Of a stretch of DNA of 64,000 nucleotides, positions 1 through 64,000 are shown one piece after another. The stretch's first letter is position 1, and every line of letters begins with the position of its first letter. The stretch spans positions 4,309,774-4,373,773 of the forward strand of contig NC_057718.1 in the NCBI RefSeq assembly GCF_004010195.1, read 5' to 3'. A program made the position numbers and the translations under genes. This stretch comes from Chiloscyllium plagiosum (lineage: Eukaryota). The notes under the pieces are model-generated. The model saw nothing but the letters and a program-made list of their open reading frames with translations. It made no database searches and was not told the origin of the DNA.

Positions 1-746
1 TTGAAAGTTGAGTACAGGATTAAGGATAGGATTCTTGGCAGTTTGGAGGAACAGAGGGATCTTGGTGTGCAGGTACATAGATCCTTTAAAATGGCCACCC
101 AAGTGGACAGGGTTGTTAAGAAAGCATATGGTGTTTTGGCTTTCATTAACAGGGGGATTGAGTTTAAGAGTCATGAGATCTTGTTGCAGCTCTATAAAAC
201 TTTGATTAGACCACACTTGGAATACTGCATCCAGTTCTGGTCACCCTATTATAGGAAAGATGTGGATGCTTTGGAGAGGGTTCAGAGGAGGTTCACCAAG
301 ATGCTGCCTGAACTGGAGGGCTTATCTTATGAAGAGAGGTTGACTGAGCTCGGACTTTTTTTCATTGGAGAAAAGGAGGGGGAGAGGGGACCTAATTGAG
401 GTATACAAGATAATGAGAGGCATAGATAGAGTCGATAGCCAGAGACTATTTCCCAGGGCAGAAATGGCTAAGGCTTACACGAGGGGTCATAGTTTTAAGC
501 TGTTTGGAGGAAAGTATAGAGGGGATGTCAGAGGTGGCTTCTTTACACAGAGAGTTGTGAGAGCATGGAATCCGTTGCCAGCAGCAGTTGTGGAAGCAAG
601 GTCATTGGGGACATTTAAGAGAATGCTAGACATGCATATGGTCACAGAAATTTGAGGGTACATGCATGAGGATCAATGGTCGGCACAACATCATGGGCTG
701 AAGGGCCTGTTCTGTGTTATACTGTTCTATGTTCTATGTTCTATGT
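1..746 (+). mobile_element. CR1 LINE 3' end
   Basis: RPHLEYCIQFWSPY...LERVQRRFT; (TTCTATG)n tail at about 724-746. Confidence 0.92.
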
Positions 747-1979
747 CAGCTTCAATCTGTAAAACTAGTTTCTCACCTTGGTGTTGTGCTTTGTCAGATT
801 TCTGCTTTTGGTTAACCATTTTCCCATTGTAGTCTGTGGTCTGTGCAGGTATTTTCCTCTCTGTTTGTGATTTCTGTCAGGTTTCCTTTCTGATTTAATC
901 TTTGCACTGAGGTTAGTCAAGACAGAGTGAGACAGTTGTCAGAAAAAGGAGGGAGTCAAGAATTTGCATAATAAATAGGAAGGTGGAGGTGGGGTGAGGT
1001 CACAACTGGCTTAGCCATGGTCTAACTAATTGGTGGAGCAGGTTTGAAGGAGTGAATGGACAACTCTTGTAGCCTTACCCTTCAAGGTGCCTTGAGTTTG
1101 CCCATCCATCACTTTTAACATTCACTTCCTTCACAGTAGCAGCAGTGTGTATCATCAACAAGATGCATTGCAAAAATTTATCAAGGATCCTTAGATAGCA
1201 CCTGCCAAACCCACGACCATTTCTATCTGGAAGGACAAGGGCAGCAGATACATTGGAACACCAGTCTCTGCAAGTTCCCTCCAAGCTACTCACCATCCTA
1301 ACTTGGAAATACATCACCATTCCTTCAGTGTCGCTGGGTCAAAACCTTGGAATTCCCTCCCTAAAGGCATAGAAGGTCAACCCACAGTACATGGACTGCA
1401 GCAGTTCAAGAAGGCAGCTCACCCCACCTTCTCAAGGGGCAACTAGGGATGGGGCAATAACTGCTGGTCTGGCCAGTGATGCCCAGATGCCAGGAATGAA
1501 TATTTTTGAAATCCCACCAGATTGCATGTTGATAACATTGCTAATTAATCTTGACTCATTACACAATACTGGATCGAAAATAGTATTATAAGCGAAAGTG
1601 AGGACTGCAGATGCTGGAGATCACAGTCAAGATTAGAGTGGTGCTGAAAAAGGACAGCAGGTCATGGCAGCATCCGAGGAGCAGGAAAATCGACATTTCG
1701 GGCAAAAGCCCTGCATCAGTCCTGCTCCTTGGATGCTGTCTGACTTGCTGTGCTGTTCCAGCACCACTCTAATCTTGACTAAAATACTTGTATGTCTAGT
1801 TGGCTCCACAACACATGGCCTTGTGAAACTGTCAGAAAAACATTCCACACAGGAATTTAACAGAGAATGAAACATGGTTTCAAGTAGTTGTTTGCAGTAT
1901 TTAAATTTGATCAATAAAAATCTGCTATTGACAGCTAGGCTCAGTTATGATGACCATGAAGCCACCATGTTTTCATTAC

Positions 1980-2490
1980 GATACCATTTCATTGAAGACA
2001 GTTCAGAGAAGGTTCACGTGGATGATCCCTGGTGTGGAGGGATTGTCTTATGAGCAAAGGCTGAACAGGTTGGGATTTTACTCACCGGAGTTTAGAAGAA
2101 TGAGAGGTGATCTTATTGAAACTTATCCAATTCTTACGGGGCTTTTCAGGGTAAAAGGATGTTGCCCCTCATGGGAGAGTTTAAGACCAGAGGGCAGAGT
2201 GTCAGAATAAAGGGCCATCAACTTAAGACTGAAAGAAGGAGAAATTTCTTCTGTCAGTGGATTATAAGTCTTTGGAATTCATTGCCATAGAGAGCTGTGG
2301 GGGAATCTGCCCACAATGTATATTTCAGGCTGAGACAGACATATTCTTGATCATTCGGGGAATCAAGGGTGATGGGGTAAAGGGGAGGAAGGTGGAGATG
2401 AGGAATGTAGGATCAGCCATGAACATATTTGCTGGCAGAGCAGGCTTGAGGGGCCAAATGGCCTACTTCTGTTCGTATTCTTTGTTGTAT
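1980..2490 (+). mobile_element. CR1 LINE 3' fragment
   Basis: VQRRFTWMIPG...RMRGDLIE motif. Confidence 0.85.
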
Positions 2491-5196
2491 TATTGTCCTT
2501 TAGGGAAAGAAATCTGCCATCATTACCTATCTGACCTACATGTGATTCCAGACCAACAGCAATGTAGTTGCTTCATAACTGCTCTCAAGAAAGCCACTCA
2601 GCTGAAGGGCAATCAAGGATTATACCTATTCACTTGGCACTCCCCCAGTTATTACATTGTCTTTGTCACAAATTCCAATAATTTATTGTGTAATGCCATG
2701 TACAACTAAGCCCAGCTGGGAGGCCTATAAACCATCACCAGCTTTTTCTGAACCTTGCTCGGCATGATCTCCACTCCTACTGTCTCAACACCATCACCAC
2801 TGTTGCATTGTCATCCTTTATTCTCAGGTCTACCTCCCATCCTTTACTCAGACCTCTCATATATTAAAGTTGATATTTCTCTGCGCCTTCTCTGTAGCTG
2901 TAACACCAAATTCTGCATTCTGTTCAATTACCCTGATCTACTTATGGAAGGTATGATTTGTATGGTTAGCATGCAAAACAATACTTTTCACTGTATCTCT
3001 GTACATATGACAATAATAAATCAAATCAAATCAAATCATTCTGTCTGCCTTTTAAAACTATGAGATTTGTGGAATGGGGCTTCTGTTTAGATTGTCACCA
3101 TGTAACAGTTTGATTGAAACCCTTTTGTTCCTTTCTCTCTCACAGTGTTGCTACCAAAGCCAGTATTTGTTGCCCATCCCTAATTGCCCTTGAACTGTGT
3201 GGCTTACTTGACCATTTCAAAGTCCACCACATTGCTTTGGGTCTGGAGTCACATGTAGGTCAGAAAATGTAGCAGATTTCCTTCCCCAAGTGGCATTAAT
3301 AATCCAGATGGGTTTTTTAATAACAATCAATGATAGTATCATGATCACCATCACTCAGTCTAGCTTTCAAGGGCAAATTTTGTAAAATCAAACTTAAATT
3401 CCACCAAATACTTCTTGAACCCATGTCCCCGGATCAGTATCCTAGGCCTCATGTGCATTAATCTCTTCACCTTCCCACTACACAACCATCTCCCTTTCTA
3501 TTGACCTGTCTTTGTGCCAAAATGATGCAATGTGTTTTAATTTACAGTTCCCTGCAAGGACCTCACTCTCTGATGCGCTATTTACTGCCAAACTCAATTA
3601 CAATAATGAGGACAAAATGTACACTGAGGAATCTCCTGTCAAAGCGCTCCCATTAAAATAATTTACATTTTTACTGTTTCTCGTTTCCCATGAATTAGTG
3701 TGAAGTGAGATTTCGATCCAGGTCAAGTTAGATAAACCTCCACACAGATAGTCTGTCCTCACAAAAATGATCTATTCTGTTGCTGCAGCCTTTATGTTTA
3801 GATTTTTAAATCTCCCTTCAGCAGAACACTCCTTGCCTGTCAGTTTAAAGCACATCTCCCTGCCCTGATATTATTAGCTGATGTTATGTTTCTCAACTCT
3901 CACCCTTCCTCTGGACAGGGCATCTATGGTTATCAGTGTTTGTACCTCAACCCTGTAACACTACCTTTCCTTTTATGTTTAACTTTCCAAATCTCTCCCG
4001 ATGAGAACACTGCCCTCTGTTACTGGGCAATGTTGGACTAACAAGGTAGATGAAGGAAGGATGTTCCCAATGGCGGGGGAGTCTGGAACCAGGGGTCATA
4101 GTTTAAGGATAAGATAAACCTTTCAGGACTGAGATGAGGAGAAAAGTCTTTACCCAGAGAGTGGTGAGCCGGTGGAATTCACTGCCACTGAAAGTAGTTG
4201 AAGGCAAAACATTATGTGATTTCAGGAAGGAGGTGGATATAACTGTTGTGGCTAAATAGTTGAAGGGATATGGGGGGGGAGGGGGGGGAGGGTGGGTGGT
4301 GAGGGTGGATGATGGAGGATGGGATTAAGGCTTGATAGTCTCCCATGGTCATATCAAATGGTGGAGCATGCTCAGGGGGTCAAATGTCTACTCCTCCACC
4401 TATCTTCTATATTTCTATGGTTGTTTGACATTATCTTTACAGCTCTCCTGTGAAATGACTCTGTTTGATATCTGAGTACAGGGTTAATCTGGAATCTATC
4501 CAATGGTGCTGATGAGACATCTAGTTTTCCATATCCCCTCAGCTTTATCTAATCCAAATCCACGCCTCCTTCATTGAGTGAAGTCCATTCTCCATCAACA
4601 TCTCCTGTAATATCTCTGCCTATGCCCCACCCCATTCCCACTCCTGACCTCCGGCTGACCCCGGGAATTCACTATTGACATGCCCATCATTCAGAATTTC
4701 CAAAATTGGGACCTTTGGCTTCTCCAAAGTAGGAGAGGCCTGTCAGCCAATCAGAGAGTCAGCTACTGTTCTGCCTCAGCAGCACCACCAGCACCGGTGG
4801 ACAGTTCTGGGACTGCAGCCATAACGAGATGGTTCCGAATGACAAACTGCAACAAAGGTGGGGTGGGCAACAATCCCAAAAAACCTCAAGGTTTGGAGGA
4901 TATTCTTCTTGAGGAGCAGATCTTACTGCTGGAGGAGATGTCGGTTGAGCACGGTGTGCCTGATCTCGAAGACTGCCATGTTATATTGGGAGATCTCCCC
5001 AGGAAGAAAAGCCCCCATTAGGCAGTAGAGGTGGGAAAGTCCCAGTCACAGCAAGTCGAAACACTGCCATCCCAGTGTGCCTGTCCCTGAGGGAGGGTGT
5101 AAGAATCTGGCCACAGAACCCTCCCAAGCAGTCCCTCCCCCGACTGGATGGGATACCCCCCCCACCCCCACCCCAAACACTATTGACAACTCTTAC

Positions 5197-6229
5197 TGAA
5201 AAGTCGGCATCCTCAGCTCGGAGATGGTTGGCGATGTAATGCACTCCTTCCAGTGCCCTGATGATGCTGGGTGATAATGGCAGACTGGCTCCTGTCTGAG
5301 TGATGTTACTAGCCCAGGCTCGGCGGCTGCCATTGACCATCCCCTCCGTGGATCTGCTGGGCTTGAGGCGACACGGGTAGCCAAGGGCACAAGGACTCAC
5401 CAGCCTGGGTTGGCAGGGGGGCAGGCCAAACCGGAGTTCCTCACTCCCTGAGGAAGGGCAGCATTTGGACGGCGCAAACTTTAACTCCAGAGGACTGAAA
5501 TGGTTGGTGAACGTCTCAGTTTTGGGTCTCGGTCTCTTCATGAACAGCCAGCGAGGGATGAAATCCAGGAAGACCTTCTTCACCCACCTGGGCATCTTGT
5601 GGGTGTTGGGCGAGCGGTGGTGGATGTTGAGGACAAAGACAGTGATAACAATGGAGAGCGTGACAAAGATCATGGTGAAGAGCAGGTATTCCCCGATTAA
5701 AGGGATGACCAACGAGGTCGAGGGGATGATTTCTGTAATAAGCAGCAGGAAGACAGTCAGGGACAGCAATACTGAGATACAAAGAGTAATTTTCTCTCCA
5801 CAGGCTGATGGTAAATGGAAGACCAAAACGGTTAAACAGGAGATGAGTAAACAAGGAATGATGAGGTTAATGGTGTAGAAGAGAGGGAGCCTCCTGATAA
5901 TGAAGGAGTACGTGATATCAACATACACCTCAAAGCAACAGTCATACTTCTTGCTGTTATAAACCCCCACTGTGTTGACTATCGCCCACTCGCCACTTTC
6001 CCAGTAGTCCTTAAGGTCTACATTCCTGCCCATGCTCCTCAGATCGATCTTGGACTTGTCGTGCGTCCAGGAGCCAAACTTCATTTTGCAATTCTGCTGG
6101 TCGAACGGAAAGAAGGTAACGTCGATGCTACAGGAGCTCTTGTAGATCGCCGGGGGCACCCACTGTACCTGGCCTGTCGAGAAGAGGTGAGCCTTCGTCA
6201 TGTGTGTCACTGCAAACTCACCATCTGCA
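5197..6229 (-). CDS. chrna2: chrna2 coding exon 5 (Cys-loop, loop C vicinal CC, M1-M3, cytoplasmic loop)
   Basis: [19 protein letters not shown]...[22 protein letters not shown]...YDCC...[10 protein letters not shown], flanked by CAG and GTAAGA. EFAVTHM, LFSTG, CKMK and [13 protein letters not shown] match alpha-2 rather than alpha-4. Confidence 0.95.
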
Positions 6230-6319
6230 CTGCAACAAACAAACAGGGCATGTTTACAGAGCCATTGGGCCCAGGGTTAAATCATCCACAAGGCAAAGCT
6301 CATCCAGCAAATCAATCAG

Positions 6320-7040
6320 AAGACCATAACAACAGGAGTAGGCCATTCATCCCCTCAAACCTGTTCATGGCTGATCCAACATCTCTCACATCTATTTTCC
6401 TGCCCTTTCCCTATAACTCTTGACCCTCAACTGATCAATGATCTATCTGTCTCAGCCTTAAATATACCCAAGGATGCTGCCCCTGCCTCTGTTGTAAGGA
6501 GTTCCAAAGACTCACAACCCTCTTAGAGAAGAAATTCCTCCTTGCCTCAGTCTTAAATTGGTGCCCCTTTATACTGAGACTATCCCTCTGGTTCTAGACT
6601 GTCCCATGAGGGGCAACATCCTCTCAGCACTCACCCTGCCAAGCCCCTTAATTATCCTCTGTATTTCAACAAGGTTGCCTCTCATTTTTCTAAACTCCAG
6701 TGAGTCAAGTCCCAAACTGTTTAGCCTTTGCTCGTAAGACATTCCCTCCAAACCAGGGATTATCCAAGTCAACCTTCTCAGAACTTCTTTCATTGAAATT
6801 ATATCTTCCCTTAAATTAGGGGATGAAAACTGCTGATAATACTCCAGCTGTGGTCTCCCCAGCCCCTTCCACTGTTGCTGTAAGATTTCCCTATGCTTAT
6901 CCTCCACCCATCTTGAAATAAGGGCTAACATTCCATTCCCCTTCCTGATTACCTGCTGCCCCCATACGCTAGCTTTCTGTGTTTCATTCACAAGTTCTCG
7001 TAAGTCCATTTGTGTTGCAGTTTTCTACAGTTTCTGTCTA
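6320..7040 (-). mobile_element. CR1 LINE 3' fragment (chrna2 intron)
   Basis: ORF 6569-7009 encodes a degenerate CR1 ORF2 C-terminus. Confidence 0.85.
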
Positions 7041-9319
7041 TTTAATCCTTGCTCAATTTAATCTAACCATCTCCCCTGAAGGTGCGATCCTTGCAGCTTA
7101 TGTAATTAATTTCAATTTAATGAGCAGCTAAATTTGCATTGATTAAAAGGCTGACAATCTGGAAGGTCTCTTCTCTCTGAGAACAGTGCTGGTTCGATAC
7201 GTTTGACATTCTGAAACTAGTTTGCAGCTGCCAGGTTTTCAGAACTCCCCCATTGGAACCAATCTTGACATACCAGCAAATATACATTCACTAGCTAAAT
7301 ATGTCGATTAAAATCAAAGGAAATCTTTCTATCTGTCAAACAAGCGTGAAATCTCTTCAGACATTTATTCCATAAATCATCAGGGAATAGGTTCTTGTCA
7401 GTTCTTGTTAATTCATTCACAGGCTGTGAGCTCTGCAGGCATTTATCACCCAGACCCAGTGGACCTCAAAGGGTTTATCAAATCAGAGGGCCATCTGCCA
7501 GTTAGAGTGACTGAGGAATGCCGACTCCTCCCTGGAAGAGCATGCCTGAACTCCCTGGGGACTTACGACTGTATGACAGCTTTCTGGTCACATCTACCGA
7601 GACCAGCTTCACACATCCCGAATTTTCAAACGTGTTGGGATGTGAACGCTCTGGCTCAGGATTATGAAGATGGACCCCAAGGTCACCAATCCCATGTCAG
7701 AGTTTAGCCAACGCCCTGACAGCCGGCTGGCTCCGAGCAGATTATGGTGAAGCGGATTGGGATGGCACAATGGCTCAGTGGTTAACACTGCTGCCTCCCA
7801 GCGCCAGGGACCCGGGCTCAATTCCATCTTCGGACGATTGTCTGTTTGGAGTTTGCACGTTCTCCCCAATTGTGTTTCCTCCAGGTGTTCCAGTTTTCTC
7901 CTACAATCCAATGATGTATGGATTAGGTGGATTGGCCATGCTAAATTGCCCATAATGTCCGGAATGTAAATTAGTTGGATTAGCCATGGGCAATGCAGAG
8001 TTACAGAGATAATGCTCTTGAGAGGGTTGGTGGGGACTCGATGCTTCAAACGGCCTGCATCCTGGGGGCATTCTATGAAGCAGAAACAATAGCAGTTACT
8101 TATAGGTGACTGCATTCTCCAAAGACTGAAAGTTGAACCACAGGCTACCCTACAACTCAGTAAACTGTTATATTATTAATCTGGTACAGATTTGACCATT
8201 GACTGGCATACAGAAAGATGACAATACTGCAGCTGCATGGCCACAAGCATTTACCAGTATCTCGCTCCCTCTCTCTCTCTCTCTCTCTCTCTCGAATGGA
8301 ATAACCCCATGGCTGTGCTATATCAAGAATCCTTGTCCACTCTGGTGATGAATTACCATGGGTGACAATGACAGATATGGTGAACTTTACCTGGTCGGGG
8401 GCGCGCACACACATTCCAGGAAGAGTTCTGGATTGTTTCTGGATGAGACATGTGGTATAATGCAGAAGATCCACCATAATCTTACTGACAAGCAGAGGAA
8501 GGTCAATAGGTTAAATGGCCTCTTGCTGTTTCTAATGGATGAAAACTGGAAAGTCTTTATTTATTTGATTTAAATAATCTGAGATAGTAGAACAGAAGAG
8601 GTACATTCAGCCTATTCAGTTCATGCCAACCCTCCACAGAGCAATATCATCAGTGTCCTTTCCCCAACCCCCAGATTAAATCCCTATTGCACATTTGATT
8701 TCTTTCAAGTGTCCATTAAAATTCCTTTGAACATCATTGATCATTTCTGCTTCCAGCACCTTGCTGGGCAGCAACAATCCAACTCATTCCCACTAGCTAG
8801 GTCACATGTGAAAGTTTTCCTCATATTCACCCCCTCCACCTCCTGTAGCCCTTACCCCAGACTTTAAAGCTATGCCTCCCCTCCCCTTATCCTTGTCCCA
8901 TCAGTCAAGGGAAAAATTTCCCTAATCTGTCTTATCCAATCCTGTTATAATCTCATCCACCTCGGTCTAATCTCCTCTCAAAGTCCTTTACATCAAGGAG
9001 AACTATCCCAGCTCCTTAAACGACCACTACTCTCATTAATCTTGCTAAAATGACCATAACCAAATAAACTTCTGCCTCACTGAAGCCTTGTAAGGGTTCA
9101 ACATCACTTCCCTACTTTTATATTCATTGCCTTTATTTATAAACCCCAAGATCCCATATCCCTTGCTAACCACTCTCTCAATATGTACAACTACCTACTA
9201 AGACTGATGCACACACAACCCCAGGATCTCTGTCCCTACACATTCTTTCGGATTTAAGTCCCCTTTTTCTTCTGTATTAATCCCAGAGGAATTTCGCCCA
9301 AGGAGACTGTAAAACTCAC

Positions 9320-9429
9320 TTGTTGTAAAGAACAATGTCAGGAATCCAGATCATTTCAGAGGGGACACGGATTGAAGTTACATTGTCAAACTCTGCAGGA
9401 TCCCATGTGAGTTTATAATCATACCATTC
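9320..9429 (-). CDS. chrna2: chrna2 coding exon 4 ([36 protein letters not shown])
   Basis: Canonical 110-bp exon with the loop A WxPDIVLYN motif, flanked by TAG and GTGAGT, ending in phase 2. Confidence 0.96.
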
Positions 9430-10839
9430 CTAGAAAAGAAACACAGGTAATCAGGAGGAGTACAGGGCTTTTGTGAGGAGCTGGCACATTGTCTGACAAA
9501 ATCTGAAGGAACAAGATCAGTGAAAGTAGAGTGGAAGCTACAGCCAGCCACTGTGAACCCCAGCCCAGTGTGATCAATTTTACAGAATACATTTTTATGT
9601 TTTTATTCATTCAGGGGATGTAGGTGTTGCTGGCCAAGCCAACATTTATTGCCCATCCCTAGTTGCCCCTTGGTGGGGGTGAGCTGCCTTCTTGAACCAC
9701 TGCAGTCCATATGGGTTGACCCACAATGCTTTTAGGGAGGGAATTCCAGGATTTTGACCGAGTGACACTGAAGGAATGGCGATATATTTCCAAGCCAAGA
9801 TGGGGAGCAGCTTGGAGGGGAACTTGAAGGTGCCTCATCCTCTAGATGGAAGTGGTCGTGGGTTTGGAAGGTGCTATCTAAGGAGCTTTGGTGAATCTTT
9901 ACAGTGCATCTTGCAGATGCTACACACTGCTGCTACTGAGTGTCGATGGTGGAGGGAATGGATGTCTGTGCATGTGGTGCCAACGAAGTGGCTGCTTTGT
10001 CCTGGATGGTGTTAAGTTTCTTTACTGTTATTGCAGCAGCCCCCATCAGGCAAGTGGGGAGTATTCCATCACATTCTGGATTTGTGCCTTGTAGATGGTG
10101 GACAGGCTTTGGGGAGTCAGGAGATCAGCTACTTGCTGCAGAATTCCCAGCCTCTGACATGCTCTTGGAGCCATTGTGTTTATGTGGCAAGTCCAGTCAA
10201 ATTTCAGATCAGTGGTAACCTCAAGGATGTTGAAACAAAATGGCATGTCAATAGCTCTGACAAAGGATTAAAATAGAATTAGGCTTAGAGGGATCATCAC
10301 ATCAATTTTTTCTTTTCACCCATGGGACTGGGCATTACTGGCTAGCCAGTATTTCTTGCCCACCCCTGGCTGCCCTTAAACTGAGCGGCTTGCAGAGGAC
10401 AGTTGAGAGTCAGCCACATTACTGTGGCCCTGGAGTCACATGTAGACCAAACCAGGTGAGGAGGAAAATTTTCTTCCCTCAAGGTCATTAGTAAACTAAA
10501 TGGGCTTTTCCCAATAATCGACAATGGTTTCGTGTTCATCAGAAGTTTCATAATTCCAGATTTTGTTTTAAACTTGAATTCAAATTTCACCATTTGTCGT
10601 GTCAGGATTTAAACCAAGGTCCATAGAACATTAGCTGAGTTTCTGGTTTAATACTTTAGCAATAATATCATTAGGGCATCACCTCCCCAAAGTCACAGGT
10701 TCAGTTCCTCCCGTGTAAGGCTGTGACTCATTAATCTGCAAGACCCACGCCAACAAATTCATCCAAACCCAAACCTCACCACCTACATGTTCATCAAACA
10801 TCAATCCTGACTAGCAGTTCTACAAAGTTTACACCACAG

Positions 10840-11010
10840 ATCCATGAGGATCCATACTATATACCTGTAGGTCCATCAGCTCACCAATTCACCCAAACAG
10901 GTCCACCAGATCTCCAGTCAACCCAAACAGACCCATCAGATCCAAAATTCACTCAAATAGGTCCACCAGATCTCCAATCCACGCAAACAGGTCCATCTGA
11001 TCTCTGGTCT
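10840..11010. repeat. Degenerate about 30-bp tandem repeat
   Basis: Repeated CCAAACAGGTCCACCAGATCTCCA. Confidence 0.7.
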
Positions 11011-11355
11011 AAAGGGACAGAGATGAATGCCCAGTCAACACTTGGATCCTGAAATCCCTGAAGCCTAGTGGCCGACTAGGGAGGGAGCAGTTCGAAGCTC
11101 AGTGTCTCAGAGCAGGGCCTCGGAACTCACTTGGGAGCTCATAACCACTGGGTCCTAGCAGCCTCTGCCTAAAGGCCACGGACCTGGCCTTGGGATGGCT
11201 CCTTCTGGGGACTTGCTGTGGATCTCCTCAGGGGATTAGTCCCTGTTCCTGTCAAGACAGCTTGTAAAGAATGTTGGGTGATCCCCCAGTGAGGGGATCA
11301 CAGCGATATAGAGATCACAGGGGTAGGGGATTTTCCCTTTCAAAAACACACATAC

Positions 11356-11400
11356 CTGCTTGAGCCAAACGTTAGTTGTCATCATCTGGTTTTTCTCATC
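11356..11400 (-). CDS. chrna2: chrna2 coding exon 3 (DEKNQMMTTNVWLKQ)
   Basis: Canonical 45-bp nAChR exon flanked by AG and GTATG. Confidence 0.96.
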
Positions 11401-14400
11401 CTATTTCAAGAAAAGGAAGGGAAAAGATAACAATTAATCACTACTTTATAACCAATATAACAATAAGACAGTGGCATGGATCAATAATATTACAACAGAA
11501 ACTTCTCTGCATTGCGTTGGTGAGTAAATTCAAGCCGATTCATTAGACTATTGCCCTGTTGTGTTCATTTATTCAAAGGATGTGGCATCGCTGGCTAGGC
11601 CAGCATTTATTGCCCATCCCTAATTTCCCAGAGGGCAGTTAAGGGTCAACCACATTATTTGTGGGTCTGGAGTCACATGTAGGTCAGACCAGGTAAGGAT
11701 AGCAGTTTCAATCTCTGAAGTCCATTGGTGTCTCAGATGGGTTTTCCAACAATCAATTCATGGTGATAATTTGACTCATAATTCCAGGTTTTTATTGAAT
11801 TCAAGTTCTACAGCTAATGTGGCAGGATTCAAACCTGGGTGCCCAGAAGAATACCTGGGTCTCTGAATTAACAGTCCAATGATAATATGACTAGGCTATC
11901 CCCTGTTTCAGGTGATATGAAGTCATTTTTAAACAGTTGCCTTTTTACAACTAACCACAAATAGGACCATAAATATGTATTTATGTAGCACCTCTTGCCA
12001 TGTTATAATGTCCCAGAAGTACTTCAGAGCCAATGAATTGCTTTCAAAAAGCAATCGCCAGTGTAAGTGTGGGAAATGTGGGAGCCAATTTACAAACAGG
12101 AAGTTCCCACAAACAACAGCGTGGCAATGAGCTGCCTTCACAGGTACTAATTGAGGGGTAAATATTGAGCAGCACCTTAGGAAGAAAGCCCCTGTGATTC
12201 TCAGAAACAGTGCCATGGGATTGTCTTCACCCACATGAGAGGGCAGCAGTGTGAGTGCAAATCTGAAAATGTGTATGGGCTGAATGAAGGGACGTGAGGG
12301 AGACTGGGAGTTGCCCGTCCCTCTCAGGCGAGAGTGAACGTTTTCTGCTCTAATAATTTGTATCTAAGGGAGACATTTCTTTAATCTGCATTTGGTCTAA
12401 TGGGCAGTCAACCAATGCAATCATTCCAGTTCTCGTTATGATGTTCTGCAGTTGGAATGTCTGTGGCATGTGCGGTCTGTACTAGCCTCTGGCAGATAAC
12501 TGAAGCATAAGGAGAAACCTAATGGATTTCAGTGTGCTGATTGAGCACAGAGCAGCCTTCTCTGGACTGCAGAGACTGAAGTGTCAACATTAGCATCCTT
12601 TCTCCCTCCCTCATCCAAGTAATTTCCCTTCTGATAACAGACAAAATAATGGTCAGTTTAGAACCAACAAAAACTGACATTTATATAGCAATGTGAATAT
12701 AATGAAACACCACCAGCTCCTTCCCAAGACGTTTATAAAAGAAAATACCTCACTGAGCCACAAAGAAACATTAGGAGAGACCACCAGAAGATTGGTTAAG
12801 GGGATAGTTTTTAACGAGAGGGTTATAGGAGGGAGGTGAGGTAGAGATATGAATTGTATTTCAGAATTCAGGACCAAGGCAGCTTAGGGTGGAGTATTTC
12901 AAATCAGGATCGACAAGAGGCTAAAACCAAAGGGATACTAAGATCTCAGTGGCTTGTGGAGCTGGAGGAGATGACAGCAATAGACTGGGGTTTTGGAAAT
13001 AGGAGAGAAAATTTTTAAGATGAAGATATTGCTTTATAAGATCCAACTCATTGTTCAAGTTCAGATAGTCAGAGATGGCAGACTATTTAACCATGGAGGT
13101 CTCACTGCAGTCAAGTCTGATAAGAATGGGAGGGGGAAGTTTGTGCGGAGTCAGAACCAAGTCTTGTCCCTTATCTCAAGACCAAAGCCCTGGCCACTTT
13201 ACTGCGAAAAGAGTGGCTCTGAAAGTCAGCTCCAAATGGAAATCCTAGTGCACAGGCCACAGTGTGGTTGGATCTCACTTCCTCTCAGAAGCACAGAGAA
13301 CAGCAAACTGCTTAATTTTGTGACAAGGCCAAAGAGATGGTCATATCAACGAAAGGTACAGTTCTAAATATTGTGCAAGAGCAGAGAGACTTGGGAATGC
13401 ATCTACACAGATCGTTGAAAGTGACAGGGCAGTTTGAGAAAATGATTAATATAACACATAAAACCTTGGGATTTATTCGTAAGGAGTAAAATAGCAAAGA
13501 AGCTATGATAAATTTGTGAATAAAACTTTGATTCAATCCAGTGCTTTGTTCTGGACATCGCATTTCAGGAAGGATGTGAAAACCTTATATTGGCTGCAGT
13601 AAGAATTCACAGGAATGTTTACTTTATTCGTTCATGGGACATGAGTGTCACTGGCTAGGTCAGCACTTACTACCTGTCTCTAGTTGCCCCTTGAAAATGT
13701 GGGGGTGAGCTGCCTTCTTGAACCACTGCAGTCCATATTGCTGTAGGTAGACCCACATTGCCTTTAGGAATTCCAGGAGTTTGACCTAGTGATACTGAAG
13801 GAATAGCATAATATTTCTAAGTCAAGATGGAGAGAGTTTGTAGGGGAACTCATTTCTGCTACCTTTGTCCTTCTGGATGGAAGTGACTGTGGGTTTGGAA
13901 GGTGCGTCTCAGGATCCTTGATGCATCTTCTAATGATCTCTGCAGTGTATCTTGTATTTAGTACACACTGCTGTGACTGTACCTTGGTGGTGAAGGGCTT
14001 CGCATTGTGCTATAACCAGTTATACATCCATGAAAGTGTATCTACACAGTTCAGTATTTCCCAGTCCTGTGGCATTAGTACACAGAGCTAGTCACTGGAG
14101 TGTGTTTAACGTAATCCTAGTAATTGTGAGAACATCAGACTGAATGAGAAGGCTCTCAATCCCTACAACACAGATAACAAGACACAAAGTGATGATAAAT
14201 TATTCAACAGACAGCCCATTAAACTTTAATGTCCAACATACTAAATCTTTAATCTGTTTGTTTATTATGTAGTTCCTCCATCTTCATCCTCACAGAGTAA
14301 AAACACCATGCCTGATCTTGATTTGACATCTGTTCTCCCCAAGTCTCTTCATCCCCTCAGCCAACAGCAGACCCTCATTCAGAGCCTAGCTCAGCTCCTG

Positions 14401-14719
14401 CTCCAGCCCTAGTCAACATTGCCAGGAAGCAACCAGCATTCACACATGGGTCACTGAAATCAATCCTGGTTTTGTCCCTTCCTCCAGTCCCTTTCCTGCT
14501 ATACACTGTGGGGAAGAGAAGGGGGGAAAGAAGCTCATTCAATCCTGCACAGAAAGCATAGCCTGTGTGAGTGCACATAACAACAACGACTAGTATTTCA
14601 CTGTGAAATGCACTGGGGTGTCTGAGAGTGTATTGAATGCAACTTAATATTGCCTGAACATTTTGTTATTTTACTTGGTGAGTATAAACACAGTATCAAC
14701 ACAGCACAAACTCCCAGGA

Positions 14720-15272
14720 GTGATTGTGAGCACCACTGATTGTGAACACCAGTGATTGTGAACATCAGTGATTGTGAACTGCAGTGATTGTGAACAGCAG
14801 TGATTGTGGACACCACTGATTGTGAACATCAGTGATTGTGAACTGCAGTGATTGTGAACATCAGTGATTGTGAACATCAGTGATTGTGGACACCAGTGAT
14901 TGTGAACTGCAGTGATTGTGAACATCAGTGATTGTGGACACCACTGATTGTGAACTGCAGTCATTGTGAACATCAGTGATTGTGAACATCAGTGATTGTG
15001 AACATCAGTGATTGTGGACACCAGTGATTGGGAACTGTAGTGATTGTGAACTGCAGTAATTGTGAACAGCAGTGATTGTGGACACCACTGATTGTGAACA
15101 GCAGTGATTGTGGACACCACTGATTGTGAACATCAGTGATTGTGAACATCAGTGATTGTGAACAGCAGTGATTGTGGACACCACTGATTGTGAACATCAG
15201 TGATTGTGAACTGCAGTCATTGTGAAAATCAATGATTGGGAACTGTAGTGATTGGGAACATCGGTGATTCTG
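14720..15272. repeat. 16-bp minisatellite (AGTGATTGTGAACATC)n, continued at about 16035-16180
   Basis: About 34 near-identical tandem units. Confidence 0.95.
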
Positions 15273-15277
15273 ATTAT

Positions 15278-16034
15278 AAGAAGTAGGAATAGGAGTTGGC
15301 CATTCAGCCCAGCAAGACTACTCAACCATTTGATGAGGTCATGGCTGATCGGATAATCCTCAACTCCACTCTTCTGCTTTATCCCCAGAATCCTTGATGA
15401 CCTTCCTGATTAAAAATCTATCTCAGCCTTGAAAATACTTAACAATCCAGTCTTGACAATCCTCTGCACTTCTGAGAGAAAAGGTTCTCCCCATCTGGCT
15501 TAATTAAGTGACTCTTTATCCTGAGAGGATGTGCTCTGGTCTTAGACTCTCCCATGAGGGGAAACTACCTTCCATTTTACTATCAAACTCCCTAAGAACT
15601 CCATCTCTTTCAAAAAGGTCACCTTTCATTCCTCTAAACTCCAATGAGTTCAGGCCCAACCTACTCAACCTCTCCTCAAAATAAAATCCCATGCTATCCA
15701 GAATCAATATGATGAACCTTCTCTGGACTGCCTCCAATGCCAGTTCATCGTTCCTTCAATAATACGATCAAAGCTATTCACAGTATTTTAAGTATGCCTA
15801 ACTATTATCTTGTATAGTTTCAACAAAATATTCCTACTTTTATTTATCATTCCCTTTGGAAAAAAGGGTAATATCCCATTTGCCTGCCGTATTACCTGCT
15901 GAAGCTGAATGCTGTTTTTTTGTGATTTATGCACAAGGATTCACAAATCCCTCTGTGCTGTAGCTTCCTCAATTTAAATAATATTCAGCTTCTCCATTCT
16001 GCCTGCTAAAGTGAATAACCTCATATTTTCACAT
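15278..16034 (-). mobile_element. CR1 LINE fragment splitting a minisatellite
   Basis: EAVQRRF...LEFRGMKGDL; flanked on both sides by the 16-bp repeat. Confidence 0.85.
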
Positions 16035-16201
16035 AACATCAGTGGTTGTGAGCAGCAGTGATTGTGAACAGAGGTCGTTGTGAATTGGAATGATTGCGAA
16101 CAGAGGTGATTGTGAACAGAAGTGATTGTGAGCAGTGATGATTGTGAACAATAATAATTGTGAACAGCAGTGAATGTGAGCTGATCAAAGCGATATCTCA
16201 C

Positions 16202-16353
16202 CACGTCAATAAGCTGTGCGATGGAAAGGCCAAAGTTGACAATGACAGCATCTGAAGCATTGGTGACAGGTCTGGACCACCGATTGTAACCAGTGAAGAG
16301 ATGTTTGAAGAGTCTCTCCTCAGCCTGAGAATGAGTCTTCTCCTGGCAATGGA
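16202..16353 (-). CDS. chrna2: chrna2 coding exon 2 ([50 protein letters not shown])
   Basis: 152 bp, acceptor TTTAG, donor GTGAG. Translation matches the N-terminus of nAChR alpha-2/alpha-4. Confidence 0.95.
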
Positions 16354-17903
16354 CTAAAGATAAGAAAGAGGAAGGGGGTGAGGGAGAGAGAGGGGGAGGG
16401 AGAGGATGTGGGACAGGGAGAGGGAACAGGAAAGCGAGAGAAGGAGAGTGGGAGAAAAAGAGGGAGAGGAAGAGTGAGAGGGAGAGATACGGGGGGAATG
16501 GAGCAAGAGAGGGGCGAGAGAGAGAGAGAGGGAGAGATTATGAGTATGATGAAACCCACTGTAATCGATCAAACATATTGTTAACCCATTTGACCAGCAT
16601 CCACCAATCACCTTAAACATTAACTCCCTCCTAACGCTATCACACCTTCCAAACCCATGACCACTTCCATCTAGAAGAACAAGGGCAGCAGAGACATGGG
16701 AATGCCACCCACCAAACCACTCTCCATCCTGCCTTGAAAATATATTGCTGTTCCTTCAGTGTCACTGGGTCAAAATCCTGGAATTCCATCTCTCAGGGCA
16801 TTGTGGGTCTACCTACTGGACATGGACTGCAGCAGATCAGAAAGCACTATTTTCTCAAGGGTAACTAGGGATGGGCAATAAATAATAGCTTTCTATACAA
16901 TACTCACATCCAGTGAACAAATGGAAGCATGGGTAATGAATACCAATGGGATTATTGCAGTGTCAGTGGCTGAGGTGATGGAATCTAAATGTTTGATGCA
17001 CTTCAATGAGTGGTCTCTGCTGTGGTCAGCTTGTATTAAAATCTCGCAATCCCTCAAAATAAAACTTCTCATTCATTGAGGTCATTACTATATTGCTGTT
17101 ACTTTTTGTCTGGTACACCAATCAGGAGCTACATGCATGCTGTCTCATGTGGTACATGATATAGGAGCCTCAGTGATGACCTGTGCTAACCCTAATGATG
17201 ATCTGTCATCTATGACTTGAAACCAAACTTAACCACAAGAACTCTGAATGCCATTTCTACAAAGTCCTGATTGCCCAAGCTGCAGTGAAACTTGCTGGGC
17301 ACTTAATGGTAATCAACCAAAATCAGAAAGGGAAGCCCTTAGAAACAGAAACAGAAGTTGCTAGAGAAACGCAGCAAGTCTGACATTACCTATGGGAAGA
17401 AAGCATTGTTAATGTTTTGAGTCCATTGACCCTTCTTCAGAACTGATGTAGATAGGAAAAGCTTGGTATATGTGCTGAAGGTGGGATGGGAGATAAGTAA
17501 ATGATGTAATGGAGCTCAGAGAGAGATAACAGCAGATGGGCAGGCAAAGAACTAGAAAATGGTGCATCTGGGAGAGTCAAAAGCCATGGGTGAAACTGCG
17601 TTAGCTGTGATGGGTGCCCATAGCCCATGTGAAGACAAGAGGGTGGGTACAGGACATGGAAGGAGGTGCCCAGGCCCTCAAATTGCTAAACTTTATACTA
17701 AGTCCTGAAGGCTGTCAAGTTCCCAAGAAAGCCCCTTTTCCCCTCTCTGTATGACCCACAATGGGACACAATGGGCCTTTCTTTTGTGCAGCACTGTCTG
17801 TCTAATTCTATAAATGGAACTGAAATCCTGTGAGGAGGTCCTCCATGGAATGAGAGGATCAGCAAGCAAACACAAACATCCAAATTGCAAAATGTCAACT
17901 TAC

Positions 17904-17988
17904 TGCATCTGCACAGGAAGAGGGAACAGAGGAGGAGCAGACTGCAGCCTCCTGGCACACCTCCTGCCGAGAGTAAAAGAGTAAACAT
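17904..17988 (-). CDS. chrna2: chrna2 coding exon 1 (signal peptide MFTLLLSAGGVPGGCSLLLLCSLFLCRC)
   Basis: ATG at 17988 with an in-frame upstream stop, hydrophobic leader, donor A|GTAAGT at 17903. The 85 bp give phase 1, matching the next exon. An upstream acceptor (long pyrimidine tract + CAG at 18196-18198) implies a further non-coding 5' exon. Confidence 0.8.
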
Positions 17989-18118
17989 CTCCGTGTTCCT
18001 GACACTCCACTTTTAAACAAGAGGCAACAAGATTTCCGTTGTCCCACAACAGTTCATTAGAATGAAATTGCACAGCTCGCTTGGCTCAGGGTGTGGATTG
18101 CCTCTGAGATTCCCTCAT

Positions 18119-18139
18119 AGCGCTGTCCGCGGTGCTGAA
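18119..18139 (-). promoter_or_regulatory. RE1/NRSE (REST-binding element) in the chrna2 5' UTR
   Basis: Minus strand reads TTCAGCACCGCGGACAGCGCT versus canonical TTCAGCACCACGGACAGCGCC (19/21 identical). Confidence 0.85.
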
Positions 18140-20569
18140 ACTAGCTCTGTGCATCCACTGAGAAAGTGTCAGAGCCAGGAGTTACTGAACGTGTCCTGTC
18201 AGAGAGAGAAAAAAAGAGAAACATCCACATTAATATTTCAACTTGGAGAAGTGCACTTTACTGTAATAAAACAGAGTGCTCATCGTCTAAATCTTCTTCA
18301 ATCAAGTAAAGTGGTAGAAACAGAGATGAGGCCAAACTCTGTGACCCTTCAGTCTTGGTCACTGAAATTCGAGCCAAGGTTCCACTCAAGTGTTTGTTTA
18401 AGAGGTAAATCCAATGGCCACTATTCAAACACAACTTTCGATTCACAGTCATTATTTTGAATTAAAACCCAACTCTTCCTACAAAAATGCAAAATACAAA
18501 TACAATTACAGGGAGAACGCTCAGCTGTGTATTCCAGGATTTAAGTGTCTTTGTTAATTCTCCACCAGTCTAACAGGAGTTGGTAAAATGACCCATCCTT
18601 TTGTGAAACCCGTGTGACACTCACTATTCTGTTGCTGGGCACTATTTAACAGAGTGAGCCTTGCTTCCTGGAAAGTCTCCTTGTTAGAGGGTGTCAAACA
18701 TCTTTGATTTCCCAAGTTTACATTTAGATTACAACTTCAGTCTTATCGTTTTACGTTAAGAAAGAGCTCTGCATTTCATACAGTGTGAAAAGAGGCCATT
18801 CAGCTCATCAAGTCTGCACCAACCCTCCAAATAACATCCCACCCAGACCGCAATCCTATCCTTGGTTTTAGCTTGGCCAATCCACCCTAACCTGCACATC
18901 TTTGGACTGTGGGAGGAAACTGGAGCATCCTGAGGAAATCCTTGCAGGCATGGAGAGTATGTGCAAACTCCACACGGACAGTCACCTGAGGCTGGAATCA
19001 AACCTGAGTCCCGAGTGCCATGAAGCAGCAGTGCTAACCACTGAACCACCATGTTGTCCTGAGAGGATTTTCTGATGCAAAACCTTGCTTTAGAACTGGT
19101 ACAGGAAATGTGGCTGGGGAGAGGAGGATCAGGCATGTAGAGATGTTTCCCATTCTCAAAGTGTTCTGGTCTTGGGGAGAAGGAGGTGTTGGGTCTGGTG
19201 ACTGGGAGGCATTGTGCAGAGGAGGTGCTGGATCAGAGTCTAAGGTGTGCAAGGAATCCAGCTAGATGCATAGATGTTGGGGTGTATGGGAATTTGAGGT
19301 TCAGTTTAATAGTTTCCCAGCAGATAGACTAGGTTTTTGGTAGACCAACTTTTCCTGAGTAGCTTTTTACTTCCCTACAGTTGAATTCTCAGAATCCTCC
19401 AGTTTAAACAGGAACTTTTGGAAGAATCCAGAGAAGGAGGAATTTCCCATAGGAATCTTCAGGCTCCTAGACAATTCCCTCAGAATCTGCTACAACAGTA
19501 ATTCCACCAGAGACCTGTGCACAACTCCCTCCTACACTGCAGAAACAATTACCTCCCCATTGGAAAATCAAGGACATCATGTTACAAACAAAGTGGCAAA
19601 CTAAAACACTGTCAGAATGGTCAACAGTGAATCTTCATAAAGATTGGTTGGTGAATGGAGAGGATCTCCACAAACACAGATCAATGAACAGAGATGAAAA
19701 TAGGGGAAGTGGTGAAGAATCTCCGCTGGTTTGGCAGCATTTGTGGAGAAAGAAAGAGAGTTAATGTTTTGTGTCTAATATGAACCTTCTTTGGAACTGA
19801 AGATGTTTGATATATGATACTTTTTTTTATCCTATTTGTCAAAGTGAAGGATGAAGTGAGTGAGGGTGCCCAGAGCAAATGACAAAGAGAGTGCTAATGG
19901 GGATAAAGAAGGGATTGGGGTACAGAAGAAGTGTTAATTGTAGGTGTGAATAAGAGGAAATAGATCAGCACTGCTGAGAGAGCAAACCCATGCAAACAAG
20001 GGGAACAGGGTGTAACGACAATGAAAGATAGAGTTCTCCCTCACAAGCAAACAGAGTGACAAGCAGAGAAAAATTTTCCTGTTGACTTCTCCTGCAGTCA
20101 GTGCTGTCAAGACAGGGAGTAGGAGTCTAGAACTGACTCAGAATTGTGCATCGAAGGAATGGTTGTAACAGGCAATAAATAATGTAACTATTTACACCAA
20201 CTCAAAGTGGAGTTTGTCAGCTCAAAGGAGACGATGTATAATTGAGGTGACAGCACAAAGCTTTGCAAATTGATGTGGAAATCACCTGGAATAATCAGAT
20301 GATGCCATTCTGTCTTGAAGGGTTTTAGAGTCACAGATGTAATTGTTACGTTCTGGCCCTTTCATTAAGGAGCTCACCGGCCTCCCCTTGCCCAACTGAA
20401 TTATTCCAGCACTGAACCAGCATCAAGCTCATCCCCTTTATCAACCTGATTGCTAAGTCAGATTATAGCAGGTAAAAATCCAACATCACATCACAAGCTG
20501 TACATTGAGGGTACCAGTGGGCCCTCCCATATGAATCACCGCTGATTGACTCCACTGGGAGCATAGGAT

Positions 20570-21545
20570 CAAAGAACCATACAGTAAAGAAGAGACCCTT
20601 CAGCCCATCAAGTCTGCATCAACAAAAACCACTCTAAACCTACAATAGTCCCACTTTCCAGGACTTGGTCCATAGATTTGAATGTTGTGACATTTCAAGA
20701 GCTCGTCCAATTGCCTTTTAAAGGTAGTGACACTTCCCACCTCAACTACAATTCCACAGAGTGCAATCCAGATTCCCACCACCCTCTGGGTGAAAATTTC
20801 TTCCTTCAAGTTCGCTCCAAACTCCTGCCTTTCACATTAAAAATAAGCACCTTGTTAATGATCCTTCAGCTAAGGGGAACAGCTGCTATCTATCCACCCT
20901 GCCCATGCTCCTCATAATCTTCTACACCTCTGTCAGGTACCCCCACCCCCTTAACCTAACTCCGCTCCTAAGGAAACAGCTTAAGTTTATCTTCCTTGTT
21001 GAAATGCTCCATCCCAGACAATATCCTGGTGATCTCCTCTGTACCCCCTCCAGTGCAATCCCACCCTTCCTATACAAAAACACAAGTTGCTGGAAAAGCT
21101 TAGCAGGTGTAGGAGGATCTGTGAAGAGAAAGTAGAGTTAACATTTTGAGTCCAGTGAGCCTTCTTCAGAACTCCATTTCTGAAGAAGGGTCATTGGGCC
21201 TGAAATGTTAACTCTGCTTTTTTCCCATGGGTAATGCCAGACCTGCTGAGTTTTTCCAACAATTTCTGTTTTTGTTTCTGATTTCCAGCATCTGCAGTTC
21301 TTTCCATTTTTGTTGAGTGTCGCACCCTTCCTGCAGTGCAGTGATGAGAACTGCACACAGTATTCCAGTTGTGGTCCAACCAAAGTCGCATACAGCTTCA
21401 ACATAACCTCCCTGCACTTCTAATGTATATCCCAACTGGGAAAGGCATGTAGCGCATATGCCACCTTCAGGACACTATTAACCTGTCCTACCACCTTCAG
21501 GGATCTGTGGAAAAGCTCATCAAGATCCTTCTGTTCTTCTGAGTT
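20570..21545 (-). mobile_element. CR1 fragment with a nested inverted Penelope-type end module (about 21075-21310)
   Basis: LVGPQLEYCVQF and FTQRVVGIW motifs interrupted by a hairpin-forming insert. Confidence 0.8.
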
Positions 21546-22189
21546 TGTGTCCTACTGTTCCTGCCATCCTCTGCTTTATATTTGTTTTCCCCTTGTGTTC
21601 TCCAGCTAACTGACCATCATTTCCTTTGATAAATCTCAATAAACTGGCTGTGTTAAATCAGTACTGTTTTGGTCTGACACAGGGGGAGTTATACCAACCA
21701 GAGAGAGAAGGACAGAGACCAAAAGAGCATGCGAGTTGGGGGAATAAGAAAGAGAAGAGAGCGGTCAATAGAAAAATGAACAGAAACAGAAAATTTAATG
21801 GAGATATCCATAAAATGGAATAGAGGGAAATCAGAGAATTAAATTCTGGATATAAAACCATTGAGCAGTGACAGGAGAAATAGACCAGGGAGATGGGGAA
21901 GGGCGGAGATTATGAAACCAGAAAGAGAAAGAGATAATGAAATGGAGAAACAGAGAAATATATAAATGAAAGACTGAGGGTTGGGGAAGAAAGAAATAAT
22001 TATAAGATGGAATAGTCAGAGACATAGTGAAAATCAGAGAAGGGAACTTTTTATAAAAAAAAAACTGAAATAAAAGTGATCAGAGAGGTGGAGAAACACA
22101 GACTGACAAAGGGAAAATGCAAAACTGGGCGAACAATTTCAGATTCATGTGAGAATGCGAGAAACTACAATAAAAAGATTGGGGCACAC

Positions 22190-22600
22190 ACTATCACACA
22201 CACTGTCTCACACACACTAACACTAACACACTGTGAGACACTGACCCACACTTACTGTCACGCACACTGTCTCACACACACTAACACTAACACATTGTGA
22301 GACACTGACCCACACTCACTGTCACGCACACTGTCTCTCTCACACACTAACACTAACACACTGTGAGACACTGACCCACACTCACTGTCACGCACAATGT
22401 CTCTCACACACATTAACACTAACACACTGTGAGACACTGACCCACACTCACTGTCACACACACTGTCTCACACACACTAACACTAACACACCGTGAGACA
22501 CTGACCCACACTCACTACCACGCACACTGTCTCACACACACGAACGCTAACACACTGTGAGACACTGACCCACACTCACTACCACGAGCACACACTGACC
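22190..22600. repeat. About 64-bp CA-rich minisatellite, about 6 copies
   Basis: Repeated CACTAACACTAACACACTGTGAGACACTGACCCACACTCACTGTCACG. Confidence 0.9.
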
Positions 22601-25600
22601 CTGCTCTAAGGCTTAGGTGCTCCTGGTCCAGAGAGAGAACGGTTCAGTTCCGCATGGTCTCATTGCAGAGCGGCTCCAGGTCGCTGCCACCGCCGGTTTG
22701 TGGTGAACTGTGAGGCGGGGGAGGGTGGAATTGCCAGAAGGACTGGGGTCCTGGCTGCTTGCCGGAGCTGGAAGAGGAGCTGGGTTCCTGGCCTGTCCCA
22801 CACTCTGAGCTGAGCAGACAGCCCACTGTCTCAGCACATAGCAACCCCAGCTTCCCCCTGCTCCGTTTCGCACAGTCAATCCGGACTGGGGGATCACTGC
22901 AGCTTCCCCACAATCACAACCGCCTCACAGCGAAAGCCGAGCTGCCCCAGACACACATTCATCCAAACACCAGCTACGGTCCTGTGGAGAGAAGCCAGTA
23001 TGACAGAGACAGTGAGCTCTGTGTGTGTGAGAGAGTGACAATAGGAATCTCAGCCTGGAGCAGTCTGCAAATATCACGGCTGGGAGTCAGTTCCCCTCAC
23101 ATTACACCCGGATCCAAAACGTTTCCGTCCGACTGGCTAAATGTCTGTACTGCCTAACCAGAGTCTATGCAAAGGATAAAACTTTTTACTCTACCTGTGC
23201 CTGGGAGTGTTTGATGGGGGACAGTGTGAAAGGAGTTTTGCTCCATATCTAGCCCCGGGCTGTCCCTCTGCTTGGAGTGTTTGAAAGGACAGTAGAGAGG
23301 GAACTTTATTATGCATCTAACCCCGTGCTGTCCCTGTCCTGGGAGAATTTGATGGGAGAGTGTTACGAAGTGGATTGTTGACAGTTGTAGATTGTAAATT
23401 ATATTATTAATAGTGATTGCTTGTGATTGTTTGGTGCTGTGAGCATTACTGCCTGAAAGCATTGATTGAAGAAATGATTCTGAGTTATTTGCTCTTTATT
23501 AACTTCAGTGAAAGTGCAGTGTCAGATGGTGGCTGCAGAATTGATTGAGTGACCTCAAGGGTTTCTCTCGAGTCAGGATCGATTTTTTCAGTTGGCAGCA
23601 TCAGAAATAAAACCAAAGGATTGTCACTCAGATTTTTGACCATATACAGAGTCCATTAATTATAACATTTCCATATTCACTACTAATATTGAGATTGCTG
23701 TGATAGTTATTTCAAACAACAAAGAAAGCCGGAGAAACTCGGCAGGTCTGTCAGTATCTGTGGAGAAAGAAATAAATCAACGTTTTTCGGTCTGTTATGA
23801 TTTCTTCAGAACCGAAGTGGACTGAAAAATACCACCGTTAAAAGGGAATAAAATATTCCCCTTCTTGTTCTTTCCATTCAGTGGTGTCCCCTGCCCTCTA
23901 TCCCAAAATCTGTAGCCAGCAAGAATGGAGGAATAATCCGAGGTTCCCACCAGAGTAACTCTCCGCCATGAAGCACTGGAGTGACACTTATCTCATTGAT
24001 TCATGAGAATAGTGATGAGGAACTGCATTCTGGGCCAGCAGCTTCCTGCCTGTGATTGGTGCAGATTTATTCTTGGGTGTGTCTATCCAGGTGTGTTACA
24101 TAAGAACGCTCAGTGGTAAATCATAGAATCCTGACAGTACGAAAACAGGCCATTCCGCCCATCGAGTCCACACTGACCCTGCAAAGAGCATCCTACCCAG
24201 ACCCAACCCAATCGCTGTATACACACATTTCCTATGGCAAATCAACCTAACATGCATATCCCTGGAAACAATGGGCAAATTAGCATGGCTTATCCACCTA
24301 ACCTGCCCATCTTTGGACTGTGGGAGGAAACCAGAGCACCCAGAGGAAACCCATGCAGACACGGAGAAAATGTGCAAACTCCCCACAGACAGTCACCAGA
24401 GGGTGGAGTCAAACCCAGGTCCCTGGCATTGTAAGGCAGCAGGGCTAACCACTGAGCCACCAGCCTGCCTGTGATGATGTGTTTGCTGAAAGTATTGAAG
24501 GAAATCAACTCTTTGAGCACACTGCCACCTCAAGCTGAAATACATTGTGACTCACAAATCCCAAATACATCAACCTCTGTTCTAAATACCTGAATAGATA
24601 TCCCGGCTCTAGAAATTTGACCATACTGCACCAGAGCTATCAGGGGATGGTTTCCAACTTTTGTTGATATGGATTCAAGATTCACATTGAATCTGTGCTG
24701 GACCCTCATTAAAATGACCTGGCAGTTCTGACAGACTCAACAAATTGGAAAGAACCTTGGACAAGGGGCTTGCAAAAGTTCCAGAAAGAAGGCCCGGGCC
24801 CAGGCTGATGATCAGCAAAGCTGCTCAGAAGATCCTGCTCCAAGCATACATTTCAGCCAGCCTTCTATTGGCCACCTGTATTTCCTGTGGGAAAAGGCAA
24901 CTGAGGAAGTCATCGCTTTGGACTGAGCCTGAGAATATAGCTGCAATTCAGGAAAGAGTTCAATGATCTCACAGGACTGTTCAGAGGGACAAATGGCTTA
25001 CACAGAAAGGGTGGGTTCGTATGTGGAATGAAATTCCTGAGGAAGTGGTGGATGTGAGAACAGTTCCAATGTTGAAAACAGACTTAGATAAGTACATGAA
25101 TAGGAAAGGTTTGAAGGGCTATGGGCCAAGCATAAGCAGGTGGAGCTAGTTTAGTTTGGGATTGTGTTTGGCATGGAGTTGTTGGACCGAAGGGTCAGTT
25201 TCCGTGTTTTATGACTCTATTACTTTATGTCTCACAACTCAACAGCTCATTTGTCTGTAATTATTGCATTACACTACACATTCACTCCCTCACACCTTAT
25301 TACCCACCTTACATTATGCAAACTGTACATCAGCTATTCCTCAGCCACACCTGTTCTTTAAAAACAAGGCTCTCACTACCACACTCTCTTGCATGACAAG
25401 GTCACATATAACCCAGGACAAAAGACCACTCTCTGAGAAGGCTGTGCCTACCTGTTTCACAGCAGAGAGGTTGCACAAGGGTGGGAGAAGAATTGAAACA
25501 ATCAAAACTGGAAGCTCTGGGAGACGCACTGCTTCAGAGCTCATTTACTTTGTCTTCCTGATCCCTGTCCCAGCCCATAGTCTCTGCACGAGAAACTACA

Positions 25601-28600
25601 GCTGCTTTCATCAGTCACCTTCCAGTGGCCATCACAGCAAACATACACTCGCACGCACACTTATACACACACACACACACACTCACACTGAGGAAACACT
25701 CAGAGGATTGGACAAAGGAAAGACAAGATAGGCTGTAAGGAGACTTAACAGGGCAGGTGTGAGGAGAATATCTCTTGATGTGAGGCAATCTAGAACTGGA
25801 GGAAACTTATTTTTAAAAGTTAAAGGTCTCCCACTTGCAAGGAGATGAGGAGGAATGTTATAATTACGGAGGTTCATTAGCTTGTGGTACTGTCCAGCCA
25901 TGTGTGCAGTGCAGTCTGGGTCAGTCGATCGCTTTGAGGCAATTGGACAGATTTATAAGGGACAGGGCAGTGAAGGGATGTGGAGGGCAGATAGGAAAGT
26001 GCAGTCAAAGTAACAATCAGATCAACCATGATCATGCCCAATGACCGAGCAGACTTGAGGAGCCAAATGGCACATTCCTGCTCCTCATTCTTGTGTTTCT
26101 TATGGGCTTTACAATAGTATTTCTCAAACAGAATACTGAAGAATTGAGTTCTTTCCATTTACCTTTCCTTCAGAATTTGGGGCTTGTGTCAACATTCATT
26201 TTGACGTAAGGATAAGGTGACCCTGAAGGAAGGAAAGCAAGTGATGGTGTTGACGGTGGTGACAAAGGCTGTGGGAGTATTGATCATTGGAAGGAATGAC
26301 TCAGCTGTAGTGCTGCTACATCACCTGCTCTCCAAGAATCCTGCAAATCAGGATACATGCATTTACTGTTCAGAGAGTTGGAACTGAAATAGATCGCTGT
26401 TCCTTTAGTGTCACTGGCTCAAAATCCTGGAATTCCCTTTCCAATGGGCTTGTAGGTCTATCCATAGCACATGGACTGCAGTAGTTCAAGAAGGCAGCTC
26501 ACCCCCACCTTCTCAAGGGGCAACTAGGGACGGGCAATCAATGCTGGTCCGCAATAACCGACCCAGCTTGCACTGTTCACATGGCTAGAGAAGATTGGGA
26601 GACATTTTTCCTCAAAGCAGAAGGCTCAAAAAGCAGGGGGCAGAAATTTAAGGGGGTTCAGAGGAAATTTGAGGAAAGATTCTTTCACTAAGAGGATTGT
26701 GGGTATCTGAAACGATGAAAGGGTGATTGGAGCAGGAACCCTCAAGACGTTTAAGAATCATTCAGATGAGCACTTGAAATATCACAGCATACAAGATTAC
26801 AAGTCAAGTGCTGGATGGATGGTTGATGACTGAAGCAGACACGATGGGCTGAAGGGCCTCTTTCTCCAAGGTAAAAGCTCTATAACTCAATATTAACGTA
26901 TGTTGTCATTGAGAATATAAAAATATATGCTGCATTGATATGGGACAAGGATTGCACCCTCTCCTGAGGCTTTAGTTCTATTTAATGAAGGATTGCACCC
27001 ACCTGACATTGCGTCTTATTCTGGATATTGGAACACTGGCTAATGGAGGCTTCAGTGATATCACAGCGGATTCTCACACAGACTGTAGTGCCTCACTCAT
27101 GTCACCTTGTGCAGTCTGAAATAATCCCATAGTTAGGGAGCACAATGATCCGGACAGTCATGAGCTGTACTGCCCAGCACCTGATGCTGTGCCATCTCCT
27201 CCCTCTGGTTCCCCACTGCTCTCCTGCACTACTGGGCTATCCATGTGGTTCCCCATTGCCCCCCTGCATGAGAAGGAACCAGGCCAGACCAGCAGTGAGG
27301 CTTGCTAATCAGCAGGTAAGCCAAATGCCCTGGGTAAGAGGCTTATCTAACACTGCAGTGTGGCAGGATCTGGTGATTTGATTTTCTGCACAGGTGTATC
27401 ATGTGATGCTGGATCAGGTGAAGGTCATTGGCTATCCTGGACATTTACACTGAACATAGAACATTACAATGTAGTACAGGCCCTTCGGCCCTCGATGTTG
27501 CACCAACCTGTGGAACCAATCTGAAGCCCATCTATCCTACACTATTCCATTTTCATCCATATGTTTATCCAATGACCATTTAAATGCCCTTAAAGTTGGT
27601 GAGTTTACTACCATTGCAGTCAGTGTGTTCCATGTCCCTAGTCTCTGAGTAAAGAAACTACCTCAGACGTCTATCCTATATCTATCACCCCTCAATTTAA
27701 AGCTATGACCCCTTGTGATAGCTATCCAAAGAAAAAAGGCTCTCACTGTCCAACCTATCTAACCCTCTGATTATCTTATAAGTCTCAATTATGTCACCTC
27801 TCAACCTTCTTCTCTCTAACGAAAACAGCTTCAAGTCCCTCAGCCTTTCCACATAAGACCCCCCACTATATTCTGCATTCTGTTCTATTACCCTGATGTG
27901 CTTATGTTAGGTATGATCTGGTTACTATGCAAAACAATACTTTTCACTGCATCTCGGTACATGTGACAATAATAAATCAAAACAAATCAAATCAGGCTTG
28001 GATACAGTTCGTTCGGGTATGATGCATGTTTCAGCAACGTGAATTGGCTATAACACAATTGATGAATTGTGGATGCTGTTTGGATAATGCAAACTTTCTA
28101 CTGAATGAGTATAACGATATTCTATAGTGATCTTCTACAGCGCAATTTTCAATTGGGTTTACCATAGTGTGATTTTCGACAGCACGCAGTCACAGAGGAG
28201 CAGATGCTGTGTTATATCAGAATAACCTGTGTATGACTTTTTCTCTCATCATGTGAGCTGTCAATTAACCTACTATTCAAAGCATACAAATTCTTCAGCA
28301 CCTATCCGCAAGGTTGTCAGTCCTGGGTCCTGTACTCTGGCATGTTCACATTCTGGAAGTTTTTTGTCAGTATTGTCATTGTGCCATCCTTCAGCTTGAC
28401 CAGCAGGACTCCAGGGTAAACATTGACACCCTGGAAACTGCTACAATCACTGGCATTGAAGTGATTCTCCTGCAAAGCCAGCTGCACTGTGCAGGTTATC
28501 ATGCCCAGATGGATAACAGTTGCTTGCACAAGATCATGTGACACAGAGAGTTGACCACTATCAGATGGCACACAGGGGTGCTATACAAATGTTTTACAGG

Positions 28601-29363
28601 CTCCTTGAAAAAGTGATGATTGTGACTATGAAGCATATCATCAATTGTTGTAAAACTTCATTTGGTTCACTAATGCCCTTTCGGGAAGGAAATCGATCAT
28701 CTTTACCCGGTCTAACTGACATGTGACTCCAGACCCACAGCAATGTATTGAATCATAACTTGCTTCTGAAATGGTTGAACAAGCCACACAGTTCAAGGAC
28801 AATTTGGGGTGTTCAACAACCTCTGGCCTTGCTAGTGACACACATGAAGGAACAATGAAAAGAAGCAGTGAGTGGTCATGATCTCAACACAGATCCTTGC
28901 AGAGTAACACTAATCATCTATTGACAATTGGATCACTTGTCCATTACACCTACTGTCTTATGCCTATCCATCACAATAGGTATAGGCAATTCAGCCCATC
29001 GAACCTGCTCTCTAATTCAGTACTATCATGGCTAATCTGACACTTCAAAGCCTTTTACTCATCCCATCCCCATAAGGCTAGGCCTCTCCAATTTCCAAAT
29101 GAGGTCAATATTTAATTTCAATTCCTGGGGCTTCGACTTTAGCTAACAGTGTCTGATAAGGTATCTTATTCAGTTCCTAATGGACTTACATATAAATTAG
29201 CTCCATGGAGAATGCCCTAGCTAATATTTCCATATTTTCAAAACAATTCCATCAGATTTATCACACACATATCCATGTCGTGCCCCTCTGATCAGCTGAA
29301 CCTTTACAATTTGTTCAGTCAGCCTGTCATCGTTACAGATCCAGGAACGCCTCAATAGCAGAT

Positions 29364-30059
29364 TGTTATGAAGGTGTAGAAATGTACTGTACCTTTAAGA
29401 GAGTGAAGGACTTGCCAAGCACACCAAGTGCTGGAGACTTTGTGATGTAACATTCAGTTCAGAACAGATAGCACTGGCTCAGTTGCTATGAGACTAAAAC
29501 AAATTCGAATTTGGCCAACCAGTTTAAATGATACCCCAAAAATACCAACCTCCAATCAAGTTTGAATTGAGTATCTTGACAATCTTAAAAGCCAATGACA
29601 CAATCCGATGTTTTGGGGGTATAAGACCAAGGAAAATTGAACAATTGGGAGGAGAAGAGCCAAGCCAGCATATAGAGACTGTCCGGAAAATAGTTCTCTT
29701 AAAGGTACAATCAGTATCAATCAGTGACCTGTGAAACAGAAATCCCAAAGATGAAGAAAAGAAGACTACAGAGAAGAACCAAAAGCTGCCTGGTTTTGGG
29801 ATACTGAGTTTTGTTTTATAAATCTTAATCAGGGGTTTTATGGGACTAGCATTGTCGAAGGGGAAGGTAAAAGATAGGTTAGAGGAAGGAGTTGTAAATA
29901 GTTGTTAGTCATTCTCTATTATATTTTAAGAAACAAAGTTATTAATTTTTACAAAAAATAGTTCTTGGCCTCTCAAATTTTCACAGATTACTGCATGGGA
30001 TAAATCTTTTCTGCATTGCTGATTTAAATTAGCAGGAGAGTTTACCACATTTTGTAACA
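29364..30059 (+). repeat. 5' LTR
   Basis: TGTTATG...TGTAACA; direct repeat of 34379-35376. Confidence 0.92.
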
Positions 30060-30213
30060 GTTTAGGGGCTTGGGTCTGTGATTTGAACTGGTTTAGACAG
30101 ATTTGAATAGATTTAGGGGTATGAAAAATCCCAGCAGAAAAATCCCAGTGTCCTAGGTGAGACAATCATTTTACTTTTGATGACTTGTGGTTGATTAAAT
30201 TAAAAGTGAGTGA

Positions 30214-31450
30214 AATGGCTCTTAAAATTGCTAAAAAGGTTCTGGGATTTGAAGATGATTCTCAAATTTGCCAAGAAAGTTTAGAAGGAAATAAAAAGGC
30301 CATACTTTTAGTATTAGCAAAGAAATTAGATTTGGATTTAACCAAAGACAAAAGTAAAGCTGAAATTGTAAGGGAGTTACTCAAACACTTAGGTGTGTCA
30401 GAGAAACAGACAAGTGCAGTCGAGGTAGAAAAACTTGAATTACAATTGAGAAAAATGGAGTTAGAAGATAAACAAAGGGAGAGAAAAAGAGAAAGAGAGT
30501 GAAAAGAGAGGAAAACCAGAGAGAGAAGGTTCTTACCTGAGCAAAGAGAGAGAGAAGAAAGAGAGAGAGAAGAGAAAGAAAGCAAGAGAGAATTTGAACT
30601 TCAGAGGTTGCGACTTAGTCAGCAAAGTCAAGTTAACAGGATAGAGATTAAAAGAGAAGGTAATGATATACACAAATATTTCAAAACTCTGTCACATTTT
30701 GATGAGAAAGATATTGAAGCCTTCTTTATTTCATTTGAAAAATTGGCTAGGCAGATGGAGTGGTCCAAGGATTTATGGGTAATGCTAGTTCAGACTAAAC
30801 TGGTAGGCAGAGCTAGTGAGGTATTTGCCGCACTGTCAGATGAGGTGTCAAGAGATTATGAAGAGGTTAAGCAGGCTATTTTAAGTGGTTATGAATTGGT
30901 ACAGAAGCATAGACAGCGGTTCAGAAATACAAAGAAGGAACCAGGTCAGAATTATGCTGAATTCGAAAGAATTAAACATAGTCATTTTGATCAATGGCTG
31001 CGTGTTTTGAAAATAGATAGGACCTTTGAGACTTGAACAGAGATTGTTCTGCTGGAGGAGTTTAAAAACTCACTTTGAGGGATGGTAATTCACGTGGAGG
31101 AACAGAAAGTTCAGGAAGTGAGAAGGGCAGCAGAATTAGCAGATGAGTACATGTTGCTGCATAAGACAAGTTTCCAGCCAGAATTTCATCCTGTGAGGGA
31201 TAGAAGTTGGGAGAAGGGGAGATCCTACACTATGAAAGCAAGAGTAGGGAGCACAGGTAAGATTTTACCACAGGATAAAAAGAAGCTTGAGAGAGTGGAA
31301 AGGAGATGAAAGGCATCAGGTGTTTCCACTGTGTCAAAGTGGGACACGTAAAGTCACAGTGCTGGTCATTAAAGAAAGGTGCTGTGGGAAAAAATGTGGT
31401 AAAAGAAGCTAAGCCAGTTGCATTCGTGAAGGTAATAAAGGATACCCCAT
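30214..31450 (+). pseudogene. gag remnant (SCAN-like capsid, zinc knuckle)
   Basis: FDEKDIEAFFISFEKLARQMEW...LVGRASEVFAALSDEVSRDYEEVKQAIL; CFHCVKVGHVKSQC at about 31321. Disrupted frames. Confidence 0.85.
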
Positions 31451-31520
31451 GAAGAGTTGAGGAGCTGCAGGAGACTGGCACAGCCTAGGCAGGGGCTGGG
31501 TATGGAGTTAGTACCTGATC

Positions 31521-32034
31521 CTATCGGAAAGATGTTGTGAAACTTGAAAGGGTTCAGAAAAGATTTACAAGGATGTTGCCAGGGTTGGAGGATTTGAGCT
31601 ACAGGGAGAGGTTGAATAGGCTATGGCTGTTTTCCCTGGAGCGCTGGAGGCTGAGGGGTGACCTTATAGAGGTTTATAAAATCATGAGGGGCATGGATAG
31701 GATAAATAGACAAAATCTTTTCCCTGAGATGGGGGAGTCCAGAGCTAGAGGGCATAGGTTTAGGGTGAGAGGGGAAAGATATAAAAGTGACCTAAGGGGC
31801 AACATTTTTACGCAGAGGGTGGTACATGTGTGGAATGAGCTGCCAGAGGAAGTGGTGGAGGCTGGTACAATTGCGACATTTAAAAGGCATTTGGATGGGT
31901 ACATGAATAGGAAGGTTTAGAGGGATTTGGGTCGAGTGCTGGCACTAGATTGGTTTGGGATGTCTGGTCGGCATGGACAAGTTGGACTGAAGGGTCTGTT
32001 TCCATGCTGTACATCTCTATCACTCTATGACTCT
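31521..32034 (+). mobile_element. CR1 LINE 3' fragment inserted inside the Gypsy element
   Basis: LERVQKRFTRMLPGL...RGNIFTQRVV C-terminal ORF2 motif plus the CR1 3' tail. Confidence 0.9.
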
Positions 32035-32039
32035 ACAAA

Positions 32040-34190
32040 GAATTCACCTCTATGGGGAAAGTTTACTCAGAAAGAACAGGGGGAGAAGGGAAAGAAGTTA
32101 TAATCTTAAGAGATACAGGATCTAACCAGTCACTGATAGTAAGGGATGAACAAATTTACACTCTTTCTGATTTGTTATCTGAGAGTGTGGTCATTTGTAG
32201 GATAGATGGACAGAAATGTAGTGTTCCCCTATGCAAGATCAGGTTGGATTCCCAACTCAAGACTGGGGAAGTTTCAGTGGGAATGATTGACAGAGTGTCA
32301 GATCCAGGAATTCAGTTTGTTCTTGGGAATGATTTGGCAGGATCCAAGTTACACCTCTTGTTGTCAAGAAGCCCAAAGAAGACCAAGAAACTGAGGAGTT
32401 AAAACAGAAATATCCTGGCATTTTCCCAAACTGTATGGTAACCAAATCCCACCATCATAATTCACAGCACGAAACAAAAAGTAAAGAGAAAGATGAAGGA
32501 GTTGAGGTTCAGTTAGTGGGTACTCTGTCTGACATAATGATGCAGGAAAATCCTGAACAGGCGGAGGGTCAGACAGAAGTGCATGGTCCTGAAAGACGAA
32601 TAGACTTTCAACAACAAAACAGGATGATAAAAGATATATGTGGATGTGTACTCAAAAAAGAGGCAGAGAATATTCCAGACGGTTATTATCTGAAAGATGG
32701 AATCCTAAGGCAAAAATGGAGGCCATGGCAGGTTAGTGCAGAGGAGAAATGGGCCAAAGTGCACCAGACTGTTTTGCCGGGAGTGTTTCGGGAACCACAC
32801 AAATTCCCAGAAGGAGGTCACCTAGGGGTACGAAAAACTCAGGCTAAGGTGCAGAAAAGTGTTTATTCGCCTGGAATGCACAAGGATGTGGTTAACTTTT
32901 GCCATACATGTCATACACGCTAAATACATGAAGTAGATGTGGGGAATACTGCTCCAATAAACAGCACCCCTATTGACTTAATCCTCTCAAAGCCAGACAG
33001 GTCCAGATGGAGGTGGAGGGCATGCTCAACAAGGATGTCATTGAACCAAGCCAGAGCGAGTGGAGTTCGCCGATCGTCTTAGTGCCCAAACCAGACGGGA
33101 CCCAGCAATTCTGCGTAGATTATTGGAAGGTCAACACCATTACAAAATCAGATTCGTATCGAATTCCTAGATTGGAGGACTGTATCGAGAAAATTAGGCA
33201 AGCCAGTTACATCACCAAGTTGGACTGAAAGCGTGGTTACTGGCAGGTACCTTTATCAGAGACAGCAAAAAACATTTCTGCGTTTGTAACCCCAAATGGG
33301 GTATATCAGTTTGGAATGAAGAACGCACCCACCACATTCCAAAGCCTCATGAACAGAGTTGTGGCTAGGTTAACAAACTGTGCAGTCTATTTGGACGATG
33401 CAGTGATCTTTAGTGAGTCCTGGAAAGATCACATGGTACAGTTGGCAGAGGTCTTTGAACAACTATGAGAAGCAAAACTGGTGATGAACTTAAATAAAAC
33501 TGAATTTGAGAAAGCAGAGGTGATGTTCTTGGGACATAACATCGGTCATGGAAGATTGACCCCATGGAACGTAAAAATGAAGGTGATTAAGAAATTTCCA
33601 TGACTAATCTGAGAAAAGAGGTGCTTCCATTCTTGAGCCTAAGCGGATTCTATCAAAAAGTTTGTTCCAAACTTCAGCAGTGTCATGGCACTATTAACTG
33701 ATTGGCTGAAGAAGAACACAAAGTTTCGGTGGACAGAATAATGCTGGGAGGCATTTGACCATATGAAAACAATATTTGCCCTCGCATCAGTTTTAGCTAC
33801 ATCAAACGTTTCAAAACATTTTCAAGTGGCCATCAATGCTAGTGACATCAGAGTAAGAGCTGTACTGCTGCAGGAAGATGAGGATGGGATTGAATTGTCA
33901 GTTACTTTTCAAATAATTTAACATCCACCAGGAGAAATACTCCACAATCTAAAAGGAACTATTGAGTTTGATACTGGCCTTACAACATTTTAACATGTAT
34001 GTCATGAACAATTTGTCAGAGATGGTTGTGTACACAGATCACCATCCACTTACATTCTTAGAACACTGTAAAAACAAGAATATGATTCTATTTCATTGGA
34101 GTCACATGTTACAGACTTTTAACTTAAACATCATACATTTTTAACTTAAAAATCATAAGAATGTAATCGCAGATGTGTTATCACGGATTT
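32040..34190 (+). pseudogene. pol remnant: protease, integrase Zn finger, RT, RNase H
   Basis: ILRDTGSNQSLI; HLGVRKT...FCHTCHT; IEPSQSEWSSPIVLVPKPDG...FCVDY; AVYLDD; VYTDHHPL. Confidence 0.88.
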
Positions 34191-34378
34191 AACTGATAAA
34201 GTTTAGATGAGATTTGTATTTATTTAATTTTTTTTATATATACACACAGGTATATGGGAAGAAGTTACGGTGAACTTATATTAAACTTTCTGTATGTTAA
34301 GGTAATGTGTTTAAAAATGAAGAAAAAGAGAAGCCATCTTTTCATTGTGATGGTTCACTTTTTTTCTTGAGGGAGAGG

Positions 34379-35376
34379 TGTTATGATAGTGTATTACACC
34401 TTTAAGAGAGTGAAGGAGTAGGCAAGCACACTGAGTGCTGGAGACTTTATGGTGTAACATTTAGTTCAGAACAGATAGCACTGGCACAGTTGCTATGAGA
34501 TAAAAACAAATTCGAATTTGGCCAATCAGTTTAAATTATACCCCCAAAATACCAACCTCCAATCAAGTTTGAATTCAGTATATTGACAATCTTAAAAGCC
34601 AATGATGCTTTGGGGGTATAAGACCAGGGAAAATTGAACAACTGGGAGGAGAACTGCCAAGCCAGCATGTAGAGACTGCCCGGAAAATAGCTCTCTTAAA
34701 AGTACGCCTATTGATCAGTGACATGTGAAGCAGAAATCCCTAAGAAGAAGAAAAGAAGTCCAGAATACCAGGGACAGCACGATGGCTCAGTGGTTAGCAC
34801 TGCTGCCTTACAGCGCTAGGGACCCAGGTCCAATTCCAGTCTCAGGCAACTGTCTGTGTGGAGTTTGCACATTCTCCCTGTGTCTGTGTGGGTTTGCTCT
34901 GGTTTTCTCCCACAGTCCAAAGATGTGCAGGTCAGGTGAATTGGCCATGAGAAATTGCCTATAGTTTTAGATGCATTGGTCAGAGGGAAATGTGTCTACG
35001 TGAGTTACTCTTCGGAGGGTTGGTGTGGACTTGTTGGGCTGAAGGGCCTGTTTCCACACTGTAGGGGAATCTAATCTAATACAGAGAAGAACTAAAAGCT
35101 GCCTGGTTTTGTGATAAGAAATTTTGTTTCATAAATCTTAATCGCTGGTCTTATCAGACTAGTATTGTAGAAGGGGAAGGTAAACGATAGGTTCGAGGAA
35201 GGAGTTGTAAATAGTTGTCAGTTAATCATTCTCTGTTATAAATTAAAAAATAAAGTTGTTACTTTTTACTAAAAAACACTCTTGGCCTCTCGAATGTTCA
35301 CAGATTACTGCATGGGATTAATCCTTTCTGTGTTGCTGATTTAAATTAGCAGGAGGGTTTACTCTGTGTTGTAACA
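34379..35376 (+). repeat. 3' LTR, interrupted by a SINE
   Basis: TGTTATG...TGTAACA; extra SINE at about 34760-35079 that is absent from the 5' LTR. Confidence 0.92.
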
Positions 35377-37330
35377 AGATAGAAGGCTCACTGGTTTATC
35401 CCTGGATCCTGTCATGCAATTCCATGTTCTAAAGAAATATTTACTATTTCAGGGTATTCTTTGGAAAATTATTGTTAGGGTTCCTGCAATGTTTTCATCC
35501 TTTAAAATCCTGGATGGAAACCATCTGGTATTGGGGAATTTGTTCTAATTTTAGGGTCATTATTTTCTTCATACCTGTTTTTTTGCTTTTGTTCATTTTA
35601 GCTCTATCCTTGATCCAACAGTGGGGCTTTCCAAGAGCTATTTGGCCTGTTGACCTCCTTTAAACTCTGGCACAGAATCACCATTCAGCTGGATTGTCAT
35701 TTAATCATTTCTATTTCCATTGGTTTTCATGCCAAGTCTCCAATCTTTTTCACCCTAATATAATAATTAAAAATGTTTATGTTGATTTTAATAATGTTTG
35801 CAAATGTCTTTAAATTGCTGCTCAGTGGTTAGCACTGGTGCCTCACAGTACCAAGGTCCCAGGTTCGATTCCAGCCTCGGGCGATTATCTGTGTTGAATT
35901 TACACGTTCTCCCCATGTCTGTGTGGGTTTCCTCTGGGTGCTCCGGTTTCCTCACACAGTCCAAAGATGTGCAGGACAGGTGAACTGGCCATGCTAAATT
36001 GCCCATAGTGTTAGGTACATTAGTCAGAGGGAAATGGGTCTGGGTAGTTTACTCTTGGGAGGGTCGGTGTGGACTTGTTGGGCCGAAGGGCCTGTTTCCA
36101 CACTGTAGGGAATCTAATCATTCCTAATCTAATCATGTTGTGTGGTTGGTATCATTTGTTTTGCCAACTTTTTCTGAAGGTTGTAACACAATATTCCTGA
36201 GATCAATACAATGCAAGTGAAAGGGACTGTCCGGGGTTAATCATACAGTCATGGAACAATTCTTGGCAACCACCAATGTAACCTTTTCATTCTTCTGCAA
36301 CCTTAGAATTTTTGTTAACCTCTGAATCATCAGGATTTATGTCATTGGTTACAAATTTGAAAGCTTCTTTTATTTTTCTGTTGCCTCGTAACACATTAGT
36401 CATCCATAAACTGTTTCTTTGTAAGTAAGCTGGCCCATGGGGTAAAATTTGCTTCTCCATCCATAAAGTCCTTTTTGAACACCTCACGTTCTTCGTTCCC
36501 TATTGACTGATTTGCTCAGTTTACAGATCGCATTGAAGTTGAAATAACTCTTACATAGGCCATTATCCTGTCAGCAAGTCACTCTTCATTTACACGTGCA
36601 GAGTTCTTAACACTGCAGAACCCCTGACACTCCTGTTCATTCGGGTCAGCCAGGGCTCCCTGAATGGACCAGATTAACAGCCCCATTCAGAGACCTTTCA
36701 TTCTATGATGTCCACCTGACTGACCCCGTTACAATCGATACAGAGCGAGCTAGCATCTGAGCAGCTCTTTTATTTTCTTTCCATTTTAAACATTACATTA
36801 AACATAACCTCATTATGATCATTGTTCAGTAATTATTCACACATTGTTAGGTTCTTAACTAACTTCATCTCATCATTAAATTTAATATGTAGGTTCTGTG
36901 ACATATTGTTGCCAAAAACTTTCCCAAGCATATTCATGAAATTCCTTATTTTGTCAGCCATGTCTGTTCATTAGGTCTACATGTAAGTTCAAATATAGCA
37001 CATCCTCTAAATCTCTGCCCTGAAACATTTGCTGACTTGTGTGATGGCTATATCATTTTGGGATGCAATTTTTTTAAACACAAGTTTCAATTTGGAGAAA
37101 TTCTGGATCAACTGCACTCGGGATGTGGGGTTCCTGATCATCATGAAGTGGGGTGATATCGAGTAAAGATCAAAGACTCCCTTGTACAAAGTCCTTCTTG
37201 AGAAAATAGACCAGAGCAGCACTGTGAGAACCAAGGGACCATCTGACCCTTGAAACGCTGAAGAGTCCCATTGAGGGAATATTTACCAGGTGACCACATC
37301 CCAGAATGCAGCAAAGATCGTTTCTCATCA

Positions 37331-37336
37331 TTTATT
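37331..37336 (-). terminator. Candidate polyadenylation signal for the secreted-protein gene
   Basis: AATAAA on the minus strand about 420 bp after the stop codon. Confidence 0.45.
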
Positions 37337-37756
37337 GAAATGTTACAACTTCATATGAGTTTGAACATATGCAGTAAGTGAATAGTGAGCAGGTTTTAAT
37401 ATCATTAGCAAGCTGTTTGGAAACATGACCCTTTATATGGCATGACTGGGAAACTTAAAATGGGTGCAGGCAGTTGTTGATGTGTTGGTAATACACTGGG
37501 CCACCAACTAAAAGTATACAGTGAATAAATTGGAACAGAACAAAGAACTGAACTTAGACCAATAGAGAGAGAGTAGAAAGGATTTGTCAGGCTAAAGAGC
37601 ATTGCACATGGGAAATAGTGGCTGGTGTTTTTCGCTCATGTTTTGACCGTTTCTGCTAATACTGGAACCTCGTCAAGAAAATGAATCTGAGCATCACAGA
37701 TGTGAGCTGATTGCTAGTGAGATGTGGTGTCTAACAAGCAGCCTGCCAGCTGCCCC

Positions 37757-37910
37757 TCAGTTCTGGTATTGGATAGACTCCATTGTGTGAGACTTGCCCA
37801 TATGTTGGCTCAGTTCTGTTGAAAGAGTGTCTGACAGCTCCTCGACCTGGCTGGCAAGGAGATGGATGGCCTGCAGCATCGTGTCCATCTTCCAAACCTT
37901 CTCCTTGAAC
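37757..37910 (-). CDS. Uncharacterised secreted protein, coding exon 2 (KFKEKVWKMDTMLQAIHLLASQVEELSDTLSTELSQHMGKSHTMESIQYQN*)
   Basis: Acceptor CCTTTGTTAG, phase-compatible with the previous exon, amphipathic heptad pattern, TGA at 37757-37759. Confidence 0.75.
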
Positions 37911-38029
37911 CTAACAAAGGAGAGGACATTACTGATAGAGGATCAACCTGAAAACAACCTGTCGAGATCCACCAATCCTGCTACTGCAAAAAACCAACTC
38001 AAGGAAATATATTATTCACACATAATAAT

Positions 38030-38466
38030 ATGCGGAAGAAGCTTTACCCTGTATCTAACTCTGTGCTGTCCCTGTCCTCGGAGTGTTTTGATGGGGATAG
38101 TGATGAGACCGTTTTACTCTGTATCTAACCCATGCTCTCCCGATACTGAGAGTGTTTGATGGGGATAGTGTAGAGCAAGTTTTACCCTGTACTTAATCCT
38201 GTGCTGTCCCTATCCTGGATGTGTTTGATGAAGTCAGTGTAGAGGAAGCTTAACTCTGGGTGGTCCCTGTGCTGGGAGTGTTTGATGGGAGGACAGTGTA
38301 GAGTGAACTTTACTCTGTATCTAACCCCGTGCTGTCCCTTTCCTGAAAGTGTTTGATGGGGCCAATGTTGGGGCAGCTATACCTTGTGTGCTTCCTATCC
38401 TGGGAGTATTTGATGGGGACAATGTAGAGGAAGTTTTGCTCTGTATCTAACTCCATGCTGTCCCTG
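38030..38466. repeat. About 65-70-bp satellite-like array (also at 23185-23360)
   Basis: Repeated CTGTATCTAACCCCGTGCTGTCCCTGTCCTGGGAGTGTTTGATGGGGACAGTGTAGAG. Confidence 0.88.
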
Positions 38467-38890
38467 CTCAGTGGGTATTTAATGAGTAACTATGTGCCAC
38501 AGAAAGAAATGTTTCTGGTTCTAAACAAACACAGAAGTTGCTGGAGAAACTCAGTGCATCTGGCGGCATCGATGGAAGAGAGAAACAGCTAATGTTTCCA
38601 GTTGAATATGACTCTTTTTCTGAGCTCCCATTTGCAAAGTACTTATGTCCAGCATCTGCATTACTCTGCTTCAATTGGAAGGTTTCTATCACATGTCCCT
38701 GGTGCCCCACCCCTTTGTATTTGCTGGAGTTAAGCCCACAATCAGACCAGTTGTGATCTTATTACATGTTGGGGCAGATCCAAGGCAGTCTGTTCCAGCT
38801 CATTCCCACCTTGTAATGTCTGTAGCTATAACATTTCAGTGGTAAAGGCTAAACTTTTCCAAACCTTCATATATGCAGCTCAGTACTTAC

Positions 38891-39354
38891 TTTTTCACAT
38901 GGTTATTTGATGTTGGTTCTGAGTCAAGGGCTTGGAAGATTTCTGTCATGATGTTATTGGATAGCTCATTCTGTTGCTTAATGTCCAGGACTGTGGTGGT
39001 GATTAACGATTGGTAGCTCACTTTCCCAGTCTCTTCATTAACTGCAGTTGCTAAGCTCTCCAGAATAGAACTGCTGCCATTCAGGAGATTCTTGACGGGA
39101 TTGAGATCCTCCTGAATCAGGGAGCTAATAGCTTCCTGCTCACTGGGGATGGTTATGGAGCTGGTCAGCACTGTAATCTCACACACACTTGAGAGCTCCG
39201 GGATTCCTAATCCAGCTGCATTCTCAGGCATGAGCGTGTTGTTCAAAAGCATGGGGAAGAGAGGATCTGGAACATTAGTCTCTAACGTATAATCATCTCC
39301 AGCCTTCACCATGTAGACTCCCAGAACAAAGTGCAAGATCCACAGGAACCTCAT
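38891..39354 (-). CDS. Uncharacterised secreted protein, coding exon 1 (154 codons + 2 nt)
   Basis: Acceptor TCTTAG at 39361, then GTTACC-ATG. Hydrophobic signal peptide MRFLWILHFVLGVYMVKA. Non-repeat open frame ending at donor AA|GTAAGT (38890), phase 2. Confidence 0.8.
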
Positions 39355-39709
39355 GGTAACCTAAGAGTGAAATCAGTTAGAATTTCCATAATCTCATTTT
39401 TCATCACCAAAGTCCCAACTATTCCTAACCCATTGCAGTTTCTGGCTGGCTTCCCACTGGAACTCACAGCCTCTGTGTGTTTCAGTGTTCCCCTTTACTA
39501 TGTGTACAGATACAGGAGCTAACGCTGGGACACACACACACACACAGACCAGGCAGTGAATCATTCCCTTTCACTGGCTGTGTGCACTTGGACACTGAGA
39601 TACACAGAATATTGAAAAATAGCAAGTCCAGAAGAATCAAGACAGATTGTCTCAATTGCTGACTCAAGCTGACGTTTGAAAAAATGTTTAATTTTCTGAA
39701 ATCACCTCA

Positions 39710-39960
39710 AGCAACAAACCTGACACACATTCATCAGATATACACACACTGTCAGATATACACACACTGTCAGATACACACACCACCAGATATGTAAACA
39801 CAGCATACACATTAGATATATACACACAATATACTCATAGTCAGATACACATACACATAACACTCTCACAGTCAGATATACACATACATAACACACACAG
39901 TCAGGTATACACATAATCAGAGTCACACACACAATGCATATCATCAGATACACAGACAGA
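39710..39960. repeat. Degenerate CA-rich low-complexity repeat
   Basis: CAGATATACACACACACTGT-like units. Confidence 0.75.
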
Positions 39961-40789
39961 ACATGGACCTCATATTTGGAAAGAGCTCATTTGATGAGCA
40001 GAAATATTACCTGAAAAAAATGTTGTTGTTAATAGAGACCAACTTCTCAGATGGCTGCAGTTTCTCTGTCAGAAACACTCGCTACTTTCCTGGCTGAATG
40101 AAGTTTTAGCTGTTTACAGTTCCCTGTTATCCTGCCTAATAGAGACAGAGAGGCAGTGGGAGTTTGAAATTCTGATGTTCCAACCCCCTTTCTTTGATGC
40201 TGAGTTGTTCTGGGGCTCCTGTTGTGTTAGTTATTTTTCACAGGCAGCTTCATAGTTCAATTTCCACATCTGTAAGATGTTAATGAAATCTCGCTGCAGA
40301 CAGGACGTGGAGCTAAATACTGGCCGCAGTATTGATTCTTAAAGTGACAGTGATACCAGAAACATGCTGTTCAATTTGGGAGGGGGGGGTTTGATGAGGG
40401 GGAGCTGGGATTGTGATACAACTGAGTGTTCCCTTCAGAGTTCAATGAGTCTTTGCAGACTTACATTGCTCCCCTGTCCTACAGTTCCTCGATGTTAACA
40501 TTCTCATCATCATGTTCAAATTTCTCCATCACTTCATCTCCCCCTAGCTCTGTTACGTTCTCCAGCCCTCAGAGAAGATATCAGTCTTCAGCATTTTGCT
40601 GATGTTAATCACTCCCCTGTGATGTCCATGTCTCCAGCTGTCTGGGATCTAAGATCTGGAATTCCATCCCTAACACTCCCTTGTCTGTCTCCCTCCTCCT
40701 TTCTGATGCACTTTTATGCTTACATTTTTGACAAGATTTTTAATCACCAGAATTCAGATCTCCAACATGAAACAATTGATCACCATACC

Positions 40790-41415
40790 TGGGAGGTACT
40801 TGCCTTTATTGGTCAGTACATTGAGTAAAGGAGTTGGAATGTCATGTTGTGGCTGTACAGGACATTATTTCGGCCACTTTTGGAATATTCCTTACAATTC
40901 TGGTCTCCCTGCTACAGGAAAGATGTTGTTAAACTTGAGGGGTTCAGAAAAGATTTAAAAGAATGTTACCAGGGTTAGAGGGTTTGAGATATAGGGAGAG
41001 GCTGAACAGGCTGGGGCTTTTTTCCCTGGAGCGCAGAGGCTGAGGGGTGACCTTATACAGGTTTATAAAATCATAAAGGGCATGGATAGGATGAACAGCC
41101 AAGGTCTTTTTCCCAGCGTAGGGGAGACCAAAACTAAGGTGATTTGGGAAAGATTTAAAAGAGAACTAAGAGGCAACTTTTTCATGCAGAGGGTGTTGCA
41201 TGGATGGAATGAGCTGCCAGAGGAAATGGTGGCGGCTAGTACAATTGCAACATTCAAAAGGCATCTGGATGGGTATATAAATAGGAAGGGTTTAGAGGGA
41301 TATGGGCCAAGTGCTGGCAAATGGGACTAGATTAGTTTAGGGTATTTGGTCAGCATGGGCAAGTTGGACCAAAGGGTCTGCTTCAATGCTGTGTATCTCT
41401 ATGGCACAATGACAC
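40790..41415 (+). mobile_element. CR1 LINE 3' fragment
   Basis: RGNFFMQRVLHGWNELPEE motif. Confidence 0.88.
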
Positions 41416-42609
41416 TGCCCTGTTGAATGGCAGCGCCTCCCGTAGTTTAGCACAGGTCACCAGGATGATCAGGGAAAACTGCCCTGCCAAAAACTACAAG
41501 CCCTAGTGCCACATGATGGTTTCACGTATGGCATTTGTGATAAAATCCCCTCAGGGACTGGCCTGTTAGTCACCGGTGATGGTGCTCTATGTCAGGAGGC
41601 AGCAGCTGAAATGGACTGAAGAAAATGAGCAGAAGAAAACAGACAAGGAGCTCAATGTCAGAGTTTGCTTGGCAGTGCTGCTGTGTAGCAGATGGTGATA
41701 ATTTCCTATACTCAAGTAATTATTTCAATGCAAGTTATTGTTGTTAAGAGTGAACTAGTTGAGATTAACCTCTGACCCTTCCCTTGACTAACACCTGAGT
41801 CTCCGTGGCAATGCCTCTTGCTGTTGCACCCTCATGGATACCTGGCTACACCTCAATCTCCTCCTCACTCCCAAACCCCCAGTAACACCTGTTCCATCCC
41901 TTTCAGCAATTCTTTGTGATACCTGTACCATGCCCACATAAACCTCACCGTCCAACAATGATTTCCTCATGGCAATCTTTCTCCCTCATCACTTCAAACA
42001 GCTCCTCATCCTGAGTGCCTTCAACCTTCATCTAAACTCTGTCCTCACCTTCATTACAAATTGTACCCTCTACCTTGATCCACTTCACTCACTGTCTCTC
42101 TGATTTTGACAGTTCCCTGTGCAATCCCTTTCCCCTTGCCGTACCCCATCTTCCCCTGATTGATCTGTGCCTTTCACCCCAAAAACAATATGGCTGACTT
42201 CAAACTCTCCAACTGAATTCACACATTCCTTCCCAAACAGTGACCCTCTCCAGAGGCCCCTCACCCCTCTCAGCCCTCCCTACATGCACCAGTCACCTCT
42301 GGATAAATGACCCCCATGCTAACTCCTTAACTGATTCACTAATCCCTCTCCATTCAGTTTCCCCTCATCCAGCCAGAATCACAAAGTGCCCAGCGACAGG
42401 AACCAGTCAACAATGGCAAAGAATGGCTTCACGGGCCAACTGGAAAGACCATTCCCCTCAAGGAGATGCCTTAATTTGGAGTCAGAAATCTAGCGGTGAA
42501 CAGAGAGTAGTTAGAGAAGCTGGCTATCTCGCATCTCTCTGAACAAACATCTGCCACAGCATCCCTTTTTTCTCTTGACTCTTGGCCTTTGACCCCTTTG
42601 CTGTCAAGA

Positions 42610-43695
42610 AATGGTAGACAGGATGGTGAAGAAGGCATTTGGTATGCTTTCCTTTTTTGGTCAAAGCATTGAGTATAGGAGCTGGCAAATGGGACTAGAT
42701 TAGTCTAGGATATTTGATCAGCATGTTGCGGCTGTACAGGATATTGTCTCGGCCACTTTTGGAATACTGTGTTCATACCTGGTCTCCCTTCTCCCTGGAA
42801 GGATATTGTGAAACCTGAAAGGGTTCAGAAAAGATTTACGAGGATGTTGCCGGGATTGGAGGGTTTTAGATATAGGGACAGGATCAATAGGCTGGGGCTG
42901 TTTTCTCTGGAGCACCGGAGGCTGAGGGACGACCTTATAGAGATTGATAAAATCATTCTGGGCATGGATAAGGTATATAGGCCTTATTTTCCTGTGGTGG
43001 AGGAGTCCAGAACTAGAGGGCATAGGTTTAGGGTGAGAGGGGAAAATTAAAAGTGGACCTATGGGACAACTTTTTCACACAGAGTGTGATGCATATATGG
43101 AATGAGCTGCCAGAGGAAGAGGTGGATGCTGGTACAATTACAACATTCAAAAGACATCTGGATGGAAATATGAATATGAAGGGTTAGGAGGTATATGGGT
43201 CGGGTGCTGGCAGGTGGAATGAAATTAGGTTCGGATATCAGCCCCTCACGCCGTGAGCCTTTCCTCCCTCCACTCCAACACTGGTGTTGTCTCCCCAGGG
43301 ACAATTCGATCTACCACACAGAATCATAGAGATGTACAACACGGAAGCAGACCCTTTGGCCCAACCCATCCATGCTGACCAGATTACCTAACCTAATCTA
43401 GTCCCATTTGCTAGTACTTGGTCCATGTCCCTCTAAACCCTTCCTATTTATATCTCCATCCAGATGCCATTTAAATGTTGCAATTGTATCAGCCTCCACC
43501 ACTTCCTCTGGCAGCTCATCCCATACACGCACCACCCTCTGCGTGAAAAAGTTGCCCCTGAGGTCTATTTTAAATCTTTCCTCTCTCACCCTAAACCTAT
43601 TCCCTCTAGTTCTGGACTCCCTCACCCCAGGGAAAAGATCTTGGTTGTTCACCCTATCCATGCTCCTCATGATTTTATAAACTTCCATAAGGTCA
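42610..43695. mobile_element. Two CR1 fragments in opposite orientation (+ 42610-43230; - 43320-43695)
   Basis: The same ORF2 C-terminal motifs occur on both strands. Confidence 0.85.
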
Positions 43696-44711
43696 CTGTT
43701 CAGCCTCTGTCTGCCACTCTGGTTGTATGGAATGAGTCTTTAGATTTCCATTTGCCCTCTTGAACAATCATTGCCCGGTTGTTCACCCTATCCATGCTCC
43801 TCATGATTTTATAAACTTCCATAAGGTTATAAAGGTTCAGCCTCTGTCTGCCACTCTGGTTGTATGGAATGAGTCTTTAGATTTCCATTTGCCCTCTTGA
43901 ACAATCATTGCCCCTGCTTGAGACAACTGTTAATATTGAGGTGTCAGTCAGTGATGTTAATGGTTGTGATGGTGGGTCTGCTCGCTCACTATTGTCACCA
44001 ACCCTCGGCTCTGATACACAGTGCACTTTCTGGATGGAAATGGTTAATGGAAAACTGGTGAGGTTGGAGCTGATGGGGAGCACAGTGTATCCTCCCTGCT
44101 CAGTTTCTATTGACATTAACATTTAGCTCTAAGGCAGCCCACAACATTCCTCATTAAATTCACAACATTCTGGAAACATTGCATGGTTAATCAGACAGAC
44201 TGGGCAATATTCCAGAGTGAGTCAGACTCCTTGGCTTCCACAATTTAACAGATCTGGAAGAGTAGGGTTCATACTCAGAACACCAGCAGCTGAGCAGTTT
44301 TATCTGGAGGTCATTTTATCAAGGTAGGATAAGAGCTGGGGAGCATTTAAATGCTCCAATTTACTTGGTGTTTTATACTGTTCTTCTAAACAAGTGGATA
44401 GACATGCACAAACCCAATGGGAACATTCTGAGTGACAATTGTAATCATAGTTAAAAATCACACAACACCAGGTTATAGTCCAATAGTTTGATTTGGAAGC
44501 ACTAGCTTTCATAGCATTGCTAGTGCTTCCAAATAAAGCTGTTGGATGATAACCTGGTGTTGTGTGATTTCTAATTTTGTCCACCCCAGCCCAATGGCAG
44601 CATCTCCACATCATCATTATAATCATGGACTGAATGAGAAGGAGCTGGGTGTTTTGGTCAAGGGGGGGGAACCCAGACTGGGGAAGATGGAATTTGAGAT
44701 TTGAATAGGTC

Positions 44712-45025
44712 CCCGGCACGGTGGCACAGTGGTTAGCACTGCTGCCTCACAGCGCCAGAGACCTACGTTCAATTCCCGCCTCGGGCAACTTCTGTATGGA
44801 GTTTGCACATTTTCCCCGTGTCTGCGTGGGTTTCCTCCGGGTGCTCCGGTTTCCTCCCACAGTCCAAAAATGTGCAGGTTAGGTGAACTGGCCATACTAA
44901 ATTGCCCGTAGTGTTACGTGAAGGGGTAAATGTAGGGGAACGGGTTTGGGTGGGTTCTCTTCGGAGGGTCGGTGCAGACTTGTTGGGCCGAAGGGCCTGT
45001 TTCCACACTGTAAGTAAGTAATTTA
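44712..45025 (+). mobile_element. tRNA-derived V-SINE (HE1-like). Other copies at about 7760-8075(+), 18770-19055(-), 24115-24470(-), 34760-35079(+), 35815-36135(+), 54415-54710(+), 55545-55892(-), 63450-63725(-)
   Basis: A box TGGCACAGTGG, B box GTTCAATTCC, V-domain GGAGTTTGCAC...GGTTTCCTCCGGGTGCTCCGGTTTCCTCCCAC, CR1-like tail. Confidence 0.85.
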
Positions 45026-45509
45026 ATCAAGACATATTAGTTCAGCCCTAGGTGAGAGTTGTCTCCACTTTTGGACAGTCAATATCAGTTAAGGAAAATT
45101 AATGTTGGGCATAAAATATAATTTAGTTTTATTTGGACAGAGAAGTCACTGGAAAGACCAGCATTTGTGGCCATTAACCTCAGAGACTCACTGAACATCA
45201 GGGAACATTTCTGAGTCAATCACATTGCTCCGGTCTGAGGTCAGGCGTAGGCAAGACTAGGAAACAGCAGCAGATTTCCCTCCCTGAAGGACATGAGTGA
45301 ACCAGATGGTGTTTATAATCAATTAATGATGGTTTCATGGTCATTGTTATCAGGATGAGCTCTCAGTTTTGAAATTACTCATGGAATTTAAATTCCACCA
45401 ACTAACGTGGTGGAAACTCAGTCCATTTCCCCAGAACATTAACTCCGCCCTCCGAATTACACAGTGACATTCCCACCCACTGTTGTCAAATATTAAACAA
45501 TAGTTACAT

Positions 45510-47230
45510 CAAACCTAGGAGCAGGAGTGGGCCATTCGGCCCTTCGAGCCTGCTCCCCAAGTCAATGTGATCACGACTGATCATCCAACTCAATAGCTTG
45601 TTCTTCCTTTTCCCAAAGCTTTTGATCCATTTAGTCCCAAGTGTGATATCCAACAGCTTTCTGAAATCATTCAATGTTTAAGCTTCAACCGTTTTTCTGT
45701 GGCAGAGAATTCCACAGGCTCACATTCTATCTGGATGTATCATGGCTTGGTATGACAACTGCTCTGCCAGGATCAAAGAGACTACAGAGAGTTGTGAACA
45801 CAGCCCAGTCCATCACACAAGCCAACCTCCCATGCATTGACTCCATCTACATTTCCCACTGCCTCGGGAAAGCAGCCAACATCATCAAAGACCCCTCCCA
45901 CCCTAGTTATACCCACTTCCAACCTCTTCCATCAGGCAGAGGATACAGAAGCTTACACACACATTCCAATGGATTCAAGAACAGCTTCTTCCCAACTGTT
46001 ATTAGACTCCTGAATGGACATCTCAAATTTCAAATTTAATATTGATTTTGCTCTTCTGACGGTGCTGCTCCTTTAACAAGGTTATACTGTCCTTGTCTTT
46101 TTTTTCTCAGAGAGGTCGTAAAAGCAGAAATTCTGAAAGGTCTGACTTGGAAGTGTTTTAGGGCCAGTTTGATTATAGCTAACAGATACTGCCTCAGCCA
46201 AAAGGCTTTCCAATTTTAAAAAAATCACTTGTATAATGAAAGGGGAGTGGCCAGTTCTCCCAGTTCTGCTTCTCTCTGGTTTGGGTTTGGTTTGGTTTGA
46301 TTTTAGCAAGCAGTCATTGTGAAGCTATTGGACCCAAAGAGGCAGGTCCATGCTGACCCTCCCTCTCTCTGACATCTATCCTGTAAGATCTGTGTTTGAT
46401 TTTATCTCTTGTGCCAAGAGGTGTTTATGGAGATTGTTGCAAGTGTTTGAAACAGCATCATTAAGTTGGGATAATCTGTTGGGTCTTCAGATCGGTTACG
46501 TTATTCTGTATTCTGTTCTGTTTTGTTTGTGTTCCTTTTGGTAATCTTGTAAATAAATTCTGTTTTGTTTAAAACTAAGTGATTTGACCAGCTGCATTCC
46601 TCCTGGAATATCCGCATTATACCTGTTTGAAACAACTAGCAAAGTTAGGGTCTGGGCAACTTTCTTGAAATGTTTTGAGGGGATCTGGCCTGGTCCATAG
46701 TACTCTCTGCAATTTCTCTGCAGCTATAACATTGTATTCCTCGCTCTGTTCTACTACTGCAATGGACCTTGTATGGTGTGATCTGCCTGCACTGCACACG
46801 AAACAAAACTTTTCACTGCAACTAGGCACATGTGACAATAATAAATCAAATATCTCTGGGTGGAGAAATTTCTCCTCATCTCAGTCCTTACTGACCCACC
46901 CTATATCCTTAGACTGTAACCTCTGGTTTCAGACTCTGCTGCCATTGGGAACATCCTTCCTGCATCGAGCCTATCGAACTCTGTTAGAATTTTTTAGGCT
47001 TCCATAAGATTCCCCCCATCATTTTTCTGAACACAGTGAATTTCAAGTTAACCATTTCAATGTCTCCTCATATGTCAGTCCTGCCATTCCCGAAATCAGT
47101 CTGGTAAACCTTTGTTACACTCCCTCGCGAGCAAGAAAATTCTTCCTCAGATAAGGAGACCAAAACTGCACATGATATTCCAGGTTTGGCCTCACTAAAG
47201 TCCTGTGTAATTCCAGCAAGACATCCCTGC
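45510..47230. mobile_element. Nested cluster: CR1 (-) containing a Rex1/Babar-like LINE 3' end (+, about 45730-46850), which contains a solo-LTR-like element (46055-46702)
   Basis: RLQRVVNTAQSITQ...IIKDPSHP...SFFPTVIRLLN is Rex1-like. CTCT duplication at 46051-46054 and 46703-46706. The CR1 sequence resumes at about 46851. Confidence 0.75.
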
Positions 47231-47864
47231 TAGTTTAGTTATTAGATATTTAAAGTTATGTGTCTAAGGTTGAGATTTGGGATATCTACTTTGTGGATTG
47301 GGTAAAGACATTGGAAATGAAAAGGTTTTGAATTGGTACTGGGCATTAGTCCATGACAGGCTTTTTGTCATGTGACACAATGAACCAATTCCATTGCTGT
47401 GGTCTGGGACATGTACCAGTCGGTGGGGGTGGAAGAGCTCAGGCCTGGTTTACTTTCAAATTGAGGTGTGAATGGGGTTCAATATTCATCCCTCCAGGCC
47501 CTGATTCTAATTGTAGCCTGCTGTCCACATATAATATTTACTGAAAACAAACTGGACCAAATGGGTGACTGAAGATATCAAGAGATGTGAGAAAACCTCT
47601 CAAACTGCCAGCGAAAGTGTGTATTCCCAATGAACCCTCAATCCAAAATAGAGAGTAGCCTTTGGTACAATGTCAAACTTCTTCACTCTCAATTCCCTGA
47701 GGCTCAGTAAGGCAGGAAAATAACTTATTCATCATTGTGTAACTAAAGACCGTCAGACTAACAGCCTCTTACATTCTCAGACAGTGGAATGTTCCAGTTA
47801 TTCTCTGAAGTTTGGAACTGTTCTTGTAGTTGTACAGTTGAAAGTTGAACTGTTCCCATTTACT

Positions 47865-48330
47865 GGATTAGTGGTGCTGGAAGAGCACAGCAGTTCAGGC
47901 AGCATCCAAGGAGCTTCGAAATCGATGTTTTGGGCAAAAGCCCTTCATCAGGAATAAAGGCAGTGAGCCTGAAGCGTGGAGAGATAAGCTAGAGGAGGGT
48001 AGGGGTGGGGAGAAAGTANNNNNNNNNNNNNNNNNNNNNNNNNNTGCCCTGGGGTTGAAGTGTTCCGGGGCGGAAGATGAGGCGTTCTTCCTCCAGGCGT
48101 CTGGTGGTGAGGGAGCGGCGGTGAAGGAGGCCCAGGACCTCCATGTCCTTCGGCAGAGTGGGAGGGGGGTTGAAATGTTGGGCCACGAGGCGGTGTGGTT
48201 GATTGGTGCGGGTGTCCCAGAGATGTTCCCTAAAGCGGTCTGCTAGGAGGCGCCCAGTCTCCCCAATGTAGAGGAGACCACATCGGGAGCAACAGATACA
48301 ATAAATGATATTAGTGGATGTGCAAGTTCC
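47865..48330 (-). mobile_element. Penelope-like element fragment with GIY-YIG endonuclease
   Basis: TCTSTNIIYCICCSRCGLLYIGETGRLLADRFREH...VAQHFN, followed by a hammerhead-like end. Confidence 0.88.
48019..48044. other. Assembly gap (26 N)
   Basis: Run of N. Confidence 1.
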
Positions 48331-48509
48331 CATTTAGCCTTTGGAAGAGAAAAAGAAACAATTCCTAAATGTCTCAGTACCAATTGCCTCTGCCCCTTGG
48401 CCCCATTGCAGGCTATTCTCAATTCCCAAATAATGACGCTATTTTCTTCAACTGGTTCTGCACTGTAAACTTCCAAATCCTCTACAACTCTGAACATTGA
48501 CCTGCAGTT

Positions 48510-50250
48510 ACATTTAAGTTTCTTGGGGGTCTTGACAGGGTTGATGCAGAAATGTGGTTTCCCCTGCGTGAGGGACCAGAGAACATCATCTCAGAGATAG
48601 GGGTCGTACATTTAAGGTAGAGATGGAGATGCATTTCTTCTCTCAGAGCAAGTGAATCTGTGGAATTCTTTCCCATGGGGACAGTGGAGGCTGGGTCATT
48701 ACGTGACAGATTTTTAATCAGCAAGGGAATCAAGGATTATGGATAAAATGCAGGAAATTGGAGTTGATTATCAGATCAGCCATGAACTCATTGAATGGCA
48801 GTGCAGACTTAATGGGCTGAATGGCCTACTTCTGCTCTTATGACTTATGGTCTTCTTAAGGTCTTTAAGATAGGCAGCCAATGACCAGTGGAGTTCTATG
48901 GGGTCAGTAATGGGATTTATATTAGCATCATACATAAGCAATCTGGTTAAAGAATCTGAGGGCATTATTGCTAAGTTTCCAGACAACACAAAGATAAATG
49001 GAGAGACACTGCTGAGGTGGGAAGGCTGCTGAAGGACTTGGATGGACTCGGAGGTTGTCAAAGAAATTGCAGATAGAATACAATGTAGGAATGTCTGAGG
49101 TTATGCAGTTTGGTAGGAAGAATTCAGATGTAGACTATTTTCTAAATGGGGAAAAGCTTTCAAAATCTGAAGACTTTGGAAATCTCAAGGACTTGACTTT
49201 TCCTTCAAGATTCCATAAGGGTAACAGAGCTGAAAATGTGTTGCTGGAAAAGCGCAGCAGGTCAGGCAGCATCCAAGGAACAGGAGGATCGACATTTCGG
49301 GCATAAGCCCTTCTTCAGGATAAGGGTAACATGCAGGTTCAGTTGGCAGAAAGGAAGCTAAATGTAATTTTAGCATTCATTTCAAGAGGGCTAGAATACA
49401 AGTGCAGAGATAAGTTGCTGAGGCTGTATGAAGCTCTGGTTAGATCACATTTGGAATATTGTGAGCAGTTTTGGGCCCTGTATGTAAGGGAAGATGTGCT
49501 GGTCTTTGGGGGATACAGAGGAGATTTATAAGAAAGATCCCTGGGATGAAGGGAATGTCATATGAGGAGTGGTTGGGGACTCTCGGTCTGTACACGATAG
49601 AGTTTAAAAGGATAGGGGGGCTCTGATTGAAACACACAGAATACTGAGAGGCCTGGATAAAGGATACATGAAGAAGATTTTTCCACTAATAGGAGAGATT
49701 AGGACCCAAGGGCACAGCCTCAGAATGAAGGGATGATGGGATGAAGGTGTCGCTGGCTAAGCCAGCATTTATTGACCATTCCTAATTGCCCAGAGGGCAT
49801 TAGTAAACCAGATGGATTTTCCCCAACAATCTAATGGTCATCATTAGACTCTTAATTCCAGATATTTATTGAATACAAATTTAGCCATCTTTCATGATGG
49901 GATTTAAACCCAGGTACCCCAGAGCGTTACATCAGTGTCAGGATTAACAGCTCAGCAATAATGCCACGAGGCCATCATCTCCCCAGTTCAGGACTGAGAT
50001 GAGGAGGAATTTCCTCAGCCAGAGAGTGGTGAGTCTGTGCAACTCATTGCTGCAGAGGCCTGTGGAGACTAAGTCATTGAGTGTATTTAAAACAGAGATA
50101 GATAGGTTCTTGATTGGTAAGGGGATCAAGGGTTACAGGGAGAAGGCAGGAGAATGAAATTGAGAAACATATCAGCCATGATCGAATGGCGGAGCAGACC
50201 TAATGGGCCAAATGGCCCAATTCTACTTCTACATCTTGCGGTCTTAAGGT
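48510..50250 (+). mobile_element. CR1 LINE fragments with nested short insertions
   Basis: LAFISRGLEYK...LVRSHLEYCEQFW; two CR1 3' tails. Confidence 0.8.
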
Positions 50251-52624
50251 CTTGGTTTCTGACTTTCATCTCAGCATGAGTCATAAGGAGAGGTGAGGGC
50301 CTGGTGTTATTAATTGAATAACAATCCAGAGACACAAGCAATGGTTTCGGGTTTAAATCCTACTACTGCTGAATTTGAATTGAATAAAATAATCTATAAT
50401 TAAAAGTCTAATATCAACTATGTAACCACTGCTGTTTGTTGTAAAAACCCATTTGCCTCACTAATTATCCTTTATAAAGGAAATCTGCCATCCTTACCTG
50501 GTCTGGCCTATGTGTGATTCCACACCCACAACGATGTGGTCAGCTCTTAACCCACATTCTGAAATTGCCCAGCCAGCTACTCTGTTGTATCCCAAGGGTA
50601 ACTGAGGACAGCCAATAAATGGTGGCCCACCCAGCCACAGCCACATTCCCACGAGGGATGAAATCAATGTCGGAGGATCCTGAGAGATGTTGATTGGGAA
50701 AAGGGGAGAAATTTGTGGCCTGAGGAAGAAGGGAATCGACTCATTTTTAATAGCTTGGCATGAGAATCTGATGAGACATTGGAGCAGGCAAGTTTTCACT
50801 AAGGCTCAGGAGAGATGTTCACTGCCAAGATCAACAGGACCATTTCAACAGCAACATTTCCCTGAGGCCTTTAACTTTGTTCCGGAGCTCCAGAGCTTAA
50901 TGTTGTTGTTATGTACATGGCCTGAGCAATCACAATAAAATATGAACTCAAACCCCAGCGGGGGCAGTTTGGAAAATTGAATCCAGTTAAAACCCGGAAA
51001 TGGAAGCTGCTACCAGTAAAAAAAACTGTAAGGATGTCAGTCAATCCTAAAATCCAGTCACTTGATGTCCTTTAGGGAGAGAGACCAGCTGTCCTTACCC
51101 AGTCCACACTTTATGGAATTTCAGACCCTTGCCAACTTGAGTCTCTCGTAACTGACCTCTGATGCAATTGAGCAAACTGCTCATTTATACCAAACTGTGG
51201 CTGCAGCTCACTAACTTCTCAGCATGGACAATAACTACCAGCTTTACCAACGACTCTGAGCTGCTGGGATAATGAGTGGGAATCTATTGTGTTGGTCAGT
51301 GTTTTACTGCTGATGTAGAAATCTGGAAACATATACATTTGAAAGCTATTTTCTGATGACTTCAGGATAAGAGGTATCCCAGAGTAACCACTGCTTGATT
51401 ACAGTAAACAATTCTGTGTTGGCTGTGGAATGTTGGCGAGTTTGAGAGAGGGGGTGCTGTGGGATGACTGGGTGAGGTCATGACTAGCTCAGAACAAAAC
51501 AATCCCTCATTTTGTAAAAATTGTGTTGTTAATCTTCAAATCTCCACTTTCCTTCCATTCTCATCCACCTTTACTGGTCCCTACTGGTGTAGAGATCCCT
51601 GCAGAATCTGGCTTAACTTCACCGCACCCCAATTCTCATTGACATTTTTGGCTATAGGGAGGCTGAAGGGAATCACAGTTCATCCTCACGTGATACTGAG
51701 CCAGACATGACATGAAGACACGATGTGAGTCAGGGAAGGAACCTTGGCTGAACCCCAGTGAAACTGAGCACAGTATGGCTAGAGTCCAGCTGGAATAACT
51801 CCTGCACAGTGTCTGTGGCAGCTGTCTGTAAGAGCAGGGCTTTAATAAAAGACCTTGTGGTGCATTTGGATTGGCATCAGCTCAGAATTAAGCAGCAACT
51901 TACTGGGAAAATGGAATAAAAGGAAGACTTACATTTACATAGAGCCTTATCATAATCCAAAAAATTACAGGTTCTTTTTTATTTGTTCAGAGGTCATGGA
52001 TGTCACTGGCCAGACCAGCATTTATTGCCCATCCCTAGTTGCCCTTGAGAAAGTGGTTGTGAGCTGCTTGCTTGAACCGATGCAGTCCATGTGTTGTAGG
52101 TTGACCCACATGCCCTTGGGGAGGGAATTCCAGGATTTTGATCCAGCGACAGTGAAGGAACAGCAATATATTTCCAAGTCAGGATGGTGAGTGGCTTGCA
52201 GGGGGATTGTAAGTGATGAGGTTCCCATGGATCTGACGCTTTTGGTCTTTGAGACGGTTAATGTCATTGGTTTGGAACGTGCTGTCGAAGAAGATTAACC
52301 CCAATTCTTTTGCAGGTGAATTTCTGCAGTGCATTTTATAGATTTTTTATTCATGTATGGAAAGTGGACACCCATCCCTAATTGCCCTTGATCTGAGTGG
52401 CTTGCTCATTCGTGTGGGTCTGGAGTCACATGCAGTATAAGCCATGTGACTCCAGACCAGGTAAGGATGGCAGATTTCACTCTGTCTGGGAGATTTCTTT
52501 TACAACAATTGACAGTGGTCACATCCTCACCATTTCAATTTCAGATATTTATTGTATGTAAATTTTAGCATCTGCCCTGTTGGGATTCGAACACAGGTCC
52601 CTGGAACATTAGCCTTGAGTTAGA

Positions 52625-53460
52625 GAGTCAAAGAGTCATTTACAGCATGGAAGCAGACCGTTTGGTCCAGCCCGTCCATGCCGACCAAACATCCTAAATT
52701 AATCTAGTCCAATTTGCCAGCATTTGGCCTGTATCCCTCTGAACCCTTCTTATTCATATACCCATCCAGAAGCGTTTTAAATGCTGTAATTGTACCAGCC
52801 TCTACCACTTCCTCTGGCAGCTCATTCCATATATACACCACCCTCTGTGTGAAAATGTTGCCCCTACGGTCCCTTTTAAATCTTTCCCTCTCACCATAAA
52901 CTTATGCCCTCTGGTTCTGGACACCCTCATCCTAGGGAAAAGACCTTTTCTGTTTATCCTAACCATGCTCCTCATGATTTTATAAACCTCTATAAGGTCA
53001 CCCCTCAGCCTCTGACGCTCCAGGAAAAACAGACCCATCCAGATACCTTTTAAATGTTGTAATTGTTCCGGCCTCCACCACTTCTTCTGGCAGTTCATTC
53101 CAGACATGCAACACTCTCTGCTTGAACGATTTGCCTCTTAGGTCCCTTTTCAATCTTTCCCATCTCACCTTAGTTTTGGTCTCCCCTACGCTGGAGAAAA
53201 GACCTTGGCTGTTCATCCTATCCATGACCCCGATGATTTTGTAAACCTCTATAACATCACCCCTCAATCTCCGATGCTCCAGGGAAAACAGCCCCAGCCT
53301 GTTCAGCCTCTCCCTATAGCTCAAATCCTCCAACTCTAGCAACATCCTTCTAGCTCTTTTCTGGACCCTTTCTAGTTATACAACATCCTTCCTATTGCAG
53401 GAAGACTAGAACTGAACACAGTATTCCAAAAGTGGCCTAACCAATGTCCTGTACAGTTCT
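52625..53460 (-). mobile_element. CR1 fragment with an internal duplication
   Basis: The RLRGD(L/V)IEVYKI block occurs twice; junction at about 53035. Confidence 0.85.
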
Positions 53461-53479
53461 GGATTACCAGCCCAGTAGG

Positions 53480-53820
53480 TGATAGCCTTTCGGCATCATC
53501 ATTAGTCTATTAATCCAGAGGCTCACGTAATGTCCCAGGGACCCAGATTTGAATCCTGCCATAGCAGATAATTCTATAATAATCTGGAAATAACAGTCTA
53601 ACAATAACCATGAAACTATTGCTGAGTGTTGGGAAATACCCATCTGGGTCACTAATGGCCTTTCGGGAAGGAAACTGTCATCCTTACCTGGTCTGGCCTA
53701 CGTGTGACTCCAAACCCACAGCAGTGTGACTGACTCCTAATTGCTTCCTGGGTAATTAGGGATGGGCAATAAATGCCATTCCAGCCATATGGTGATGACT
53801 ATATCCCATGAATGATTTTA
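53480..53820 (+). mobile_element. Second SINE family. Other copies at about 3145-3495(-), 10320-10690(-), 11570-11900(-), 45140-45480(-), 50290-50660(+), 52350-52615(-), 58700-59025(+)
   Basis: Shared core CCATCCTTACCTGGTCTGGCCTACATGTGACTCCAGACCCAC and tail GGGCAATAAATG. The tail is shared with LINE-like fragments at 1125-1505, 9605-10230, 13625-13995 and 57545-58005. Confidence 0.75.
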
Positions 53821-55395
53821 TTAAAAAGCCCAGTGACATTGTCATTCATCCACTATGTCCCCTGTGTTTCACACTGCTGCTACTGAGTGTGGGTGGTGGA
53901 GGGAGTGGATGCTTGTGGATGTAGTGTCAATCAATTGGGCTACTTTGTCCTGAATGGGGAAAGCTTCCTGACTTCTGCTGGAGCTGCCCTCATTTGAATA
54001 AACAGCACTCGAGACATTGACTCTATCTGGGACAATGCAGCCCAGTGGATCAGCACCACTGTTGTGTGGGAAAGGGCAGTGACCAGAAGGGGCACAACAT
54101 ACACAAGTAAATGGTTGATCAGTGTTTGGTGCTTTCAGTTGATGGAAGAATGAATGGGGATGAAAATAGGAGATCACCCTCATCTGCTTCAAAGAATGAA
54201 ATGGGATCCTCCTCACTCACCAGCAGAGATGGATGGGATCTCTCTGTTGTGTGATCTGAAAATACCACATCTCTTAATGTCTCTGTACCAGAGCAACAGC
54301 TGAGGTCAGGTGCTGAGTCCCAAAGTACAGACTGGAATTTCTGGCTCATAATGTGCAGAGATCAGACTGACAACCTGCAGACGTGCAGATCATGCTAAAT
54401 CACCAATGAATCTGAGGGGGGCTCAGTGGTTAGCACAGTTGCCTCACAGGGACCTGGGTTCAATTCCACCCTTGGGTGACTATCTGTGTGGAGCTTGCAC
54501 ATTCTTCTTGTGTCTGCATGGGTTTCCTCCCACAGTCCAAAAATGTGCAGGTTATGTGGATTTGCCATGCTAAATTGCCCATATTGTTCAGGGATTTGCA
54601 GGCTAGGTGGATTACCATGGGCAATGCAGGGTTATTGGGTGGGTGGGATACTTTTCAGAGGGTCAGTGGGGACTTGATGGGTTGAATGGCCTGCTGCAGT
54701 GATTCTACGAATTGAAGGGTTTTGTTGACAGCATCTTGTAATATAATTTTATTTTTCAGTTATCTGCACCTCAGACACATTTACAAATGAGAGGAATTTT
54801 ATCAGCAGTGATTGTGAGGTAAGGGTTAGCTCTATTCCAGCCTGGAATCTCCTATCAGTGATAACGTAAAGGCAGGGTGACAGTCAGTGCAGAATAATCT
54901 CAAACTCAGTGTAGTGGAGCTAATTAGTGCATGATTCACGTTTTCTGTAAGCCTCGACATGTTACATAATCAACAGTGATTTCTATGTTGTTAAGATTGA
55001 ATGGGTCCTGGTGTTGTTGATTTGTCTGCTTGCACAAAGGGCCTTTATAAATTGAAAAACTCTGTCATGAGACAAGTTTCATTGTTTAAAAGAACCACTG
55101 CAGACTGATGGCCAGAGAGACGCATAATGAGATATCAGGATTAAATGAAGAACTTTGGATTTTTTCTGACCCTGTTAGAATCCCCAGATAGTGTCTTCAA
55201 CAAGATAGGTTTATTTCGAGAAAGAAGAAAAGAACATGAAATGACAAGGTGCCTTTGATGACTTCAGAGTGCAGTCAAAGGTTTCACAGCCAACAAGTTA
55301 CATGCAAATTGTGGTTAATGCTGATGGTAATGCCAGAACTGAACCTTAAGCTTGGGGAGTGGGGGATAGGTGGGGAGCAGGGTCTGAGAGAAGGG

Positions 55396-56185
55396 TAGAG
55401 GCAAAGCAGGGGCCAAGGAAAAGACTGTCTATTTATCCTATCCATGCCCCTCATGATTTTATAAACCTCTTTAAGGTCACCCCTCAGCCTCCGATGCTCC
55501 AGGAAAAACAGCCCCAGCTTATTCAGCCTCTCTGTAGCGCAAATTAGATTAGATTACGTTTAGATTAGATTAGATTATTAGATTACTTTACTGTGTGGAA
55601 ACAGGCCCTTCGGCCCAACAAGTCCACACCGACCGCCGAAGCGTAACCCACCCCTACCCCTACATTTACATTTACCCCTTACCTAACACTACGGACAATT
55701 TAGCATGGCCAATTCACCTGACCTGCACATCTTTGGACTGTGGGAGGAAACCGGAGCACCCGGAGGAAACCCACGCAGACACGGGGAGAACGTGCAAACT
55801 CCACACAGTCAGTCGCCTGAGGCGGGAATTGAACCCGGGTCTCTGACGCTGCGAGGTACCAGTGCTAACCACTGGGCCACGGTGCTGCCCACAAATCCTC
55901 CAACCCTGGCAACATCCTTGTAAATCTTTTCAGAACTCTTCCTGAAGAAGGGCTTATGCCCGAAACGTCGATTCTCCTGTTCCCTGGATGCTGCCTGACC
56001 TGCTGCGCTTTTCCAGCAACACATTTCCAGCAACATCCTTGTAAATCTTTTCAGAACCCTTTCAAGTTTCACAACATCCTTCCGATAGCAAGGAGACCAG
56101 AATTGTACAATATTCCAAAACTGGCCTAACCAATGTCCTTTACAGCCACAACATGACCTCCCAACTCCTGAGATCAATGCTCTGA
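55396..56185 (-). mobile_element. CR1 fragment carrying a nested SINE and a hammerhead module
   Basis: QFWSPCYRKDVVKLERVLKRFTRML interrupted twice. Confidence 0.85.
55942..55969 (+). ncRNA. Minimal type I hammerhead ribozyme core (Penelope-associated)
   Basis: CUGAAGA-A-GGGC(UUAU)GCCC-GAAA-C-GUC: all conserved core nucleotides present, 4-bp stem II, palindromic ACGU in place of stem III. Confidence 0.7.
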
Positions 56186-59100
56186 TGACTCGATGACTCT
56201 AATGAGACTCAGCTGGAGTATTGTGTATGGATGGCACTACATCCATAGGGAAGTTGTGAATACATTGGACAGAGAGTATAGAAACGATTTACAAGAACAG
56301 TTCCAGGGATGAGAAATGTCAGTGATGAGGGAGAGATTGAAACAGTTCTCCTCAGAGAGAGGAAGGCTGTGAAGAGATTTGTTAAATGTAGGAGCACATT
56401 ACTGCAGATGCTGGAATCTGTGCTGAACACAACAAATGCTGGAGATCACAGCAGGTCAGGCAGCATCCATAGAGAAAGAACAAGCTAACGTTTCAAGTCT
56501 AGATGACTCTTCATTAGAGCTGAAGTGAAATGTGGAAGGGGCAGCACTGATGCAATAGTGGTGGGGGGGAGGCGAGGTGCTGGCAGAGAAAGGATGTTGA
56601 TAGTTCACATTAAGTGATTGGAATGTGAGGCTGGTTAGGGTAGATGGGAGAAGTTATTCCCACTCATAAAGGAAACACAACCAAGAGGGCTTAGATTTAA
56701 AGTGATTTGTTAGTGGTTAGGATGTGGAGTGCACTGCCTGGAAACGTGGTGAAGGCAGGTTCAATGGAGACATTGAAGAAGGGCATTGGCTGATTATTTG
56801 GATAGAAATAGTGTGTAAGGGTTTGCGGGACAAGCAGGGAATTGCCATTCAGTAATGATGCTCGTTTGAACAGCCAGTGTAGTCATGATGGGCTGAATGG
56901 CCTCCGCCTTCGCTGGAACAATTCTGCGACTTTGAATCCAATTGTACGATTTGGTGGGGTGTATCTTGAGCTTATCTGTGCCACAGTTTATCTGAATGTT
57001 CCCACATCCCAGCACTAGGGGGGGAGCAAATGAACCCTTTTCACACTGACGATGGGTCACAAACTACCAACAGGAAAGTTCTGTGGGACACAGCCTTCGA
57101 AAGGAAACATAGGGACACAGCCAATATCGTTGTAACTCTGACTTTGACTGACTCCTTGAAAGGATGTTTGAAACAAAATGAGATCAGTCACTGTCTCTGG
57201 AAATGAAGGATCACATTTTATCTTTTTCCCTTTTCAACTGAACTGCAATTGATTGGTTCCTACATCCCATGGCCCCAGACCAGGTTATATACAGGCCTGT
57301 CTCAACCAAGGCGAAGCTGTGGGTCCAGAAAATACACAGCATGATCCAAACTGTTAGGCCCTCCTGTGACCACTCCCTCAGTTTCAACAGTAATGAGAAA
57401 ATCTCTGTTTTGAAATGAGCCCAAACAATTTGCAGGGGAAAGTGGAAGTTCAAGTCTGTCCTCAACGCTTGGATATTAGGAGTTGGGATTGTGCCTTAGA
57501 CTTACATCACAGTTGAGCAACAAACTCTAATTACTCCACACTTATCTGGATGAGTGCGGCTCAAAAAGACATTGAAGATATTTGACACCATCCAGGACAA
57601 AGCAGTGCACTTGTTCAGCACTACATCCACAAGCCCCTACTCCCTCCACCGCCAACGCTCAGTTGTACTACCTACAAGATGCACTGCAGAAATACACCAA
57701 CAAGCCTCAGGCAGCACCTTCCAAACCCATGACCGTTTTTATCTAGAAGGGTAAGGGCAATAAGTACATGGGAACACCACTCCTTGCAAGTTGTGCTCCA
57801 AGCCACTCACCATCTTGACTTGGAAATTATTCCGTTTCTTCACTGTCGCTGGGGCAAAATCATGAAACTCCCTCCCTAAATGCATTATGTGTCTACCTAC
57901 AGCACATGGACTGCAGTGGTTCAAGAAGCACCAGCATCTTGGCAAGGGACAACTAGGTACGGGCAATAAATGCTGGCCCAGCGAGCTTGTCATTACATGA
58001 AAGAATTAAACAAAAGCCCACAATCCTCTCTGACTGGATCTCACACAAGGAATGAGGTCTTCGTTTCCGAACAGATCCATTTATGCAACAACATTGCCAC
58101 GGTAACCAGGATTGTTTGAATACAGAGTTACAGTCAGAAGTGCAATTGCAGTATCAAAATGTTTCATCTGCCAGATGCTGTGAATGTTTAGAAAGGTCGA
58201 GCTGACTGGATCCAGGGTGTGTGCTGCCAGGTTGATTCAGACTGGGTCTGACAGTGATCAGAGAAAGACTTTAGTCCCAGCCTAAGGTGAGACAGATCCA
58301 GTCATGGGAAAAATGACAACATCCTGACAGATCTGAGCTGGCACTGTGAATCGTTCTTGAACAGATGAATGAAGATGGGAAAAGCAAACATGGAACGATT
58401 AAACTGATAAGAAGCATAATGAACAGAAGGATGATTGTTGCTGCTGGACCAGACTCCAGGCTTCATAATCCCAGAGAACAGGAGCTTAAGTACCATGCTG
58501 AACAATCCGAGAATGTGAATGTGATTTAAACAGAAGTGAAATAGTTGGAGTCAGTAAAAATGACGAAAAATGCAGCATTGTCATTAATTCGTAACCATTC
58601 AGTCATGTCTGTTTTCCAAAGCAAACCTACTGTTCTTACACAGGTTGGGCTCTTTGTGACTCCAAACCCATCCCAAACTGGTTGATGAGGAGGAATCAGG
58701 GTGAGGCAGTAATCCTGAGTCCCAGGCTATTGTTCTGCAGTCATGGGTTTGAATGCTATCAGGGCAGATGGTAGAATTTGAATTCATTCTGGAATCAAAA
58801 TCTAACCCAATGTTAACCATAAAAAGACCATTAATTGTTATAAAAACTCATTGGGTTCACTCATGGCCATTGGGGAAGGACATCTTGCTGTGCTTACCTG
58901 GTCTGGTCTATGTGACTCTAGACCCTCAGCAACGTAGTTAACTCTTAATTCCCCTCCAGGCAATTAAGGATGGACAATAAATGCTGACCCAGCCAACGAT
59001 GCCCATATACAATGAATGAATGAAAAAACCCTAGGCCATACAGTCTCCCACCCAGGTTATACCCATGGTCCAGCTGAATGGCAAAGATGCCAATTTTGTG

Positions 59101-59739
59101 CCCACAGCACTGACCACCAGCCAATCAATGATAACTCGGATCCAAATCTGACACTGACTATCACAAAACCATCATGCCAATAGTTCATTGTATGCTTTGG
59201 GAAAAAAAACCTCTCCCCATCAGAAAACTGAAATGGCTTCGTTCGTTCATTTCGTTGCTGTCATTAGAACTTTCTCTGCACAAATTGGGTGACACATTTA
59301 GCTACATTGCAATGGATGACTATTAAAAGTTTGCTGAATTTAATGCATCTATTTGCAATCCTGGGATTTGCTCCTCGACTCGATCAAGAGGTTGCCGAGC
59401 AAGCAAAAGTGTAGCACCAGGTTACAACAGGTAAGGCCATAAAACCATAAAATCTAGGATCAGAATTAGGCCATTCAGCCCATCGAGGCTACACCAGCAT
59501 TTGATCATGGCTGTTATGTTTCTTAAACTCCTTCTCCCCATAACCCTTGATGCCCTTACCAATCAAGAATGATCTATGTTTAAGTTAAATGTACTCAATG
59601 ATTTGGCCTCTGCAGCCCTCAGTAGCAATAAGCACCACAAAGCCACTTCCCTCTGGCTGAAGAAATTCCTCCGTGGTATGTAACTCTTATACCTATTATG
59701 TTATTCCAGCTGTATGGTATCTAGCACCACCTTACTTTT

Positions 59740-61000
59740 AATTTTTGTGATTATCTCTCTGTCTCATACGCAGGCAACAATGTTCCAAGGCATGATATAT
59801 TGGCAAAACCAAGCAGACGCTACGACAACGGATGAATGGACACAACACAACAATCGCCAGAGAGGAATGTTCCCTCCCAGTGGGGCAGCACTTCAACGGT
59901 CTAGAACATTCAGCTTCGGATCTTCAGGTGACCATCCTCCAAGGTGGACTTCAGGATACACACCAATGGAGAGTTGCCAAGCAGAGACTGATAGCCAAGC
60001 TTGATACCCATAAGGATGGCTTCAACCTGGTTCATGTCGCACTGTAGGTGACCCCACTACACTACACACTCACACACACACTCTTACACATCACACACTC
60101 ACACTATATCAAGCACATACACACACTCACATTCACATGCACGCACTCACACACTCTCTCTTTCCCACACATATTGAGTTTTTCTGTCCCCCTCACACAT
60201 GCACACACACACACATGTACACACACACGTGCACGCACATACACATGAATATAAGTCTATGGGGTGATTTGTATTTGCAGATAAATTTTATTTTGTTCAA
60301 AAAACACACAATCTGTAGGCACAATGTGGAGGCAGTCAGTCCATGTGACATTTATAAATTCCTACTTGGAAATAGAACCAGTCTGACTCAAGGTTGTGAT
60401 ACCTCACACCTTTAATGAATTGATTGAACTGAGATGTCATTTTTTTATTTATACTGATAAAACCTTAAGTTATCTCAGGACAGTGACTTGAGAGAAGTTC
60501 TGGGATTTACATATTAACTGCATTCACATTCTAGGTGATTAAAGACATAACAGCAATCTAGGTTTGTTCAATACACCACCTCAGTTGTATGACACCTTGA
60601 TCTTTTACTATATATTCTGTGTCCTATGATCTTGCCTCACTACCTTCCCGACAAAGGAATAGTGCTCTGAAAGCTTGTATAGTACTCCCAAATAAACTTG
60701 TTGGAGTATAACTTGGAGTTGTGTGACTTTTAACTCAATTAATCGGATTATAGGTCGTCCATTCACTTGTTATTCAGCTATTGACACTTTACTCACACCA
60801 TCTGAAGCACTCGATCACATGCAGTGACCTATTGTTCGGCCTGTCGACTCTCTATTCACACCATTTGTATGATCTTTTGATCTCTCTGATTATAAAGTCT
60901 GTGTCTGGATGCTCTCTTCACTCCACCTGATGAAGGAGCAACACTCCGAAAACTTGTGATTTAAAATGTTGGATTATAAACTGATATCATGTTACTTTTG
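59740..61000 (+). mobile_element. Penelope-like element, second family (GIY-YIG remnant plus repeated end modules)
   Basis: YIGKTKQTLRQRMNGH...PVGQHFNGLEHSASDLQVTIL; CTGATGAAGGAGCAACACTCCGAAA at about 60927. Confidence 0.8.
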
Positions 61001-61554
61001 ACATTTATAAAAGGGTCATCCCTTCACTCTGAGACTGTGCTCTTGGGCTATGGTCTCTCCTACTTGAGGAAACATCTTCTCCATGTCATCTGAGTCCAGG
61101 ATTCTCAGTATTCTGTAAGTTTCAGTCAGATTCCCTCTTCATCCTTCTAAGCTCCATCGAGTACAGACGCAGGGTCCTCAACTGCTCTTTATAACATTTA
61201 AAAGGCATCTGGATGGGCATATGAATAGGAAGTGTTGAGAGGGATATAGCCCAAGTGTCAGCAAATGGGGCTAGATTAGGTTCAGATATCAGGTCTGCAT
61301 GAATGAGTTGGACCGAAGGGTTTGTTTTTAAATCAATCATCTCAATGATTTTACGACTCTATATGACAAGGCCCTCATCCCTCGAGTCATTTTTGGAAAC
61401 CTCCTCTGGACTGCTTCCAAAGTCTGCACATGCCTCCTTTGATATGGGACCAAATTGTTTGGAATATTCCAAATGCAGTCTGATGAGAACCTGACTGTAA
61501 ACAGTGACTGTTTAGAGGGAGCTTTGTAAAAAGGAGCCACCATTTTTATAGAAA

Positions 61555-62435
61555 TGATGTGGAGGTGCCAGTGTTGGACTGGGGTGGACAAAGTTAAAAA
61601 TCACACAACACCAGGTTATTGTCCTCCAACAGGTTTAATAAGAAACACTAGCTGTTGGAGCGCTGCTCTTCCATCAGGTAACTAGTGGGGCTGGATCATA
61701 AGACACATAATTTATAGCAAAAGATCACAGTGGTCATGCAACTGATGTGATAATTTGAACAAACCGAGATTGTTCAGCCTTTCACCTTTTAGAATGGGTT
61801 GCAGGTATCAGTTCATTAATATGTAAATCCCAGAACTTCTTTCAAGTTACATTCCTGAGATAATTTAAGGTTTTATTTTAAAAAGTGACATCTCGACTCA
61901 GATAATGTATTAAAGGCGTGAGGTTAGAGTCTGTCTGTATTTGAATCTTGAGCCAGACTGGTTCTATTTCCAAAGAACAAATTATGAAATTTCGTATGGA
62001 TTGATTGCTTGCAGATTGTGCACTTTTTTTGAACAAAACGGAATGTATCTGCAAATACAATCCTGCCAATGCAAACTCAAGATTGAAATACAGACAGACT
62101 CTAACCTCACACCTTTAGTGCATTATCTGAGCTGAGATATCACCTTTTTTGTTGTAAAACCTTAAATTATCTCGGGAATGTAAATTGAAAAAAGTTCTGG
62201 GATTTACTTATTAATGAACTGATACCTGCAACCCATTCTAAAAGATGAAAGACTTAACAACAATCTAAGTTTTCTTCAATATATCTTATGAGTTGGATGA
62301 CACCATGATCTTTTGCTATAAATTCAGTGTCTTATGATCCTGTCCCACTAGTGACCTGTTGAAGGAGCAGCACTCCGACAGCTAGTGCTTCCAAATAAAC
62401 CTGTTGGACTATAACCTGGTGTTGTTTGATTTTTA
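61555..62435. mobile_element. Penelope-like ends arranged as a long inverted repeat
   Basis: About 61597-61945 is the reverse complement of about 62082-62432; homologous to 60370-60735. Confidence 0.85.
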
Positions 62436-62439
62436 TTTT

Positions 62440-62730
62440 TATAGGGGGCATTATAAATCATGGCTGCCATCTTTACAGGGGGCAAATTGTAACCAGCAGC
62501 GGCCATTTTTATAGGGGGCATTATACATTGTGGCTGCCATCTTTATAGGGTGCAGATTATAATCATCAGCTGCCATCTTTATAGGGGGCATTATAAATTC
62601 TGGCTACCATTTTTATAAGGGGCACATTGTGAACAGCAGCTACAATCTTTGTAGGGGACAATTGTAAATGGCAGCTGCCATCTTTATAGGGGGCATTGTA
62701 AACTGCAGTTGCCATTTTTATGGGGGCTAG
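62440..62730. repeat. About 35-40-bp minisatellite
   Basis: Repeated GGCTGCCATCTTTATAGGGGGCATT(G/A)TAAA. Confidence 0.85.
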
Positions 62731-64000
62731 TGGAGAGGTGCTGCTATTTTTATTAATCTTCAAGAGTTAAAACAGAGCCAAATTATGTAACAACACAGAA
62801 AGTACTGCTTTGCAAACTTGAGTCAAAAAGTATGATGCTGGAAAAGAACAGCAACAAGGCAGCATCGGAGGAGCAGGAGAGTCAATGTTTCGGGCATAAG
62901 ACCTTCATCAGAAATGATGCTTTGGAAACTTGTCAATGGATAGCCCCACCCATCTACCCCCTCCCCCCAACAAGTTCATGATCAAAGTGTGCCTTATTTT
63001 ACTTCCTGTTTTCTGTGTTATGTCCTACAGCTGATATGCGACACAGCTTTAAACACACCCTGCCTCTGGTGTCCCATGATAATTTTTCCATCAATGGCAG
63101 TCAGGTCTTCAGTTACTGGGCCTAAACTCTAGAAATCCCTCCATGAACCTTTCTGTTTTCTCTCTCTGTCAATTCCTTTCAAACGCTCCTTTACTCCATC
63201 CGATCTGATATGACTTAGTGATGTGTAGTGATGTGTAGTGCATCACAATTTGTCCTGTGAAACTGTTCAGCTTAACGCCTCTGTCTGAACATAAATTTTT
63301 ATTGTTGTAATGCACCCATTTCCACCCCTGCTGCTGTTTTCGAATCCTAAGCCTCTCTCTCTCTCTATCTCTCTCTCAAATAGATCAAACTATCCCACAT
63401 TCTCCCATCTCACAGATGGTACTGAGTATGAAGTTACAAGGATAAAATCATAGAATCCCTACAGTGTAGAAGCAGGCCATTTGGCCCATCAAGTCCACAC
63501 TACCCTCTGAAGACCATCCCAACTCGACCCACACCCCTACCCTATCCCGAGTAACCCAACATTTTCCATAGCTAAATCACCTAGCCTGCACGTCCCTGGT
63601 CACTATGAGCAATTTCTCATGGCCAATCCACCAAACCTGCACATCTTTGGACTGTGGGGGGAAACCAAGGCTGGAATCAAATGCGGGTCCCTGCTAGCGC
63701 TAACCACTGAGCCACCATGCCACCCTCATAATTGAAGAAGTTGGGGCTATTCTCCTTGGCTTATAGGAGATTTGAGGAAATCATGAGTTGGCTGGATAGA
63801 GCAGACAGGGAGACGCTGTACCCACACATAAAGTGGCCAAGATCAGCGGAAAACTAGAAGACTGGGAAAGCTTTAAAGGTCAACAGAAAGCCACAAGAAG
63901 AGCTATAAAGAAAAATAAGATAGAACATGAGATAAAGACTAGTACAGAATATAAAGAAAGATAACAAAGGTTTCTGCAAATACATAAAATGAAAAGGAGT

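Follow-up and report, generated by a model that had tools for sequence, protein, structure and literature searches.

A spliced shark gene beside a nicotinic receptor gene belongs to an uncharacterized vertebrate family that is probably a distant paralogue of Fibin

A three-exon gene on the minus strand

The window analysed here, a 64,000-nucleotide stretch of the Chiloscyllium plagiosum genome, contains a gene on the minus strand that encodes a 205-residue protein from two coding exons (39354..38891 and 37910..37757). The neighbouring gene encodes a neuronal nicotinic receptor alpha subunit of the alpha2/alpha4 type. The features of the locus are collected in Table 1.

Table 1 Features of the gene and of its predicted product, in the direction of transcription.
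Feature	Position	Strand	Remarks
5' untranslated exon	40011..40151	-	5' end open, at least 40151; joint in X1, X5 and X6 contigs
Intron 1	39361..40010	-	650 nt, GT..AG; skipped in X1, X5 and X6 contigs
Exon 2	38891..39360	-	start codon 39354; residues 1-154 and two bases of codon 155
Presumed signal peptide, residues 1-18 MRFLWILHFVLGVYMVKA	39301..39354	-	predicted from sequence; putative cleavage before G19
N-glycosylation sequon N38-N-T	39235..39243	-	conserved; 20 residues before Cys58
Cys58 codon, the sole Cys	39181..39183	-	invariant in the family; aligns with Fibin Cys52
Intron 2	37911..38890	-	980 nt, GT..AG, phase 2; skipped in X1, X5 and X6 contigs
Exon 3, coding part	37757..37910	-	last base of codon 155, residues 156-205, TGA
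3' untranslated region	37014..37756	-	to the contig limit; AATAAA at 37336..37331

The start codon (ATG at 39354) stands in the context gttaccATGa, with an A at -3, six bases downstream of an AG acceptor (39361/39360), and neither the 141 nt of the 5' untranslated exon nor the 6-nt leader contains an ATG. The coding intron has the donor AAAAA/GTAAGT (38891/38890) and the acceptor tttgttAG/G (37911/37910), and it joins coding segments of 464 and 154 nt in compatible phases, with the TGA ending at 37757. A first-pass annotation made from the letters of the DNA had proposed this two-exon coding model, and its coordinates, ATG context and phases proved exact: the spliced translation is identical over 205/205 residues to a database protein (P0003). 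The same annotation had described the gene as unrecognised, which does not hold, since NCBI already carries the identical 205-residue model as 'uncharacterized protein LOC122552568 [Chiloscyllium plagiosum]'. Searching the shark genome with P0003 returned only its own two exons and no intronless copy. Rfam gave no match at the gathering score over positions 34000-44000. Intron 2 contains a high-copy repeat array (~38039-38485).

Both splice joints are present in contigs from three of four sequencing runs, belonging to three studies (X1, X5 and X6). The joints were recorded at 37908 to 38889 and 39358 to 40009 with a cut of +2, corresponding to 37910/38891 and 39360/40011, and both are GT..AG on the minus strand. 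The first of these is the junction that had been singled out for an RNA-seq check. None of these runs is recorded as RNA, and we took X1, X5 and X6 as RNA because their contigs are spliced. In the DNA-like run X15, neither joint occurs and the contig sequence reads through both acceptors unspliced; its record 11 (39005-39505) is unspliced over the intron 1 acceptor, while records 9 and 10 lie inside intron 2. Thus, the locus is a real, expressed and spliced three-exon gene with two coding exons.

The X1 contig (record 2) extends upstream to 40151, beyond the GT donor at 40010, and downstream to 37014, while the X5 contig (record 15) ends at 37019. The AATAAA noted earlier is present, but both contigs continue beyond it, so that we list it only as a candidate poly(A) signal. 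As a proxy for dN/dS, we counted the differences of X5 from the reference, which amount to 10 of 443 coding bases versus 34 of 807 mostly 3' untranslated bases and 17 of 378 intron bases. The three coding differences listed comprise two synonymous changes and H191R.

A single-copy family from sharks to alligators

The predicted protein begins with a hydrophobic segment (residues 3-17, mean Kyte-Doolittle value of 1.75), followed by small residues at -3 and -1 of a putative cleavage site (V-K-A/G). This N-terminus is hydrophobic in all aligned orthologues and is predicted to form an α-helix (residues 2-18) by AF2. We presume, on these sequence characteristics, that residues 1-18 form a signal peptide. 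The mature part from residue 19 is acidic (pI 4.33), is rich in Leu, Ser, Glu and Thr, and contains one Cys (58) and two sequons, NNT at 38 and NGS at 92. Asn38 is invariant in 12/12 sharks, and its sequon column is common to all 10 elasmobranchs aligned, as well as bowfin, sturgeon and lungfish. The first-pass annotation had read the product as secreted, and the hydrophobic start, the conserved sequon and the one conserved Cys are marks of a secretory protein.

AF2 modelling from 36 family sequences predicted three long α-helices (pLDDT 67-92 over residues 81-205, pTM 0.30), without a compact monomer fold; an earlier 12-shark model was of low quality (pLDDT 53.7). In the C-terminal helix (150-204), 73% of the heptad a/d positions are hydrophobic versus 23% elsewhere, a bias reached by 6 of 2000 shuffles. 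The long amphipathic helical C-terminus foreseen by the first-pass annotation is thus borne out by the AF2 helix and its heptad pattern. Comparison of the AF2 model with the PDB by Foldseek gave no match at E<=0.001 (best 0.71). In a VIA-align comparison with 48,161 chains, residues 112-205 matched helical hairpins from unrelated proteins with a best Z of 8.9. As this is lower than the level of ~13 stated for helical models, the match indicates a generic two-helix arrangement only. A PDB sequence search with residues 1-154 returned no match at E<=10, and Pfam returned nothing for the exon 2 translation. The exon 3 translation matched Sigma54_AID (E 0.0094), which we took as chance.

We compared the protein to sequence databases. 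Twelve shark proteins match the window protein (E 5.7e-91 to 1.5e-33), two of which carry the NCBI name 'si:ch211-142k18.1', and their alignment has 56 invariant columns. A profile built from sharks alone gave 12 matches at E<=0.001 among 1.84 billion representatives, including bowfin (3.7e-15), salamander (4e-13), lungfish (2.2e-12), sturgeon (2e-11), caecilian (1.5e-10), frog (2.1e-9), amphisbaenian (5.6e-9), catfish (1.1e-7) and alligator (1.4e-5), and a wider profile gave 57. Single-copy orthologues were found in sharks, rays, bowfin, sturgeon, otophysan teleosts (as 'si:ch211-142k18.1'), lungfish, amphibians, an amphisbaenian and alligators, and no mammal or bird was among the family matches in these profile searches. 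The reading frames are full-length throughout (205-220 residues). The first Cys is invariant in 36/36 family sequences, and this Cys, Leu101, Tyr114 and Ile118 are invariant from sharks to alligators.

The family tree follows the species tree, with support for elasmobranchs (100/98), ray-finned fishes (93/95) and tetrapods (92/97). Fibin, the fin bud initiation factor, falls outside the family on a long branch, and the elasmobranch stem branch has a length of 1.47. A reciprocal search of the whole shark genome with the caecilian protein found this locus only (E 0.023). We conclude that the window gene is most likely the shark member of a family of single-copy orthologues that is spread across jawed vertebrates and known only by clone or LOC names. 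The expectation that the open reading frame would be conserved in related sharks holds for 12 sharks and beyond, and with orthologues reaching alligators the proposal of a lineage-restricted protein falls. The description as poorly characterised is apt, since a literature search using the gene and LOC names and Fibin-like names, with supplementary expression tables outside its coverage, found no paper on the family.

Relationship to Fibin

The protein had been assigned to no recognised family. We now place it as a probable distant member or sister of Fibin (Pfam PF15819), for which the gathering score is 27 bits. Six of 19 family members match PF15819 (best E 4.4e-6). Orthologues score 27.0, 26.9, 25.8, 21.4 and 15.1 bits in collinear matches across profile positions ~31-177 of 190, the amphibian ones scoring 25.8-27.0 bits. 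Precomputed PF15819.11 assignments are present on 24 of 57 database relatives. For the window protein, Pfam gave no PF15819 match at E<=10, which places it below the threshold that the family straddles.

In the reverse direction, the HMM of 36 family sequences scored 28.7 bits against Fibin from the same shark (P0053, residues 42-198). The best score from 3000 shuffles, 2599 of which were scored, was 7.8 bits, although this is a lenient null as shuffling destroys helical periodicity. An amphibian-only HMM scored 66.7 bits against the window protein and 21.8 bits against Fibin. Fibin was missed by the elasmobranch-only HMM (1.1 bits, rank 63 among 2325 scored) and by the ray-finned-fish HMM (5.8 bits versus 7.3 for the best shuffle). 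Since the elasmobranch HMM is blind to Fibin, the sequence link of the shark protein runs via its bony-vertebrate orthologues. Alignment of the family with Fibin by hhalign gave E values of 1.5e-4 and 1.8e-4 with a probability of only 49-51%, and BLASTP of the window protein against shark Fibin gave E 2.6 at 15% identity. In the ESM Atlas, whose features are alignment-independent, full-length P0003 is nearest to a Fibin cluster (0.95, 221/256 features in common), a level that shuffled proteins reach about once in 100 according to the tool.

The Cys pattern is in part consistent with this placement. Cys58 is aligned to Fibin Cys52 by both hhalign and hmmsearch, and the PF15819 matches begin at the conserved Cys. 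Sixteen of 36 members have a second Cys, which most frogs carry at +12 and the remaining members at +10 to +16; in Fibin, Cys64 lies at +12. Against the placement, this second Cys is absent from the window protein and all 10 elasmobranchs. The shark genome contains both genes, with Fibin as one open frame. Taken as a whole, we regard the explanation that this family is a distant, faster-evolving and intron-bearing paralogue of Fibin as probable.

The main alternative, which we consider unlikely, is a real secreted helical family that is unrelated to Fibin and resembles it through convergence of small acidic coiled-coil proteins with signal peptides. Convergence is favoured by the failure of the shark protein to match Fibin directly in sequence, the hhalign probability of about one half, the differing gene structures and weak matches of members to other helical families (NPV_P10, 0.0051; ApoLp-III, 0.012). 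However, Fibin is the family most often matched, and its best E value is ~500-1000 times better than the next (0.0023 and 0.004). Convergence would also have to account for collinear matches that start at the conserved Cys and span most of the profile, for a second Cys at the Fibin spacing in most frogs, for a sequon that in both proteins precedes the Cys by ~20 residues, and for the language-model similarity.

We give a smaller chance still to a relationship mainly with olfactomedins rather than Fibin, through their N-terminal domain of Cys and coiled coil (Noelin-1, PF12308), a domain that builds disulfide-linked oligomers. The architecture is alike, with a signal peptide, a Cys and then long helices. 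Noelin-1 clusters are found in the ESM Atlas at 0.85-0.87, and PF15819 is assigned to 12% of the members of one Noelin-like cluster; the Fibin clusters are higher, at 0.94-0.95. The 25 families listed for 19 members at E<=10 do not include PF12308, which was matched by 0 of 14 members scanned at E<=1. Moreover, the protein ends at residue 205 and has no olfactomedin domain.

We consider a Snapin/BLOC-1-like intracellular coiled-coil protein highly improbable. It is suggested only by the automatic UniRef name of the alligator orthologue ('Biogenesis of lysosome-related organelles complex 1 subunit 7'), whereas that protein (P0028) has no Snapin-type Pfam match at E<=1, all members have a hydrophobic signal-like start and the sequon is conserved in fishes. 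The UniRef label Angiopoietin-1 on one orthologue was also set aside. A chance reading frame on a non-coding transcript, which has nothing in its favour beyond the missing Pfam match, is already refuted by the conservation of 205-220-residue frames and their invariant residues from sharks to alligators.

Proposed working of the protein and comparison with known systems

Fibin provides the biochemistry for a model of the paralogue. The main biochemical study of Fibin describes a signal peptide at 1-18, glycosylation at Asn30, and interchain disulfides made by Cys52 and Cys64, with single Cys mutants still able to dimerise; it also describes the gene as intronless and states that Fibin 'lacks structurally related paralogs' (PMC3115872). 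Secretion of Fibin is disputed, and the protein is reported to be mostly ER-retained in COS-7 cells (PMC3115872, PMC10278231). Lakner et al. proposed that it needs a covalently linked partner for secretion. Fibin has been tied to zebrafish fin bud initiation and mouse cardiomyocyte hypertrophy (PMC10278231).

Combining the gene anatomy with this published biochemistry, we propose that the N-terminal 18 residues would direct the chain into the ER and then be removed, and that Asn38 would be glycosylated. A flexible acidic stretch would lead to Cys58, which may join two chains by an interchain disulfide, and a helical or coiled-coil stalk would be built by interchain packing of the three predicted long helices (~75-111, 114-144 and 150-204). 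The disulfide-linked oligomer suggested by the first-pass annotation would fit Fibin, where the aligned Cys52 is reported to form an interchain disulfide (PMC3115872). The product may be a dimeric signalling or matrix-associated glycoprotein of the secretory pathway or extracellular space, as proposed for Fibin.

A bolder scenario, to which we assign little probability, is that the intron-bearing gene is the ancient sister, possibly the parent, of FIBIN, and that intronless FIBIN is a retrocopy that predates the split of sharks and bony vertebrates. The intron-bearing gene would have persisted from sharks to crocodilians, and in mammals and birds it would have disappeared or diverged beyond recognition. 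In its boldest form, the two products would pair through the shared Cys, providing the covalent partner for Fibin secretion.

On the preferred reading, that of a distant Fibin paralogue, FIBIN is not without relatives but has a previously unstudied sister family across jawed vertebrates, and a set of 'uncharacterized LOC' models gains a family assignment. Comparing the two families can indicate which parts are central to fold and function; common to both are the first Cys, the sequon position, an S-Y-Q/G helix and the C-terminal helices. The distribution suggests possible gene loss in mammals and birds, and the family offers knock-out targets in zebrafish and Xenopus.

Among known proteins, those of fishes, amphibians and reptiles named si:ch211-142k18.1 or uncharacterized LOC are alike in full-length profile match, single copy and shared invariant residues, whereas the bony-vertebrate members have acidic Ser-Gly motifs absent from the window protein, and the second Cys has been lost in elasmobranchs. 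The olfactomedin N-terminal domain is similar on paper, being a secreted chain with N-terminal cysteines for covalent oligomers and a coiled coil, but olfactomedins carry a β-propeller that the window protein lacks, and there is no Pfam match. Fibin differs in being intronless, whereas the window gene has a phase-2 coding intron and a 5' untranslated intron; in evolving much more slowly (96.6% identity between Chiloscyllium and Rhincodon, versus 79% for the window family); and in being present in mammals and birds, where the window family was not seen. However, the two share a length of ~205-220 residues, an N-terminal signal-type segment and a helical, collinear remainder. Both place a sequon ahead of the aligned Cys, NGT at 30 in Fibin (22 residues before Cys52) and N38 in the window protein (20 before Cys58), and both carry an S-Y-Q/G motif within the first long helix.

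Gene model, transcription and surroundings

The first-pass annotation proposed a two-exon gene, and we could read its splice sites and phase in the sequence. The coding exons are 464 and 154 nt long, so that split codon 155 (AA/G) joins in phase, and the spliced translation of 205 residues is identical (205/205) to the NCBI protein 'uncharacterized protein LOC122552568 [Chiloscyllium plagiosum]' (P0003). The gene had been described as unrecognised; NCBI already lists its model, as an uncharacterized LOC.

Features of the gene and its surroundings (window positions).
Feature	Position	Strand	Detail	Basis
Exon 2 acceptor AG	39361/39360	minus		sequence
Start ATG	39354	minus	six bases past the acceptor, context gttaccATGa	sequence
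Donor AAAAA/GTAAGT	38891/38890	minus	frame open up to here from the ATG	sequence
Acceptor tttgttAG/G	37911/37910	minus		sequence
Stop TGA	ends 37757	minus	frame continuous from the acceptor	sequence
Exon, neuronal nicotinic acetylcholine receptor alpha subunit	4984-6276	minus	same strand as the gene	PDB sequence matches
Further receptor-like ORF piece	about 16100-16300	minus		ORF reading
Degenerate direct-repeat array	38039-38485		inside intron 2; periods about 57-69 and 126-138 nt	
Second very high-copy repeat	40722-41525		X15 depth as high as about 3 million	
Further copies of the second repeat	1-652, 1932-2207, 6572-7024, 31519-31917, 42718-43047, 43401-43739, 52805-53375			by eye
ORF run, 113-196 aa each	30161-32920	+	Lys/Glu-rich stretch	

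We compared contigs of four public sequencing runs (X1, X5, X6 and X15) with window positions 36300-42300. Contigs of X1, X5 and X6, which represent three studies and two organism labels, carry the joints 37908->38889 and 39358->40009. Once moved by the stated shift of 2, they fall exactly at 37910/38891 and 39360/40011. Both joints have GT..AG ends when read on the minus strand, and the predicted coding junction is thus seen as an exact splice in all three runs. This spliced form shows that X1, X5 and X6 are RNA; the run kinds are guesses, with no run recorded as RNA. No intronless copy was found in the 3.56-Gb assembly, where P0003 matches its own two exons only. Neither joint occurs among the X15 contigs over the same interval; two of these (37649-38049 and 39005-39505) cross both acceptors and another (38316-38854) lies inside intron 2, so this run behaves as genomic DNA.

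One X1 contig of 1508 nt holds pieces 37014-37908, 38889-39358 and 40009-40151 in a single molecule, so the gene also has an untranslated 5' exon, 141 nt or longer. This exon contains no ATG and the predicted start is therefore the first in the mRNA. The downstream AATAAA proposed earlier is present at 37336, but X1 and X5 contigs run past it to about 37014-37019. An 877-nt X5 contig connects 21 letters of exon 2 with a 5' exon reaching 40848 (window 40009-40848), at a depth of 63.9 compared with 1573.5 for the coding contig; that organism may have a longer leader or use a minor start further upstream.

From sequence matches, the gene lies upstream of an alpha2/alpha4-type receptor gene. The receptor exon best matches alpha-4 (3.2e-139) and the alpha-2 ectodomain (2e-67 over a shorter length) in the PDB, a search that does not separate the two since alpha-2 has been solved as an ectodomain only; the chrna2 label given to this neighbour earlier is plausible. 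Rfam gave no match in 34-44 kb, and the remaining neighbourhood has many retrotransposon-like ORF fragments. Each of the four runs has a summed contig depth over the intron 2 array thousands of times higher than in the flanks, with a maximum of 291,050 in X15. The array is therefore a dispersed element present in very many copies in these shark genomes. The ORF of the second repeat bears a motif similar to 'RLRGDLIEVYKI..GMDR'; the motif is found again in many ORF fragments across the window, on either strand, and by eye the repeat resembles a retrotransposon ORF tail. By eye, the plus-strand ORF run includes a capsid and protease region resembling that of retroelements, with an end rich in Cys and His; the run probably represents an LTR-type element that has decayed.

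Relatives and orthology

Residues 1-154 matched 12 shark proteins (205-239 aa, 51-100% identity), two of which bear the NCBI name 'si:ch211-142k18.1'; their alignment has 56 invariant columns, mostly in residues 83-188. The 12-shark profile, run against all 1.84 billion representatives, gave 12 matches at E<=0.001, by cluster name three elasmobranch or unnamed, bowfin, sturgeon, lungfish, salamander, caecilian, frog, the amphisbaenian Rhineura, catfish and Alligator. With a wider, 19-sequence profile and 8000 candidates scored, 57 matched at E<=1: sharks, many anurans, catfishes, a characiform, an electric eel, cyprinids and unnamed assemblies. The lineage restriction suggested initially gives way to a family found from sharks to Alligator. 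Neither profile search showed a mammal or bird member, which is not proof of absence, as the first profile was shark-only (Alligator already at 1.4e-5) and the second search requires shared words.

We built a maximum-likelihood tree from two shark Fibins and 30 members, picked from 36 aligned for taxon spread, with six near-duplicate frogs and one cyprinid omitted. It contains an elasmobranch clade (support 100/98), a ray-finned clade (93/95) branching as sturgeon, bowfin and then teleosts, and a tetrapod clade (92/97), with lungfish separate on its own long branch and each species represented by one sequence. A search of the entire shark genome with the caecilian protein matched the window locus alone (E 0.023, 25.4 bits). 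The tree pattern and this reciprocal match fit what orthology would predict.

Annotated starts lie upstream of the conserved Met in the relatives P0008 (239 aa), P0007 (220 aa), P0005 (207 aa) and P0015 (331 aa). These would bury the signal-type segment, the 5' leader in the window has no ATG, and the extensions probably reflect alternative first exons or choices made in annotation. UniRef names P0028 (Alligator) 'Biogenesis of lysosome-related organelles complex 1 subunit 7', for which Pfam gives no support, and P0062 (Bagarius) 'Angiopoietin-1'; both names were probably given automatically, and wrongly, to a helical protein.

Acidic Ser-Gly motifs resemble glycosaminoglycan attachment sites. 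The bony-vertebrate orthologues in alignments of 19 and 36 members keep 'QSG[DE]' and a second 'GSG' between acidic residues (consensus QSGDxxxxDxGSG), about 10-20 residues beyond the presumed signal cleavage, and might be part-time proteoglycans. The window protein has neither motif (KAGDDY...).

Kinship with Fibin

The gene is best filed as a divergent paralogue in the Fibin (fin bud initiation factor, PF15819) family, conserved from sharks to crocodilians. In language-model features, Fibin clusters rank top for residues 1-154 (0.87) and reach 0.95 for the full protein (221/256 features in common), a score that shuffled proteins attain about once in 100 according to the tool. Pfam matched PF15819 in 6/19 aligned members at E<=10 (best 4.4e-6), the best score for any other family being 0.0023. 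A repeat scan of 14 of the 19 at E<=1 gave five Fibin matches: caecilian (27.0 bits), frog (26.9), salamander (25.8), sturgeon (21.4) and stingray (15.1), against a cut-off of 27 bits. All five are collinear, at profile positions of about 31-177 of 190. Precomputed PF15819.11 matches occur on 24 of the 57 relatives, all anurans or unnamed.

The shark's own genome has one PF15819 match (329.5 bits), a single open frame on a different contig, which encodes a 205-aa protein (P0053) with the database name 'fin bud initiation factor [Chiloscyllium plagiosum]'. For P0053 the 36-member family HMM gives a score of 28.7 bits, spanning Fibin residues 42-198, compared with 7.8 for the best of 3000 composition-matched shuffles (2599 scored), and hhalign aligned the family with Fibin at E 1.5e-4 and 1.8e-4 (probability 51% and 49%). 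An amphibian-only HMM gives 66.7 bits for the window protein and 21.8 for Fibin; the amphibian proteins are thus kin of this gene and not Fibin orthologues.

Against this kinship, the window protein itself does not match PF15819 in Pfam and BLASTP with shark Fibin gives E 2.6 at 15% identity. Fibin scores 1.1 bits (rank 63/2325) with an elasmobranch-only HMM and 5.8 bits, compared with 7.3 for the best shuffle, with a ray-finned-fish HMM. The sequence link between the shark protein and Fibin is therefore transitive, through the bony-vertebrate orthologues, with language-model features as its only direct backing. The elasmobranch stem branch is long (1.47), and identity between Chiloscyllium and Rhincodon is 79% for the window protein and 96.6% for Fibin; the long stem and faster rate accord with a transitive link.

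The ESM Atlas places P0003 near a chordate cluster, 'Uncharacterized protein si:ch211-57n23.1' (225 aa, 65 members, score 0.93, 205/256 features in common), which may represent a third family of Fibin-like proteins, in fishes.

Pfam already tags many frog orthologues as Fibin and NCBI holds the gene model, so that both the gene and its family assignment were at least partly in databases before. We found no paper on the family in a literature search that excluded supplements, and PMC3115872 states that Fibin has no related paralogues. The interest is modest; the bolder, testable possibility concerns the origin and partner of Fibin.

Predicted architecture compared with Fibin

The window protein has a hydrophobic N-terminus, is acidic from residue 19 (pI 4.33) and carries a single Cys (58) and sequons at 38 (NNT) and 92 (NGS); the first-pass annotation had noted a signal peptide, an acidic body, a single Cys and the sequons NNT and NGS. 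AF2, with 36 sequences, predicted three long helices (75-111, 114-144 and 150-204, pLDDT up to 92), with pLDDT below 50 over residues 19-76, a mean of 66.9 and pTM of 0.30. Confident helices with a low pTM fit a protein that depends on partners to fix its arrangement. The C-terminal amphipathic heptad helix, also proposed earlier, holds up: in the best register of 150-204, 73% of a/d positions are hydrophobic compared with 23% elsewhere, equalled in only 6/2000 shuffles. The two earlier helices were not significant (155/2000 and 915/2000). With the AF2 model, Foldseek found no informative match (best E 0.71) and VIA-align only generic helical hairpins (best Z 8.9).

According to Lakner et al. 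2011 (PMC3115872), the Fibin signal peptide (residues 1-18) is cleaved, Asn30 is glycosylated, dimers are disulfide-linked via Cys52 and Cys64, with each single mutant still dimerizing, and the protein is mostly ER-retained in COS-7 cells. From homology and shared anatomy, we propose that the shark protein would enter the ER, be cleaved after Ala18, be glycosylated at Asn38 and form a Cys58-Cys58 interchain disulfide, with its C-terminal two thirds forming a helical stalk. It could be released or act in the ER, either being conceivable as for Fibin, where the dispute is summarized in PMC10278231.

Fibin is intronless (its frame in this genome; PMC3115872), whereas in the window gene one intron, of phase 2, splits codon 155 and another lies in the 5'UTR. 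Invariant Tyr114 of the family (S-Y-Q) aligns to S-Y-G in Fibin. The N38 sequon, retained in all elasmobranchs, bowfin, sturgeon and lungfish, lies 20 residues ahead of Cys58, and the NGT at 30 in Fibin lies 22 ahead of Cys52. The family's Cys is invariant (36/36) and aligns onto Cys52. A second Cys, found in 0/10 elasmobranchs, occurs in 16/36 members 10-16 residues further on, and in most frogs it lies at exactly +12, the same spacing as Cys64 from Cys52 in Fibin.
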